64,000 nucleotides of DNA from Dehalococcoidia bacterium (GTDB lineage: Bacteria; Chloroflexota; Dehalococcoidia; Dehalococcoidales; UBA1222), in assembly GCA_003597995.1 (NCBI GenBank), contig QZJY01000016.1:751-64750 (forward strand), written 5' to 3'. Position numbers and translations under genes: made by a program. The notes below the pieces were generated by a model. The model was not told where the DNA came from. It did no database searches and saw only the letters and a program-made list of their open reading frames with translations. The stretch's first letter is position 1; every line of letters starts with the position of its first letter. Shown here piece by piece: positions 1 through 64,000 of the stretch.

Positions 1-2
1 TA

Positions 3-92
3 GGACGCGAAACACTGCGGGATGAAGAAAATTTCAAGGCCGAGCATCCCGAAGTCGTGTTTGCATACGACGGGTTGAAGATGGAGATATGA
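3..92 (+). CDS. 3' end of a gene cut by the window edge (..FAYDGLKMEI*); family not assignable
   Basis: Open frame from the window start to TGA at 90-92. The C-terminus vaguely resembles MBL-fold hydrolase ends. Confidence 0.25.
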   Translation, partial: GRETLRDEENFKAEHPEVVFAYDGLKMEI

Positions 93-173
93 CACTCTTG
101 ATGATCTGGGATACTGCAATGAGACATACGGAGCGAATGGAAAATGCTAAAAAGGGCTTGATATAAATTGAAG

Positions 174-854
174 TTAAGGTAAATGAATTATGAAACCTTC
201 CCTCAGAACGTCTTTATCTGCATCGTCTGATGGTTCTCGCCCCTTGCTTTCTGTCTTATTATGTCTGAAAAGGTAGGCAATGTATGCGGCCAATGCCGCA
301 TCAAGTTGGTCATGTGTCGGCAGATTAACGTAGCTAAAGCTAGCCCCGAAATGAACTCCACAGTTTAGCAATATTTGATAGCGTTTTTGTCTTCCAGGTA
401 AGCTACGTTTCTTAGGTATAGGCTCTTTAGCCAACTTGCGCCAGGTAGCACCTGGATAAACTTCAATTAGATTGGTGTCAGAGATGTTTGTTTCAGCAAT
501 CCCATATAAGTGGAAATCCCCTGACTTGTAAAGAGAATAGAATAATCTGATTGAAGCGCTAACAAAACCTGCAAATGGTCTATTCGATTGGGGAAAAACA
601 TATGGAGACTTACCTGCCGCTCCCAACCTGCGCTCACATTCTCTCATTTTATCATTTGGGTTGCCAGCGAGTCCCTGTGGTCCATCTATGGCTAATACAT
701 AATCAGCGTCTAAAATATTCGGCGGAATAATAGAAGCTCCTGTAACACAGTACTCCCATTCATCAAAAACACATACTAGCTTTGAGTTTAATATGGCACG
801 GGCTGAGGGGCTTTTAATAGATAAGTCAAGCCCTATGAATATTGCATTTGTCAT
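174..854 (-). CDS. DUF429 family protein (predicted RNase H-like nuclease fold)
   Basis: 226-aa ORF with N-terminal IGLDLS and C-terminal PTHDQLDAALAAY motifs typical of DUF429. Clearly more AT-rich than pyrD next door. Confidence 0.55.
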   Translation of the reverse strand: MTNAIFIGLDLSIKSPSARAILNSKLVCVFDEWEYCVTGASIIPPNILDADYVLAIDGPQGLAGNPNDKMRECERRLGAAGKSPYVFPQSNRPFAGFVSASIRLFYSLYKSGDFHLYGIAETNISDTNLIEVYPGATWRKLAKEPIPKKRSLPGRQKRYQILLNCGVHFGASFSYVNLPTHDQLDAALAAYIAYLFRHNKTESKGREPSDDADKDVLREGFIIHLP

Positions 855-947
855 GGCATTTTGTTCCCTGAGTGATGATTTTAAGCGCTCTCATTAACAG
901 CGCCAGTCATCTCCGTTTTTGGTGAACAAAAGTGGTGAGCGCCGATT

Positions 948-1886
948 CTAGAGGCGGGCAGCACCTATCAACTCGGCGAGCTTTTTGATGCCGTTCTCGC
1001 GCATGTAGCTTTCCAGCCCGTCGATGATGTCCGTGGCCGCTGTGGGATTTATGAACGTGGCCGTACCCACCTCCACCGCGCTGGCCCCGGCCATGAGGAA
1101 TTCTAAAGCGTCCTCGGCTGTCATGATGCCCCCGCCCCCGATGACCGGCACGTCCACCGCCCCGGCTACCAGATAGACCATATAGAGCGCTACCGGCTTG
1201 ATAGCAGGGCCGGATAGCCCTCCCGTGGTATTAGCCAGAATGGGCTTGCGCTTTTTGATGTCTATGGCCATGCCCTTGAGGGTGTTGATAAGTGAGACCA
1301 CGTCAGCCCCGGCCCCGGCCACAGCCTGCGCTATGCCTACTATATCGGCGGCGTTGGGGGTGAGTTTTACAATGACAGGCAGTGTAGTGGCCTGCCTCAC
1401 TGCTCTCGTCACGGCGGCGGCGGATTCGGGGTTCGAGCCGAACTCCATGCAGCCGGCAGCCACGTTGGGGCAGCTTATGTTGACCTCTATGCCGCTCACG
1501 CCGGGCACGCCGTCGAGCCTCTTTGCCAGTTCCGCATATTCCTCGATACGCTCCCCGGCGATGTTGACGATGACCGGGACTCTCCATTTAGCCCACAGCG
1601 GTGCCTTGTCGCGGATAAGCGCGTCCACTCCCATGTTTTGCAGACCGATGGCGTTGAGCATGCCCTCCGGCGTCTCGGCAATGCGGGGCTGCTTGTTGCC
1701 CTCGCGCGGCGCGAGCGTCGTCCCCTTGCAGACGATGGCCCCCAGGCGCTGGATGTCGCACAGTCCACTCATCTCTTCGCCGTAGCCGAAGGTACCGGAA
1801 GCCGTCATCACCGGGTTGGCAAGGAGCAATCCGCGCCGGTTGCGGGGCGCGAGCTGCACGCTGAGGTCGGGTTTCACTGTGTCCAA
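948..1886 (-). CDS. pyrD: dihydroorotate dehydrogenase, class 1 catalytic subunit
   Basis: 312 aa with [26 protein letters not shown] and GGGGI motifs. No pyrK partner is visible in the window. Confidence 0.9.
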
Positions 1887-2007
1887 AGTGCCATAATTAT
1901 AATCTCATGCCCGCATAGTGGCAAACTGCAGTTTGTTTATCGCAAGCGAGTGGAATTTCGCCGGCGGCATTGTATGGATGATTTTAGTGTTCCTAAAACG
2001 GGGCGTC

Positions 2008-2075
2008 TAAGAGGGGCGCAGGCCCCTCTTAAGAAATCATTTCCCCTTCCTGTGGGAAGGGGATAAAGGGGATAG
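2008..2075. repeat. GC-rich hairpin modules (aagaggggc-gcag-gcccctctt; tccccttcc-tgt-gggaagggga)
   Basis: Perfect short stem-loops of the same family seen in more than 12 other intergenic sites in this window. Confidence 0.7.
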
Positions 2076-2095
2076 GCAAGGGTTTTTTCAATCCG

Positions 2096-2135
2096 TTTTT
2101 GTTTAGCATTTAGATATTAAGATTTCGGATTTCTA
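2096..2135. repeat. partial copy (one arm) of the AT-rich intergenic element family
   Basis: tttgtttagcatttagatattaagatttcgg is about 80% identical by eye to the arm tttatttagtatttagatattagaatttag at 33786-33815. Confidence 0.5.
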
Positions 2136-2373
2136 GTAACGCTATTGAATAATGTGAAAAAATAGGCTACACTGGTTGGTAGTGGCAGACATGTATATCT
2201 CCCCGGCGGCGCGATTGAGCCTTCCACGCCTGTGGGCGGCTCGATGCGGGTTATTCTTTGCCAGCTAGTCCTGGCTGAGCGCCTTTTATATTTATCACCG
2301 GACTTTTCGCAATTTAATTCAACGCAGTATCGGGGTACTCAAAAGCAGGTTAGTATAACCGCAGGAGAAGGCG

Positions 2374-2727
2374 ATGACCGATGTTAATTACAAGCTGATC
2401 CGGCTTCGTCTGGAGAGAGAACGCAAGCGCTTGACCGAGCAGATGGAGCACATACGCGCCAATCGTTCTTCAGAGGAAAGGCGCGAGGGCAGCCCTTTCG
2501 GCAAACGCGAGGAAGAAGCCACCGAGACCGCCGACCTGGAGAATATGGTGGCCCAGGAGCAGCGAGTCCGCGAAGAGCTGGCGGACATCGAGACCGCTCT
2601 CAAGAAATTCGACCTTGGAACCTTCGGGATATGCGAGAAGTGCGGCCGCTCAATCGAGCTGGCCCGCCTGGAAGCCGTGCCGACGGCCAAACTGTGCATG
2701 AATGACGCCCAGAAAAATGCCAGATAA
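2374..2727 (+). CDS. DksA/TraR family C4-type zinc-finger protein
   Basis: 117 aa with an acidic coiled-coil N-terminus and CEKCGRSIELARLEAVPTAKLC at the C-terminus. Confidence 0.8.
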   Translation: MTDVNYKLIRLRLERERKRLTEQMEHIRANRSSEERREGSPFGKREEEATETADLENMVAQEQRVREELADIETALKKFDLGTFGICEKCGRSIELARLEAVPTAKLCMNDAQKNAR

Positions 2728-3232
2728 GACACCACGCCTGTCTCCCCTTTTCTATGTGACCGCCGCCGTGGTGGTGACGCTTGACCAGCTCACCAAGCTA
2801 TGGGTAAAGAACGCCATCCCCCTCTACGGCTCCTGGCCCGAAACGGGTTTTTTCCGCATAACCCACGGCAGCAACACCGGGGCGGCCTTCGGCATATTCC
2901 AGGACTCGCGAATTATCCTTAGCATCATCTCGTCCATCGGCGTGGTAGTTGTCCTCTATATCGCGCTCTGGCTCAGCAAACGCTTCACCTTCCTCAGGTG
3001 GAAGACCACCATGCTGGCGCTCGGTTTGATACTGGGCGGGACGGTGGGCAACCTCATCGACCGCGCTTTTATCGGGCATGTCACAGATTTTATCAAGGTG
3101 GGCCCCTGGCCCGATTTTAATATAGCCGACTCGTCCCTGGTAGTGGGCGGCATACTGCTGGCCTTCAACCTCATCCGCGCCTCCAATGAGGAGCGTAGCG
3201 ATGGAAAAAGCGCTTCTGCTGAAAGCCGGTAG
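2702..3232 (+). CDS. lspA: lipoprotein signal peptidase II
   Basis: 176 aa with 4 TM segments and the motifs NTGAAFG, GNLIDR and DFI..FNIADS. The start may be the second ATG at 2717. Confidence 0.9.
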   Translation: MTPRKMPDKTPRLSPLFYVTAAVVVTLDQLTKLWVKNAIPLYGSWPETGFFRITHGSNTGAAFGIFQDSRIILSIISSIGVVVVLYIALWLSKRFTFLRWKTTMLALGLILGGTVGNLIDRAFIGHVTDFIKVGPWPDFNIADSSLVVGGILLAFNLIRASNEERSDGKSASAESR

Positions 3233-4097
3233 CGCGGACGTCCGCCTCGACCTCTTCATAGTTCAGCAATTGCCGGAGCTATCCCGCAGCTTCATCCAGA
3301 AGCTCATCGAAGATGGCCACGTCACGCTCAACCGAAAACCCGCCAGGCCCGGCCTCAAGCTGAAAAAAGGGGATGAAGTCTGCATCACTATTCCGCCCCC
3401 CGAACCCAGTGAACTGCTGGCTGAGGACATACCTCTCAGCATCATTTACGAGGATGACGACCTGCTGGTGGTGGACAAGCCTGCCGGCATGACGACTCAC
3501 CCCGCCCCCGGCAATCCCGCTCACACACTGGTCAACGCCGTGCTGTCCCATCTGCCTGACCTCCCCGAGAGCGACAACCCCGCTCGCCCCGGCATAGTGC
3601 ACCGCCTGGACAAGGACACCTCAGGGCTTATCCTGATAGCCAAGACTCGCGGCGCTCTGGCAAACCTCTCGGCTCAGTTCAAGTCGCGTGAGGTCAAGAA
3701 GGCCTACGTCGCTCTGGTAAAAGGGAAAGTCACCCCTCAAAAAGGTATTATTGACGCCCCCATCGGGCGCGACCGCGCCCACCGCCAGAAGATGGCCATA
3801 ACAGACTCAGGCCGCCCGGCGCGCACGGCCTACACCGCGCTCAAGGTTTACGACGGCTATACGCTGGTGGAAGCCAGGCCGGAGACAGGCCGAACGCATC
3901 AAATACGGGTGCATTTCGCCTCGGTGGGGCACCCCATCGTAGGGGATGCCACCTACGGGTCGAAGTCGGATTTGGTGGTACGCCAGTTCCTGCATGCGCA
4001 GCGCCTGAGCTTCAAGCTGCCGTCCACGGGCAAGAGTGTGGAGTTCACCTCGCCTTTGCCGCCGGACCTGAAATCTGCGCTGGACAGGCTGGGATAG
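3186..4097 (+). CDS. rluD: RluA/RluD-family 23S rRNA pseudouridine synthase with S4 domain
   Basis: 303 aa with the HRLDKDTSGL catalytic motif and RTHQIRVH near the C-terminus. The dksA-lspA-rluD order is conserved. Confidence 0.85.
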   Translation: MRSVAMEKALLLKAGSADVRLDLFIVQQLPELSRSFIQKLIEDGHVTLNRKPARPGLKLKKGDEVCITIPPPEPSELLAEDIPLSIIYEDDDLLVVDKPAGMTTHPAPGNPAHTLVNAVLSHLPDLPESDNPARPGIVHRLDKDTSGLILIAKTRGALANLSAQFKSREVKKAYVALVKGKVTPQKGIIDAPIGRDRAHRQKMAITDSGRPARTAYTALKVYDGYTLVEARPETGRTHQIRVHFASVGHPIVGDATYGSKSDLVVRQFLHAQRLSFKLPSTGKSVEFTSPLPPDLKSALDRLG

Positions 4098-4104
4098 AAT
4101 CCCA

Positions 4105-4290
4105 TTCCGCAACTATTTTTTCTCTCCCTCGACGGGAGAGACGTAAGTGAGGGTGAGAGTTATGGAATACCCCTCACCCATTCGGCTTTGCTCAGGGCAG
4201 GCTCTTAATCGTCTCCCGCAAGGGGCGAGGAGACCTCCCTTCCAGATGCTTCGGCCAGCCTCTCTGGCCTCCAGCATGGACAATTGGGAA
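4105..4290. repeat. cluster of GC-rich hairpin modules, including a 38-nt unit at 4242-4279
   Basis: Contains tctctccc-tcgac-gggagaga and gtgaggg..ccctcac. The unit 4242-4279 is the exact reverse complement of 42186-42223. Confidence 0.8.
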
Positions 4291-4291
4291 G

Positions 4292-4636
4292 TTACCCCAG
4301 CTCCCCCGCCATCTCCCGCCCGCCCAGCAGGTGCACGTGGAGGTGCTGCACCACCTGGCCCCCCTGTGGCCCGCAGTTGACGGCCACTCTATAACCCTTC
4401 TGCGCGATGCCTTCCTCTTTAGCCAGTTTATTAGCCACGTGCAGCAGGGAGCCCATCAGCGGCTGGTCTTTCTCGTCAAGCGCGGCCAGGTTGGCATAGT
4501 GCTTCTTGGGAATGATGAGTATGTGTGTGGGAGCCTGGGGGTGGATGTCGCGAAAGGCGAAGACGCGCTCGTCCTCGAAAACCTTCGTGCTGGGGATTTG
4601 CCCCGCGACTATCTTGCAGAAGATACAGTCTTGCAT
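4292..4636 (-). CDS. HIT (histidine triad) family nucleotide hydrolase
   Basis: 114 aa with CIFCKI at the N-terminus and the HLHVHLLGG triad. Confidence 0.85.
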   Translation of the reverse strand: MQDCIFCKIVAGQIPSTKVFEDERVFAFRDIHPQAPTHILIIPKKHYANLAALDEKDQPLMGSLLHVANKLAKEEGIAQKGYRVAVNCGPQGGQVVQHLHVHLLGGREMAGELG

Positions 4637-4645
4637 GTTCTACTC

Positions 4646-5200
4646 CTACTTGCGGCGGTATTTAGCTATCTGCTGCTCGAAGAGGTCGCCGCCGTGCATG
4701 TCGCTGGCCACGATGACCGGGAAGTCCTCCACCTCCAGCCTCATCACGGCCTCGGCTCCCAGCTCGGGATAGGCCACCACCTCCGCTTTCCTCACGGTCT
4801 TTGCCAGCAGAGCCCCGGCTCCCCCGTAAGTGACGAAATAGACGGCGCGCTGCTTCTTGATGGCCTCTTTCACCTCCGCCGAGCGCTCGCCCTTGCCTAT
4901 CATGGCCCCCAGTCCGGCAGCCAGCAGAGCCGGTGTGAAGGCGTCCATGCGCCCGCTGGTGGTGGGGCCGCAGGAGCCGATGACCTGCCCCGGGCGGGCG
5001 GGCGTGGGCCCCATGTAGTAGATGGTCTGCCCCTTGATGTCGAAGGGCAAAGGCTGGCCGCTTTTCAGTGCCTCTACCAGCCTTTTATGGGCGGCATCGC
5101 GCGCTGTGTAGATGACGCCCGATAGCGAGATGGAGTCTCCGGCGCACAGCTTCTTGCGCATATTGTCTCCGATAGGGGTCTCGATGCTCCAGATAGCCAC
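4646..5200 (-). CDS. class I fumarate hydratase / Fe-S hydro-lyase, beta subunit
   Basis: Carries the LSGVIYTARDAAHKRL and GPTTSGRMD motifs. The start is placed at GTG 5200, which overlaps the upstream TAG by 1 nt and has GGAGGTG 9 nt upstream. The ORF track extends to 5236. Confidence 0.8.
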   Translation of the reverse strand: MAIWSIETPIGDNMRKKLCAGDSISLSGVIYTARDAAHKRLVEALKSGQPLPFDIKGQTIYYMGPTPARPGQVIGSCGPTTSGRMDAFTPALLAAGLGAMIGKGERSAEVKEAIKKQRAVYFVTYGGAGALLAKTVRKAEVVAYPELGAEAVMRLEVEDFPVIVASDMHGGDLFEQQIAKYRRK

Positions 5201-6045
5201 TACAGCACCACCTCCGCGTGGCGGGCGCTGTGGCACTGGAGATTGATGGCGAGCGGCAAACTGGCGAAGTGGCAGGGGCGGGATTCGGCATGCACCGCGA
5301 GAGCAGTCACAATGCCTCCCATCCCCAGCGGCCCGATGCCCAGCTTGTTGACCGCTTCAAGCACCTTCCACTCCAATTCAGCCGTTTCAGGGTCGGAGCT
5401 GGGCCAGCCGGCGGGACGCAGCAGCGCGCGCTTGGCCATCAGCATGGCTTTCTCGGCGGTGGCGCCGATACCCAGCCCGATGATTAGGGGCGGGCAGGGG
5501 TTGCCGCCGGCCTCTTTGACGGCGCTGACGACGGCATCTGCAATTCCCTGCTCTCCGGCGCCTGGCCTGAGCATGACGAGACGGCTCATGTTCTCGGCGC
5601 CGCCTCCCTTGGGCATGAAGCCGATTTTTATTTTATCGCCGGGCGCGACCTCTGTGTGTATAACCGGCGGGGTGTTGTCTCCCGTATTCAGACGTCCTGT
5701 AAACGGATGGGTCACCATGGATTTGCGCAGGTAACCCTCTTTATAGCCCTGCCTGATGCCTTCGGCGACGGCAGTATAGAGGTCGCCGCCGGTAAGGTGC
5801 ACGTCCTGGCCGATGTCCAGGAACACTACCGCCGCGCCGCAGTCCTGGCACAGGGGCAGGTTTTCAGCCTTAGCCAGTTGAGCGTTCTCCAGCAGCCTGT
5901 CGAGGGCCTCTTTCCCGATGGGGGAACTCTCGCGCTCGCGGGCTTTTCTAAGTGCTTCAAGCACGTCTGCGCCCAGCTCGAAGTTGGTCTTCTGACACAA
6001 CCTGGCGACGGCCTGTGTGACTTCCTTTACGTCGATTTCTCTCAT
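5200..6045 (-). CDS. class I fumarate hydratase / Fe-S hydro-lyase, alpha subunit
   Basis: 281 aa with PLCQDCG and a GGGAENMS-type motif of the FumA/TtdA N-terminal domain. Confidence 0.85.
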   Translation of the reverse strand: MREIDVKEVTQAVARLCQKTNFELGADVLEALRKARERESSPIGKEALDRLLENAQLAKAENLPLCQDCGAAVVFLDIGQDVHLTGGDLYTAVAEGIRQGYKEGYLRKSMVTHPFTGRLNTGDNTPPVIHTEVAPGDKIKIGFMPKGGGAENMSRLVMLRPGAGEQGIADAVVSAVKEAGGNPCPPLIIGLGIGATAEKAMLMAKRALLRPAGWPSSDPETAELEWKVLEAVNKLGIGPLGMGGIVTALAVHAESRPCHFASLPLAINLQCHSARHAEVVL

Positions 6046-6064
6046 GGCGTGGGTTTATTCTAGC

Positions 6065-6235
6065 ACGAAACCCTGGGGAAGGGACAAATGGGAAAATCCC
6101 TTTCGGCTTGCCTAAGGCCAGCAAAGGACGGAGAATGTGCCTCCCTACCTCGGGGTCCTCACGTCGTTCCGCCACGGCGGAACTTCCTCAGGACGACACC
6201 CTGGAAAATCCCTCGATTAGGGCAAAATGAAAGAA
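6065..6235. repeat. GC-rich hairpin or degenerate repeat cluster
   Basis: Contains ccctacctcgg and gttccgccacggcggaac modules shared with other intergenic sites. Confidence 0.5.
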
Positions 6236-6256
6236 GGCGGGTGTTAATTCCCGCCC
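6224..6256 (-). terminator. intrinsic terminator downstream of the GcvH-like gene
   Basis: On the minus strand: ggcggg-aattaaca-cccgcc followed by ttctttcatttt. Confidence 0.6.
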
Positions 6257-6291
6257 TCCGTTCGGATATGCTCGTAAATACCTTAAAAGTT

Positions 6292-7062
6292 TTATTTCTT
6301 GGCGGCGACGAGATCCCGGTATTGTAGCGCGGTCAGCAGAGTCTTGAGTTCATCGGGTTTACCGAGTTGAATGGCTATCACCCAGCCGGTGTTATAAACA
6401 TCAATAACTAAGGGCTGGATTACCTGACCCTGGAGCATCCATCCTTTTAAAAATTGATTAACTTGAACAATTGTCCCACTGACAGGGCTCGGAGGTCGGC
6501 GCTGATTTTAAACCCTTCGATAGTCACGAAACTATCCCCCTGGGCCAGAACGCTACCGACTACAGCGTCCGATATCTTGAATGGTTCACCCAGTATCTTT
6601 TCTAGTATGGCAGAAATTCCGACCACCACTATGTTGGCTGATACAGACTTGGCCCATAAGTGATCCTGGGAATACATACGGTCGGTGGCGATTTCACATT
6701 CGGTATTGGTACTTTGATAAGCGGGGGTATTGCAGTGGGATGAACGTAAGAAAAACCGGTCGTGGCGGGAGTACTCGTAGTCGGTATGGTTGAGCTTGGG
6801 GTGGGTGTAGCCGATGTCGGCGTGGTGGTGGTTGAAGCTGGAGTGGTTGAAGTCGGGGTAGTAGTCGTGGAGGTATTAACATTAGTGGTTGTGTACGTGG
6901 TGGTACCGCTGGGAGATTTGCAAGCTGACGGGAGCGAAATAGATGCTATAGCCGCCCCACCCATCGCGAGGCTTACCCGTTTTAAAAACTGCCGTCTGGA
7001 AAACTTTGTAACATGAAAGTTGGCCCTGTTTTCTCGATTCCTTTTTCCTTCCCTTCCTGCAT
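6292..7062 (-). pseudogene. Tat-signal lipoprotein with Thr/Pro-rich linker and C-terminal GcvH-like (lipoyl-type) domain, disrupted by three 1-nt frameshifts
   Basis: AAGGAGG sits 7 nt upstream of ATG 7062. The remaining parts are SRRQFLK..LPSAC (Tat signal plus lipobox), a T/P linker, and a GcvH-like YSQDHLWAK..EGFKISADLRA|PVSGTIVQVN..NTGWV. The three parts lie in three frames joined at T4, A3 and C3 runs. Confidence 0.7.
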
Positions 7063-7144
7063 CTATCCACCCTCCTTAATCGAGTAAAGGCATATCTCCA
7101 ACGAGTTCATCCGACTCCCACCCCTTCAAAGAAGCCTCATTTGA

Positions 7145-7879
7145 TTACCAGCCGGTCAATGTCCCCGTTTTAATCTGCGATAGCAGCCAGAAACCGACGA
7201 GTATAAGTAAAATACCGGATATATAACGAAGCGGTTTATCCATTTTTTCCATAAACTTGGTGGCTCGTCCCATGCCCAGGCCGAGCATGACCGCCACCAG
7301 CGGGGCTACAAAGCCGATAGCGAATACGATTAATATGATAGTTCCTTCCAGCACTTTACCGCGTAGAGCGGCCAACCCCAGAACTATAGGAAGCTGTAAC
7401 GGAGAGCAGGCGGCGGCGCATCCCGCGGTTGCCAGACCCACGGTGGCTCCAAGAAGCAGCGCACCCAACGTACCGCTGGGAAGTTTTTCTGTAGCTAGCT
7501 TAAAGGTGGGAAAGCGCATCGGCAGCCAGTCGAGCGCCGAAAGTCCGAGAATTAAGCAGGCGAAACCGAGAACTTTTTTAACATAAAAACCGAGCCTGCC
7601 AGTGGATGCCATAATGTCTCCGCCGGCGAATGCCATAACGGCTCCGAGCGCACCCAAAATGACTATCGAAGAGAGCGCAAATGCCGCGGCGGCGGTAAGC
7701 AACTGACCGCGATTCCCGCCCTTACTGGATCCCGTATAACCGAGGATTACCAGCATGGCGGGAAGCCCGCCGCAGCCTGCCGTGGTTGCGGCCGAAGACA
7801 GCCCGAAAAGGAAGGAGGCGACCAGCACCGTGAAACCGAACGTCTGACCCTTAAGGATATCCTGAATCCATGCATCCAT
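7145..7879 (-). CDS. CcdA/DsbD-like polytopic membrane protein (putative thiol-disulfide transporter)
   Basis: 244 aa with about 6 TM segments. A Cys-Pro-containing TM motif occurs in each half (AGCGGLPAM and AACSPLQLP), as in the DsbD superfamily. Confidence 0.5.
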   Translation of the reverse strand: MDAWIQDILKGQTFGFTVLVASFLFGLSSAATTAGCGGLPAMLVILGYTGSSKGGNRGQLLTAAAAFALSSIVILGALGAVMAFAGGDIMASTGRLGFYVKKVLGFACLILGLSALDWLPMRFPTFKLATEKLPSGTLGALLLGATVGLATAGCAAACSPLQLPIVLGLAALRGKVLEGTIILIVFAIGFVAPLVAVMLGLGMGRATKFMEKMDKPLRYISGILLILVGFWLLSQIKTGTLTGW

Positions 7880-7894
7880 ATTCTTTTCCGTCCT

Positions 7895-8437
7895 TCAGCG
7901 CAAGAATTTGCGGTCGAGATACTGGTTGTAAATAGTGTCCGCCGTGATATTTGATCGCAGAGTTACCGGAAATGCACTCGCAGCCTGGGTAAACAGCTTC
8001 ATAGTCAGGGTAGGATAGGTCAGGGAATTGTTGGCCGGCAAGATGAATACGCCCACATAAATGCGGTCAGTAGAACGTATTTTATTGGCTGCTTGTACCG
8101 TGAGGTTTGTAATGGAGGTATTCAAAGCAGCATCGGGGCAGGGAGTAATGACCATCACAAAGTCGTTGTTTGAGCCATATGCCTCTGATATTGAGGCGAT
8201 GTTGAGGGGCGTTTCCCCTGTATAAGTGGGCGGCGGATGCGGAATTATTGATGAAGTTTGGTGCGCAGCTTCATACCTTATAGAGGAATTCACGGTCAGT
8301 CCGATCGCCACCAGGCCAACGACGATCAACATTACCGTTTTCCACCTGGCCCAGGGAACGACCGGTTTTTGCTCTGAGGGGACTCCGCCCGTGTCGGGAG
8401 TGCTGTTCTCGCTCATTTTGCTGCTCCTTCCGTCCAT
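7895..8437 (-). CDS. membrane-anchored protein of unknown function (single N-terminal TM, extracytoplasmic domain)
   Basis: 180-aa ORF lying 15 nt upstream of the CcdA-like gene. It has a single Cys in ITPCPDA and no recognisable family. Confidence 0.5.
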   Translation of the reverse strand: MDGRSSKMSENSTPDTGGVPSEQKPVVPWARWKTVMLIVVGLVAIGLTVNSSIRYEAAHQTSSIIPHPPPTYTGETPLNIASISEAYGSNNDFVMVITPCPDAALNTSITNLTVQAANKIRSTDRIYVGVFILPANNSLTYPTLTMKLFTQAASAFPVTLRSNITADTIYNQYLDRKFLR

Positions 8438-8498
8438 GTTTATTTATACTGTATTCCGCAGACTGACGGCTGGCACTCTGTTTCAAGAAAATGGCGGT

Positions 8499-8849
8499 CT
8501 AGCAAGACACGCAGCCGGGTCCGACGCGCTTGGATTGCTTCAAGCGCATTACGTCTTTTTTAGCTGTCTCGTTGGCTTGCATCTCCTTTTTTACCGCATC
8601 GAGCAGATTGGCATAAAATCCGTTGGCACCTGTATCGCGGAGCGAATAAAGAGTATACAGGCCGTCGGTGCGCATATTGAGAAACCCGGCGTCATCTAGA
8701 ATCTTTAAGTTGCGCGAAGCGCGGGTCTGCGAAATTTCGAGAGCCTGTATCACCTCGCAGACGCAGCATTCCTGGACCATGAGTAAGTTCAGTATACGGA
8801 GCCGGGTCTCGTCGGATAGAGCCTGGGCTGCGCGTGTCAGTTGTTTCAT
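8499..8849 (-). CDS. arsR: ArsR/SmtB family metalloregulator
   Basis: 116 aa with LSDETRLRILNLL and a winged HTH. The ECCVCE motif sits at the classical As(III)-binding position. Confidence 0.85.
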   Translation of the reverse strand: MKQLTRAAQALSDETRLRILNLLMVQECCVCEVIQALEISQTRASRNLKILDDAGFLNMRTDGLYTLYSLRDTGANGFYANLLDAVKKEMQANETAKKDVMRLKQSKRVGPGCVSC

Positions 8850-8881
8850 GTAGACCTCTCTTTATCCGGTTTAACCCGGCC

Positions 8882-9196
8882 TCAAGCCTCGAGCGCCTGC
8901 TTCAGTTCTTCGTACTTCATGTATTTTTGCTGGGAGATGATATTACCGTCGATGCTGATAATGGGTAAGATGCCAACGCCTTTGGCCTTTATCATCTGCA
9001 AGATGTCCAGGTTCTGGCGGTATACGTCCAGGTTGTGCGACATATTGGCGCGCTGAATTTGCATTTCCGGGTAGTCTTTTTTCAGTTTCTTGAGCGTGTC
9101 GGCGAATTCTACCAGAATCTTGTCCGGTTCAACCCCGCAGACGCCCGAATCGCAGCACATAGTCCCTTCAAAAATCGCTAATTTCTTGTGTTTCAT
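8882..9196 (-). CDS. arsD: ArsD-like arsenic metallochaperone / repressor family protein
   Basis: 104 aa. N-terminal FEGTMCCDSGVCG matches the ArsD Cys12-Cys13-Cys18 site. No arsA or arsB is present in the window. Confidence 0.7.
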   Translation of the reverse strand: MKHKKLAIFEGTMCCDSGVCGVEPDKILVEFADTLKKLKKDYPEMQIQRANMSHNLDVYRQNLDILQMIKAKGVGILPIISIDGNIISQQKYMKYEELKQALEA

Positions 9197-9496
9197 TCTA
9201 CTATATCCCCTATTTGGAAAATTTTGTTATTCACCTATATGCGCATTAACGCCTGCAATATAGTAAATCAATGGACAGAATAAAGTCAATAGGTTGTCAG
9301 ATACAGCGTAAAATATTATTTGGGATAATATCATGAAAGACGGAAGGTAGGTATAGTGAAGGGTTGGTGGAGTCTTATTCCGGATGTTTGAGCCTGTTAA
9401 GCTTGGATTGACTTCCGGGGCTCTGTCGCTCCACCATCGATTGGGAAAAAGCACGGCTCTGACATGCTCCCGCTTTTTTAGCACCTTGGCATGAGG

Positions 9497-9526
9497 TAAA
9501 CAGAAAGAGCGGGTTTTATCCCGCCC
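9497..9526 (-). terminator. intrinsic terminator after the Cys-Cys peptide gene
   Basis: On the minus strand: gggcggg-ataaaa-cccgctc followed by tttctgttt. Confidence 0.5.
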
Positions 9527-9560
9527 TGCGATTGAGAACCTCACTTGATAAATCTGGTGC

Positions 9561-9791
9561 TTACTTGTTGCAGCAATCCTCGGAAACCGGGGTGGCGGTA
9601 GTTTGGGCGGCTGCTCCTCCAGAACAGCAACCGGCCGCTACGGGAGCTGTTGTTGTGCAGCAGGGAGGGGTGGCATCAAGCTGTGTGGTTCCTGAACGGA
9701 AGAGTCCTCCGGCGAGGACAGGCGCGGCAAATAACCCGATGCCTGCCACAATGGCAACAGCCACGATAACAGCCACCAGTATTTTTTTCAT
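9561..9791 (-). CDS. small exported or membrane-anchored peptide with three vicinal Cys-Cys pairs
   Basis: 76 aa with a hydrophobic N-terminus (MKKILVAVIVAVAIVAGIGLF), then PPCC..GCC..DCCNK. AGGGAGG lies upstream of the ATG and a terminator follows. Confidence 0.6.
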   Translation of the reverse strand: MKKILVAVIVAVAIVAGIGLFAAPVLAGGLFRSGTTQLDATPPCCTTTAPVAAGCCSGGAAAQTTATPVSEDCCNK

Positions 9792-9902
9792 TTTTCCTCC
9801 CTCTTTGTAATTTCGTTTAGTATAGTCTCGCTTTGCGTGAGATGCAACTAGGCTTGAGTCTGGTCAATCAGCCGGATTTACTTCAACAATCAGGCTCAAC
9901 GC

Positions 9903-10436
9903 TCATCTGGTTTTGAATTTCAGATAGTACAGCAGCCCGGCGATGCTCTTGGCGTCCTGGATGCCGCCTTTATGGATAAGCTCGACAGCCTCGACAAGCG
10001 GCATCTTGACCACTTTTATCTCTTCAGTATCATCCGCTATTAGGCGCGCGGGCGCGAGCTCCGTCGCCAGGAAAAGGTGCAAATATTCGCTGGCGTATCC
10101 TGGGGCCGAATAAAACCCTCCCAGGGCCTCCAGCTTGCCGGGGGCATAACCGGTCTCTTCCTGCATCTCGCGGTGGGCGGTTTCCTCAGGGGTCTCGCCG
10201 AGGTCGATGCCTCCGGCGGGAATTTCAAGCAACTCCTTGTTTGCCGCGTGTCTGAACTGACGCACTAAAAGCACGTTCTTCGCTTCGTCTATGGCTACTA
10301 TGGCCACCGCGCCGTTGTGCTCTATCACCTCGCGCACGGTCTCTTTACCCGAGGGCAGCACGACGCCATCCACGCGCAGGCGGATATTGTGCCCCTTATA
10401 GACGTAGCGGCTGGAGATCGTGCGGTAGTCCTTCAC
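9903..10436 (-). CDS. NUDIX hydrolase (ADP-ribose pyrophosphatase-like)
   Basis: Nudix box GGIDLGETPEETAHREMQEETGY. The start is set at GTG 10436, forming a GTGA overlap with the upstream stop. The ORF track extends to 10556. Confidence 0.8.
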   Translation of the reverse strand: MKDYRTISSRYVYKGHNIRLRVDGVVLPSGKETVREVIEHNGAVAIVAIDEAKNVLLVRQFRHAANKELLEIPAGGIDLGETPEETAHREMQEETGYAPGKLEALGGFYSAPGYASEYLHLFLATELAPARLIADDTEEIKVVKMPLVEAVELIHKGGIQDAKSIAGLLYYLKFKTR

Positions 10437-10900
10437 GGCTGCTTGACCCGGTATATGAGGGCGGCTTCGTCGCAGTTGGGGAACTTGGGGCAGCGGTAGC
10501 ACTCGCCCCATATTTTGTGGGGTAAAGTGGCCTTGTCCTCTTCCACAAAGCCGCATTTCTCAAAGAATGGCTTGACATAGGTCAGGCAGAATATATTGAG
10601 AATGCCGAGCGCTTTAGCTTCGTCCAGGCAGGCTTTTACCAGCTTTTCACCCAGACCTTTACGGCGGTGCTCTTCGCTGACGGCGAGTGACTTCACCTCG
10701 GCCAGGTCGCTCCAGGCGATGTGAAGAGCGGCGCAGGCCACAACCCCGCCCGACTCGCGCACCACGAAGAAATCGCGGATGTTCTCGTATATTTCCGAGA
10801 GCGGCCTTGGCAGCATCTCGCCACGCTCGGCGAAGGAATTGACCATCTTTTGTATATCGACGGCATCGTCTATGCGAGCTTTTTCAATCTTGTAGGGCAT
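10433..10900 (-). CDS. GNAT family N-acetyltransferase (short ArgA-like)
   Basis: 155 aa with the acetyl-CoA motif VSEEHRRKGLGEKLV. Confidence 0.8.
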   Translation of the reverse strand: MPYKIEKARIDDAVDIQKMVNSFAERGEMLPRPLSEIYENIRDFFVVRESGGVVACAALHIAWSDLAEVKSLAVSEEHRRKGLGEKLVKACLDEAKALGILNIFCLTYVKPFFEKCGFVEEDKATLPHKIWGECYRCPKFPNCDEAALIYRVKQP

Positions 10901-11738
10901 AAAATTCTCCCCTTAGTTTGCGACCCAGCGAGGCATAGAAATGCGCTGGCGGGTCAACTCTCAAAAAACGGGTACGCTTGGCGCTGGCTTTCACCGTTAT
11001 GCTCGCCCCGTCGTGAAGCTCGATGCTGATATGCCCGTCGATGCTGAGAGTGGCCGGATTGGTGGTCGACAACTTGAGATTGATGATGTTCGTGGGATGC
11101 AGCACCAGCGGGTAGTGCATGGAAAGATGCGGCAGGATAGGTACCAGCAGCAGGTGTGTCGATTGCGGGTTGAGGATGGGGCCTCCGGCGGCCAGAGCGT
11201 AACCCGTACTGCCGGTGGCAGTTGCCACCAGCGCGCCGTCGGCCTTATATGTGTCTACTTTGGCGCCATCCACGCTGGCGGTAACCTCTATAATGCGGGC
11301 GATGGCGCCTCTAGCCATTACCACATCGTTCAAGACGTGAAAGCTGCGAGTTTCCTTTTTGCCGTTCACGGTTTGGTGCAACACAACATCGAGCATGGCG
11401 CGTTTGTCGAGCCAGCCCTTTCCGGCCAGGAGCGCCAGCAGCCTTTCACCGCCGTCTTCCGGCGGAATCTCGGTAAGGAATCCCAGCTGTCCCAGGTTGA
11501 CGCCGGTGATGGGGATGGGAGCGCCGTCGAGTATCTGGGCCACGCGCAGGATGGTGCCGTCACCGCCGACGGTAAGGATGAGGTCGGTACCCGGGAAATG
11601 CGGGCGCAGCTCTGCCTCATCCCAGGCCGAGCTCTGCCAGTGTTCCAACCCTTGCGACTCCAGAATTGAAGCCAGCTTGCGCGTCAGTTCAGGCGAACGG
11701 GCATTGAGGGGGTGATAGGCTATGCCGACCTTTTTCAT
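10884..11738 (-). CDS. nadK: NAD+ kinase
   Basis: 284 aa with the GGDGTILR and TGSTGYALAAGGP motifs. Confidence 0.9.
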   Translation of the reverse strand: MKKVGIAYHPLNARSPELTRKLASILESQGLEHWQSSAWDEAELRPHFPGTDLILTVGGDGTILRVAQILDGAPIPITGVNLGQLGFLTEIPPEDGGERLLALLAGKGWLDKRAMLDVVLHQTVNGKKETRSFHVLNDVVMARGAIARIIEVTASVDGAKVDTYKADGALVATATGSTGYALAAGGPILNPQSTHLLLVPILPHLSMHYPLVLHPTNIINLKLSTTNPATLSIDGHISIELHDGASITVKASAKRTRFLRVDPPAHFYASLGRKLRGEFYALQD

Positions 11739-11816
11739 ACGATAAATTTACTCTCCGCGATGGTATCAGAATGGCAGTTTAACAATCCGCCTTACAGACT
11801 GTCAAGCGTTGCAGGG

Positions 11817-12161
11817 TTAACGGCGGGCGGACAAAAAGAGGACGACGATGCCGAGGAGGATGATGAGGCCGGCTCCGGTAGACATCATGAAAATAAAATT
11901 GAACGCCTTGAACGTGCCAGCCAACAAGATGATCCCGATCACAACGAATGCTCCACCCAACCAGCGCAGACGGTTCCGTCGGCTTGCCTTGATGCACTCC
12001 TCCTCAATCTCGGTGGCGGTGGGACGCCTGACCCTGATAGGTGGTGGTGGAGCTGGAGGCGGAGGCGCGACAGCTTTGCGGCCGGGCATACCTCGGAAAA
12101 CCAATAGGATAACGCCGACTATAATAAGAATAACGATTATTTCCAATGGTCCCAGCTTCAT
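11817..12161 (-). CDS. small membrane protein with TatA-like N-terminal helix, poly-Pro segment and two C-terminal TM segments
   Basis: 114 aa containing MKLGPLEIIVILIIVGVILLVF and PPPPAPPPP. Function unknown. Confidence 0.45.
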   Translation of the reverse strand: MKLGPLEIIVILIIVGVILLVFRGMPGRKAVAPPPPAPPPPIRVRRPTATEIEEECIKASRRNRLRWLGGAFVVIGIILLAGTFKAFNFIFMMSTGAGLIILLGIVVLFLSARR

Positions 12162-12291
12162 TTCAACTCCGGTGGATTAATTCTTTATAGCATAGCATAA
12201 TAGTGGCTTTGGGCGAAAATCGGACGGGGAGGACAGGCGTTTCGCGATGATTAAGCTCGTGCGTAATCGCGGGGGTGGTCAGCGGTAAACG

Positions 12292-13563
12292 TCAAGCAGG
12301 GACGGATTTTCCCTGCGTCCTGCGATAAAGGAACGAAACGACAAACAGAATCACTCCCAGCACAGCGCAGGATATGGCAAAGATGAGGAGAGGGTTCATA
12401 AGGCTGTCGATGAGCTGCACCAGCCAGGGTTGCATTGAAGGTGGAACCCCCGTGAGCGCTGATGCCATCTGGTTATGTATCAGCCCGCGTGAGATTATCA
12501 CGCCGGCTGCCTCGGTAACTCCATAGGTCATGAATGTCCCTCCCAGTATGCGGCAGGTAGTTTTTACATTGCGGTTTACCAGGATGATGAAAAGAATGAG
12601 TAAGACGCTCAGTCCGACCAGCGCCCAGAAGCCCTCCTGGTAATATACGACCCAGCGTCTGGCTTCAGCGAGGCTGCTCTGGGCGCTATCCAGCGCTTGT
12701 CCTATTTCTGCTGGCTGTCCCAAACCTATTTCGGACGAGTTGAGGTCGATATTGGCAGGCATCTGGGACACGGTTTGCGCCCAGAATATGTCAAAAGCGG
12801 GAGAAAGCAGTGCCCGGGGCAAACCGGCAAGCGAAGGAGGTGGGGAAGCCAGGAAGGCCGATTTCAGGGTCGAGGCGATATCATCCAGCACTGGACTTAT
12901 TGGAATGCTGAGGTCAAGGGCGGAACTGGCACCCAGGATAAAATCGTAAAGTTTGGGAATCAGCAGGCTAAGCTGCTCTTTGAAATACGGTTCGATGACG
13001 GGTATGATGCTGTCTATGTACGGCGTGAGGTTGATGTTAAAACCCGCGACGACCACTCCTTCCGGCGGCAGGCTTTGTAACAACCAGTCGCGGACAACAG
13101 TGCTGAAGTCGATGTCGTTCAGAATAGATATGGCCAGGCGCGGGTCGAGGATGCTGTTTTTAAGCGTACTGCGCAGGTTCAGCGTCCCGCCATGCAACAG
13201 ATATTCGTATATGTCGGAAACGGCTTTGGTAACGGCGCTTTTGAGGGCGGGGGCGTTGTGGGTCACCGCACTCTTCAGGCTGGAAATTAGTTCAGGATGG
13301 GCGGCCAGTTGTTCATCTTTTTGCAGTTCAGGGAGGACTTCTTCGTTGAACAGAGCTACCACGTCGAGTTTATCGATCTGAGCGGTAACGAAGCCGGAGT
13401 TGAGCGCCGTGGCGTTTATAGTGATGGCCACCCCCATCACCGTGAGGCAAAGGAAAAGCAGCAGACTTAGCAGCGTGCTGGCCAGGGCTTTTAGCACTTT
13501 CATATTTACAGTACTCGGCGTTTTGATTGAGTCCATACTACACGTGATGCGGGTGGGTGTCAA
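12292..13563 (-). CDS. large membrane protein of unknown function (N- and C-terminal TM segments, big extracytoplasmic middle)
   Basis: 423-aa ORF with genome-typical codon usage. No family recognised. Confidence 0.5.
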   Translation of the reverse strand: MTPTRITCSMDSIKTPSTVNMKVLKALASTLLSLLLFLCLTVMGVAITINATALNSGFVTAQIDKLDVVALFNEEVLPELQKDEQLAAHPELISSLKSAVTHNAPALKSAVTKAVSDIYEYLLHGGTLNLRSTLKNSILDPRLAISILNDIDFSTVVRDWLLQSLPPEGVVVAGFNINLTPYIDSIIPVIEPYFKEQLSLLIPKLYDFILGASSALDLSIPISPVLDDIASTLKSAFLASPPPSLAGLPRALLSPAFDIFWAQTVSQMPANIDLNSSEIGLGQPAEIGQALDSAQSSLAEARRWVVYYQEGFWALVGLSVLLILFIILVNRNVKTTCRILGGTFMTYGVTEAAGVIISRGLIHNQMASALTGVPPSMQPWLVQLIDSLMNPLLIFAISCAVLGVILFVVSFLYRRTQGKSVPA

Positions 13564-13624
13564 TCAGTACTAGAGAGGGAGGAGGCGCACCTGCCTCAAG
13601 CGTCAATAATTGGACCTATACCCC

Positions 13625-13653
13625 TTGACAAAACAGTGTTAGACATGCTAAAT
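13625..13653 (+). promoter_or_regulatory. sigma70-type promoter of the hrcA operon
   Basis: TTGACA (13625-13630), a 17-nt spacer, then CTAAAT (13648-13653). Confidence 0.6.
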
Positions 13654-13655
13654 TG

Positions 13656-13682
13656 TTAGCAGTCTCAACAATAGATTGCTAA
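13656..13682 (+). promoter_or_regulatory. CIRCE operator (HrcA binding site)
   Basis: TTAGCAGTC-N9-GATTGCTAA against the consensus TTAGCACTC-N9-GAGTGCTAA. It ends 4 nt upstream of the hrcA ATG. Confidence 0.9.
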
Positions 13683-13686
13683 TTAT

Positions 13687-14736
13687 ATGCTGCGACCTCG
13701 TGAAGAATTAATCCTTAGCTCCATCATCCGCCAGTATATCTCGCGGGCTATGCCCGTATCCTCATCCAGCGTGCTGGACGAGTGCGGGCTGGACGTGAGC
13801 TCGGCCACCGTGCGCAACGATGTGGTCCGCCTGGAGGAAGAAGGCTATATCTCGCGCCCGCATCACGCCGCGGGTTCCGTGCCCTCGGACAAGGGTTACC
13901 GGCACTACGTCGGCTCGCTCAAGGGCATTGAACTGCCACTGGAGGAACAGTTTCTTATCAACCACCTCTTCCACCAGGTAGAGGACAAACTCGAGGAGTG
14001 GCTCAACCTGGCGGTTACATTGCTGGCACAGCAGGTTAAAAACGTGGCCGTGGTGACCACGCCGCGCCCGGCGGCCGCCAAATTCAAGCACATGGAGCTG
14101 GTATCCATCCAGCCGCAAATGGCCCTGGTGGTGCTGGTGCTGCATGGGGCCAAGGTGCGCCAGCAACTGGTGAATTTCGAAGAGCCCTCTACCCAGGAAA
14201 CGTTGACGCATATGGCGGGACGCCTCAGCAAGCTCTTTGCCACGCAGTCTGCGGCGCAAATAGCCTCCAAAATGGAAAACCTTACGCCGGCGGAAAGACG
14301 CGTGGCGGAACACGTGCTTCACATGATGCAGGCCGAGGACGCGCAGAGCGGGCAGGGGCTCTTCCTCGAAGGCTGGCATTTCCTCATCAACCAGCCGGAG
14401 TTCAGCCAGGGGCCGCGCCTGGTCAATCTTATCAACCTGGCGGAACAGAAGAAGCTGGCCGAGTTGATGATACCTGAAAACCCGGCCGAACACGGGATAC
14501 GCGTCATCATCGGGCGCGAGAACAAGGACGAAGCCGTGCAGGACTGCAGCCTGGTCATCAGCCGCTACGGACTGCCGGATGAGCCGCTCGGCAGCATCGC
14601 CGTGGTGGGGCCCACTCGCATGGAATACGAGCGCACCATAGCCGTTATAAGCTATGTTTCCTCCCTTATCAGTCTGCTGGTGACCGAACTATACGGCGTT
14701 ATGCCCAGGGGGCATGGCCGCGAAACGCACAACTAA
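13687..14736 (+). CDS. hrcA: heat-inducible transcription repressor HrcA
   Basis: 349 aa with an N-terminal winged helix (ATVRNDVVRLEEEGYISRPH). CIRCE lies upstream and grpE-dnaK-dnaJ downstream. Confidence 0.9.
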   Translation: MLRPREELILSSIIRQYISRAMPVSSSSVLDECGLDVSSATVRNDVVRLEEEGYISRPHHAAGSVPSDKGYRHYVGSLKGIELPLEEQFLINHLFHQVEDKLEEWLNLAVTLLAQQVKNVAVVTTPRPAAAKFKHMELVSIQPQMALVVLVLHGAKVRQQLVNFEEPSTQETLTHMAGRLSKLFATQSAAQIASKMENLTPAERRVAEHVLHMMQAEDAQSGQGLFLEGWHFLINQPEFSQGPRLVNLINLAEQKKLAELMIPENPAEHGIRVIIGRENKDEAVQDCSLVISRYGLPDEPLGSIAVVGPTRMEYERTIAVISYVSSLISLLVTELYGVMPRGHGRETHN

Positions 14737-14754
14737 TCTTTACAGGATGGAAAG

Positions 14755-15327
14755 ATGCTTGATCCCAGATTCGAAGACATGCCGGAGCGTGGTGAAATAA
14801 GAGAAAGGCCAGAGGAGCTAGAGCCCGTGGTAAATATCGCCGCGCTCAAACAGGAGATCATAGACGCCAAAGCCAAGGCTCAGGAATACTTGGAAGGCTG
14901 GCAGCGCGGGCAGGCGGACTTCGTCAATTTTAAGAAGCGACTGGAACAGGACAAAATCGACGCCGCCAAATACGCTAATGCCGGGCTAATCCTCAAAATA
15001 CTGCCCGTGCTGGACGATTTCGAGCGTGCTGTCGGCGCTGTGCCGCCATCCATGGCTAAAGAACCGTGGGTGGGAGGCATCAACGGCATCGCGCGCAAGC
15101 TGGAAAGCGTTCTAGAGTCAGTAGGGCTCACTGCCATCAAAGCGCAGGGCGAGTTCTTCGACCCTAACCTGCACGAGGCCTCCGGCTCGGCCCCCGGTCC
15201 TGAAGGTCTGGTAGTGATGGAACTGGAAAAGGGATACAAGCTGGCCGACCGGGTTCTCAGACCGGCCCGCGTGATGGTCGGCAACGGCGAAGGGGATTCG
15301 GAAAACGAGTCTTCGATGGAAGAATAA
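14755..15327 (+). CDS. grpE: nucleotide exchange factor GrpE
   Basis: 190 aa with RGQADFVNFKKR, DDFERA, and KGYKLADRVLRPARV at the C-terminus. Confidence 0.9.
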   Translation: MLDPRFEDMPERGEIRERPEELEPVVNIAALKQEIIDAKAKAQEYLEGWQRGQADFVNFKKRLEQDKIDAAKYANAGLILKILPVLDDFERAVGAVPPSMAKEPWVGGINGIARKLESVLESVGLTAIKAQGEFFDPNLHEASGSAPGPEGLVVMELEKGYKLADRVLRPARVMVGNGEGDSENESSMEE

Positions 15328-15332
15328 TACGA

Positions 15333-15447
15333 AAAATTCTAAATTCTAATATCTAAATACTAAATAATGTCAAAGTTAAAAATTCAAAATGAGGCATTCG
15401 GTCATTTGGATTTATTTAGGATTTGGTGCTTAGTGCTTAGAATTTCG
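15333..15447. repeat. AT-rich intergenic element, full copy (grpE-dnaK spacer)
   Basis: The first 36 nt (aaaaattctaaattctaatatctaaatactaaataa) are identical to the reverse complement of 33785-33820. It carries 2 units of the CTAAGCA 7-mer. Confidence 0.8.
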
Positions 15448-15489
15448 GAAATCAATTACTTTTAGTACAAAGAGAGGAGTATTTAGAAC

Positions 15490-17421
15490 ATGTCAAAAGC
15501 AGTTGGAATCGACCTGGGCACCACTTTCAGTGAAATAGCCGTCATGCAGGGCGGCGAGCCGGTGGTTATCCCCTCAGCCGAGGGCGGCAATATCACCCCT
15601 TCGGTGGTGGCGGTCAGCAAGACCGGCGAGAGGCTGGTGGGGCAGGTAGCCCGCCGTCAGGCCATCGTCAATCCAGAGAATACCATCTATCTTACCAAGC
15701 GCTTCATGGGACGCAAGTTCGGCGAACCGTCCGGGCGCGAACTTACAGTTGAAGAAGACGCCAAGCGCAAGCCGTATAAAGTGACGCGCGGCCCCAATAA
15801 CGAAGTCAGGATGGTCATGGGAGGCAAGGAATACAGCCCGCCCGAAATTTCGGCCATGATACTGCAGAAGCTCAAGGCCGATGCCGAGGCCTATCTGGGC
15901 GAAAAGGTGACGGAGGCCGTTATCACCGTGCCGGCCTATTTCAACGACTCGCAGCGCCAGGCCACCAAGGACGCCGGGCAAATCGCCGGGCTGAAAGTCC
16001 TGCGCATCATCAACGAGCCCACGGCGGCAGCGCTGGCCTACGGCCTGGATAAAAAGAAAGACGAGACCATCGCCGTGTACGACCTGGGCGGCGGCACCTT
16101 CGATATCTCCATTCTTGAGTTGGGAGAGGGCACCTTCCAGGTGAAGTCCACCGCCGGCGACACGCACCTGGGCGGCGACGACTTCGACCAGAAAATCATG
16201 GACTGGCTGGCGGACGAGTTCAAGCGCGACCAGGGCATCGACCTGCGCAAGGACAAGATGGCCATGCAGCGTCTCAAGGAAGCTGCCGAGAAAGCCAAGA
16301 TAGAACTATCTACCGTGCAGTCCACCGATGTCAACCTGCCCTTCATCACTGCCGACGCCAGCGGGCCAAAACATCTCAACATCAACCTGTCGCGTTCCAA
16401 GCTGGAGCAACTGGTGATGGACCTGGTGGAAAAGACCATGGGGCCCTGCCGCCAGGCGCTCGCCGATTCCGGCAAAAATGCCTCCCAGATTGACGAGGTC
16501 ATCCTCGTCGGCGGCCAGACGCGCATGCCGCTGGTGCAGCAGAAGGTCAAAGAACTCTTCGGCAAGGAGCCCAACAAGGGCGTCAACCCGGACGAGGTGG
16601 TGGCCGTGGGCGCCGCCATCCAGGCCGGCGTTCTCAAGGGCGAGGTCAAGGATGTTCTTCTCCTCGACGTGACGCCGCTCACTCTGGGCATCGAGACCAT
16701 GGGCGGGGTGGCCACGCCGCTCATCACGCGCAACACCACCATCCCCACCTCCAAGACACAGGTGTTCAGCACGGCCTCCGACAATCAGCCCAGCGTGGAG
16801 ATCAACGTGCTGCAGGGCGAACGCCCCATGTCCGCCGACAACCGCCAGCTGGGCAAGTTCGTGCTGGACGGCATCCTGCCCGCCCCGCGCGGCATCCCCC
16901 AGATAGAGGTGACCTTCGACGTCGATGCCAACGGCATCCTCAACGTCAAGGCGCGCGACAAGGGCACCGGCAAGGAACAGAAGATAACCATCACCGTCTC
17001 TACAGGCCTTTCCAAGGAAGATATCGACAAGATGCAGAAAGAGGCCGAGGCTCATGCCGCCGAAGACACCAAGCGCAAGGAAGAAGCCGAGGCGCGCAAT
17101 ATGGCCGACAGCATGGCTTATCAGGCCGAGAAGATGCTGGCGGATAACAAAGACAAGATACCTGCCGATATCGCTACCGAGATAACAGATAAGGTGAGTG
17201 AGCTCAAGCAGGCCATCACGGCAAACGATACCTCGCGCATGAAGAGCGCCACAGAGGAACTCTCGAAGGCTATGCAGAAGGCCGGAAGTCACGTCTATGG
17301 ACAGCAAGGTGGCCAGGGCCAACAGCCTCCTCCTCAGGGCGGAGAGCAGGGTGACACCGAACCGCCTCCCGGTGGCAAACCCGACGAGGGCACCGTTGAA
17401 GGCGAATTCCGTGAGGTCTAG
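15490..17421 (+). CDS. dnaK: molecular chaperone DnaK (Hsp70)
   Basis: 643 aa with the [15 protein letters not shown] and [11 protein letters not shown] signatures. Confidence 0.98.
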
Positions 17422-17463
17422 CGTTTAGACCACGGTGAGGCTATAATATAGCTGGTGAAAAAA

Positions 17464-17495
17464 CGAAGGGCTGGAGACATTTTTCCAGCCCTTCG
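17464..17495 (+). terminator. stem-loop after dnaK (possible attenuator or terminator)
   Basis: cgaagggctgg-agacattttt-ccagcccttcg with no clear 3' T tract. Confidence 0.35.
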
Positions 17496-17504
17496 CTCCT
17501 AAGT

Positions 17505-17560
17505 CCGAATTATTCTCATCCTGAGTCCGCCACAGGCGGGCGAAGGATCTGGCAAGACAG
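17505..17560. repeat. GC-rich hairpin module (gtccgcc-acag-gcgggc type)
   Basis: The same GTCCGCC-N4-GGCGG(A/G)C module occurs at about 42817, 50047 and 50661. Confidence 0.6.
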
Positions 17561-17640
17561 TAACTTTTCCTATGGACATAAGGGATGAGGTCGAGCCTTC
17601 GGCATTAATAACAATGCCTACCTGAGGAAAGAGTATCGGT

Positions 17641-18030
17641 TTGGCAACAACTCGCGACCATTACAGGGTTCTTACGGTGCGCCGTGATGCGAGCACCCCG
17701 CAGATAAAAGCGGCCTTCCGCAAAAAGGCCATGCGCTATCATCCCGACCACAATCCGGGAAAAGAGGCCTGGGCCAACAAGAAGCTGAAGGGCATCATCG
17801 AGGCTTATGAGGTACTGAGCGACCCCGCCCGGCGCAAGCTCTACGACCGCCGGCTCGCTCAGGCTGAGGAAACCTCTGTTCGCATGGAGATGCACCGCAG
17901 GCCGAAGTCCACCAGGCAGTACATGGTTAACATAATGCGCCACCAGGCGGTGCCCGGATGGGCCAGGACGGCGGCCTTCGCATACGTATTTTTCGACTAT
18001 TTTTCCAAGGAATCCAGAAGGGCGAAATAG
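17641..18030 (+). CDS. stand-alone J-domain protein
   Basis: 129 aa with a TTG start and a GAGGAAAGAG ribosome-binding region. It has [31 protein letters not shown] and no Zn-finger or C-terminal domains. Confidence 0.65.
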
Positions 18031-18038
18031 GGGCTGAC

Positions 18039-19139
18039 ATGGCTATAAAACGCGATTATTATGAAGTGCTGGGCGTGAGCAGGGACGCCAGCGAAGATGA
18101 TATCAAGAAGGCTTTCCGCAAACTGGCCTTCCAGTATCATCCGGATAAAAATGCTAGGGACGGCGCATCAGACAAGTTCAAGGAAGCCAGCGAGGCCTAC
18201 CAGGTGCTGTGCGACCCCGAAAAGCGCCGCGCCTACGACCGCTTCGGGCACGCCGGAGTGGACGGGGCTTCACGCGGCTTCGAGGACTTCGGTTTCGGCG
18301 GCATGGGCGGCGGCGTGGGCAGCATTTTCGAGGATTTTTACAATTTTTTCAGCGATGCGGCCACCACCAGCCGCACCGCCCCGGTGCGCGGCGGCGACAT
18401 ACAGTACCTGCTGGAACTCACCTTCGAAGAAGCCGCCCTCGGCGTGGATAAAGAACTGCGCATCACCCGCACCGAAAACTGCTCGGTGTGCCATGGCAGC
18501 GGCGCCAAACCCGGCACGCAGCCTGTACAGTGCCCCGAGTGCAAGGGGAGCGGCAGGGTGCAGCGCGTGCAGCAGAGCCTTTTCGGACGCTTTACCAATA
18601 TCGCCGCCTGTCCCAGGTGCGGCGGCAGCGGCAAGATAGTCACTGAAGCCTGCACCCATTGCCACGGCAGCGGGCACGAGCGCTTCGAGCGCAGCATCAA
18701 TCTCACCATTCCGGCTGGTGTGGATAACGGCATGAACCTTCAGATGAGCGGCCAGGGCAACGCCGGCGAGCGCGGCGGCATGGCAGGCAACCTCATCGTG
18801 GGCTTACAGGTGAAACCGCACGAGTTTTTCCGCCGCGAGGACAGCAATATCGTTTACGACCTCAAAGTAAACTTCGCGCAGGCGGCTCTGGGCGCGGACG
18901 TCACCATTCCCACGCTCTACGGCGACATGCCTCTCAAAGTTCCGGCGGGCAGCCAGGCGGGAGAGGTGTTCATACTCAAGGGCAAGGGCATCCCGCATTT
19001 CCGCCGCTCAGGCAAGGGCGATCAGCTGGTGCGGCTCGTCGTGGCGACGCCCGAAAAGCTGACCAAAGAACAGAAGCGCCTCTTCGAGGAGTTGGCCGAT
19101 AGCTTCGAGGGCAAAAAGAAGAAGAAAGAATCGGAATAG
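18039..19139 (+). CDS. dnaJ: co-chaperone DnaJ
   Basis: Starts [13 protein letters not shown], with HPD, a G/F region and four CxxCxGxG repeats. The ORF track start at 17958 is rejected as an extension. Confidence 0.95.
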
Positions 19140-19161
19140 ACTCTCACCTATCGATAGAATC

Positions 19162-19197
19162 AAAGAGGCCGTGCTGGAAAAGCGCGGCCTCTTTTTA
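19162..19197 (+). terminator. intrinsic terminator of the dnaK-dnaJ operon
   Basis: aagaggccg-loop-cggcctctt followed by a ttt run. Confidence 0.75.
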
Positions 19198-19552
19198 TGG
19201 GTGACAAGGAGTTGCTTTTGAACTCATCGAAAGTACAGGCCGACGTGAGAATATCGGACATCGGCAAGCCGATTAGTAGAGTCGGACGCCGATTAATACC
19301 GTGTTTTTTATCCCATGTAAAATCTGGCTGTGCACATTTCCCCGCCCCGCCAGATTCTTCGGCCATCCAATATGGCCTCCAGAATGGACAGACCGTGCGA
19401 TATTCTATGCTGGAAGCCGCGATGGGCGGCTGAAGCATCTGGAGGGGCATGGCATTCTCGCCAATAGAATCATGAAGAAGGGTGACTACTTGGCGGAGAT
19501 TGCCGTGTCGTCCGATTGAATCGGGTCCCCTCGCAATGGCAGGTATATATGC

Positions 19553-20602
19553 CTAGTGCCTGTGCCTGCCCCTGCCGGAGAAGAGTTTCCAGCGCCGTCC
19601 CGCCAGTTCGTGGCGGCAACTGGTGCCCAGTATCTCCGGTATGACATCGCATACAGCAGCGCCCTGGTAAAGAATGCGGTAGATTTTCTCAGTGATAGGC
19701 ATTTCCAGATTGAGCAATTTGGCCTGGTCCCATACGGCGGCGGTGGTAGCGACACCCTCGGCCACGCCCGTCATCGATGCCTGTATTTCGTCCAGCGGTC
19801 TTCCCCTGGTAAGTTCCATGCCTACCTGGTGGTTACGGCTGAGGTTCGAAGCGCAGGTGGCGATAAGGTCCCCCAGCCCGGCCAGCCCGGAAAGCGTCAT
19901 GGGGCTGGCTCCCAGTGCCACGCTGAAGGCGGCCATCTCAGTCAGTCCTCGCGTGATGAAAGCGGCTTTGGCGTTGTCGCCGTAGCCCAGCCCGTCCACC
20001 ATGCCCGCCCCCAGGGCGATGACGTTCTTGAGCGCCCCGCCCAGCTCCACGCCTATCATGTCGTGGTTGGTATAGACCGAGAAGTTCGGCCCGCTGAAGA
20101 GTTTCTGCGCCTTCTGGGCGACGGCCTCGTTTTTGGCGGCCACCACGGCAGCGGCGGGCAGGTCATCCAGGACCTCGCGGAACAGGTTAGGCCCCGATAT
20201 AACGCAGATATTCTTGTGATAAACGGGGTCTATTTCGTCGGCGATGACTTGGGACATGCGCTTGTTGGAACCGATTTCGAGGCCTTTGGCGGCGCTGACG
20301 ATGAGCTTATAGGTCTTCAGATATGGTTTGATGATGCGCATGTTCTGGCGCATGGTCTGGGACGGCACAGCCATGATGACAACGCTTGCGAGGGACATCG
20401 CCTCTTTAACCGAAGAGGTGACGCTGAGAGAGGGGGGGAACGCGGTGTTGCCCATTACATGACGGTCGGGGCCCTTGCTGCGCAGCTTTTCGGCCTCTTC
20501 CTCGGTGCGCGCCCACAGCTTGACGTCGGTTCCCCGGCGGGCTAGCAGTATGGCCAGAGTCATGCCCCAGCTGGTAGTGCCGATAACGCAGATTTTGGCC
20601 AT
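19553..20602 (-). CDS. gpsA: NAD(P)H-dependent glycerol-3-phosphate dehydrogenase
   Basis: 349 aa with IGTTSWG at the N-terminus and LGGALKNVIALGAG. The C-terminal tail runs into repeat DNA. Confidence 0.9.
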   Translation of the reverse strand: MAKICVIGTTSWGMTLAILLARRGTDVKLWARTEEEAEKLRSKGPDRHVMGNTAFPPSLSVTSSVKEAMSLASVVIMAVPSQTMRQNMRIIKPYLKTYKLIVSAAKGLEIGSNKRMSQVIADEIDPVYHKNICVISGPNLFREVLDDLPAAAVVAAKNEAVAQKAQKLFSGPNFSVYTNHDMIGVELGGALKNVIALGAGMVDGLGYGDNAKAAFITRGLTEMAAFSVALGASPMTLSGLAGLGDLIATCASNLSRNHQVGMELTRGRPLDEIQASMTGVAEGVATTAAVWDQAKLLNLEMPITEKIYRILYQGAAVCDVIPEILGTSCRHELAGRRWKLFSGRGRHRH

Positions 20603-20639
20603 GCTCTTGTTAATCTCTCAATAAAAGAGCCGGAACGCC

Positions 20640-21311
20640 TCAGGCCGCCATGCCGGAACGCGAGGCGGCCTTCTGGTTCAGCTTGCGTTCCTTGCCGGAG
20701 AGCAGGCGCTTGATGTTGTCGCGGTGGGCGATCAATATAATGAGCGCGCCGATGAGGACGTAATAGAGGTATTCGATGGGTACTCCGTAAATCACGGTGA
20801 GAGGTATCATGATAGCGTAGGCGCTGACCACGCCGGTGATGCTGCCGAGTGAGGCGAACCCGGAGAGTCCGGCGCTTATGATGAGTATTTCTCCGCCGAA
20901 GAGGGCGGCTACCGGGCTGATGACGGCCAGACCGCCGATGAAAGTGGCCACGCCGCGCCCGCCCTTGAATTTGGCGAACACCGGGAAGATGTGACCCATG
21001 ATAGCGCATAAACCGGCCAATGACTGGGCAGCCAGTCTTCCCAGGTTGAGATTACCCATACTCAGATTGCCGTCGCCTACGATAGCACCGGCGAGCAGCA
21101 CGGCCACGGCAGCCTTGAGCACGTCGCCTGCGGCCACCATGACGAAGGCCTTGCGCCCCAGCGTGCGCAGCACGTTAGTGCCGCCGGTGCGGCCGCTGCC
21201 GTAGTTGCGGATATCGACCTTGGCCTGCATCTTGCTTACGATAAGCCCGAAGGGAATCGAACCCAGAAGATAGCCGATGAGGGCTACCAGAATGAACCTG
21301 GCGACTATCAT
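20640..21311 (-). CDS. plsY: glycerol-3-phosphate acyltransferase PlsY (copy 1)
   Basis: 223 aa with GYLLGSIPFG, SGRTGGTNV and FKGGRGVAT, in the conserved der-plsY-gpsA order. Confidence 0.9.
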   Translation of the reverse strand: MIVARFILVALIGYLLGSIPFGLIVSKMQAKVDIRNYGSGRTGGTNVLRTLGRKAFVMVAAGDVLKAAVAVLLAGAIVGDGNLSMGNLNLGRLAAQSLAGLCAIMGHIFPVFAKFKGGRGVATFIGGLAVISPVAALFGGEILIISAGLSGFASLGSITGVVSAYAIMIPLTVIYGVPIEYLYYVLIGALIILIAHRDNIKRLLSGKERKLNQKAASRSGMAA

Positions 21312-22678
21312 TTCTTCTCACCTCTGGTCTTAAAAATGAGGCGCAGCGGTGTACCTTCGAAACCGAAATTACGACGGAGTTGGTTTTCCAGATAGCGCTG
21401 ATACGAGAAGTGCATCAGCGCGGCGTCATTAACGAAGAAAACGAAGGTCGGGGGGTTGACTTCCGCCTGAGTGGCGTAGAAAAATTTTAGAAGATGCATG
21501 CCTTTATGAGGGGGGGTATGCGCTGCCAGCACCTGCTGTACCGTGCTGTTGAGTTCGGCTGTGCCGATGCGCTTGAGCCTTTGGTTGTAGACCTCTATTG
21601 CCTGAGGCATAATGTCGGATATACCTGTACCGTCCATGGCTGATGTGTAGAGGATGGAGGCATACCGCATGAACTTCAGATTGGCCCGCAGGCAGCGGGT
21701 GACTTCATTCTTGTCCAAAGTCTTAGCCAGGTCCCATTTGTTCACTACAATAATAACGCCCTTAAAGGCCTGCTGAATATATCCGGCGACGTGTAAGTCC
21801 TGTGCCGTAACCAGTTCGCCGGCATCGAGTACCAGGAGAGCTATATCTGCGCGGTCAATGGCTTCAAGCGAGCGGATGACGCTGTATTTGTCCACCCCGC
21901 CGCCCTGACGACCCCGCCTTTTGATGCCAGCCGTATCTATAAGTATAACGCTTTGACCGCCAAAGTCAATAGCGGTATCGATGGCGTCGCGCGTTGTTCC
22001 CGGGATGGCGCTCACGATGACGCGCTCCTCACCCAGCAGGCGGTTGAGTATCATGGACTTGCCCACGTTGGGCCGCCCCACGATGGCAATTTTGAGTCCC
22101 TCAGCGGGTTTGACGGCGGTAGCGGCGGGAGAGGCCGGCAGGCGCGCCAGCAGGGCGTCCAGCAGGTCGTTGATGCCCCTGCCGTGATAGGCGCTGATGG
22201 CTATAGGCTCGCCCAGACCCAGGCGCGAAAACTCGGGCGCGGCCATGTCCAGCTTATCGTTATCGGCCTTATTAACCACCAGCATCACGCGCTCCTTGAC
22301 CGGGCGCAGCAGGGTTGCCAGGTCCTGGTCGCTGGGCATCAGGCCGTCCTTGGCGTCCACTAGGAAGAGTATCTGGTCGGCTTCTACGATGGCGATGTCC
22401 ACCTGGCGGTTGATTTCCGAGGTGAAAGAGGAACTCCCCTTGGCCTCCACTCCGCCCGTGTCGATGACGGTGAACTCTTTATCCAGCCAGCTCACGTCGG
22501 CTGTGAGGCGGTCGCGCGTGGTCCCGGGCAGGTCCTCCACGATAGCGATGCGCCGGCCGGCCAGGCGGTTGAGCAGCGTGGACTTGCCCACGTTCTGCCG
22601 CCCGACGATGGCCACCAGCGGCCGCGTGTGGGGAAGACGAGTTTCACTCTTGGGAGCGTTTTGATTATTTGCATCCAT
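21308..22678 (-). CDS. der: ribosome-associated GTPase Der (EngA)
   Basis: 456 aa with two G domains (GRQNVGKS and GRPNVGKS) and a KH-like C-terminus. Confidence 0.95.
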   Translation of the reverse strand: MDANNQNAPKSETRLPHTRPLVAIVGRQNVGKSTLLNRLAGRRIAIVEDLPGTTRDRLTADVSWLDKEFTVIDTGGVEAKGSSSFTSEINRQVDIAIVEADQILFLVDAKDGLMPSDQDLATLLRPVKERVMLVVNKADNDKLDMAAPEFSRLGLGEPIAISAYHGRGINDLLDALLARLPASPAATAVKPAEGLKIAIVGRPNVGKSMILNRLLGEERVIVSAIPGTTRDAIDTAIDFGGQSVILIDTAGIKRRGRQGGGVDKYSVIRSLEAIDRADIALLVLDAGELVTAQDLHVAGYIQQAFKGVIIVVNKWDLAKTLDKNEVTRCLRANLKFMRYASILYTSAMDGTGISDIMPQAIEVYNQRLKRIGTAELNSTVQQVLAAHTPPHKGMHLLKFFYATQAEVNPPTFVFFVNDAALMHFSYQRYLENQLRRNFGFEGTPLRLIFKTRGEKK

Positions 22679-22724
22679 GATTTTTAATTCTCATTTTGAT
22701 TTTAATAACAAGTCCCCAAAATTT

Positions 22725-22800
22725 CCTTGTCATTGTCGGGCTTGACCCGACAATCCAGCAGTCTCAGTGTTTATCTGGATTCCCGCTTTCGCGGGAATGA
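22725..22800. repeat. GC-rich hairpin modules (attgtcggg-cttga-cccgacaat; attcccgc-tttc-gcgggaat)
   Basis: The first module recurs almost exactly at 61006-61028. Confidence 0.75.
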
Positions 22801-22854
22801 CAATATTATCTTGTTGCTGTGTGAATGACAGTTTAAGCTTGAGAGCGACACAAT

Positions 22855-23793
22855 CTAGCGGCAGCTCTGCAGGATGCCAGTTCCGCCAAGAAGCTGCGCC
22901 AGCACTGCTTTTTGCGCGTGCAGGCGGTTCACGGCCTGGTCGAATACCACCGAGGCGCGGCTCTCGATAACCTCGTCCGAGACTTCCTGCCCTCGATGCG
23001 CCGGCAGGCAGTGCATGAAGATGGCTTCAGGGTCGGCCAGCGACATCAGCGCGCTGTCCACCTGGAAGCCCGTAAAGGCCTTGATGCGCGCAGTGTTTTC
23101 CGCTTCCTGCCCCATGCTGGTCCATGTGTCGGTATAGACCACGTCGGCACCCCTCACCGCGAGGCGCGGGTCATGCCCGGTTTCGATTTCGGAGCCGCTG
23201 TTTTCCGCCGATATTTGAGCCCGCTCCATGATGTTGCTGTTGAGCTCGTAACCTTCGGGCGTGGCGATGTTAAAGTTCATGCCCGCCAGAGCGCAGGCCA
23301 GGGCTAAACTGGCGGCCACGTTGTTGCCGTCGCCGATGAAAGTCAGAGTCAGCCCCTTGAGGTCTCCCTTGTTTTCAAAAATGGTGAGCAGGTCGGCCAG
23401 CGCCTGGCAGGGGTGCTCCCGGTCGGAAAGGGCGTTGATGATGGGGATGTCGGCGTATCTGCCGAGAACCTCAAGCGTTTCATGGCTGAAAACGCGGGCG
23501 GCCAAGACGTCCACGTATGTTGCCAGCACGCGCGCCACGTCCGGCACCGATTCGCGCTTGCCCAGACCCACTTCGGCAGGCGAAAGGTATATCACCTGGC
23601 CGCCGAGCTGGCGCATGGCCATTTCGAAGCTGACACGGGTGCGCAGCGATGGCTTTTCAAAGAGCAGCGCCAGCGTCTTATTGCTGAGCGCGGTCGTCCA
23701 GCCCATGGATTTCAGCTCAACGGCATCGGCCAGAAGCAGCTTCAGGTCGGTGCTGGAGAGGTCGGATATGGAAAGAAAATCCTTCGTCTGCAT
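22855..23793 (-). CDS. argF: ornithine carbamoyltransferase
   Basis: 312 aa with the SLRTRVSFE, HPCQALAD, DTWTSMG and HCLPA motifs. Confidence 0.9.
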   Translation of the reverse strand: MQTKDFLSISDLSSTDLKLLLADAVELKSMGWTTALSNKTLALLFEKPSLRTRVSFEMAMRQLGGQVIYLSPAEVGLGKRESVPDVARVLATYVDVLAARVFSHETLEVLGRYADIPIINALSDREHPCQALADLLTIFENKGDLKGLTLTFIGDGNNVAASLALACALAGMNFNIATPEGYELNSNIMERAQISAENSGSEIETGHDPRLAVRGADVVYTDTWTSMGQEAENTARIKAFTGFQVDSALMSLADPEAIFMHCLPAHRGQEVSDEVIESRASVVFDQAVNRLHAQKAVLAQLLGGTGILQSCR

Positions 23794-24053
23794 AAGTCAC
23801 CCCGTCAGTGTAAGTGCCTAAGTATAGCATACAAAAGGGGGTGGGGGATGGGCGATAAGCCTATGAGAGCTACGCCTTGCGCTTCTGCACCAGCTTGTAA
23901 ATATCCTGTTGGGGTAAATATTCCATAATAATGCCTCAAGAACTTTGTATAATACGTTAAATCACAACCCCGCCTTACGCTTCTAGGAGAGTTGCGAAAG
24001 CCGTTGGTTTACTTGACTCAGGGACTATAATAAGCAATGGAGGTATAACAATT

Positions 24054-24425
24054 ATGCATTCAGAGAAAACTATTGATGGAGTCTGGACAGAATTAAAACA
24101 ATTGGAAGGCACGGATGTCGAAACCCTTTGTCAAAATTCTAAAAACCATATTTTCAAGTTCAATGATAAAGAAATGATTCGGTATGCAGATCCGCCCCGG
24201 GGAAGAGGGGCTGCCACGGCAGTTCCCCGAAGAACATTTAAAATAATTTGGGAGAACCTGGTAAAATGTGGCGAATTTGAACCCAGCATTACCCCTGCGT
24301 ATAGGATTGCTTGTGCTTGTATCGCAAGGTTACCAGAGGTCGAATACTCTTGCAAAGAAAATCGTGTACATCTGTATATATTGCCACAAAGAACTCATGA
24401 GTTCGGAACGGTCAGAGAGCATTAG
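24054..24425 (+). CDS. hypothetical protein (AT-rich islet)
   Basis: 123-aa ORF with GGAGGT 9 nt upstream of the ATG. No recognisable family. Low GC relative to the flanks. Confidence 0.5.
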   Translation: MHSEKTIDGVWTELKQLEGTDVETLCQNSKNHIFKFNDKEMIRYADPPRGRGAATAVPRRTFKIIWENLVKCGEFEPSITPAYRIACACIARLPEVEYSCKENRVHLYILPQRTHEFGTVREH

Positions 24426-24467
24426 GATTTGTTGAGTACACAAGTGTCAATAAATTAGGAGCCAGAT

Positions 24468-24998
24468 GTGAAAATTCTAATCAAGTTACTTCTCAATGTA
24501 GTCCTTGTGACACTCCAAGTTACTGTCCTTACCGCATGCTCTAAAACTGAAAATCAATCTGGACAAACACCATATACCCTCACAGTCACCGCTACCGTTA
24601 CACCGACGACCATGTCGTCAACACCCATTCCCACACAACAAAACGACCCATACCTACAAGAACTAAGCAAAGTAGCAGGAATAAGCTCTGCCCAGATACC
24701 CCCAGGCTCTTATGTGTCTGACGCCTATCTGGGAACTAGAACTCTAACAATCAAGGGCAAAGTACTCACCATGTATTGTCAAGCTAAAACTGGAAATATA
24801 GAAGACTTTCCCCTTTTGGGCACCCATACCTATGAGTATGTTCTTTGCGGACAGTGGAACACCCAACCATCGCTGGATAACTGCTTTGAAATCTCCTTAA
24901 AGGATGTAGTCAGTGGGAGTTATTATATGGTCCCTTTTAAGAATAAAGGTAATTATGGGATTATCGTGCTTGGCGGAGATTCCTATAGGATACAGTAA
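24468..24998 (+). CDS. putative lipoprotein of unknown function
   Basis: 176 aa with a GTG start, a signal peptide ending in the lipobox LTAC, then a Thr/Pro-rich linker. Confidence 0.55.
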   Translation: MKILIKLLLNVVLVTLQVTVLTACSKTENQSGQTPYTLTVTATVTPTTMSSTPIPTQQNDPYLQELSKVAGISSAQIPPGSYVSDAYLGTRTLTIKGKVLTMYCQAKTGNIEDFPLLGTHTYEYVLCGQWNTQPSLDNCFEISLKDVVSGSYYMVPFKNKGNYGIIVLGGDSYRIQ

Positions 24999-25104
24999 AG
25001 AAAATAACGGGTAACGTCGATTGGCTGAAACTTGGCATGCGTTTCATTGAAATAAATAACTATTATTGCAATTTGAAGAGGGGGCAATCGGCCTCCGCCT
25101 GTTT

Positions 25105-25138
25105 ACCGCCTGATACCAACTTCGCAGGCGGTTGTTTA
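25105..25138 (+). terminator. possible terminator after the lipoprotein gene
   Basis: accgcctg-12 nt-caggcggt followed by tgttta. Confidence 0.35.
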
Positions 25139-25232
25139 CACGAATAAACTCGTTACTTTCTATGAAGAGGGTTAATGAATCATGAGCCCGTTCTCTCGCG
25201 GGCATTCCGTGGCACCTACGCAATCCTCTCTC

Positions 25233-25241
25233 TGCTATAAT
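25233..25241 (+). promoter_or_regulatory. extended -10 promoter (TGCTATAAT) of polA, 6 nt from the ATG (leaderless geometry)
   Basis: TG at 25233-25234, TATAAT at 25236-25241, ATG at 25248. No Shine-Dalgarno sequence lies between them. Confidence 0.55.
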
Positions 25242-25247
25242 TATCTC

Positions 25248-27989
25248 ATGCCTGAATCTCAAAAACCCCGCCTCTTGCTCATCGACGGCAACAACCTGGT
25301 GCACCGCGCCTTCCACGCGCTTCCGCCCCTCACCGTCCGCCGCACCGGCGAGCTGGTGAACGCCGTTTACGGCTTTTCCTCCATGCTGCTCAAGGTGCTG
25401 GCCGACCAGAAGCCGACGCACTACGCCGTCGCCTTCGATAAAAAAGGGCCGACCTTCCGCCACGACATGTTCGAGGACTACAAGGCCAACCGCCCCTCCA
25501 CCCCTGACGAGTTGGTGGGACAGCTTAGCCGCACGCGCGAACTGGTAAAGGATTTCAACATTCCCGTCTATGAAATGGACGGATTCGAGGCCGACGACAT
25601 GCTGGGGGCCCTCTCGCACCAGGCGGCGCAGCAGGGAATAGAGACCGTCATCCTCACCGGAGACGCCGATGCCATGCAGCTCGTGGGGCCGCATGTCAGG
25701 GTGCTCTATCCGAAGACGATGGGCGAGGCGGTCTTAATGGATGCGGAGAAGGTCAAGGAAAAGTACCTCGTGCCGCCGGAGATGATAGCCGACCTCAAGG
25801 CCCTGAAGGGCGACCCATCTGACAACATCCCCGGTGTCAAGGGCATCGGCGAAAAGACGGCCGCCAAGCTCATTCAGCAGTTCGGCGGTGTGGAAGATAT
25901 TTACAATCACATCGACGAGGTGACGCCGCCGCGCATACAGGACCTGCTGAGGCAGAATGAGGCTGTCGCGCGCCAGAGCAAGGCGCTGGCGACTATAGAC
26001 GTAAAAGCGCCCGTGACGCTTGACCTGGAGGGCTGTCGCGTCAAAAACTTCGACCGCGAGAAAGTAGTGGCACTTTTCCGCGACCTGGAATTCTTCAAGC
26101 TGATAGACCGCCTGCCTTTAGCTCAGTCCGCTACCTCTGGAGTGCAGGGAACGCTGATGGGGGAAGCGCCGGCCGCCCCGACGCCCCGCGCCGAAGAGAA
26201 GAAGGAGTACCGGACTGTCATCACTCGCGGGGAACTCGAAGCGCTGGCGGGTCGATTGAACGAAACGAAAAACTTCGCCTTTGATGTGGTGGCGAGAGCG
26301 GGCAACCCGATGAATGCGCAACTCGTGGGTATCGCTATTTCTCCCTCATTCGGCGAGGCTTATTATATTCCACTGACGCACGCCGGACTGGAGGCAGGGC
26401 CTCAGCTTGCGCCGGACGAGGTCAAGCGCGCGCTTTCACCAGTTTTCGAGAACCTCAAAATCGAAAAATCGGCGCACAACGCCAATTTTGCCACCAGCCT
26501 GCTTTATGAGTACGGGATAGACTCGCGCAGAGTCTCATTCGACACCATGTTAGCGGCACATCTCCTGGGCGAACAGTCCCTCGAACTCAAGAGCCTGGCT
26601 CTGGGAAGGCTGGGTGTCGAGTTACCGGTTCTACCCACAGGTTCGGGAGCAAAACAAATTCCTGTATCTCACCTCTCCGTTCAGGCTGTATCTGATTACG
26701 CCTGCGCCTGCGCCGATGCCATAAGTCGCCTCTCTGTAACGCTCACAGCAGAACTTGAGAAACAGGGTCTTTTCTCGCTTTTCGAGGACCTGGAGATGCC
26801 GCTCGTGCCCGTCCTGGTGCGCATGCAGAGAAACGGCGTCATGCTGGACAGCAAGCTCCTCGAGGATATGTCGTCTCGCCTGGGGGACAGGCTTACCGCG
26901 CTGGAGAGCGAGATATACAAATGCGTCGGGCACCAGTTCAACATCAACTCGCCCAAGCAGCTCGGGCCGGTACTCTTCGAGGAATTGCATTTGCCCACCG
27001 AGCAGAAAAAGAAAGGCTCCTGGTCCACCGAAGCCGCTGTGCTGGAAGCCCTGCGCGGGGCGCACCCGGTGGTAGATTTCATACTCGAGTACCGCCAGCT
27101 TAACAAGCTCAAATCGACCTACATAGACGCTTTACCGGGGCTGGTCAATCCACGTAGCGGACGCGTGCATACCAGCTTCAACCAGATGCGCACGGCCACC
27201 GGCCGCCTCTCGTCTAGCGACCCCAATTTGCAGAACATACCTGTACGCGGCGAGCTGGGGCGCGAGATACGGCGGGCCTTCATTGCCCCGCCCGGCCACG
27301 TCCTCCTCTCCGGCGACTATTCTCAGATAGACCTGCGCGCCCTGGCGCACCTCTCACAGGACGCCCTGCTACTCTCCACATTTGAGCGCGGCGAAGACAT
27401 TCACACTGCCACCGCAGCCCAGCTCTTCGGCGTGGATTCGAAAGCGGTTACCGCCGACATGCGCCGCCTGGCCAAGACGGTCAATTTCGGCGTTATATAC
27501 GGCATGAGCGGCTACGGGCTGGAGCAGGCAACCGAGTTTTCCCGTGAGGAGGCCGAGCGCTTCATAGCCGCCTACTTTGATAAATATCCCGGCGTGCGCC
27601 GCTATCTCGACGACACCAAGATGGACGCCCGCCGCCAGGGTTACGTGGAGACCGTGCTGGGGCGGCGGCGCTACATACCGGAGATAAACTCCGCCAACCG
27701 CATGATACGCGAAGCGGCGGAGCGCATGGCTATCAACATGCCGGTGCAGGGCACCTCGGCGGACATCATCAAAGTGGCCATGCTCAATCTGGAAGAGGAA
27801 ATGGATTTTAGAAAGCTCGCCAGCAAGCTCATTCTGCAGGTGCACGACGAGCTGATATTCGAGGTGCCCGAGGGCGAGGTCGCCGTAATGCAGGAAATTG
27901 TGCCGCGCCTGATGGGCTGCGCCATACAACTCGCCGTGCCGGTGAAGGTGGACGTCAAAATCGGCTGTACCTGGGGCCAGATGGAGTAG
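25248..27989 (+). CDS. polA: DNA polymerase I
   Basis: Starts MPESQKPRLLLIDGNNL (5' nuclease domain), has a 3'-5' exo-like middle, and carries the pol motifs DYSQIDLR and QVHDELIFE. Confidence 0.97.
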   Translation: MPESQKPRLLLIDGNNLVHRAFHALPPLTVRRTGELVNAVYGFSSMLLKVLADQKPTHYAVAFDKKGPTFRHDMFEDYKANRPSTPDELVGQLSRTRELVKDFNIPVYEMDGFEADDMLGALSHQAAQQGIETVILTGDADAMQLVGPHVRVLYPKTMGEAVLMDAEKVKEKYLVPPEMIADLKALKGDPSDNIPGVKGIGEKTAAKLIQQFGGVEDIYNHIDEVTPPRIQDLLRQNEAVARQSKALATIDVKAPVTLDLEGCRVKNFDREKVVALFRDLEFFKLIDRLPLAQSATSGVQGTLMGEAPAAPTPRAEEKKEYRTVITRGELEALAGRLNETKNFAFDVVARAGNPMNAQLVGIAISPSFGEAYYIPLTHAGLEAGPQLAPDEVKRALSPVFENLKIEKSAHNANFATSLLYEYGIDSRRVSFDTMLAAHLLGEQSLELKSLALGRLGVELPVLPTGSGAKQIPVSHLSVQAVSDYACACADAISRLSVTLTAELEKQGLFSLFEDLEMPLVPVLVRMQRNGVMLDSKLLEDMSSRLGDRLTALESEIYKCVGHQFNINSPKQLGPVLFEELHLPTEQKKKGSWSTEAAVLEALRGAHPVVDFILEYRQLNKLKSTYIDALPGLVNPRSGRVHTSFNQMRTATGRLSSSDPNLQNIPVRGELGREIRRAFIAPPGHVLLSGDYSQIDLRALAHLSQDALLLSTFERGEDIHTATAAQLFGVDSKAVTADMRRLAKTVNFGVIYGMSGYGLEQATEFSREEAERFIAAYFDKYPGVRRYLDDTKMDARRQGYVETVLGRRRYIPEINSANRMIREAAERMAINMPVQGTSADIIKVAMLNLEEEMDFRKLASKLILQVHDELIFEVPEGEVAVMQEIVPRLMGCAIQLAVPVKVDVKIGCTWGQME

Positions 27990-27997
27990 CGCTTTTC

Positions 27998-28813
27998 ATG
28001 CCCGAACTGCCCGAAGTCGAGACCATCAAGAACGAGCTCGCCCCCCTCGTCACCGGCCGCCGCATTAAATCGGTGGAGTTCCTGTGGGCCAAAACGCTGC
28101 TCTCCCCCTCTATGGCCGAGTTCGAGCCGAGGGTCAAGGGCAGGACTATCGCCTCTCTCGACAGGCGCGGCAAATACCTCATCATGCGGCTGGACAGCGG
28201 CGACTCGATTCTGGTGCACCTGCGCATGACAGGTTCTTTCCTGGTGAGCCGCGAGAGAACGCCGCCCGATAGCCACACCCGCGCCGTAATCCACCTCGAC
28301 GACGGCTCGAACATGTTTTTTATAGACCCGCGCAAGTTCGGCAAGTTCCAACTGGTCAAGGACGAGAACGTGGAAGTCCTGAATAAACTGGGGCCTGAGC
28401 CGCTGTCCACCGCATTTACTTCTGAATCTCTCGCGGCACGGCTGGCGGGACACAAGATTCCAGTCAAGGCGGTGCTGGTGGACCAGGAGGTCGTCGCTGG
28501 CATCGGCAACATGTACGCTGACGAAGCTCTTTATGAAGCGCGCATTCACCCTTTGCGGACGGCGGACAGTTTATCGGGTGAAGACATAAAGCGCCTGCAT
28601 CGTGCCATCAGGCACGTATTAAAGAAGGCCATTGACAACAAAGGGGCCAGCATCGCCAACTACTTCCGCCCGGACGGCGAACAAGGCACGGCCCATGAAG
28701 GATTTAAAGTGGCCCACCGCAGGGGAGAGGAATGTCCCGTCTGCGGCGGGCCGGTTGAGCGTATTGTGGTGCGCCAGCGCGGCACCTATTTCTGTCCCGG
28801 TTGCCAGACCTAG
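27998..28813 (+). CDS. mutM: formamidopyrimidine-DNA glycosylase
   Basis: 271 aa with N-terminal MPELPEVE and a C-terminal zinc finger CPVCGGPV..CPGCQ. Confidence 0.95.
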   Translation: MPELPEVETIKNELAPLVTGRRIKSVEFLWAKTLLSPSMAEFEPRVKGRTIASLDRRGKYLIMRLDSGDSILVHLRMTGSFLVSRERTPPDSHTRAVIHLDDGSNMFFIDPRKFGKFQLVKDENVEVLNKLGPEPLSTAFTSESLAARLAGHKIPVKAVLVDQEVVAGIGNMYADEALYEARIHPLRTADSLSGEDIKRLHRAIRHVLKKAIDNKGASIANYFRPDGEQGTAHEGFKVAHRRGEECPVCGGPVERIVVRQRGTYFCPGCQT

Positions 28814-29415
28814 GGCTCGAAGCGGAACGGCGGGTATTCGTCACGCATCAGCGCGGCATAGGCATAAACGCGATAGACCCAGCGGTTCATGCCGACGATG
28901 AACTTGAACAGGTCTTCGGGATATTTACCGGTGAACAGCACGATGAATCCGCAGACAATTGACAGGATGAAGGTCAACCCCACCGTGTTCCTCCCGCCCT
29001 GGAAGATGGCAACGATAATATAATGCGGGATGGCCAGCAGCCACCACTTGACCAGCACCAGCCCTTGCGATAATTTTTCAGGATATTCCACGTCCAGGTC
29101 GGCCGGATAGCCCCCCTTATCCAGGCTGAAAGGCGGATATTTATCGGTTCCGAGGGCCTGATAGCTGTAAAAACCCACACGCCAGCTCCAGCGCATGACA
29201 CCCACGTTGAAATCGAATACGCCGCGCGGATATTTACCCGTAAAAAGGATGGCGAAAAAGGCGTAAACGGTGGCGAAGAAAGCGGCGATGCTCAGGAAGG
29301 CCAGGATAATATAATGCGGGATGGCCAGCAGCCATTTGAAGAGCCATTGCCATTGTCCTGGAGGATCCGAGAGTTCACCTGTGACGGTTATCGGATAGGG
29401 TTTTACGTCTGCCAT
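28810..29415 (-). CDS. DUF4389-like membrane protein (two tandem repeats)
   Basis: 201 aa with the motif WLLAIPHYII twice, each followed by FTGKYP. Confidence 0.55.
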   Translation of the reverse strand: MADVKPYPITVTGELSDPPGQWQWLFKWLLAIPHYIILAFLSIAAFFATVYAFFAILFTGKYPRGVFDFNVGVMRWSWRVGFYSYQALGTDKYPPFSLDKGGYPADLDVEYPEKLSQGLVLVKWWLLAIPHYIIVAIFQGGRNTVGLTFILSIVCGFIVLFTGKYPEDLFKFIVGMNRWVYRVYAYAALMRDEYPPFRFEP

Positions 29416-29560
29416 TCGAACCTCCTGTTTAAACTTTTACTCTAGCATAAATTACTCCCCGCTGTTTTTGATGTCAATGGCCGCTAGACGGGGGAAAAGC
29501 AGTACTTGAGTATAGACAGTTCAGGTGCTGCGGATTTCTTTCCGGGAAAGGATTATATAA

Positions 29561-29600
29561 GATGGTGGGCGCACCAGCGCCCACCATCTTATTCTTTTTT
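29561..29600. terminator. strong hairpin, probably a bidirectional terminator (catalase on one side)
   Basis: gatggtgggcgc-acca-gcgcccaccatc. A T run follows on the plus strand and an A run precedes the hairpin. Confidence 0.55.
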
Positions 29601-29642
29601 GCAAAACAGATTTATGGTCTTAATATAGGGTGCAGTTGTCCG

Positions 29643-31091
29643 TTATAGTTTAAGTCCCTTTGCTACAGCCTGGCCTAACGCCTTGTCGGCCTTGGTCAGG
29701 TTGTCAATCATGCGTTTCTGTATTGGTTTATTAATGTTCATCAAGTCAGCGATGAGATTGTCTACCATGTGCTCCTGGTCCATTTTGTTCAGAGAGCGGT
29801 ATCTTTCTCCCGCCTGTGCGAAATCATTGGTTAAACTTATCTTCTGGCGAACTGCTGCTCCTTCGACTTGATATACGCGCGGTGTACCCTCTTCACGGGA
29901 CTCCCGGGGCATGCCGCCGGCCAGGCTATTGGGTTCGTAGGCGACGGGGCCGCTGAACTGGCCGGTCTGCATCGCGCCGTCCCTCTGATTATTGTTAACC
30001 GGCACTACAGGGCGGTTCACGCCAAGCTGGAGGTAGTTCGCTCCGAGCCGATGGCGCTGAGTATCGGCATACGAGAATGTCCGGCCTTGCAAAAGTTTGT
30101 CCGCGGAAAAGTCAATTCCGGGAACGATGCTGGCGGGGCAGAAAGCCGCCTGTTCCACTTCGACGAAAAAATTATCCGGATTACGGTTTAACACCATTTT
30201 GCCGACCGGCATCAGCGGGAATTTGTTTTCAGGCCAGGTCTTGGTAGGGTCCAGAGGGTCAAAATCCTGTTTTAACTCGTCGGCTATATCCATCAGCTGT
30301 ACATTAAGCTCGTACTCGACCTCTTCCCCCCTGGCGATGGCGTCGTGAAGGTCGCGCACAAGGTAATCGGGGTCGGTACCAGCCATGCGGGTGGCTTCGT
30401 GGCGGTCCAGGTTTTGCACGCCCAGACTGGGTTTCCAGTGGTATTTCACGTACACTGCTTTCCCGGCGGCATTCACCCATACATAGGTATTGACGCCAAA
30501 GCCTTCTTGCATGCGGTAACTTTTCGGCGTACCGCGGTCGGAAAAAAGCCAGGTTATCATATGGGTTGATTCCGGGGTCAGAGATATGAAGTCCCAGAAA
30601 CTGTTATGGGCGGAAGAAGCGGACGGCATGTTGGTATCCGGTTCCCCCTTGAAGGCGTGAACCATATCCGGAAACTTGATGGCGTCCCGAATGAAAAATA
30701 CCGGGAGGTTATTCCCGACCAGATCGTAGTTGCCGTCCTCGGTATAGAATTTCACGGCAAAGCCGCGGGGGTCCCGGACGGTATCCGCCGAGCCCCGGCC
30801 TCCGGTGACGGTGGAGAAGCGCACGAACACCGGTGTCTTTTTCACGGGATCCTGAAGAAATTTCGCCTTAGTGTAAGGACCCATGCCCTTGTATACCTGG
30901 AAGTAGCCGTGTGCCCCTGCCCCTTTGGCATGGACAACCCTCTCGGGGATACGTTCACGGTCGAAGTGAGCCATCTTCTCGATGAACTGGACATCCTGCA
31001 GCAGCACCGGCCCGCGTTGTCCGGCGGTTAAAGAGTTTTGATTGTCGGTAACCGGTACGCCTTGATTTGTTGTAAGATTTTTGTTTTCCAT
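29643..31091 (-). CDS. monofunctional heme catalase
   Basis: 482 aa with FDRERIPERVVHAKGAGAHG and RLGANY. The size fits small-subunit catalases. Confidence 0.95.
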   Translation of the reverse strand: MENKNLTTNQGVPVTDNQNSLTAGQRGPVLLQDVQFIEKMAHFDRERIPERVVHAKGAGAHGYFQVYKGMGPYTKAKFLQDPVKKTPVFVRFSTVTGGRGSADTVRDPRGFAVKFYTEDGNYDLVGNNLPVFFIRDAIKFPDMVHAFKGEPDTNMPSASSAHNSFWDFISLTPESTHMITWLFSDRGTPKSYRMQEGFGVNTYVWVNAAGKAVYVKYHWKPSLGVQNLDRHEATRMAGTDPDYLVRDLHDAIARGEEVEYELNVQLMDIADELKQDFDPLDPTKTWPENKFPLMPVGKMVLNRNPDNFFVEVEQAAFCPASIVPGIDFSADKLLQGRTFSYADTQRHRLGANYLQLGVNRPVVPVNNNQRDGAMQTGQFSGPVAYEPNSLAGGMPRESREEGTPRVYQVEGAAVRQKISLTNDFAQAGERYRSLNKMDQEHMVDNLIADLMNINKPIQKRMIDNLTKADKALGQAVAKGLKL

Positions 31092-31352
31092 CTTATGTGT
31101 CCCTCCTCAATTTGCGCATCGGGAAAATAAGGACTCAAAGAAGTATACTGATAAAACCATTACAAAATCATAAAACAGGGCTGGAAAATGTTAAAAAGTT
31201 AAAACAAATCTGGCATGATAAGATAACCGTAGAGGGACTTGATTGTCATTAAAATAAAACCAGGTTGATGTCAAGTGGCCAGGTCGACGGATATACTTAA
31301 CCGGCCGGAATCTGGGGACTATTCAGTTAAACTGGCTTTGAAACGCCGTCCA

Positions 31353-31361
31353 TGCTATAAT
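31353..31361 (+). promoter_or_regulatory. extended -10 promoter (TGCTATAAT) upstream of a small ORF
   Basis: Same 9-mer as at polA and rplU. It lies 32 nt upstream of the GTG at 31394. Confidence 0.45.
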
Positions 31362-31393
31362 TAGCTTTCAGTTGAACTAGATGGAGAGTAAAC

Positions 31394-31537
31394 GTGCCTA
31401 AAGCCGCAGCCAAGAAAATCGAAAAGCCCAATACCGATGCCGCCTCTTTTGTGGAGAATGCCGGTAAAAAAGGCACCGCCGTCAACGGCAGGCGCATCAA
31501 TTTCGGCTTCACCCGCCGCAAGCGCAAGGCTCACTAA
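31394..31537 (+). CDS. candidate 47-aa highly basic small protein (below the ORF-track size cutoff)
   Basis: GTG start with GGAGAG 6 nt upstream. Translation: VPKAAAKKIEKPNTDAASFVENAGKKGTAVNGRRINFGFTRRKRKAH. GC3-rich codons match the genome. Confidence 0.3.
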   Translation: MPKAAAKKIEKPNTDAASFVENAGKKGTAVNGRRINFGFTRRKRKAH

Positions 31538-31619
31538 AAGCCGGATATTGCCGGTCCGAGACCGGACGAAGCAGTGAGAATATCTTTTACCTTCCCTCTC
31601 CATCGAGGGGGAGGGTAAA

Positions 31620-32642
31620 TTATTTTTCGAACGGGTGCCCTTCCTTCTCGAAATTCGGCAAATAATTCTGCGGGGCGTCCATGCCCTGCACCCAGCCGTT
31701 TTCCAGCCCCGCCTCCTCCAGCGCCCGCATCACTTCGTCATATTCCGCCTGCGAGATGTGGCGATTTATCTCTGGGAAGCGTGAGGCGTGATGGGTGGGA
31801 TGATACTGGCTCATCATGCTGATGGTGACCTCCGGCGACACTTCCTGCGCCAGCCACTTTAGCGATTCTCTGCTGCCCGCGATATTTTCCGGCAGTATAA
31901 GGTGCCGCACTATTACTCCGCGCTGGGCTATCTCCTTCCCGTCCAGCATCAGCTCCCCTGTCTGCCTGAACATTTCTTTGATAGCCTGGCGCGAGATAGC
32001 GGTATAGTCCGGCGCGCTGGAGTACCTGACGGCTTTTTTATCGTCCGAGTACTTGATGTCCGGCAGGTAAATGTCCACGATGCCGTCCAGTTCCTTCAGC
32101 GTTTCGAGGCTGTCGTAGGCGTTGGTGTTATATACCAGAGGTATCTTCAGCCCCTTTGGAACAGCGATAGCCAGCGCTGACACTATCTGCGGCACGAAGT
32201 GCGAGGGCGACACCAGGTTGATATTATGGCAGCCCTGCGCCTGAAGCTCCAGCATGTAGCCCGCCAGCGTCTCGATGCTCACCTCGTTAGCTTTTTGCTT
32301 TTGCCAGTCCTGGCTTATCTGATGGTTCTGGCAGAAAACGCAGCGCAGGTTGCAGTTGCCGAAAAAGATGGTTCCCGAGCCGCGCGTGCCCGATATGGCC
32401 GGTTCTTCTCCCCGGTGGGCGCAGTAAGAGGCTACGATGGGGAGAGCTCCCGAATGGCAGAAATCCCGCTCTCCCTCGAGCCTGTTGACGCCGCATTTGC
32501 GCGGGCAGATGTCGCAGGAAGCCAGGCGGGCGGTCAGGCGGGCGGCGCGTTTGGAGAGTTCGCCGGCGCTAAAAAGAGAAATGTAGGAAGGAATAATATT
32601 GTTGAGCTTATCAGCGTGAATTAAAATCTTTTCGGAATTCAT
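31620..32642 (-). CDS. radical SAM protein, PflX-like (COG1313-type pyruvate formate-lyase activase homolog)
   Basis: 340 aa with CDICPRKCGVNR followed by the radical SAM cluster motif CNLRCVFCQN. Confidence 0.7.
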   Translation of the reverse strand: MNSEKILIHADKLNNIIPSYISLFSAGELSKRAARLTARLASCDICPRKCGVNRLEGERDFCHSGALPIVASYCAHRGEEPAISGTRGSGTIFFGNCNLRCVFCQNHQISQDWQKQKANEVSIETLAGYMLELQAQGCHNINLVSPSHFVPQIVSALAIAVPKGLKIPLVYNTNAYDSLETLKELDGIVDIYLPDIKYSDDKKAVRYSSAPDYTAISRQAIKEMFRQTGELMLDGKEIAQRGVIVRHLILPENIAGSRESLKWLAQEVSPEVTISMMSQYHPTHHASRFPEINRHISQAEYDEVMRALEEAGLENGWVQGMDAPQNYLPNFEKEGHPFEK

Positions 32643-33069
32643 CTAACCAGCCCCACCACATGAACGGTGAGCCATCCTTAATTCGTTTGCTAATTTTATC
32701 AAGAGGTACTAAACAAAATTGATCAACCTCAAATTGTTCATCTAATTTTATAGCTACAAGGCAATCCCAGTCTTTATTAATGATACCTTTTACCGGGCTA
32801 CCTCTTCCACTTTCATTCCATCTGGACATAGTCTTGACTGATAATTTTTGTCCATCGCCAAGCACAATATCGTATGGTGACACTCTGCTTGGCGCCAATT
32901 CTGGCTTGGCACTCAAGAAGTAGCGCATAGTCCAATATTCACCGATATCCCCCACATGATTATCGTTTCCTATAAACCATTTACCCTTATATTTAGAAAA
33001 CACTTTGCGTGCTTCGGCGAAATGCTTAAATCCCTGTCGAATTTCTTCATGTTCTGCATTCATATTCAT
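32611..33069 (-). CDS. small PD-(D/E)XK-like (restriction-endonuclease-fold) protein of unknown function
   Basis: 152 aa, strongly AT-rich, with GDIGEYW..YDIVLGDGQKLSVKT..WDCLVAIKLDE. It has an ATGA overlap with the upstream gene and a 32-nt overlap with the PflX start. Confidence 0.5.
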   Translation of the reverse strand: MNMNAEHEEIRQGFKHFAEARKVFSKYKGKWFIGNDNHVGDIGEYWTMRYFLSAKPELAPSRVSPYDIVLGDGQKLSVKTMSRWNESGRGSPVKGIINKDWDCLVAIKLDEQFEVDQFCLVPLDKISKRIKDGSPFMWWGWLDEFRKDFNSR

Positions 33070-33662
33070 CTCTTCCCACTCCTCAGCTTCAACTCGACGC
33101 CCGATTTCGCCGCCACTCCGTTGAACGCCTCCCTGACCACTTTGGCCTTGTCTTTGGGTGTCATCCCCGCCGTTATCTTTTTCTCCGCCTGCGTCAACGC
33201 GGGTTTGAGCTTATCCAGCGGCAGAAGCTGCACGCTCAGGCAGTAGAAGGTCTTGCTGCGTCCGTCGTTATAATCCGCAAGGAGTGTTTTGAGGAAGGCG
33301 ATTTTTTCATTTTCGCGCGCAGACCACTTCTCGATGCTGTTCTTGCGCACAAACTCGAAATTGGCGGCTATCGGGATGTAAGAAATCGTAGAATCGGCGT
33401 GCTTGGCCTGCTCCAGGTGTTTCATCACGCGGGGGCAGAACTCGAACTCGTTGCACTGGCCGCAGGTGTCCAGTCCCCTCTGCTTGACGCAGCAGGTGAT
33501 GAAGGGGCAGCCAGGGTGGGCATCCCAGAAACCCTCGCCGCAGCAGCCGGGGCAGCCGGATTTGGTATCCCGGTGGTGGCTGGGACACAGCCCGCAGTCC
33601 AGCCCGCAAGCGCCGATTGCCGGGTATTTTTTCAAAGGATGGTTGTTAGATTGAGCTTTCAT
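33066..33662 (-). CDS. DUF3795-like Cys-rich protein
   Basis: 198 aa with N-terminal ACGLDCGLCP..CPGCCG..CPFITCC..CGQCNEFEFCP. Confidence 0.55.
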   Translation of the reverse strand: MKAQSNNHPLKKYPAIGACGLDCGLCPSHHRDTKSGCPGCCGEGFWDAHPGCPFITCCVKQRGLDTCGQCNEFEFCPRVMKHLEQAKHADSTISYIPIAANFEFVRKNSIEKWSARENEKIAFLKTLLADYNDGRSKTFYCLSVQLLPLDKLKPALTQAEKKITAGMTPKDKAKVVREAFNGVAAKSGVELKLRSGKR

Positions 33663-33673
33663 TCGTTATCCAT

Positions 33674-33822
33674 AGCACCAAATTCTAAGCACTAAGCACT
33701 AAGCACTAAGCACCAAATCCTAAACAAATACAAAGGACAAAACCCTAAATTCAAATCGTGATTTTGATATTGTTATTTTGAATTTATTTAGTATTTAGAT
33801 ATTAGAATTTAGAATTTTTAGT
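33674..33822. repeat. AT-rich intergenic element, longest copy, with a 4-unit CTAAGCA tandem tract (33685-33712)
   Basis: Its reverse complement aligns end to end with the copy at 15333-15447. The right arm supplies the last codons and the stop of gltX. Confidence 0.8.
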
Positions 33823-35261
33823 TTGTCTATAGCCTTCTCAATCCGTTTGAGGCATACTTTCTGCCCCAGCACCTCCATCGTCTGAAAGAGGGGGGGCGTG
33901 GCGGTGAGTCCGGTGACGGCGGTGCGCAGCGCCCCGAAAAGCTGCCCGGCTTTCACACCTATCTCGTCGGCCAGGGGGCGCAGTATGCTTTCGAGCGTGC
34001 CGGCGTCGAAAGCTGCCAGCTCATCGAGCTTGACCCGCGCCACTTCGAGCATCCCCAGCGTCGCTTTCTTATCCAGCTTTTTATCTATGAGCAGCTCCGC
34101 CGGATAATCTATTTCATCCACGAAAAAGAACCAGGTAAGCTCTTTTGCGGCCACTTCACCGAGGGTTTTGGCGCGCTCCTGCACGAGTGGCAGCACCCGT
34201 TTGACATAATCAAAGTCCAGCGGTCTCTTTACCTCCGGCGGTAGTTCTCTCTCCAGGAAGGGCAGCGCGCGGCAGGCGAACTCTTCCGCGCTCAGTTTGC
34301 GCATATAAACGCCGTCCATCCAGTCCAGCTTCTCCTTGTTGAAGATGGCGGACGTCTGGCTGATGCGCTCGATGGAGAAATTCTTAATCAGCTCGTCTTT
34401 TGAGAAAAGCTCCGTCTTGTCGTCCAGCGCCCAGCCCAGCAACGCCAGGAAATTGGCCATAGCCTCCGGCAGATAGCCCTGCTCCTTGTATTCCAGGATG
34501 GAAACTGCGCCGTGCCTTTTGGAGAGCTTGCTTCTATCGCTTCCCAGGATGATGGGTAAATGGGCGAAGAGGGGAGGGGTGAAGCCGAAGGCGTTGTACA
34601 GCATGAGATGGCGCGGCGTGCTGGAGAGCCATTCCTCGGCGCGCAGGACATGGCTTATTTCCATCATGTGGTCGTCGATGACGTTGGCCAGGTGGTAGGT
34701 CGGATAGCCGTCGCTCTTGAGCAGCACGAAGTCATCCAGCGTGGCGTTTTCGAAAGTGACTTCGCTGCGGATGAGGTCGTGGAAAGTAGTTCTGGCCTCA
34801 AGCGGCGTTTTGAAACGTATGACGGCGCCCTGGGCGGCCTCCAGCCCCATGTCGCGACAGCAGCGGTCATAGCCGGGCGGCTGCTTTCTGGCCGTCTGCT
34901 CGGCGCGCATCTTCTCCAGCCGTTCGGAAGAACAATGGCAGTAGTAAGCGTAGCCGTGCTCCACCAGCCCCTCGGCCAGTCTCTGGTAAGTCTCCAGCCG
35001 CTGCGATTGGAAATACGGGCCGAACTTGCCGCTGACTTCCGGACCCTCGTCCCAGTCTATGCCTAACCACCTGAGCCCCTCCAGGATGCCCTCCAGCGCT
35101 CCCGGCACGGTGCGTGCCACATCCGTATCTTCGATGCGCACAATGAACGAACCGCCCATATGGCGCGCGAAGAGCCAGTTGAAAAAGGCGGTGCGTATAT
35201 TGCCCACATGGGGCAGACCGGTGGGGCTGGGGGCGTAGCGGACGCGGACAGGTGCGGTCAT
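33795..35261 (-). CDS. gltX: glutamate--tRNA ligase
   Basis: Starts MTAPVRVRYAPSPTGLPHVGN (HIGH region) and has the KLSKR (KMSKS) motif. The ORF track start at 35399 is rejected. Confidence 0.95.
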   Translation of the reverse strand: MTAPVRVRYAPSPTGLPHVGNIRTAFFNWLFARHMGGSFIVRIEDTDVARTVPGALEGILEGLRWLGIDWDEGPEVSGKFGPYFQSQRLETYQRLAEGLVEHGYAYYCHCSSERLEKMRAEQTARKQPPGYDRCCRDMGLEAAQGAVIRFKTPLEARTTFHDLIRSEVTFENATLDDFVLLKSDGYPTYHLANVIDDHMMEISHVLRAEEWLSSTPRHLMLYNAFGFTPPLFAHLPIILGSDRSKLSKRHGAVSILEYKEQGYLPEAMANFLALLGWALDDKTELFSKDELIKNFSIERISQTSAIFNKEKLDWMDGVYMRKLSAEEFACRALPFLERELPPEVKRPLDFDYVKRVLPLVQERAKTLGEVAAKELTWFFFVDEIDYPAELLIDKKLDKKATLGMLEVARVKLDELAAFDAGTLESILRPLADEIGVKAGQLFGALRTAVTGLTATPPLFQTMEVLGQKVCLKRIEKAIDKLKILNSNI

Positions 35262-35286
35262 TTGTATCGCTCCTTGAAGTGCTGTT

Positions 35287-35784
35287 TTAGCTTGCGCTCG
35301 GTCTGGGGCTGGCCAGGGCCGTCTGGGTGCGGGTGGGTTCCGGCAGCTTGACCACCACCGTGTCGGCAATCTTGTCGTGGATGCCCTGCTTGCGCGCATC
35401 TAATGCAATCCACAGGAAGCCGATCCCCAGCATCAGGCCGCAGACGATGTATCCCAGGTAGCGTAGTAGCGCGTACCCTATGGTAATATTGCTGCCGTCG
35501 CCGCGCAAAACCTTTATGTTCATTACCATCTTGCCCAGAGTCTGGCCGCGCCATACCCAAAAACCGACGGTGTAAGCCACCGTGATAGCCGTGGAGGCCA
35601 GGTTCGAAATTGCCGCGAGGAATATAAAGAACCAGGCATTCTGGAGATTCCAGAAACTCTGGAATGGGAAAAGGACGCGCACCACAAGGCTGAGAATGAG
35701 TGCGTCTATGAAAAAGGCGGCGAAGCGGCGCCAGAAACCGGCGTATTCCAGCGCGTGCGCGCCCGTTGTTTGCTCCATGCTCAA
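35287..35784 (-). CDS. RDD family membrane protein
   Basis: 165 aa with YAGFWRRFAAFFIDALIL, GQTLGKMVMNIKV and GIHDKIADTVVV. Confidence 0.7.
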   Translation of the reverse strand: MSMEQTTGAHALEYAGFWRRFAAFFIDALILSLVVRVLFPFQSFWNLQNAWFFIFLAAISNLASTAITVAYTVGFWVWRGQTLGKMVMNIKVLRGDGSNITIGYALLRYLGYIVCGLMLGIGFLWIALDARKQGIHDKIADTVVVKLPEPTRTQTALASPRPSAS

Positions 35785-35865
35785 TCTCCTCGAACGAACG
35801 CCATATTATACAACATACAGGGAAGGAGATGGGGATGTGCTTTGAGTTAACTCAAGCTGAGAGAG

Positions 35866-36732
35866 CTATTCCATCTCCAAGCTGAAGTCGAGTGCCTTCA
35901 CCGAGTGCGTCAGCGCCCCGATGGAGATGATATCCACGCCGGTTTCGGCCACCTCGCGCACGTTCTCCAGCGTGATACCGCCGGATGCCTCGAAACGCAC
36001 TCTGCCTTTAAGCCGCTCCACAGTGTTTTTCATGTCGGCCACGCTCATGTTGTCCAGCAGAAGCATGTCGGCACCCGCTGCGGCAGCCTCGATGGCCTCG
36101 GCCATATTGTTGACCTCGACCTCGATTTTCAGGCCGGACCTGTTGCGCTCTTTAGCCCGGTTGACTATCTGACCCAGGCTCAACCCCGAGCGGCGGAGCG
36201 CGGCGATGTGGTTGTCCTTGATGAGTATGCCGTCGGCCAGGTTCAGGCGGTGGTTCCGGCCGCCCCCACACGATACGGCGTGCTTTTCCAGCAGGCGCTG
36301 GCCGGCGGAGGTCTTGCGCGTGTCCACTATGCTTACCGGCAATCCAGCGACCCTCTCGACGTAGCGCGACGCGGTGGTGGCTATGCCGCTGAGGTGGCAC
36401 ACGAAATTCATGGCGGTGCGTTCGGCGGCGAGAATACTGCGGGCGCGCCCGCGCACTACAGCCGCTATGTCGCCGTGGACAAGTCTGCTGCTGTCGTGCT
36501 TGAGAATCTCGACTCTGAGTTTTTTATCCACGCGCTCAAAGACTGCCTTGAATACCTCGACACCGGCCAGAATTCCCTCGGCTTTGGCTAGCAGCGTAGC
36601 TGTGGCATCGAGGTCTTCGGGAATGACCAGCTTGCTGGTAACGTCGTCCGCGACACGGTCTTCTGCCAGCGCCAGGGCGATTATCTGCCTGACTTCCTTT
36701 TGAGCCATCAGGGATTTTGTTGTATCGTCCAT
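35866..36732 (-). CDS. nadC: nicotinate-nucleotide diphosphorylase (carboxylating)
   Basis: The ATG at 36732 lies 1 nt after the nadB stop. Typical TRKT, LLDN and ASGGI motifs are present. Confidence 0.9.
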   Translation of the reverse strand: MDDTTKSLMAQKEVRQIIALALAEDRVADDVTSKLVIPEDLDATATLLAKAEGILAGVEVFKAVFERVDKKLRVEILKHDSSRLVHGDIAAVVRGRARSILAAERTAMNFVCHLSGIATTASRYVERVAGLPVSIVDTRKTSAGQRLLEKHAVSCGGGRNHRLNLADGILIKDNHIAALRRSGLSLGQIVNRAKERNRSGLKIEVEVNNMAEAIEAAAAGADMLLLDNMSVADMKNTVERLKGRVRFEASGGITLENVREVAETGVDIISIGALTHSVKALDFSLEME

Positions 36733-36733
36733 A

Positions 36734-38344
36734 TCACTCGCTCGAAATAACAATATGCTTGTGCCAGGCGGCATCCGGCTTGGGATAGTCCAACCTGAAG
36801 TGCGCGCCACGGCTTTCCAGGCGCATGAGGGCGGCTTCTGTCATCAGACGTCCGGTAATAATAAGGTTGAGAAGTTCCCATGAAGGCCGGTCGCCCGGCT
36901 GTGGCAGACATCTCTGCCAGTGTGCCAGAACACCTGCCGCTCTGACGAGTCCCTTGCCGTTCCGCACGATGCCGGCGTTTTCCCATAACAGCTGTTGCAG
37001 GGCGGCGCGTCCGGGTGAAGGAACGCCGGATGCGGTGGCTTCTTGCTTCATGACAGCGCGCATGTCTCCGTTCCAGTCATCCGCTCTCTCTTGCGAGCCT
37101 CCCTCGAGGCTGCGCTCGATGATACGCTTGCCGAACACCAGCACCTCCAGCAGCGAGTTGGAAGCCAGGCGGTTGGCCCCGTGGACGCCGGTGCAGGCCA
37201 CCTCTCCCGCGGCGAAAAGGCCGGGCAGGCTGGACTCGCCCCAAGTGTTGACGCGGATGCCGCCGATCATATAATGGGCAGCAGGCGCCACCGGTATCAT
37301 GTCGCGCGCCATATCCAACCCGTGTTCCAGGCAGTAGTGATATATCTGCGGAAAGCGCGCCGCGGTGATGCTGGCCGGCTGGTGAGTGACGTCGATATAG
37401 ACGTGGTCGGCCCCTGTCTTGCCCATTTCGCTCACGATGCTGCGCGCCACCACGTCGCGCGGTGCGAGCTCGGCCTGCGGCGTGTAGGTTTTCATGAAAG
37501 CCTCTCCTGCGGCGTTGCGCAATATGCCTCCCTCGCCGCGCACGGCTTCGGAGATGAGGAAAGGTTCCACGCCCGGCAGGTGCAAGGCGGTGGGGTGAAA
37601 CTGGAAAAACTCCATGTCCACGATGTCCGCCCCGGCCCTGTAAGCCAGCGCGATGCCGTCGCCGGTGGCCACTTCCGGGTTGGTGGTGAACTTGAAGAGC
37701 TGCCCCGCCCCTCCGGTGGCCAGTATAAGGTGGCGGCAGCCGAACTGCTGGGACCCGCAGGTGCGGGTGTCGAAGGTCTCGAGGCCGCAGACAATTCCGT
37801 TTTCCTTGAGGATATGCGTGGCCAGGCAGTGCTCCAGCACGGGGATCTGCGCCAGTCTTATCTGGCGGCTGAGGGTGGTCTCTATCTGGGCGCCGGTGGC
37901 GTCGCCTCCGGCATGCAGGATGCGCGGCCTGCTGTGGGCCGCTTCACGGGTAAGAGCTATTTCCCCGTTGAAAGTATCGAAGGGCACGCCGAATTTGACC
38001 AGGTCGGCGATGCGGTCGGGGGCTTCCCCGGTAAGGATGCGCACCGCCTCCTCATTGCACAGGCCGGCGCCGGCTGATATGGTGTCCTTGAAGTGCAGCT
38101 CCGGGGAATCCAGCACGCCGATGGCGGCGGCGATACCCCCCTGGGCGTGGCGCGTGTTGCAGTCGTCGATGCTGCCCTTGGTGACCAACAGGACGCTGCC
38201 GTGCTCCCTGGCGAGGAGGGCGCAGTAGAGGCCGGCAATGCCGCTGCCGACTATGACATAATCGTAGTTTTTAATAGGGGGTCTCCTGTCCAATACCAAG
38301 CACCAAATTCCAAATTCTAAATAAGCCTTAAGCACCAAATCCAA
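36734..38344 (-). CDS. nadB: L-aspartate oxidase
   Basis: Carries VIVGSGIAGL (FAD), HAQGGI and RGAHFR motifs. The true start is probably near 38290 (TTG or ATT behind AGGAGA), because the track N-terminus is translated repeat DNA. Confidence 0.9.
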   Translation of the reverse strand: MDLVLKAYLEFGIWCLVLDRRPPIKNYDYVIVGSGIAGLYCALLAREHGSVLLVTKGSIDDCNTRHAQGGIAAAIGVLDSPELHFKDTISAGAGLCNEEAVRILTGEAPDRIADLVKFGVPFDTFNGEIALTREAAHSRPRILHAGGDATGAQIETTLSRQIRLAQIPVLEHCLATHILKENGIVCGLETFDTRTCGSQQFGCRHLILATGGAGQLFKFTTNPEVATGDGIALAYRAGADIVDMEFFQFHPTALHLPGVEPFLISEAVRGEGGILRNAAGEAFMKTYTPQAELAPRDVVARSIVSEMGKTGADHVYIDVTHQPASITAARFPQIYHYCLEHGLDMARDMIPVAPAAHYMIGGIRVNTWGESSLPGLFAAGEVACTGVHGANRLASNSLLEVLVFGKRIIERSLEGGSQERADDWNGDMRAVMKQEATASGVPSPGRAALQQLLWENAGIVRNGKGLVRAAGVLAHWQRCLPQPGDRPSWELLNLIITGRLMTEAALMRLESRGAHFRLDYPKPDAAWHKHIVISSE

Positions 38345-38402
38345 ATTTCAAAATGGTTTTGATATTGTTAAAATTGAATTTATTTAGGATTTAGAATTTA
38401 TC
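38296..38402. repeat. AT-rich intergenic element, third full copy (yajC-nadB spacer)
   Basis: Has caccaaattc..tttgatattgtta..tttatttaggatttagaattt and shares its arms and central ttgatattgtt core with 33674-33822. Confidence 0.7.
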
Positions 38403-38433
38403 TTAACGTGAAGTTCCTCTCAAGTGCTTGGGG

Positions 38434-38715
38434 TTATTTGGGTGGTTCGGGTTGTTTTTGAGCTACCGCCGCCCGGGCCATGCGTATGGTAGCGCCTGAT
38501 TCCACTTTGATGACGATGGTGTCCGCATCGGCGCTGACGACCTCTCCGTATATGCCGGACCAGGTGATGACGCGGTCGCCTGGCTGTGTTTTAGCCGCCA
38601 GCTGGGCCTGTTCCTGCTGGCGTTTGCGCTGCGGGCGGATAAGCAGGAAATAGAAACCCACGAACATGAGAGCCAGGAATCCGAACGTAATCCAGGTGCT
38701 GTCAGTAGTACCCAT
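38434..38715 (-). CDS. yajC: preprotein translocase subunit YajC
   Basis: 93 aa with one TM segment, then RPQRKRQQE and GDRVITWSGIYGEV. Confidence 0.85.
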   Translation of the reverse strand: MGTTDSTWITFGFLALMFVGFYFLLIRPQRKRQQEQAQLAAKTQPGDRVITWSGIYGEVVSADADTIVIKVESGATIRMARAAVAQKQPEPPK

Positions 38716-38830
38716 TGCGCCTCCTGAAAGCTCAGTTTATCTGAGATATTTCAATCAAAATTGAGCGACGTTTATCTCGGCCTGAGGAATAACAGTTTAG
38801 CACTTCACAAGCATCGCTGCCAGAGTATAT

Positions 38831-40075
38831 CTACTTGAGTGTACCCTGCAACGACCACGGGCTGGTTTTCTCCACGGTTATCATAACTTGCTTGCCGATA
38901 AGGTCATCACCTCCGGTGAAGAAAACTATCTTGTCGCTACAGGTGCGACCACGCCAGCGGGCTTTGTCCATGGCTTCCACAAGAACCTCTACCGTCTGTC
39001 CGAGTATGCGGGCGTTTATCTCCGCCGCGATTTTTTCCTGGAGCTGTTCGATAGCATCCAGCCTCACTTTTTTTATCTCCGCTGGCACGTCGTCAACGTA
39101 CTGTCGGGCGGCCAGCGTGCCGGGCCTCGGGGAATAGGCGGCCACGTGGACGGCGTCGAGTTTTAGTTCTGCCAGTAGGTTGAACGTGTTCTGGAACTGC
39201 GCCTCGCTCTCGCCGGGGAAGCCTACGATGACGTCGGTGGTGATGGCGATGTCCGGCATAGCCTTCCGCAGCCTCCCGACAAGCTCCCGGTACTCTCCGG
39301 CGGTGTAACCCCTATGCATGGCCTCCAGTACGGCGTCGTCTCCGGCTTGGACAGGCAGATTTACCTTATGGCATATCTTATCCAACCGCGCCATGGTGTC
39401 TATAAGGCGCGGGCTCATGTCCTTGGGGTGGTTGGTGAGAAAACGCATACGCAGCAGGCCGTCTACGCGGTTTAACTCTTCCAGCAACACAGCGAGGTCA
39501 GGCTTGCCCGCCAGGTCGTGGCCGTAGGAATCCACGTTTTGCCCCACCAGCGTCACCTCTTTAGTGCCGCGCCGTACTAACTCGCTCACCTCGCAGGCGA
39601 TTTCGGAAACAGGGCGGCTCACCTCGCGCCCCCGGCGGTAGGGCACGATGCAGTAGGTGCAGAAATTGTTGCAGCCCTGAATGATAGGCACGAAGGCGGT
39701 CACGGCAGTGCTCCGGGACAGGGCAGTCGAACAATCCTTTTTTTGCAGCCAGTCCGGGATTTCGCCGGGTTTGAAGAAATAATCCACGTAAGGGAAGCGC
39801 TTTTTGAGCTCGTCAGCATCATCGCCCACGAAGCAGCCGGTGAGTGCGACCTGAAGGCCGGGATGCGATTTTTTAAGGTGTCTGAGCCTGTAGAGTTTGT
39901 TGAGTACCTTATTCTCAGCGTGCTGGCGCACCACGCAGGAGTTGACCACGATAACATCGGCTTCTTCGGCTGTTGCAGCGGGTGAGTATCCATGCGAGGC
40001 AAACCGCGATTCCAGCCGCTCCGATTCGGCGCGGTTCATCTGACAGCCTATGGTCCAGATATAATATGCGGGCAT
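38831..40075 (-). CDS. miaB: tRNA-2-methylthio-N6-dimethylallyladenosine synthase
   Basis: 414 aa with IGCQMNRAESE (UPF0004), the radical SAM motif CNNFCTYCIVP, and a TRAM C-terminus. Confidence 0.9.
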   Translation of the reverse strand: MPAYYIWTIGCQMNRAESERLESRFASHGYSPAATAEEADVIVVNSCVVRQHAENKVLNKLYRLRHLKKSHPGLQVALTGCFVGDDADELKKRFPYVDYFFKPGEIPDWLQKKDCSTALSRSTAVTAFVPIIQGCNNFCTYCIVPYRRGREVSRPVSEIACEVSELVRRGTKEVTLVGQNVDSYGHDLAGKPDLAVLLEELNRVDGLLRMRFLTNHPKDMSPRLIDTMARLDKICHKVNLPVQAGDDAVLEAMHRGYTAGEYRELVGRLRKAMPDIAITTDVIVGFPGESEAQFQNTFNLLAELKLDAVHVAAYSPRPGTLAARQYVDDVPAEIKKVRLDAIEQLQEKIAAEINARILGQTVEVLVEAMDKARWRGRTCSDKIVFFTGGDDLIGKQVMITVEKTSPWSLQGTLK

Positions 40076-40108
40076 TTCGATTGAATCAGGCGGGGGAAAA
40101 GGTGCCGA

Positions 40109-40200
40109 TGGCGGAGGGAGAGAGATTCGAACTCTCGACCCTGATTACTCAGGGCAAGCGCTTAGCAGGCGCCCGCACTAGGCCACTATGCGATCCCTCC
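40109..40200 (-). tRNA. tRNA-Ser (anticodon GCU) with encoded CCA
   Basis: Hand-folded cloverleaf with acceptor GGAGGGA/TCCCTCC, anticodon loop CTGCTAA, a long variable arm (CCCTG..CAGGG), and T arm GAGAG-TTCGAAT-CTCTC. Confidence 0.9.
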
Positions 40201-40227
40201 ATTTAGCATCCATTACTATATCATAAC

Positions 40228-40506
40228 GGCTTTCGGCTGTCAGCTATCGAGCTATAAGCTTTCAGCAGTCAGCATAAGGGCCGTAAGCTATCACCTCTAG
40301 TCAGGGAAAATGGTCTAAACACTAGTTAAACCCGATAAGAATCTCTCTTATTCTCTCCCATTCGGCTTTCCCTTCGTTGCACTCAGGGCTAAAGGCTAAC
40401 CAGGGAAAGCTCTTTCCACGGAGAGAAATTTCACAATCCGGCGCGAATTCTTCGCATAGCAATCAGTGAGTAGCTGATGGCTGAAAGCTGACTGCTGACT
40501 GCCGAC
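40228..40506. repeat. two blocks of CAGC/GCTG-word repeats (40228-40275 and 40466-40506) bracketing repeat-like DNA
   Basis: Block 1 has gctttcagcagtcagc and block 2 has gctgaaagctgactgctgactg. They share reverse-complement words. Confidence 0.4.
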
Positions 40507-40515
40507 CGCCGCCTG

Positions 40516-40524
40516 TGTTATCAT
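40516..40524 (+). promoter_or_regulatory. extended -10 promoter (TGTTATCAT) of ybeY, 6 nt from the ATG (leaderless geometry)
   Basis: TG at 40516-40517, TATCAT at 40519-40524, ATG at 40531. Confidence 0.5.
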
Positions 40525-40530
40525 AGAACG

Positions 40531-41001
40531 ATGGAAGTAAACGTGCTTTTCGACGAAGGATTCGAGGGCGCCATCGACGAGGGCTTTCTGCGCCAGGTCG
40601 CCACGAAAGCGCTGACCGCCGAACATCAATCCGATGCCGAGATGGGCATACTCGTCACCGGCCAGGAACAAATTCGCCAGCTTCACAAGGAGTACATTGG
40701 CGAGGACGAACCCACCGATGTGCTGTCCTTCGCCATGAGGGAAAAAAGCGAGGTTGATTCCCCCGATTTCGTTTTCCCCGCAGGGGACGCCGCCCATCTG
40801 GGTGAGGTCATCATCTCCTATCCACAAGCCGAGTTGCAGGCCGCCGAGCACGGGCATTCAGCCAGAAAAGAGGTTGCCATCCTGCTCATCCATGGCGCGC
40901 TGCACCTGCTGGGTTATGACCATGATGAACCTGAACGTCAGAAGAAAATGCAGGCCAGGGAAAGGGCCATATTGAAACTCGTAGCGGAGGGTCTCTATTG
41001 A
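40531..41001 (+). CDS. ybeY: rRNA maturation endoribonuclease YbeY
   Basis: 156 aa with the HGALHLLGYDH metal site. Confidence 0.9.
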   Translation: MEVNVLFDEGFEGAIDEGFLRQVATKALTAEHQSDAEMGILVTGQEQIRQLHKEYIGEDEPTDVLSFAMREKSEVDSPDFVFPAGDAAHLGEVIISYPQAELQAAEHGHSARKEVAILLIHGALHLLGYDHDEPERQKKMQARERAILKLVAEGLY

Positions 41002-41591
41002 AAGTCTTAGGAATAGCTGGCAGCCCGCGTTTCGGCAGCAACACAGACATCTTGCTTGGCGAGGTGCTCAAAGGGGCCGAAAGCAAGGGCGCGGAGACAA
41101 AACTGATACACGTTGCCAACCTCAGCATCATGGCGTGTAACCACTGTGACTCCTGCATGCACACGGGGGAATGCCCCTTTCAGGACGATACGCAAAAGGT
41201 CTATAAAGAAATAGAGCAGGCCGACCGCGTGGTGCTGGCGGCGCCGCTGCAATTCATGGGACTGCCCTCACAATTAAAGGCGCTGATAGACCGGGCGCAG
41301 GCGCAGTGGGTCAGAAAATATATTCTGAAAATCCCGCCTCTGGGGGATACGAGGGAGCGCAGGGGGCTTTTCGTATCCGTAGGGGGGCGCACCGGCGAGC
41401 ATCTTTTCGAGCCGGCTCTGGCTACAGTAAAAGCCTTTTTTGTCAGCCTGGACATCAAATATGCCGGCATGGTGGCTTTTTCCGGCATCGAAGGCCGGGC
41501 CCAGATTTCAGACAATCCGGAAGCCATCAGAGAGGCTTTTAGCGCCGGAGAAAAGCTGGTGGAGCCGGCTACTCCTCCAGGAAATGCTTAA
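40998..41591 (+). CDS. NADPH-dependent FMN reductase / iron-sulfur flavoprotein family
   Basis: 197 aa with GSPRFGSNT at the N-terminus and the Cys cluster CNHCDSCMHTGEC. Confidence 0.6.
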   Translation: MKVLGIAGSPRFGSNTDILLGEVLKGAESKGAETKLIHVANLSIMACNHCDSCMHTGECPFQDDTQKVYKEIEQADRVVLAAPLQFMGLPSQLKALIDRAQAQWVRKYILKIPPLGDTRERRGLFVSVGGRTGEHLFEPALATVKAFFVSLDIKYAGMVAFSGIEGRAQISDNPEAIREAFSAGEKLVEPATPPGNA

Positions 41592-41704
41592 AATATCGTA
41601 GCTGGCACCTTCTGGCAAAATGGCTGGAATAATACACTAGCCGGAAATGTCAGATTAAGTCTAGACTATCACAACTTAATAGATAGATGCAGCAGGTTAC
41701 AGTC

Positions 41705-42181
41705 CTAGATGACCTTGCCTTCTCTTTTGGCTTTGGCATCCAGACCGGCGCCGATGCCCCCTCCCACCGCCACTCCAATAGGTATACCGATAGCGGGATT
41801 ACTCAGGCCTGCCCCAAGAGCAACTCCAATCGCCGTGCCGATAGCCAGCCACAGGCCGACGTTCTGCCCCTCGCTGATGAGGCCGTGCGTCTTTTGCAAG
41901 TGGCTCAGAATGGCTTCCATGCCGCCGAGGAATGCCCTCTTTTGCTCCTTGAGTATCTGTGGGGCGCCCGCGGCCAGGTCGCGCAGCATCTTGTCTATCT
42001 CAGGCTGAAACAGGCGGCATTGGGGACAGGTGGGCGCGAACTCGTCCACGCGGCGGGCCATCTTGAGAAAGCGGTCGAGGTGATAATCCCTGGCCTCGGG
42101 TGCTCCGATGCGCGCCTTGAGGGACTCCACGCCGGCCTCGATTGTGCGGTACCATTCTGTCGGTTCTGGCATATTACTCAC
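41705..42181 (-). CDS. hypothetical protein with CPQC motif and C-terminal glycine-zipper membrane segment
   Basis: 158-aa ORF ending in GLWLAIGTAIGVALGAGL..GIPIGVAVGGGIGAGL. Confidence 0.45.
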   Translation of the reverse strand: MSNMPEPTEWYRTIEAGVESLKARIGAPEARDYHLDRFLKMARRVDEFAPTCPQCRLFQPEIDKMLRDLAAGAPQILKEQKRAFLGGMEAILSHLQKTHGLISEGQNVGLWLAIGTAIGVALGAGLSNPAIGIPIGVAVGGGIGAGLDAKAKREGKVI

Positions 42182-42185
42182 CTTT

Positions 42186-42415
42186 CCATGCTGGAGGCCA
42201 GAGAGGCTGGCCGAAGCATCTGGTGGAGCAGGGAGAATCCCTCTCTTATCTCCCCCTTCGGCTTCTCTCAGGGCAAGCTCTTTCCCAAGGGTAGAGATTT
42301 ACAATTCAGCAAAAGTTTGATACACCTCATTTGGTCCCTCTTTTGTCTCCTTTTCTAAGGGAAGAAGGAGACAGCACTCTCCCCCTTTAAAAAAGGGGGA
42401 TTAAGGGGGATTTTT
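42186..42415. repeat. GC-rich repeat cluster including the 38-nt unit (42186-42223) and the left flank repeat of the DUF559 cassette (42378-42415)
   Basis: 42186-42223 equals the reverse complement of 4242-4279 (38/38). 42378-42415 recurs at 42973-43010. Confidence 0.8.
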
Positions 42416-42814
42416 ACTCCTGTCCATTATGCTTTCAGATATTTTCTCAGTCACACCTTCGATGTTCTTTAACACGTCCGTGTCTGTGATGCGTAGAACT
42501 CTTAAACCAAGCTTATTTAAGAATTCATCTCTGACCTTGTCAACTTGTGCTGCCTTACCAACTGAGTGCTGACTCCCATCTACTTCTATGACGAGTTTGG
42601 CTTTCGGGCAAAAGAAGTCCACAATGTAGTTTCCTATTATTTTTTGCCTATTGAATCGATACCCCTTGATCTGCCTAAGGCGCAACTTTGCCCAAAGATG
42701 TCTCTCAGCATCGGTCGTGTTCAACCGAAGGTTTCTGGAGTAAGGAACTAAGTTTTTATTATAGGGTATGTCGCGAGTCATTGGCGAATCAAACCCCTCT
42801 TTCATCTCCCCCAT
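42401..42814 (-). CDS. DUF559 endonuclease-domain protein (Vsr-like fold)
   Basis: 137 aa, AT-rich, with TDAERHLWAKLR..YIVDFFCPKAKLVIEVDGSQH..RVLRITDTDV. Confidence 0.75.
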   Translation of the reverse strand: MGEMKEGFDSPMTRDIPYNKNLVPYSRNLRLNTTDAERHLWAKLRLRQIKGYRFNRQKIIGNYIVDFFCPKAKLVIEVDGSQHSVGKAAQVDKVRDEFLNKLGLRVLRITDTDVLKNIEGVTEKISESIMDRSKNPP

Positions 42815-43015
42815 TCGTCCGCCTGAGGCGGACTCAGGGCAAGCTCTTTCTAAGGGGAGAGAGATTAAGAACCCTCCCCCTTTAAAAAAGGGGTGAAGAG
42901 AGGGATTTCCCTAGCTCTCCAATCATCAAACCCCTCTTTCATCTCCCCTTTCTAAGGGGAGAGATTAAGAACCTTCCCCCTTTAAAAAAGGGGGACTAAG
43001 GGGGATTTTTCCCAA
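42786..43015. repeat. tandem pair of composite hairpin repeats (right flank of the DUF559 cassette)
   Basis: aaacccctctttcatctcccc..ggggagag..attaagaacc(c/t)tccccctttaaaaaagggg occurs twice (about 42786-42912 and 42925-43010). Confidence 0.75.
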
Positions 43016-43027
43016 GATTGAGTACCT

Positions 43028-44488
43028 CTACAACTTCGGCTTCATCTTCTGCCACCCAGTCGCCTGCTCGTAGGCGTGGGCGATGCGGAAGATGGTCTCC
43101 TCGGCGAAGGGCTTGGCGATGATTTGCAACCCGATGGGCAATCCATTGGCGAACCCGCCCGGGATTGAAATGGCCGGCACCCCCGCGATGTTGATGGGCA
43201 GCGTGCACACGTCGGAGAGGTACATCGCCAGCGGGTCGTCCGCCTTTTCGCCCGCCTTGAAGGGCACGGTGGGCGAGGTGGGCGTTATCAGCGCGTCGTA
43301 CTTCTCGAAAGCCCGGTCGAACTCCATGCGGATGAGCGTGCGCACCTTCTGCGCCTTGAGGTAATAGGCGTCGTAGTAGCCGGCACTCAGCGCGTATGTC
43401 CCCAGCATGATGCGCCGCTTGACCTCCTGCCCGAAACCGAACTGGCGCGTCTTTTCCATGGCCTCCCACATGCTGTCGGTGCCCTGGTAGGAAAAGCCGT
43501 ACTTCACGCCGTCGTAGCGCGACAGGTTGGCCGAAGCCTCGCTCGGCGCGATAATGTAATATACCGCCAGCGCGTAGGGCGTGCTCGGCAGGCTGACGTT
43601 ACGGTCTATTTTCGCCCCCAGCTCCTCCAGCTTGGCGATGGCCGCTTCTATGGCCTGGGCCACTTCCGGCTGTATGCCCTCTACGAAATACTCTCTGGGG
43701 ATGCCCAGTTTCATGCCTTTTATATCTCTGTTCAGGCTCTTGGTATAGTCCGGCACCTCGCAGGGGACGGAGGTCGAGTCATGCTCGTCGTGGCCGGAGA
43801 TAGCGTTCATCACGATTGCCGCATCTTCAACGTCCTGCGTCATGGGGCCTATCTGGTCGAGGGACGAGGCGAAGGCTATCAGTCCGTAGCGGCTGACCCG
43901 CCCGTAGGTGGGCTTGAGGCCGGTGATGCTGCAAAAGCCCGCCGGCTGCCGGATGCTGCCGCCGGTGTCCGAGCCGAGGGCGTATAAACCCTCTCCCGCC
44001 GCCACCGCCGCTGCCGAACCGCCGGAAGACCCGCCCGGCACCCGCTCCAAATCCCAGGGGTTGCGCGTGGTGAAATAGGCCGAGTTCTCGGTTGACGAGC
44101 CCATGGCGAACTCGTCCATGTTGGCCTTGCCCAGCAGCACCATGCCCTGCGCGTAGAGCTTCTCGATGACGGTGGCGTTATAAGGGGGCACGAAGTTTTC
44201 CAGCATTTTGGACGAGCAGGTGGTGCGCACGCCTTTGGTGCACAGCACGTCTTTCATCACAGCGGGCACGCCGGTAAGGGGGTTGCAGTCTCCGCCGGCT
44301 ATCCTTTTATCCGCTTCCCCCGCCTGCCTGAGCGCGAGGTCGCCGGTGACGGTCATGAAAGCCTTAACTTTAGGGTCGAGTTTCTCTATGCGTTCGAGCG
44401 TGGCTTTGGTCAGCTCGACGGATGAAATCTGCTTCGTCTTTAACAGCTTATGCGCTTCGTGGATGGTCAGGTATGCGGGGATAGTCAT
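43028..44488 (-). CDS. gatA: Glu-tRNA(Gln)/Asp-tRNA(Asn) amidotransferase subunit A
   Basis: 486 aa with the amidase signature [14 protein letters not shown]. Confidence 0.95.
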
Positions 44489-44491
44489 GCG

Positions 44492-44545
44492 TTAAACCTC
44501 TCTCCCTTGAGGGGAGAGATTAAGTGAGGGTGAACCTATAACCTG
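44492..44545. repeat. GC-rich hairpin module in the gatC-gatA spacer
   Basis: ctctctccc-ttga-ggggagagat followed by taagtgagggtga. Confidence 0.6.
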
Positions 44546-44589
44546 GCGCCGCGCGCCATCATGAGGATTTCGGCTCATGTTGCTTCTCC

Positions 44590-44877
44590 CTACTCCAGCA
44601 CCGGGCGGATGCGGAAAAATTCGCCCTCTTTGCGCGGGGCATTGGCCAGCACGTCGGAGGGGGACATGGAAGTCGCCACCTCGTCGGCCTTCATCACGTT
44701 GCAGAGGGCGTTGGGCTGCGCGGTGGGGGGGATGTTGGCCGTGTCCACCTGTTTCAGCACCTCGAAGTTCTCCAGGATGTTGGAAAGCTGCCCGCCGAAG
44801 TGGGTGATGTCCTCTTCGGTCATGCCCAGCTTGGCCAGCGCGGCGATGTGCAGTACCTCTTCACGGCTTAGCTTCAT
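44590..44877 (-). CDS. gatC: Glu-tRNA(Gln) amidotransferase subunit C
   Basis: 95 aa starting MKLSREEVLHIAALAKL, upstream of gatA. Confidence 0.9.
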   Translation of the reverse strand: MKLSREEVLHIAALAKLGMTEEDITHFGGQLSNILENFEVLKQVDTANIPPTAQPNALCNVMKADEVATSMSPSDVLANAPRKEGEFFRIRPVLE

Positions 44878-44897
44878 ATTACCCTCTCAATGGGTGA

Positions 44898-44927
44898 ATT
44901 ATAGCCCGAAGAGCGATGATGGGGCAA
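44898..44927 (-). promoter_or_regulatory. sigma70-type promoter of gatCA
   Basis: On the minus strand: TTGCCC, an 18-nt spacer, then TATAAT about 20 nt upstream of the gatC ATG. Confidence 0.5.
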
Positions 44928-45098
44928 GGATACGTATTCGACCTGGGGGTTTTTGAGCGTAAGAGGGCGATTTGTCCAAACGAAACGAAAAAACGAAAAC
45001 GAGAAACGAAACAGCGAACGCAAAATGAGGGTCTTTTGTCAGCAACCTCGGTTGAGCGTGAAAGGTTGCGGAAAATTATTAAAGATACGTTTATTTGG

Positions 45099-45560
45099 TT
45101 ATTTAGTGGCTGTAGCCTTACTGAGTGCTTGTTTGATCAAGCTAACCGCCTCAGAGGTTTGCTTCAACACAAATATGTCTGTAAACCGCAGAACCGAATA
45201 GCCTAGTGAAATCAATGATTGGGTATTGTTTAAGTCTCTAGCAACGTTTCTATTTATTTTTTCTTGCCAGTACTGGGACATTTGTTGAAGTCGCTCTTCT
45301 GATAGCTTTTGACCATGCCAGAAACGCCCGTCAACGAACACTGCCACTTTCGATTTCTTGAAAACAATATCCGGCTTTCCAGGTAAATTAAAAACGTATT
45401 TTCTATAACGCAATCCCTCAGCCCATAACGCCCTACGCAGCAGTAATTCAGGAGCTGTGTCAATTGACTTGATACGAGACATTATCCAGCTTCGTTGTTC
45501 TTTGCTGGCATCTTTTGTTATTTCAGTTTTATTTGCAGTTTTGTGTAGTCTTTTTCGCAT
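45099..45560 (-). CDS. vsr: very short patch repair endonuclease
   Basis: 153 aa with RSWIMSRIKSIDTAPE and FVDGRFWHG. AT-rich, and overlaps the upstream gene by 43 nt. Confidence 0.85.
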   Translation of the reverse strand: MRKRLHKTANKTEITKDASKEQRSWIMSRIKSIDTAPELLLRRALWAEGLRYRKYVFNLPGKPDIVFKKSKVAVFVDGRFWHGQKLSEERLQQMSQYWQEKINRNVARDLNNTQSLISLGYSVLRFTDIFVLKQTSEAVSLIKQALSKATATK

Positions 45561-46459
45561 TTTTTCACTATCTGGTTATATGTATCAAATAGCTCCATTA
45601 ACTTAACCTCACGCATATTGGGGATAAATTGGCTTAATTCATAAATGTTCATTGCTATAAATTGTTGAATTTCAAAAAATTCAACCCTGTTCTCTATTCC
45701 CGCCGATTTGCTTAGGTATTGACCTATACTAACGCCAGCTGATGTTGTGACTACTAGTGGTTTGAGATTAGAATTAAGATTGGTTTTACATTTTGCAATC
45801 AGTTTCTCTGTTGGGGTCATCGTAACATGAATCGCTACATTACCGATAAGAAAGTCACCTGGCCTTTTTGAAGCCTCATCAGCGACAGAAAATCCAAATG
45901 TTTCTGGCGGTAATTTGGGCAAAGCTAATGTTAATTTCGCCCCCACCAAGTGTTGCATCATAGCACCTTGAATCATGAACCCAGCCGATTCTCGTTGCCT
46001 CTTTTCAGCTTGTTCCAAGACATCATTTACTATATTTGCTATTGACTTAGATGAGTCGAGGTGTAATTTAAAAGGTTTTGCAGCAAGATAGGCCTTTACT
46101 TGTGTAACCCACCATTTCTCAATATCCTTAAGGTCTTTGGCGCTCATCGGTTTATTTTTATTTAGTTGGTTGAGCCACTTAACATAGGTCTCCATTAAAC
46201 CCAAACTGCCCCTGTTGGTTCTTCCACCTTCGGATGAAAATGATTGGGTTATGCCGTAATCATTTAGAATATTCTGAATAGCTGGGCCGCTTAAACCTTT
46301 CACCTGCCCATGTTTTGCGGTTTTAAACTCGCTAGCTGTCAAAGGGAAAGTTTTCCCCATTGCAACACGAGTTATCACCAAAACTACTGAAAGAGACCCT
46401 TTGCTCGTTATTGTTGTATTTTGTTTAAACTTTTGAAGTGATTCCTGAATAGTAGGCAT
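45518..46459 (-). CDS. putative type II restriction endonuclease (possibly DUF4928-like) partnered with the adjacent C5-methyltransferase
   Basis: 313-aa AT-rich ORF overlapping both dcm (35 nt) and vsr (43 nt). The call rests on position only; no clear catalytic motif was seen. Confidence 0.4.
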   Translation of the reverse strand: MPTIQESLQKFKQNTTITSKGSLSVVLVITRVAMGKTFPLTASEFKTAKHGQVKGLSGPAIQNILNDYGITQSFSSEGGRTNRGSLGLMETYVKWLNQLNKNKPMSAKDLKDIEKWWVTQVKAYLAAKPFKLHLDSSKSIANIVNDVLEQAEKRQRESAGFMIQGAMMQHLVGAKLTLALPKLPPETFGFSVADEASKRPGDFLIGNVAIHVTMTPTEKLIAKCKTNLNSNLKPLVVTTSAGVSIGQYLSKSAGIENRVEFFEIQQFIAMNIYELSQFIPNMREVKLMELFDTYNQIVKKCEKDYTKLQIKLK

Positions 46460-47540
46460 ATGCTCTCCTCGCTAATGGAAGAAGTAACTCTTTGGCAATA
46501 AAGCGTGTGACCGGCAACGCTACGGCATCGCCCATAGCATTATAGCCATCATTAAAAGTACCAGGGATTTTATATGAATCAGGGACCCCCATTAATCTAG
46601 CCGCTTCTCTCACTGAAAGCAGCCTAACGTCAAGTCTGTTATTCCTTGCAATGATGATGAATTGGCGACTGCTTCCACCATTGGCTGTCCTCAAGCAACC
46701 CGAAATGTCATCCGCTCTAATCTCTAAAACCTGTTTATTATTGCGGATACGTCTATATCCGGGGAAAATATCCACTCCGGACAAAATCCCCGTGCGTATT
46801 TTGTCTTTATGGGTTCCGGGAATTAAGGAGATAATATCATCCGCTTTTTCGCTGGAATATATAGGAATGTCATAATCGATAAAATCAGATAACCTAGATG
46901 TTCGACGAGGTGGCTTTGGCATTTTCCACCAAATAACGTCTTTGAGCCCATCAAGTGCCCGAGTGACAGTGTTCGGGTGAAGCCAATTGGGTGAAACATC
47001 TGTTAAGCAATCTATTTCGATATCCTTTTGGACGCCAATAACAAAAATCCGCTTCCTCGATTGCGGTAGCCAGTTCAACGCGTCTAGTAAAATTGGGCCA
47101 ACGCGATAGCCTCTTGAGACTAGAGCCTGATGCAGGGCAACGTAATTTTTACCCTTTTCAGCTGATGTTAAACCAGACACATTTTCAGCAACTACAATCG
47201 GCGGTCGAACAGGCATGCGGTCCATTGCGTCGAGCCAAACCCAGAATAGCCCGCTCCGGCTGGCATTTATTCCCTCCTGCTTGCCAGCCACTGACAGGTC
47301 TTGACAAGGAAAACTTGCCCATGAAACAATTGCGAATGGAACCTGCGAGTCTAAATGAGTTTGAAGCGGGCCTAAATGAAAGACTGACTTATTCTGATTG
47401 CTATTGTAGATATTGCCTTTCTGCTCGGATATATCATTCGCCCAAACCGTGTAAAAGTATGGTTTGACGCCTTCAGTAACAAGGCCGCTGCCAGCAAAAA
47501 AATCCAAAAAAGGAAAAGTTTCATCAACGATGACAGTCAA
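46425..47540 (-). CDS. dcm: DNA (cytosine-5)-methyltransferase
   Basis: 371 aa with a TTG start and motifs I FAGSGL, IV PCQDLS, VI ENV, VIII QSRKR and X GDAV. Confidence 0.9.
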   Translation of the reverse strand: MTVIVDETFPFLDFFAGSGLVTEGVKPYFYTVWANDISEQKGNIYNSNQNKSVFHLGPLQTHLDSQVPFAIVSWASFPCQDLSVAGKQEGINASRSGLFWVWLDAMDRMPVRPPIVVAENVSGLTSAEKGKNYVALHQALVSRGYRVGPILLDALNWLPQSRKRIFVIGVQKDIEIDCLTDVSPNWLHPNTVTRALDGLKDVIWWKMPKPPRRTSRLSDFIDYDIPIYSSEKADDIISLIPGTHKDKIRTGILSGVDIFPGYRRIRNNKQVLEIRADDISGCLRTANGGSSRQFIIIARNNRLDVRLLSVREAARLMGVPDSYKIPGTFNDGYNAMGDAVALPVTRFIAKELLLPLARRAYAYYSGITSKV

Positions 47541-47640
47541 ATAACCACCGCCACATTGAAAGTATATAAGACATCGTATATTAATTTGGTTAATGAGGCA
47601 AGCCCCTACCTCGTTATATAGGGTAGAATATATAGCCGTT

Positions 47641-47751
47641 ATGAACGATAAAACATTTCATATTCTCTCCCTCGGTTGCGCCAAGAACACCGTCGATGCG
47701 GATTCCATGGCGCAGCTTGAACCCTACTTCTCGTTCTTCACCAAACCGTGA
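47641..47751 (+). pseudogene. relic 5' end of a rimO/miaB-type methylthiotransferase gene
   Basis: ATG..MNDKTFHILSLGCAKNTVDADSMAQL matches the UPF0004 N-terminus. The frame closes after 36 codons and no continuation exists in any frame. Confidence 0.55.
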
Positions 47752-47910
47752 CAAACACCCCTCGACTTTCTCCTTGTCGGGTGTGCTGTTCTCCGTTTCA
47801 CTCAACCTGTGCTGCTCTGGCCAGCTGCGAAGCTTTGTGATAAAAGTCGCTTTACCCCTCATTCCGAATTGTTATCCTGACTTCATAGAAAGATAAAAAG
47901 GAGTGAGAAA

Positions 47911-48132
47911 ATGGTTGAACTGGACATAAGACAGGTAACGCCGTTTGAGAGGCACGGGTTGATAATGAAAACATGGGATAACCTGAAAGCGGGCGAAATT
48001 CTGCAAATTACCAACGACCATGACCCCAAACCTCTGCATTACCAGTTCGACGCCGAGTATAAGGGGCAGTTCGAGTGGAAGTACGAGCAGAGCGGCCCTA
48101 AGGATTGGGTCGTTACCATCAAGCGGGTATAG
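47911..48132 (+). CDS. DUF2249 domain protein
   Basis: 73 aa with LDIRQV..RHGLIMKTWDNLKAGEILQITNDHDPKPL, paired with a hemerythrin gene as is usual for this family. Confidence 0.6.
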   Translation: MVELDIRQVTPFERHGLIMKTWDNLKAGEILQITNDHDPKPLHYQFDAEYKGQFEWKYEQSGPKDWVVTIKRV

Positions 48133-48147
48133 GCGGGAAGGTGTCCG

Positions 48148-48648
48148 ATGAATAGTAAGGTGAGCGCAGTCCAGCCGTTAATAGACGAACACCGGCAGGT
48201 GCTGGTGAAACTCGACGCCCTGGAAGCTATTTTTAAGAACCTCGAGCGCAAAGAGGAAAATGCCGCCGGATTAAAAGAGCTCATGGCCTTTTTCGAGAAG
48301 GCTTTCTGGGTGCACTTCGATAAAGAAGAGCAGGCGCTTTTCCCGGAGTTCGATAGTTTTATGCCGCACGGCGCCGGGCCGCTGGCGGTGATGATTGAAG
48401 AGCATGGTGTTCTCAGGGATACCAACGAGGTTTTACAGGAGGCGGTGGCCCGCTACCTCGGGGACGGGGATAACGCGCCGACCAGAAGGACCATCGAGGA
48501 AAGCGGCATGCATTTCATCGAGTTTTTAAGGGGGCATATTTTCAAGGAAGACAGGATGTTCCCGCAACTGGCGGACATGCACCTGGGAGAGAGTCAGAAT
48601 GCCAGGGTTCTGGCGCTTTTTGCGAAGATGGAGCAATCGTCAGAATAA
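48148..48648 (+). CDS. hemerythrin HHE cation-binding domain protein
   Basis: 166 aa with spaced His/Glu ligand motifs (DEHRQ, HFDKEE, EEHG, HIFKED). Confidence 0.65.
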   Translation: MNSKVSAVQPLIDEHRQVLVKLDALEAIFKNLERKEENAAGLKELMAFFEKAFWVHFDKEEQALFPEFDSFMPHGAGPLAVMIEEHGVLRDTNEVLQEAVARYLGDGDNAPTRRTIEESGMHFIEFLRGHIFKEDRMFPQLADMHLGESQNARVLALFAKMEQSSE

Positions 48649-48699
48649 GTCGCCATGAGTTGTATACAGTTCAAAAAGTAAATTTGTTTGTCCTCCGGA

Positions 48700-49260
48700 C
48701 TAGCGCGGTGTTTCCTCTCCCCTCCGTGGGAGAGGATTGAAGGTGAGGGGGTATTCACGAACTCTTACCTCACTGTTATCTCTCCTGCAAGGGGCGAGGT
48801 GATTTAAAAAGGGCGACCGGCCGGTCGCCCCTACGCCAACCATCTTGTACTGGGCACAGCATGCTGTGCCCCTACCTCGGCAAACATGACAAACACCCCT
48901 TGACCTCCCCCTCTCCCCATGTGCTATCCTGTTTCTCTATCTTCTGGTATCTTTTGCGCCGCCTTTAACAACCCGCCCTCCCGACGAATACGATTCAGGC
49001 ACAGGCGCCCAATTCGAATATGTCCATAACGGACCAAACGAAGCCCTTTTGGCAAAACGACTCCGTGCCTGCGCCGCGCCTGAACAACCTTGTTCGTCCC
49101 CTTGAAGAAGACCCCCAAAAAACGAAAACGAATCGGTGGGTATTGTAGCGGCAACCGGCCGGTTGCCACCACGACAGAAGAGAGAAGAAAGGTTGTCCCC
49201 TCACCCCTCCAGATGCTTCAGCCATCCTTTATGGCTTCCAGCATGACAACCCGGCCTCCA
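48700..49260. repeat. largest intergenic cluster of GC-rich hairpin modules (about 560 bp without a credible gene)
   Basis: Contains cctctcccc-tccgt-gggagagg, gggcgaccggccggtcgccc, gcggcaaccggccggttgcc, ggcacagcatgctgtgcc and a 38-nt-family unit at 49209-49246. Confidence 0.8.
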
Positions 49261-49289
49261 TGACACCCCCGCCCTTGTGATGTTATAAT
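49261..49289 (+). promoter_or_regulatory. promoter of hisA with extended -10
   Basis: TGACAC (49261-49266), a 17-nt spacer, then TGTTATAAT (49281-49289). Confidence 0.55.
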
Positions 49290-49319
49290 GTTCTCCATTC
49301 TCGTTTGAGGTGAATTCCG

Positions 49320-50036
49320 ATAGAAGTCATTCCGGCCATAGACCTGCGCGGCGGCAAGTGCGTGCGCCTTTACCAGGGCGATTTCAACATGGAGACGGTC
49401 TTCTCCGACGACCCGCTGGACATGGCGCTTCAGTGGCAGTCGCTGGGCGCCACGCGCCTGCACATCGTTGACCTGGACGGGGCCGCCACCGGCGAGCCGG
49501 GCAATCTGGACATTATCTCCCGCATCGCCTCGACCGTCTTCGTCCCCATAGAGGTGGGCGGAGGCATCCGCACCGTCGCCACCATGGAAAAGCTGCTCAA
49601 GATAGGCGCCGACCGCATGGTGCTGGGTACCTCGGCGGTGAAGCACCCCGAGATGATACAGGAGGCCTGCCGCAAATTCTGCCAGGCCATCGTCGTCTCC
49701 ATAGACGCGAGGGGCGGTTTCGTGGCTACCCACGGCTGGCAGCAGGCGACGGAACTATCCGTGGCGAGCTTCGCCCGCTCCATGGTGGACCTGGGCGTAA
49801 GGCGTTTTGTCTATACCGACATCGGGCGCGACGGCACGCTCACCGAGCCCAACTTCTCCGGCCTGTTCGAGCTGATAGACACCACCAAGTTCCCGGTCAT
49901 TGCCTCCGGGGGCATCTCTTCCATTCTGCACCTCAAGCTGCTCAAGAAGCTGGGGGCGGAGGGGGCCATCATCGGGCGGGCGCTCTACACCGGGGCCATC
50001 AACCTGACGCAGGCGCTGGCCGCGGTAGAATCCTGA
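49320..50036 (+). CDS. hisA: ProFAR isomerase HisA; start codon apparently non-canonical (ATA 49320 or ATT 49329)
   Basis: The conserved IPAIDLRGGKCVRLYQGD begins 6 codons after an in-frame TGA at 49311. The first canonical start (GTG 49362) would delete the catalytic Asp region. GAGGTGA lies 6 nt upstream of the ATA. Confidence 0.8.
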   Translation: MEVIPAIDLRGGKCVRLYQGDFNMETVFSDDPLDMALQWQSLGATRLHIVDLDGAATGEPGNLDIISRIASTVFVPIEVGGGIRTVATMEKLLKIGADRMVLGTSAVKHPEMIQEACRKFCQAIVVSIDARGGFVATHGWQQATELSVASFARSMVDLGVRRFVYTDIGRDGTLTEPNFSGLFELIDTTKFPVIASGGISSILHLKLLKKLGAEGAIIGRALYTGAINLTQALAAVES

Positions 50037-50040
50037 GCGT

Positions 50041-50310
50041 CGTTGCGAGTCCGCCGCAGGCGGGCGAAGCAATCTCATGGCATTGTCAGACAGAGTCTGT
50101 TAGGAAGTGAAGAATCCCTCTCTCATCTCCCTTTTCCGAAGGGAGATGGCTCCACCTCTCGCAGAGGAGTAAAGATGTAATTTGTTTCCTCTCCCTTGAG
50201 GGGAGAGGATTAAAAGCCTGCACTGAGCGAAGCGAATGTGTGAGGGTGAGATTCAGGCTAAAACTCTACCCCTCACTCTTATCTCTCCCCCAAGGGGAGA
50301 GAGGAGGGTC
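50041..50310. repeat. GC-rich hairpin cluster in the hisA-hisI spacer
   Basis: Contains gtccgcc-gcag-gcgggc, atctccc-ttttccgaa-gggagat, cctctccc-ttga-ggggagagg and gtgaggg..ccctcac. Confidence 0.75.
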
Positions 50311-50313
50311 TGG

Positions 50314-50643
50314 ATGCTTAACATAAAATGGGATGAAAAGGGGCTGGTGCCCGCTATTATACAGGACGCCGAATTCAATGACGTCCTGATGCTGGGATAC
50401 ATGAACGCCGAGGCACTTAAGCTGACGCTGGAGAGTGGGCATGCCTGGTTCTGGAGCCGCAGCCGCCAGGAGCTATGGCACAAGGGCGCAACGAGCGGCA
50501 ACTACCTTGAGGTGGTCGAGGTGCGGTACGACTGCGATATCGACGCCATACTCGTAAAGGCCAAACCCAGAGGCCCCACCTGCCACACCGGCGAGCGTAG
50601 CTGCTTTTATCGCCGCCTTATGATAGAGGATCTGGCGGAGTAG
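50314..50643 (+). CDS. hisI: phosphoribosyl-AMP cyclohydrolase
   Basis: Starts [18 protein letters not shown] and has [16 protein letters not shown] metal ligands. The ORF track start at 50236 is translated repeat. Confidence 0.9.
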
Positions 50644-50644
50644 A

Positions 50645-50760
50645 GTAATCCTGTCGTTCTGAGGAGTCCGCCGAGGCGGACGACGTGAGAACCACGAGGC
50701 GGGGGGGCTTCCCCTCCCTGAGATTCTTCGCTCGCTATGCTCTCTCAGAATGACAGACTG
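50645..50760. repeat. GC-rich hairpin modules
   Basis: Contains gtccgcc-gag-gcggac and cattctgagagagc-type words shared with other sites. Confidence 0.5.
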
Positions 50761-50761
50761 A

Positions 50762-51712
50762 CTAGGTCAGAGGGTCTTCCGGAGCAGGCGACGGCACAGG
50801 CTCGGCGGGGATAACCCCGTCAGCTATCAGCACTTCTTTGAGGGCGGCGATGGCTACCTCCACCATTTTGTCGTCCGGTTGTTTCGTGGTGAGGCTCTGC
50901 AGCCACAAGCCGGGCGCCACCAGCCATTTTATAAAGATGTTATCCATGTGACGCGCGCCGTACTGCGTTACCTCGTAGGCGATGGCGGCGATGACGGGTA
51001 AAAGCAGGATGCGCGAGGCTATCAGCCACCACCATGTCTGCTTGCCCACCAGGCTGAATACCAGAATGGCGATGAGCATCACCGCCAGCAGGAAGGCCGT
51101 GCCGCAGCGGGCATGGGCGGTGGTATATTTCTGCACGTTTTCGGGTGTCAGTTCGACGCCCGCCTCGTAAGCGTGGATGGTCTTGTGCTCCGCGCCGTGA
51201 TATGAGAAAACGCGCCGGATGTCCGGCATAAAACCCACGCCCCACAGGTAAGCCAGGAAAATGGCCAGGCGGATGACCCCCTCCAACAGGTTGAAGGGAA
51301 GGCTGCCCTGCATGCCCGGCATGAGCCACTTGGACAGGAACAGCGGCAGGATGGAAAACAGCCCGATGGAGAATGCCAGCGAAGCCAGCATCACCAGCCA
51401 GAGGGTGGCCCCGCCGAGCTTGGTGCTTTCCTTTTTAACCTCGCCGGGTTTGGGTTCGTCTGTATCTTCGAGCGCGACATTGGTGGAGAAGATGAGCGAC
51501 TGCGTGCCCAGTATCATCGCCTCCAGCAAGGCGATGACGCCGCGCGTAAAGGGTACCCGGCGCCAGCGCCCGGTGTAGATGGAGTGTAAAGGGTGGACGT
51601 CTTTAGCCAGCGTGCCGTTGGGACGTCTGACCACCGTGGCGATGGTCTTGGCCCCGCGCATCATGACCCCTTCCATCACCGCCTGGCCGCCGTATCTGAA
51701 TTTCTCCGCCAT
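50762..51712 (-). CDS. DUF1385 family membrane protein (YqhQ-like)
   Basis: Starts MAEKFRYGGQAVMEGVMMRG and carries the SYHGAEHK motif. It sits next to rpmE, as is common. Confidence 0.7.
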   Translation of the reverse strand: MAEKFRYGGQAVMEGVMMRGAKTIATVVRRPNGTLAKDVHPLHSIYTGRWRRVPFTRGVIALLEAMILGTQSLIFSTNVALEDTDEPKPGEVKKESTKLGGATLWLVMLASLAFSIGLFSILPLFLSKWLMPGMQGSLPFNLLEGVIRLAIFLAYLWGVGFMPDIRRVFSYHGAEHKTIHAYEAGVELTPENVQKYTTAHARCGTAFLLAVMLIAILVFSLVGKQTWWWLIASRILLLPVIAAIAYEVTQYGARHMDNIFIKWLVAPGLWLQSLTTKQPDDKMVEVAIAALKEVLIADGVIPAEPVPSPAPEDPLT

Positions 51713-51782
51713 AGCGTTTCTCTCCAAACAAAAAGGAGCGGACACAAGCCCGCTCCTTTTACCGTCTAATCCAGAACCCGCC

Positions 51783-51992
51783 CTACTTGGCTTCTTTGGC
51801 GTAGCGTTGCTTGAAGCGCTCTACGCGGCCGGCGGTGTCAACCATGCGCTTGCTGCCGGTGTAGAAGGGGTGGCAGGCGCTGCAAAGCTCGACCTTGAGC
51901 GTCTTGCGCGTTGAACCGGTGGTGAAGGTGGCCCCACAGGAGCAGGTGACCTGCGCGTCAGCGAAATATTTGGGATGAATCTTTTCTTTCAT
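51783..51992 (-). CDS. rpmE: 50S ribosomal protein L31
   Basis: 69 aa with MKEKIHPKY and [14 protein letters not shown]. Confidence 0.95.
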
Positions 51993-51995
51993 ATG

Positions 51996-52253
51996 CTAGC
52001 TCTCAGCGTAAACGCTGACCTTTCTGCGGTTCTTGCCGGCGGGCTCGAACTTGACCGCGCCGTCGATGGTGGCGAAGATGGTGTGGTCGCGCCCGATGCC
52101 GACGTTATTGCCGGCCTTGACGTGCGTGCCCATCTGGCGCACCAGTATGGTGCCGGAAGTGACGTTCTCGCCGCCGAAGCGCTTGATGCCCAGCATCTTG
52201 GGCTTGCTGTCGCGGCCGTTGCGGGATGAGCCCGCGCCTTTCTTATGAGCCAT
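51996..52253 (-). CDS. rpmA: 50S ribosomal protein L27
   Basis: 85 aa starting [16 protein letters not shown]. Confidence 0.97.
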
Positions 52254-52775
52254 TTACTTTTCCTCTTTCTTGGTGGTGCGGCGGGGCTTGGCGGCCGGTT
52301 TCTCGGCAGCTACGGCGGGCTCCTCGGCTTTCACCGCGCGCCGGCGGGGCTTTGCCGCTGGCTTCTCAGTCCCTGCGGCTACCGCGGTCTCCTCTGTCTT
52401 TTCGGCTTTGGCAGCCTTCCTGGGTTTTTCGGCCATTATGCCTGGCCCGCTGATGCTATCGATAGTGAGCTCGGTAAAGGATTGTCTGTGGCCGATTTTT
52501 CGGCTGTAGCGCGTCTTGGCCTTGTACTTCATGCCGAAGACCTTGACGCCGCGTCCGTCGCCTTTGGATGTGCACGAAACTTTGGCGCCCTCGATGAGGG
52601 GTTTGCCCCAAACGAGCTTGTCGCCGTCGCTGATAGCCAGCACGCGGTCGAGCTCGATGGTGCCGCCCTCGGCGACTTCCAGAGACTCAACCTTCAGGCT
52701 CTCGCCCGGGCTGACCTTATATTGTTTACCCCCGGTTTCAATTATGGCGTAAATAGTAACACCTCCGCTTGACAA
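52254..52775 (-). CDS. rplU: 50S ribosomal protein L21 with a roughly 65-aa Ala/Lys/Pro/Glu-rich C-terminal extension
   Basis: YAIIETGGKQYKV core. The start is ambiguous: either TTG at 52775, 6 nt after the -10 box, or ATT at 52754 behind GGAGGTG. Confidence 0.9.
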   Translation of the reverse strand: MSSGGVTIYAIIETGGKQYKVSPGESLKVESLEVAEGGTIELDRVLAISDGDKLVWGKPLIEGAKVSCTSKGDGRGVKVFGMKYKAKTRYSRKIGHRQSFTELTIDSISGPGIMAEKPRKAAKAEKTEETAVAAGTEKPAAKPRRRAVKAEEPAVAAEKPAAKPRRTTKKEEK

Positions 52776-52781
52776 AGGTTA

Positions 52782-52790
52782 ATTATAGCA
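52782..52790 (-). promoter_or_regulatory. extended -10 promoter (TGCTATAAT) of rplU-rpmA
   Basis: On the minus strand: TGCTATAAT, then 6 nt (taacct), then the TTG codon at 52775. Confidence 0.5.
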
Positions 52791-52829
52791 AAGGTGCGGG
52801 GGAGGGTCAAATGGGGTGGGAGTGTGGGG

Positions 52830-52915
52830 CGTGTCTTTGCGAGCCCCGATACTCTTGAGCCTGCACTGAGCACTTTGTCCGCTCAGTGTAAACTCCGCGA
52901 AAGTGGGCAATCTCG
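52830..52915. repeat. GC-rich repeat words (gcctgcactgagc..gctcagtg)
   Basis: Shares gcctgcactgagc with 50216-50228. Confidence 0.45.
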
Positions 52916-53035
52916 GATATTTCATCCGTCGATAGGATTGTAATTGGTGCGAGAATCACCTCGTTATCTGGTTCACTGTATAACTCACTTCTTTCAGAAC
53001 GAGTTCATTGGTGTGGTATGCCCATACCGGCCCCG

Positions 53036-53281
53036 CTAATGGGTGCTTGCCGGGCTCGAATGTCCAGTAGCCGTTAAAATACAGGCTACGCGGCTCCGGC
53101 AATCATAAGTTACCGCGTAGTACCGATCCGGCCAGACATTATCCGAGAGAACAATCTCATAACGTATTTCGACAGGCATGTAGGCTGTTCTATCGTGGCG
53201 GTGGATCTGGATACCGGAAACGGCAGCGGAGAGGAAAATTACCATGGGCAAGGCCATTGCCCTGATGATGAACTTATCCAT
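53036..53281 (-). CDS. hypothetical small secreted protein
   Basis: 81-aa ORF with an N-terminal signal-like segment (MALPMVIFLSAAVSG). No family recognised. Confidence 0.3.
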   Translation of the reverse strand: MDKFIIRAMALPMVIFLSAAVSGIQIHRHDRTAYMPVEIRYEIVLSDNVWPDRYYAVTYDCRSRVACILTATGHSSPASTH

Positions 53282-53314
53282 TTTTGTCTTGATTCTTTAA
53301 GCGTGTCGAGATTC

Positions 53315-53725
53315 TCAAGCTGACAGGCCGGGGTCGCCGCCTTCGCTCCGCAGCAACTGTATGGACGGCCTGTACTCCGCCGAGGCATCCGGCGATTCCC
53401 AAACCGCGATGGAGTAAAGCTTGACGCCCGGCAGCTTTTTCTGAAGCTCGGCGTAGATTGTCGCCGCGATATTCTCCGATGACGGGTTGATGGTGTTGAA
53501 GGGCGCCACCTCGTTCAGGTGGGTATGGTCGAAGCGCTCCAGCACCTCGTTCAATTTCGCCTTCAGTTCGCGGAAGTCGAACGCCAGGCCTATCTCATTC
53601 AGTTTGGAGGTGCGCAGCCGAGCCACCACGCGGAAACGGTGGCCGTGCAGGTTCTCGCACTTGCCCTGATACCCTCTTAGCGCGTGCGCCGCGTCGAAGT
53701 GCTGCTCAACCGTTATCTGGTACAT
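53315..53725 (-). CDS. 6-pyruvoyl-tetrahydropterin synthase / QueD family protein
   Basis: 136 aa with FDAAHAL..GKCENLHGHRF (CxxxHGH). It overlaps folK by 20 nt. Confidence 0.85.
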   Translation of the reverse strand: MYQITVEQHFDAAHALRGYQGKCENLHGHRFRVVARLRTSKLNEIGLAFDFRELKAKLNEVLERFDHTHLNEVAPFNTINPSSENIAATIYAELQKKLPGVKLYSIAVWESPDASAEYRPSIQLLRSEGGDPGLSA

Positions 53726-62900: not shown

Positions 62901-63584
62901 ATGTGGATTAAATTCGTCTTGATGCTGGTAGGGGCTTACCTGCTGGGCTCGATACCCGCGGCCTATCTGGGCGTCAAATGGTTCAAAGGCGTTGATATCC
63001 GCAAATTGGGGACGGGCGTAACGGGCTCTTCAAACGTAGCTCGCACCACCTCCAAATGGTTGGCGGTACCCGTGGCATTGTTCGACATGGGCAAGAGCAT
63101 GCTCGCTTTCTGGCTCGCAGGTCTTATTGGATTGTCCGTGGGGCAGCAAATGGCTGTGGGTTTTATGGCTATAGTCGGCCACGACTGGCCGTTGTTTATC
63201 GGTTTCAGGGGCGGCAAGGGCATGATAACCAGTCTTGGCGTCATCTTCATGGCGTCGCCGCTGATGGGGGGCATTATCCTGGCGATAGCCTACCTTCCGG
63301 GATTAGTCCGGCAGATGGCGTTGGGGGTTTTCGTGGCACTCCTTTCTCTCCCGTTCTGGAGCTGGTTTGCCGCGAGCTGGCTGGGTATAGAGGATAGGCT
63401 GCCCGTTACTATCGGCTTGGCGTTCGTTACGTTGCTGGGATTTACCAAGCGGCTCATAGGTGCGAGAGTTGAACTCAGCCGCGACGTACCCACAGGGGAA
63501 CTGCTGCTCAACCGCCTGCTGTTCGACCGAGACATCCGCGACCGCAAGGCGTGGATTGACCGCAAACCAGAAAAAACTGCTTAG
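62901..63584 (+). CDS. plsY: glycerol-3-phosphate acyltransferase PlsY (copy 2, divergent)
   Basis: 227 aa with GAYLLGSIPAAY, GVTGSSNV and FRGGKGM. It has a longer charged C-terminal tail than copy 1. Confidence 0.75.
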   Translation: MWIKFVLMLVGAYLLGSIPAAYLGVKWFKGVDIRKLGTGVTGSSNVARTTSKWLAVPVALFDMGKSMLAFWLAGLIGLSVGQQMAVGFMAIVGHDWPLFIGFRGGKGMITSLGVIFMASPLMGGIILAIAYLPGLVRQMALGVFVALLSLPFWSWFAASWLGIEDRLPVTIGLAFVTLLGFTKRLIGARVELSRDVPTGELLLNRLLFDRDIRDRKAWIDRKPEKTA

Positions 63585-64000
63585 TGTTCCCTCCCGTAGC
63601 TGCACATCTCCTTCAGGCAGCAAACGGAGCATAAGGGCTTCTTGCGGCAAACGTCTTTACCCAGCTTTACGAACAACGCGTGGTATTCGTTAAAAAGCCG
63701 CGTGTCCTGTTCCAGATTTGACATAAAAAGCCTCTGGTATGCATCATAGGTGTCTCTTTGCGGCGCGATGCCGATTCGCTCCGCGATTCTCCTGGTATAA
63801 GCATCGATGACGAAGGCCGGTTTGCCCGCCGCGTACAGCAGGATGGAATCGGCTGTCTCCGGGCCAATGCCGTGGATGCCGAGCAACTCATTGCGCTTAT
63901 CATCGAGATTTCCTGAGAAGGCTTTTTCCAAACTATCCTCGTAGTTTCCCAGCCATTCCACCAGCGCCTTGAGCTTTTTGGCCTTGGCATTATAGTAGCC
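63581..64000 (-). CDS. endonuclease III-related HhH-GPD protein (5' end beyond the window)
   Basis: IHGIGPETADSILLYA (HhH), VIDAYT, and a C-terminal Fe-S loop CRKKPLCSVCCLKEMC. The frame stays open to the window end. Confidence 0.8.
   Translation of the reverse strand, partial: GYYNAKAKKLKALVEWLGNYEDSLEKAFSGNLDDKRNELLGIHGIGPETADSILLYAAGKPAFVIDAYTRRIAERIGIAPQRDTYDAYQRLFMSNLEQDTRLFNEYHALFVKLGKDVCRKKPLCSVCCLKEMCSYGREH

Follow-up and report, generated by a model that had tools for sequence, protein, structure and literature searches.

Protein-bound lipoate is known as a cofactor of the cytoplasm or of organelles. H-protein paralogues outside glycine cleavage are represented by LbpA, from sHdr sulfur oxidation, and by GcvH-L, from the SirTM/macrodomain oxidative-stress operon of Firmicutes. 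Both are encoded in a dedicated operon with its own lipoylation enzymes, and their dithiol is thought to serve sulfur or redox chemistry; both are cytoplasmic, with neither a signal peptide nor a lipid anchor. Dihydrolipoate is also the classic high-affinity target of arsenite. CcdA/thioredoxin modules of unknown role were noted inside ars operons by Castillo and Saier in 2010 (PMC2963123, section 3.9); no lipoyl protein was reported there, and outward electron flow was doubted because an external partner was missing. ArsG (Chen, Zhang and Rosen 2019, cited in PMC9144182) is an efflux permease of the DsbD_TM type whose substrates are aromatic arsenicals in the trivalent state.

Here, we describe a gcvH-like gene in a 64,000-nucleotide stretch of DNA from a Dehalococcoidia bacterium (the window). 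Its product shares the fold family of GcvH (PF01597; PDB entries 1DXM and 3A7A) over the whole domain, with the lipoyl lysine aligned in the hairpin, and the LipB/LipA genes of de novo lipoylation adjoin the gene in relatives. It differs from GcvH in the twin-arginine (Tat) signal, the lipobox-like cysteine, the long tether, an extra conserved cysteine at the domain edge and an ars-type operon; its mended translation also scores below the equivalog cut-offs, and neither gcvT nor gcvP lies nearby. The partner genes of LbpA and GcvH-L (hdr, dsrE, sirTM and macrodomain) are absent from the window locus. Like the modules of PMC2963123, the locus combines arsR and arsD (with arsA in some relatives) with genes for a CcdA/DsbD-like and a thioredoxin-fold protein, the latter differing in being membrane-anchored and in having no CxxC. 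The CcdA-ResA/CcmG and DsbD relays likewise place a small CcdA-type protein with conserved cysteines in TM1 and TM4 beside a membrane-anchored, extracytoplasmic thioredoxin-fold protein. However, genes for cytochrome c maturation are missing from the window locus. Its CcdA-like protein has CxxxC in TM4 and only a borderline Pfam score, the thioredoxin-fold protein has at most one, non-invariant cysteine, and the presumed acceptor is a lipoyl group rather than a CxxC protein.

The operon in the window

The gcvH-like gene is the last of a five-gene minus-strand operon (arsD, arsR, thioredoxin-fold, CcdA/DsbD-like, gcvH-like; Table 1), directly downstream of the CcdA/DsbD-like gene, as an earlier note on this DNA had described. 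Translation of three consecutive minus-strand frames gave, in order, the Tat signal, the lipobox-like cysteine (LPSAC; codon 6922-6920), the Thr/Pro linker and the GcvH-like domain. The same note had proposed this order, with a linker of ~50 residues, and we read its strong ribosome-binding site and start codon at the same places. The ATG frame itself runs into a stop after 26 codons. The domain begins at a family-specific cysteine (NTEC; codon 6698-6696), the lysine of IEGFK is encoded at 6509-6507, and the stop codon TAA lies at 6294-6292.

Table 1. Features of the gcvH-like gene and its operon (window coordinates).
Feature	Position	Strand	Details
gcvH-like gene	7062..6292	minus	read across three frames
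Ribosome-binding site AAGGAGG	7071..7077	minus	read from sequence; 8 nt 5' of ATG 7062-7060
Start codon and first coding piece MQEGKEK	7039..7062	minus	start codon 7062-7060; contains break 1
Twin-arginine signal peptide	6920..7000	minus	SRRQFLK 7000-6980, hydrophobic stretch, LPSAC 6934-6920
Thr/Pro/Ser-rich linker	6761..6919	minus	~53 residues; from translation
Conserved pre-domain segment and GcvH-like lipoyl domain	6292..6760	minus	segment TGFSYVHPTAIPPLIKVP, from 6760
Break 2	6708..6712	minus	single-base deficit between GTA 6712-6710 and CC 6709-6708
Break 3	6491..6494	minus	single-base deficit in CTC-CG; one-column gap in window only
Intrinsic-terminator-like hairpin (suggestive)	6232..6259	minus	10 pairs, 7 G-C; T-rich tail after
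CcdA/DsbD_TM-like (ArsG-like) membrane protein	7145..7879	minus	244 aa; Pfam DsbD_TM
Membrane-anchored thioredoxin-like protein	7895..8437	minus	likely start 8416; domain faces outward
ArsR/SmtB metalloregulator	8499..8849	minus	Pfam HTH_5; NCBIfam NF033788, 74.3 bits (cut-off 55)
ArsD arsenite metallochaperone	8882..9196	minus	MCCDSGVCG; equivalog NF033727, 96.4 bits (cut-off 90)
Sigma-70-like promoter match upstream of arsD (weak)	9260..9289	minus	9/12 positions

SRRQFLK fits the twin-arginine pattern S/T-R-R-x-F-L-K. Once mended, the translation matched TIGR01409 (TAT_signal_seq) with 20.6 bits (cut-off 16.7) and Pfam GCV_H (PF01597) with 60.8 bits (cut-off 22.2, E = 1.6e-16) over positions 2-119 of the 122 in the profile. 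Its IEGFK lysine aligned with the lipoyl lysine of the pea and E. coli H-proteins: the family profile matched the PDB H-proteins 1DXM and 3A7A with the lysine aligned, placing IEGFK opposite vESVKATSD of pea 1DXM, the lysine of which we take to be the lipoyl-attachment residue Lys63. The claim that the domain is complete and keeps its lipoyl lysine was thus borne out. The terminator claimed for the gene corresponds to the hairpin in Table 1, which is suggestive only: in total, the region scanned has no more hairpins of this kind than shuffled sequences do. Similarly, the sigma-70-like match is weak evidence for a promoter, because the region has no more matches of this quality than chance would give. 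Scans for tRNA and Rfam families yielded one tRNA-Ser in the whole window, and the gcvH-like locus had no match.

The gene order suggests a five-gene operon that would be under the control of ArsR, which carries ECCVCE in helix 3 and CVSC at the C-terminus. ArsD aligned to R773 ArsD (3MWH) with the MCCxxGVCG motif conserved; its cysteines are presumably equivalent to Cys12, Cys13 and Cys18 of R773 ArsD. No ArsA, ArsB, Acr3 or ArsC was present in the window, and the only candidate permease is the DsbD_TM-like protein. This protein matched PF02683 (DsbD_TM) over positions 3-218 of 219 with a borderline score (27.5 bits against a cut-off of 27.1), and Cys36 and Cys154-x3-Cys158 were invariant among seven homologues; no usable sequence relative was found in the PDB. 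It also aligned with the full length of the NCBIfam ArsG model (residues 19-234 with positions 7-222 of 225), and it lies in an ars context. With a score of 34.8 bits where the cut-off is 200, the protein is not an ArsG equivalog, and arsE and arsF are absent.

The thioredoxin-like neighbour had no match in Pfam or NCBIfam, and those of its 54 homologues that carry a name are all "hypothetical". An AlphaFold model (pLDDT 80.7) searched against the PDB with Foldseek returned thioredoxin or PDI domains at ranks 1-5 (best E = 2.5e-4), and the thioredoxin fold dominated the remaining hits. The CxxC is degenerate (TPCxD). We therefore rejected a classical CxxC redox thioredoxin for this 180-aa protein: the fold is present, but the single cysteine is not invariant.

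The three frame breaks

Intact, single-frame orthologues of 220-261 aa were found in the Dehalococcoidales contigs L001, L003 (6808-7590), L004 (5297-6082) and L029, and in L028 over its visible part; L003 and L004 also have the DsbD_TM neighbour, the setting in which the earlier note proposed to look for intact copies. In DNA alignments with these orthologues, the window copy is short of exactly three single bases, each of them a gap of one column that no other sequence shows. The frame with SRRQFLK extends upstream as NRENRANFHVTKF, matching the orthologues (NRENKANIRVTKF), and the non-ATG frame at 7039..7062 reads NRENRANFHVTKFSRRQFLK, where the orthologues have MSEDEEKENRENKANIRVTKFSRRQFLK. 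Break 1 must therefore fall within 7062-7039; the simplest placement is the A5 run at 7046-7042 or a position adjacent to it. Break 2 falls at 6710/6709, where the window reads GTA-CCAAT and the orthologues GTnCCnnnT, coding V-P-(G/N/D)-T-E-C. Break 3 falls at 6492/6491: the window has CTC-CGAG and the closest relatives CTTCCGAG, in which CTTCCG codes ADL-PSPVSG; a related wetland contig has an extra base at 6492. The earlier note had proposed three homopolymer frameshifts. Three single-base deficits were indeed found, but all three of the runs it named were wrong: the T4 run (7003-7000) is ~40 nt from break 1, and breaks 2 and 3 lie outside the A3 (6715-6713) and C3 (6487-6485) runs. A protein mended at the T4, A3 and C3 runs still matches GCV_H, yet because the orthologues place the breaks elsewhere, these sites were rejected. 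As written, the window sequence cannot yield an exported lipoyl protein.

The breaks could mark a real, very young pseudogene or stem from a local assembly error, with about the same probability. That a single copy was truly inactivated, and very recently, is only marginally the more likely of the two; relatives provide cases of duplication and of decay within the family (tandem copies in L011; a decayed remnant at L013:8774-9200). The breaks occur in the window copy only, and no orthologue has any of the three. Other genes were assessed by orthologue comparison and Pfam profile coverage, a six-frame overlap scan being too noisy: all 13 flanking orthologues compared with L003 were intact, and the Pfam profile was covered in full in ~35 further genes. 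Some 60 other genes over 64 kb are thus unbroken, which shows that the assembly is clean overall. With three breaks within 550 nt and none elsewhere, the chance under uniform error is ~(0.77/55)^2, or ~2e-4, and a special local cause is needed. The earlier note had set the three breaks against ~75 intact genes and concluded that the pseudogene was real; this contrast disposes of uniformly random error, but a local assembly problem survives it.

In that case, the gene would be intact in the organism, coding for 257 aa, and the missing bases would be errors of the consensus, such as unpolished long-read deletions in a strain-variable stretch of locally low coverage, to which we give somewhat less than an even chance. 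Each of the three changes removes one base from a short run, a pattern that long-read consensus errors share, and long-read noise breaks the gcvH-like gene and many others in a public related contig (L027). On the other hand, the runs are only 2-5 nt, unlike the long homopolymers that are usually wrong in polished long-read assemblies, and if the contig was built from short reads on a de Bruijn graph, all of its k-mers occur in reads and the deletions are real. Homopolymer length spectra, considered as a long-read signature, were alike in the window, the short-read relatives and the noisy L027, and so gave no signal for or against an assembly error. The gene is far more divergent than its surroundings (62-81% amino-acid identity between close relatives vs. 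85-97% for the flanks), a setting in which the quality of a metagenome consensus drops. The mended protein cannot be told apart from the intact orthologues in conservation and rate, as would be expected of a consensus error: it has no in-frame stop, two conservative unique changes at columns invariant in five relatives (2-6 in intact genes) and equal distances to the outgroups, with no rate acceleration. No sign of relaxed selection was seen in it, with low power because the closest relative is only 81% identical; a pseudogene that had had time to collect three indels would be expected to show one. None of the public runs searched for source reads covers the window sequence: the best contains 11% of its words, and the reads found came only from relatives of ~85-99% identity. 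A look-up of the protein of a neighbouring gene in the window likewise came back empty. Taken as a whole, the explanation that this is the last gene of an ArsR-controlled five-gene operon, coding for an exported lipoyl protein in relatives and truly inactivated in the window, has in our estimate an even chance of being correct.

That a full-length protein is still made, with the breaks bridged through programmed frameshifting of the ribosome or slippage during transcription, was rejected as highly improbable: the deficits do total three bases, so that the final piece is back in the frame of the ATG, and one break is near an A5 run, but three separate +1 events would be needed, there is no known slippery or stimulatory motif at any site, no orthologue shares any of the breaks, and transcriptional slippage is efficient only on runs longer than the 2-5 nt present here.

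The GcvH-like family and its neighbourhood in relatives

Of more interest than the break in the window copy is the family to which it belongs. By its sequences, this is a large undescribed family in Dehalococcoidia of GcvH-like lipoyl proteins with a predicted export signal and lipid-anchor motif. No description of an exported or lipid-anchored GcvH-like protein was found in the literature searched, in line with the earlier note, which knew of none. A phmmer search against 1.84 billion representatives gave 51 matches below 1e-30 and ~100 long forms; clustered at 50% identity, the family's representatives number at least 100. It becomes visible only by exhaustive search: a word-indexed protein search returned six relatives only. 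A scan of genome contigs gave a single genome, an uncultured Dehalococcoidales MAG.

The twin arginines, the lipobox cysteine and the lysine (K150) are invariant in a 40-sequence alignment (A3), the lysine in 40/40. Among 118 full-length representatives, 107 have RR; a cysteine follows 16-36 residues later in 106 of these 107 and is preceded at -1 by A, S or G in 105 of the 106. The canonical lipobox at the end of a signal peptide has the pattern [LVI][ASTVI][GAS]C, with the leucine at -3, whereas the lipobox-like leucine of the family is usually at -4 (LPSAC, LASGC, LTSAC). Signal peptidase II (lspA) is encoded in the window. From the cysteine to the DRxY motif of the domain, members span 28-106 residues with a median of 73, and 68% of the residues in this stretch are S, T, P, A or G; in 95 of 103 members there is a cysteine at most 12 residues upstream of DRxY. 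The combination of Tat signal, lipobox-like cysteine and long tether leads us to predict an extracytoplasmic location for the family.

The orthologues carry precomputed PF01597, and public annotation calls them "glycine cleavage system protein H", many as fragments of 111-139 aa. This would suit a standard glycine-cleavage GcvH that stays in the cytoplasm, in which the N-terminal part was non-coding or an artefact of gene calling. We consider this hardly credible and rejected it, since the N-terminal signal peptide is in frame and conserved in the orthologues, with RR and cysteine invariant; signal peptides are carried by L001, L003, L004 and L029 and by ~100 family representatives. Moreover, the window protein fails the equivalog tests (TIGR00527, 53.1 vs. 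115.85; NF002270, 74.4 vs. 117), and neither gcvT nor gcvP was found among the genes identified in the window or beside the gene in 20 related loci. The short calls are explained by the Thr/Pro linker, which creates an antisense ORF; cut to 111-139 aa and named plain GcvH, the proteins are hidden in annotation.

The order arsD-arsR-TrxL-DsbD_TM-gcvHL (TrxL, thioredoxin-like; gcvHL, gcvH-like) is kept in L003, L004, L011, L013, L023 and L027, and lipB-fabG-lipA adjoins it in L004, L011, L013 and L016. Two distant relatives have arsR-arsD-arsA-TrxL-DsbD_TM-gcvHL (L032) and SBF-arsA-lipB-SDR-gcvHL-arsD-arsR-TrxL-DsbD_TM-lipB-radical SAM (L031). ArsA is found in L013, L031 and L032, and both ArsD and ArsA score above their NCBIfam cut-offs. 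Judged by these gene orders, the conserved cluster of arsR-arsD(-arsA), TrxL, CcdA/DsbD-like and gcvH-like genes is typical of one clade of the family; other clades occur in unrelated contexts, for example with Mo-hydroxylase or sulfur/selenium carrier genes.

A possible role at the cell surface

In the intact relatives, the product would consist of a twin-arginine signal, an invariant cysteine, a Thr/Ser/Pro tether of ~30-100 residues and a full H-protein fold with its lysine. While still in the cytoplasm, the apo-domain would most likely receive its octanoyl group and its sulfur from LipB and LipA, whose genes lie in these clusters. These two enzymes have no signal peptide, which makes plausible the earlier suggestion that Tat export suits a domain lipoylated in the cytoplasm. 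The folded lipoyl protein would then be exported via Tat and lipid-anchored at the cysteine, for which the signal peptidase II encoded in the window could serve, so that the lipoyl arm would end up on the outside of the membrane. We infer this order of lipoylation, Tat export and lipidation, and any link to arsenic, from motifs and gene neighbourhood. The lipoyl dithiol/disulfide and the family-specific cysteine at the domain edge would most likely cooperate with the CcdA-like and thioredoxin-fold proteins.

Such a protein would be a lipoylated dithiol carrier at the cell surface, presumably tied to arsenic or thiol-redox handling. We tentatively favor a surface dithiol, reduced from the cytoplasm, that would bind or strip As(III) or other thiophilic metalloids, a reading that is possible rather than probable; a broader part in extracytoplasmic thiol redox comes close to it in likelihood. 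The CcdA-like protein, with its three conserved cysteines, might re-reduce the lipoyl group, or it might hand As(III) outward from ArsD/ArsA, in which case the thiol-to-thiol As(III) relay would be an outward-facing counterpart of MerP-MerT. The fullest form of the As(III) reading, a new arsenic-responsive surface system in which the dihydrolipoyl arm and one conserved cysteine of the Tat-exported, tethered protein make up a three-thiol site for As(III) or trivalent organoarsenicals, with the CcdA-like protein as partner, is less likely than not.

The break in the window copy alone is of little importance. H-protein homologues with Tat and lipid-anchor motifs beside their own LipB/LipA, however, would put lipoyl chemistry outside the cell membrane and, if this is true, would provide the first case of protein-bound lipoate in an extracytoplasmic role. 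The exported GcvH-like protein is also a candidate for the external partner of the CcdA/thioredoxin genes of ars operons and, if so, would provide a function for genes that have stood unexplained since they were noted in 2010. That the gene recurs within arsR-arsD(-arsA) operons, alongside one for a CcdA-like protein, points to a connection of lipoate with arsenic defence that can be tested.

The broken gene and its breaks

In three-frame translation of the minus strand, the ATG frame of the gcvH-like gene (7062..6292) yields MQEGKEK... and reaches a stop codon after 26 codons. Another frame carries ...NRENRANFHVTKFSRRQFLKRVSLAMGGAAIASISLPSACKSPSG, a Thr/Pro-rich stretch and ...TTGFSYVHPTAIPPLIKVP, a third carries NTECEIATDRMYSQDHLWAK...VTIEGFKISADL, and the last piece, back in the first frame, reads PSPVSGTIVQVN...NTGWVIAIQLGKPDELKTLLTALQYRDLVAAKK and ends at the stop 6294-6292. 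The mended translation, with three missing bases restored, matched nearly all of Pfam GCV_H (profile positions 2-119 of 122, E 1.6e-16) and passed the TIGR01409 twin-arginine model; it did not reach the NCBIfam GcvH equivalog cut-offs. The pieces and matches essentially bear out the earlier description of a broken gene with a Tat signal and a GcvH-like domain.

DNA alignments with orthologues contained exactly three one-column gaps, confined to the window copy. The earlier note was thus right in counting three single-base deficits, while its sites (T4, A3 and C3 runs) all need correcting. Because the SRRQFLK frame runs on upstream as NRENRANFHVTKF, conserved among orthologues, break 1 lies between 7062 and 7039, and would most simply be placed in the A5 run 7046-7042; the same conserved frame rules out the T4 run 7003-7000. 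Breaks 2 (6710/6709) and 3 (6492/6491) fall a few bases off the runs named before. Close to breaks 1 and 3, related wetland contigs contain an additional base.

Elsewhere in the window, hgcA and hgcB form a mercury-methylation gene pair (55358-56632), which makes the organism a candidate mercury methylator. The full-length catalase lies in a Dehalococcoidales genome that looks anaerobic.

Features of the window, with coordinates and strand
Feature	Coordinates	Strand	Remarks
AAGGAGG box	7077-7071	minus	upstream of ATG at 7062; read in sequence
Terminator-like hairpin	6259-6232	minus	3' of gcvH-like gene
76-aa ORF	9561-9791	minus	just upstream of arsD; N-terminal membrane helix; three Cys-Cys pairs (PPCC, GCCSGG, DCCNK); no Pfam match; partly conserved in L003 (30 residues, 57%)
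Terminator-like hairpin of 76-aa ORF	9527-9506
hgcA	55640-56632	minus	NF040863, 420.5 bits (cut-off 275); NVWCAAGK motif
hgcB	55358-55627	minus	NF040864, 109.1 (cut-off 99)
REP-like repeats (two kinds, about 45-60 nt, internal dyad symmetry)	4235-4283, 19342-19390, 19404-19447, 42185-42223, 49204-49249, 56977-57025		intergenic
REP-like repeats, also	6139-6198, 50652-50708		intergenic; one repeat copy lies between gcvH-like terminator and fumA
Segment missing entirely from a related wetland contig	6046-6273
Catalase	29643-31091	minus	Pfam Catalase positions 1-381 of 383, plus Catalase-rel
Restriction-modification-like cluster	45099-47540	minus
C-5 cytosine DNA methylase	46425-47540	minus
DUF4928 protein	45518-46459	minus
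Small downstream ORF	45099-45560	minus	Vsr-type mismatch endonuclease-like, by eye only

Intact orthologues and the exported family

Our first protein search returned six relatives, mostly called as 109-139 aa fragments. Reading of the related public contigs (L numbers) revealed the whole protein in a single frame, 220-261 aa long, in L003 (a JGI contig), L004 (an NCBI "uncultured Dehalococcoidales" MAG), L001 and L029, each with the Tat signal, Cys, linker and domain of the window gene; in L028 there was no interruption across the portion of the gene within the contig. Intact orthologues lie beside ccdA-like genes in relatives, as in L003 and L004. Gene callers shortened these proteins because the Thr/Pro linker yields an antisense ORF, which is called instead (e.g., L003 6855-7148, minus strand). 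This systematic annotation error removes the Tat signal and affects L003:6808-7590, L004:5297-6082, L028, L029, L031 and the public gene calls P0002-P0006.

With the intact orthologue P0001 as query, exhaustive phmmer searching gave 51 representatives below 1e-30, and about 100 cluster representatives (50% identity) were 190-290 aa long with an N-terminal extension. Two Arg, the post-signal Cys, the Lys and several Trp and Gly were invariant in a 40-sequence alignment. RR occurred in 107 of the 118 long members, followed after 16-36 residues by Cys in 106 of these 107, with A, S or G at -1 in 105. From the Cys to the DRxY motif of the domain the median distance is 73 residues (68% S/T/P/A/G), and a family-specific Cys immediately precedes the domain in 95/103 members. 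The solved structures closest to the family profile were those of true H-proteins, and the lipoyl Lys aligns in them. Members are labelled "glycine cleavage system protein H" at source, and those with a named organism come from MAGs of Dehalococcoidia or Dehalococcoidales. Other clades adjoin Mo-hydroxylase or sulfur/selenium-carrier genes. Further Tat-signal proteins near gcvH-like genes (L004:6588-6947; L010:3174-3929) have similar signal peptides and Thr/Ser/Pro tethers, and one is a [2Fe-2S] subunit of Mo-hydroxylase; the tethered Tat lipoprotein may be a design widely used by organisms carrying these genes.

Pseudogene or assembly error

That the window copy is a real, very recent pseudogene has, in our judgement, an even chance. 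All 13 of 13 flanking orthologues gave single full-length matches to L003, and about 35 more window genes were covered end to end by Pfam profiles; the window is clean outside the gcvH-like gene, and uniformly random error is therefore excluded. The earlier argument from intact neighbours to a real pseudogene holds that far. An assembly artefact would still account for the three missing bases with a probability somewhat short of even, and this clean remainder counts against it, as does copy turnover in relatives (a tandem pair of genes in L011, a decayed remnant in L013). The mended protein, however, has zero stops and two conservative unique changes at columns invariant in five relatives (2-6 in intact genes), and lies at the same distance from outgroups as the closest intact relative. 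All three changes are one-base deletions within short runs, and the gene varies between strains far more than its surroundings do (62-81% identity vs 85-97% in the flanks), which also favours the artefact. Run searches found no public run containing the window sequence, and the homopolymer length spectrum was uninformative on the artefact question. Recoding that bridges the breaks has practically no probability.

The L011 copies (7129-7944 and 8001-8771) are both intact; the L013 remnant (8774-9200), the frame-shifted C-terminal part of a second gene, sits between the intact copy and arsD. As read from these contigs, members of the family have been both duplicated and lost at the arsD-linked locus. 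The close relative L027 (ENA ERZ25039554 contig_129295; 89% identity to the window in the thioredoxin-fold protein) has many broken genes, as expected of a noisy long-read assembly; its frameshifts, in dnaJ, dnaK, NAD kinase, fumarase, HIT and the gcvH-like gene, are assembly noise and not biology.

Gene neighbourhood and possible role

Four window genes precede the gcvH-like gene, encoding ArsD, ArsR, a 173-180 aa protein and a DsbD_TM-like membrane protein. The arsD product passed its NCBIfam equivalog cut-off and retains the MCCxxGVCG motif of R773 ArsD; arsR carries ECCVCE. Searches gave 54 "hypothetical" homologues of the 173-180 aa protein, from Dehalococcoidia and Chloroflexi, and no family assignment in Pfam or NCBIfam. 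The protein combines an N-terminal membrane anchor with a modelled thioredoxin-like domain (pLDDT 80.7), for which the top Foldseek matches were domains of thioredoxin or PDI, with thioredoxin-fold proteins predominating further down the list; its one active-site Cys is not invariant among homologues. In the DsbD_TM-like protein, Cys36 and Cys154-x3-Cys158 are invariant across 7 homologues, and alignment to the ArsG model was full-length with a low score.

This block and the gcvH-like gene recur together in L003, L004, L011, L013, L023 and L027, adjoined by lipB (TIGR00214), a FabG-like SDR and lipA in L004, L011, L013 and L016; L013 has a bona fide arsA. The module persists in relatives whose thioredoxin-fold proteins (TrxL) are only about 50% identical. 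In L032, a Dehalococcoidaceae MAG, the order is arsR-arsD-arsA-TrxL-DsbD_TM-gcvHL (gcvHL, gcvH-like), the last three taking the place of arsB in the classical arsRDAB operon. L031 (Chloroflexi RBG_16_48_7) starts with an SBF-family transporter (Pfam PF01758), followed by arsA, lipB, SDR, gcvHL, arsD, arsR, TrxL, DsbD_TM, lipB and a radical SAM gene. LipB and LipA of relatives lack signal peptides. The window encodes LspA; arsA, acr3, lipB and lipA were not found within it.

Two H-protein paralogues, LbpA and GcvH-L, reside in the cytoplasm and have dedicated operons. No account of a GcvH-like protein that is exported or lipid-anchored turned up in full-text literature searches. According to Castillo and Saier (PMC2963123), ars operons can include CcdA, thioredoxin and a redox-active disulfide protein; they doubted outward electron flow because an external partner was missing. 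ArsG is an organoarsenical permease of the DsbD_TM type, according to Chen, Zhang and Rosen 2019 as cited in PMC9144182.

The domain parts, invariant residues and conserved gene cluster are established at the level of sequence. The domain would be lipoylated in the cytoplasm by LipB and LipA, exported folded in its holo form by Tat and lipid-anchored at the Cys, the flexible tether holding the lipoyl arm above the membrane. We commit to a putative surface dithiol carrier that is ArsR-controlled and partners the CcdA-like protein and the thioredoxin-fold protein. Its most likely role, put forward tentatively, is binding As(III) or related soft metalloids, or stripping them, with the carrier kept reduced from inside; a general thiol-redox function outside the cytoplasm ranks second. 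The boldest option is that As(III) is relayed outward between thiols, with ArsD and ArsA as the source, the three membrane Cys as intermediates and the lipoyl protein as the recipient. The family and its ars/lipoylation context appear to be undescribed and merit follow-up.
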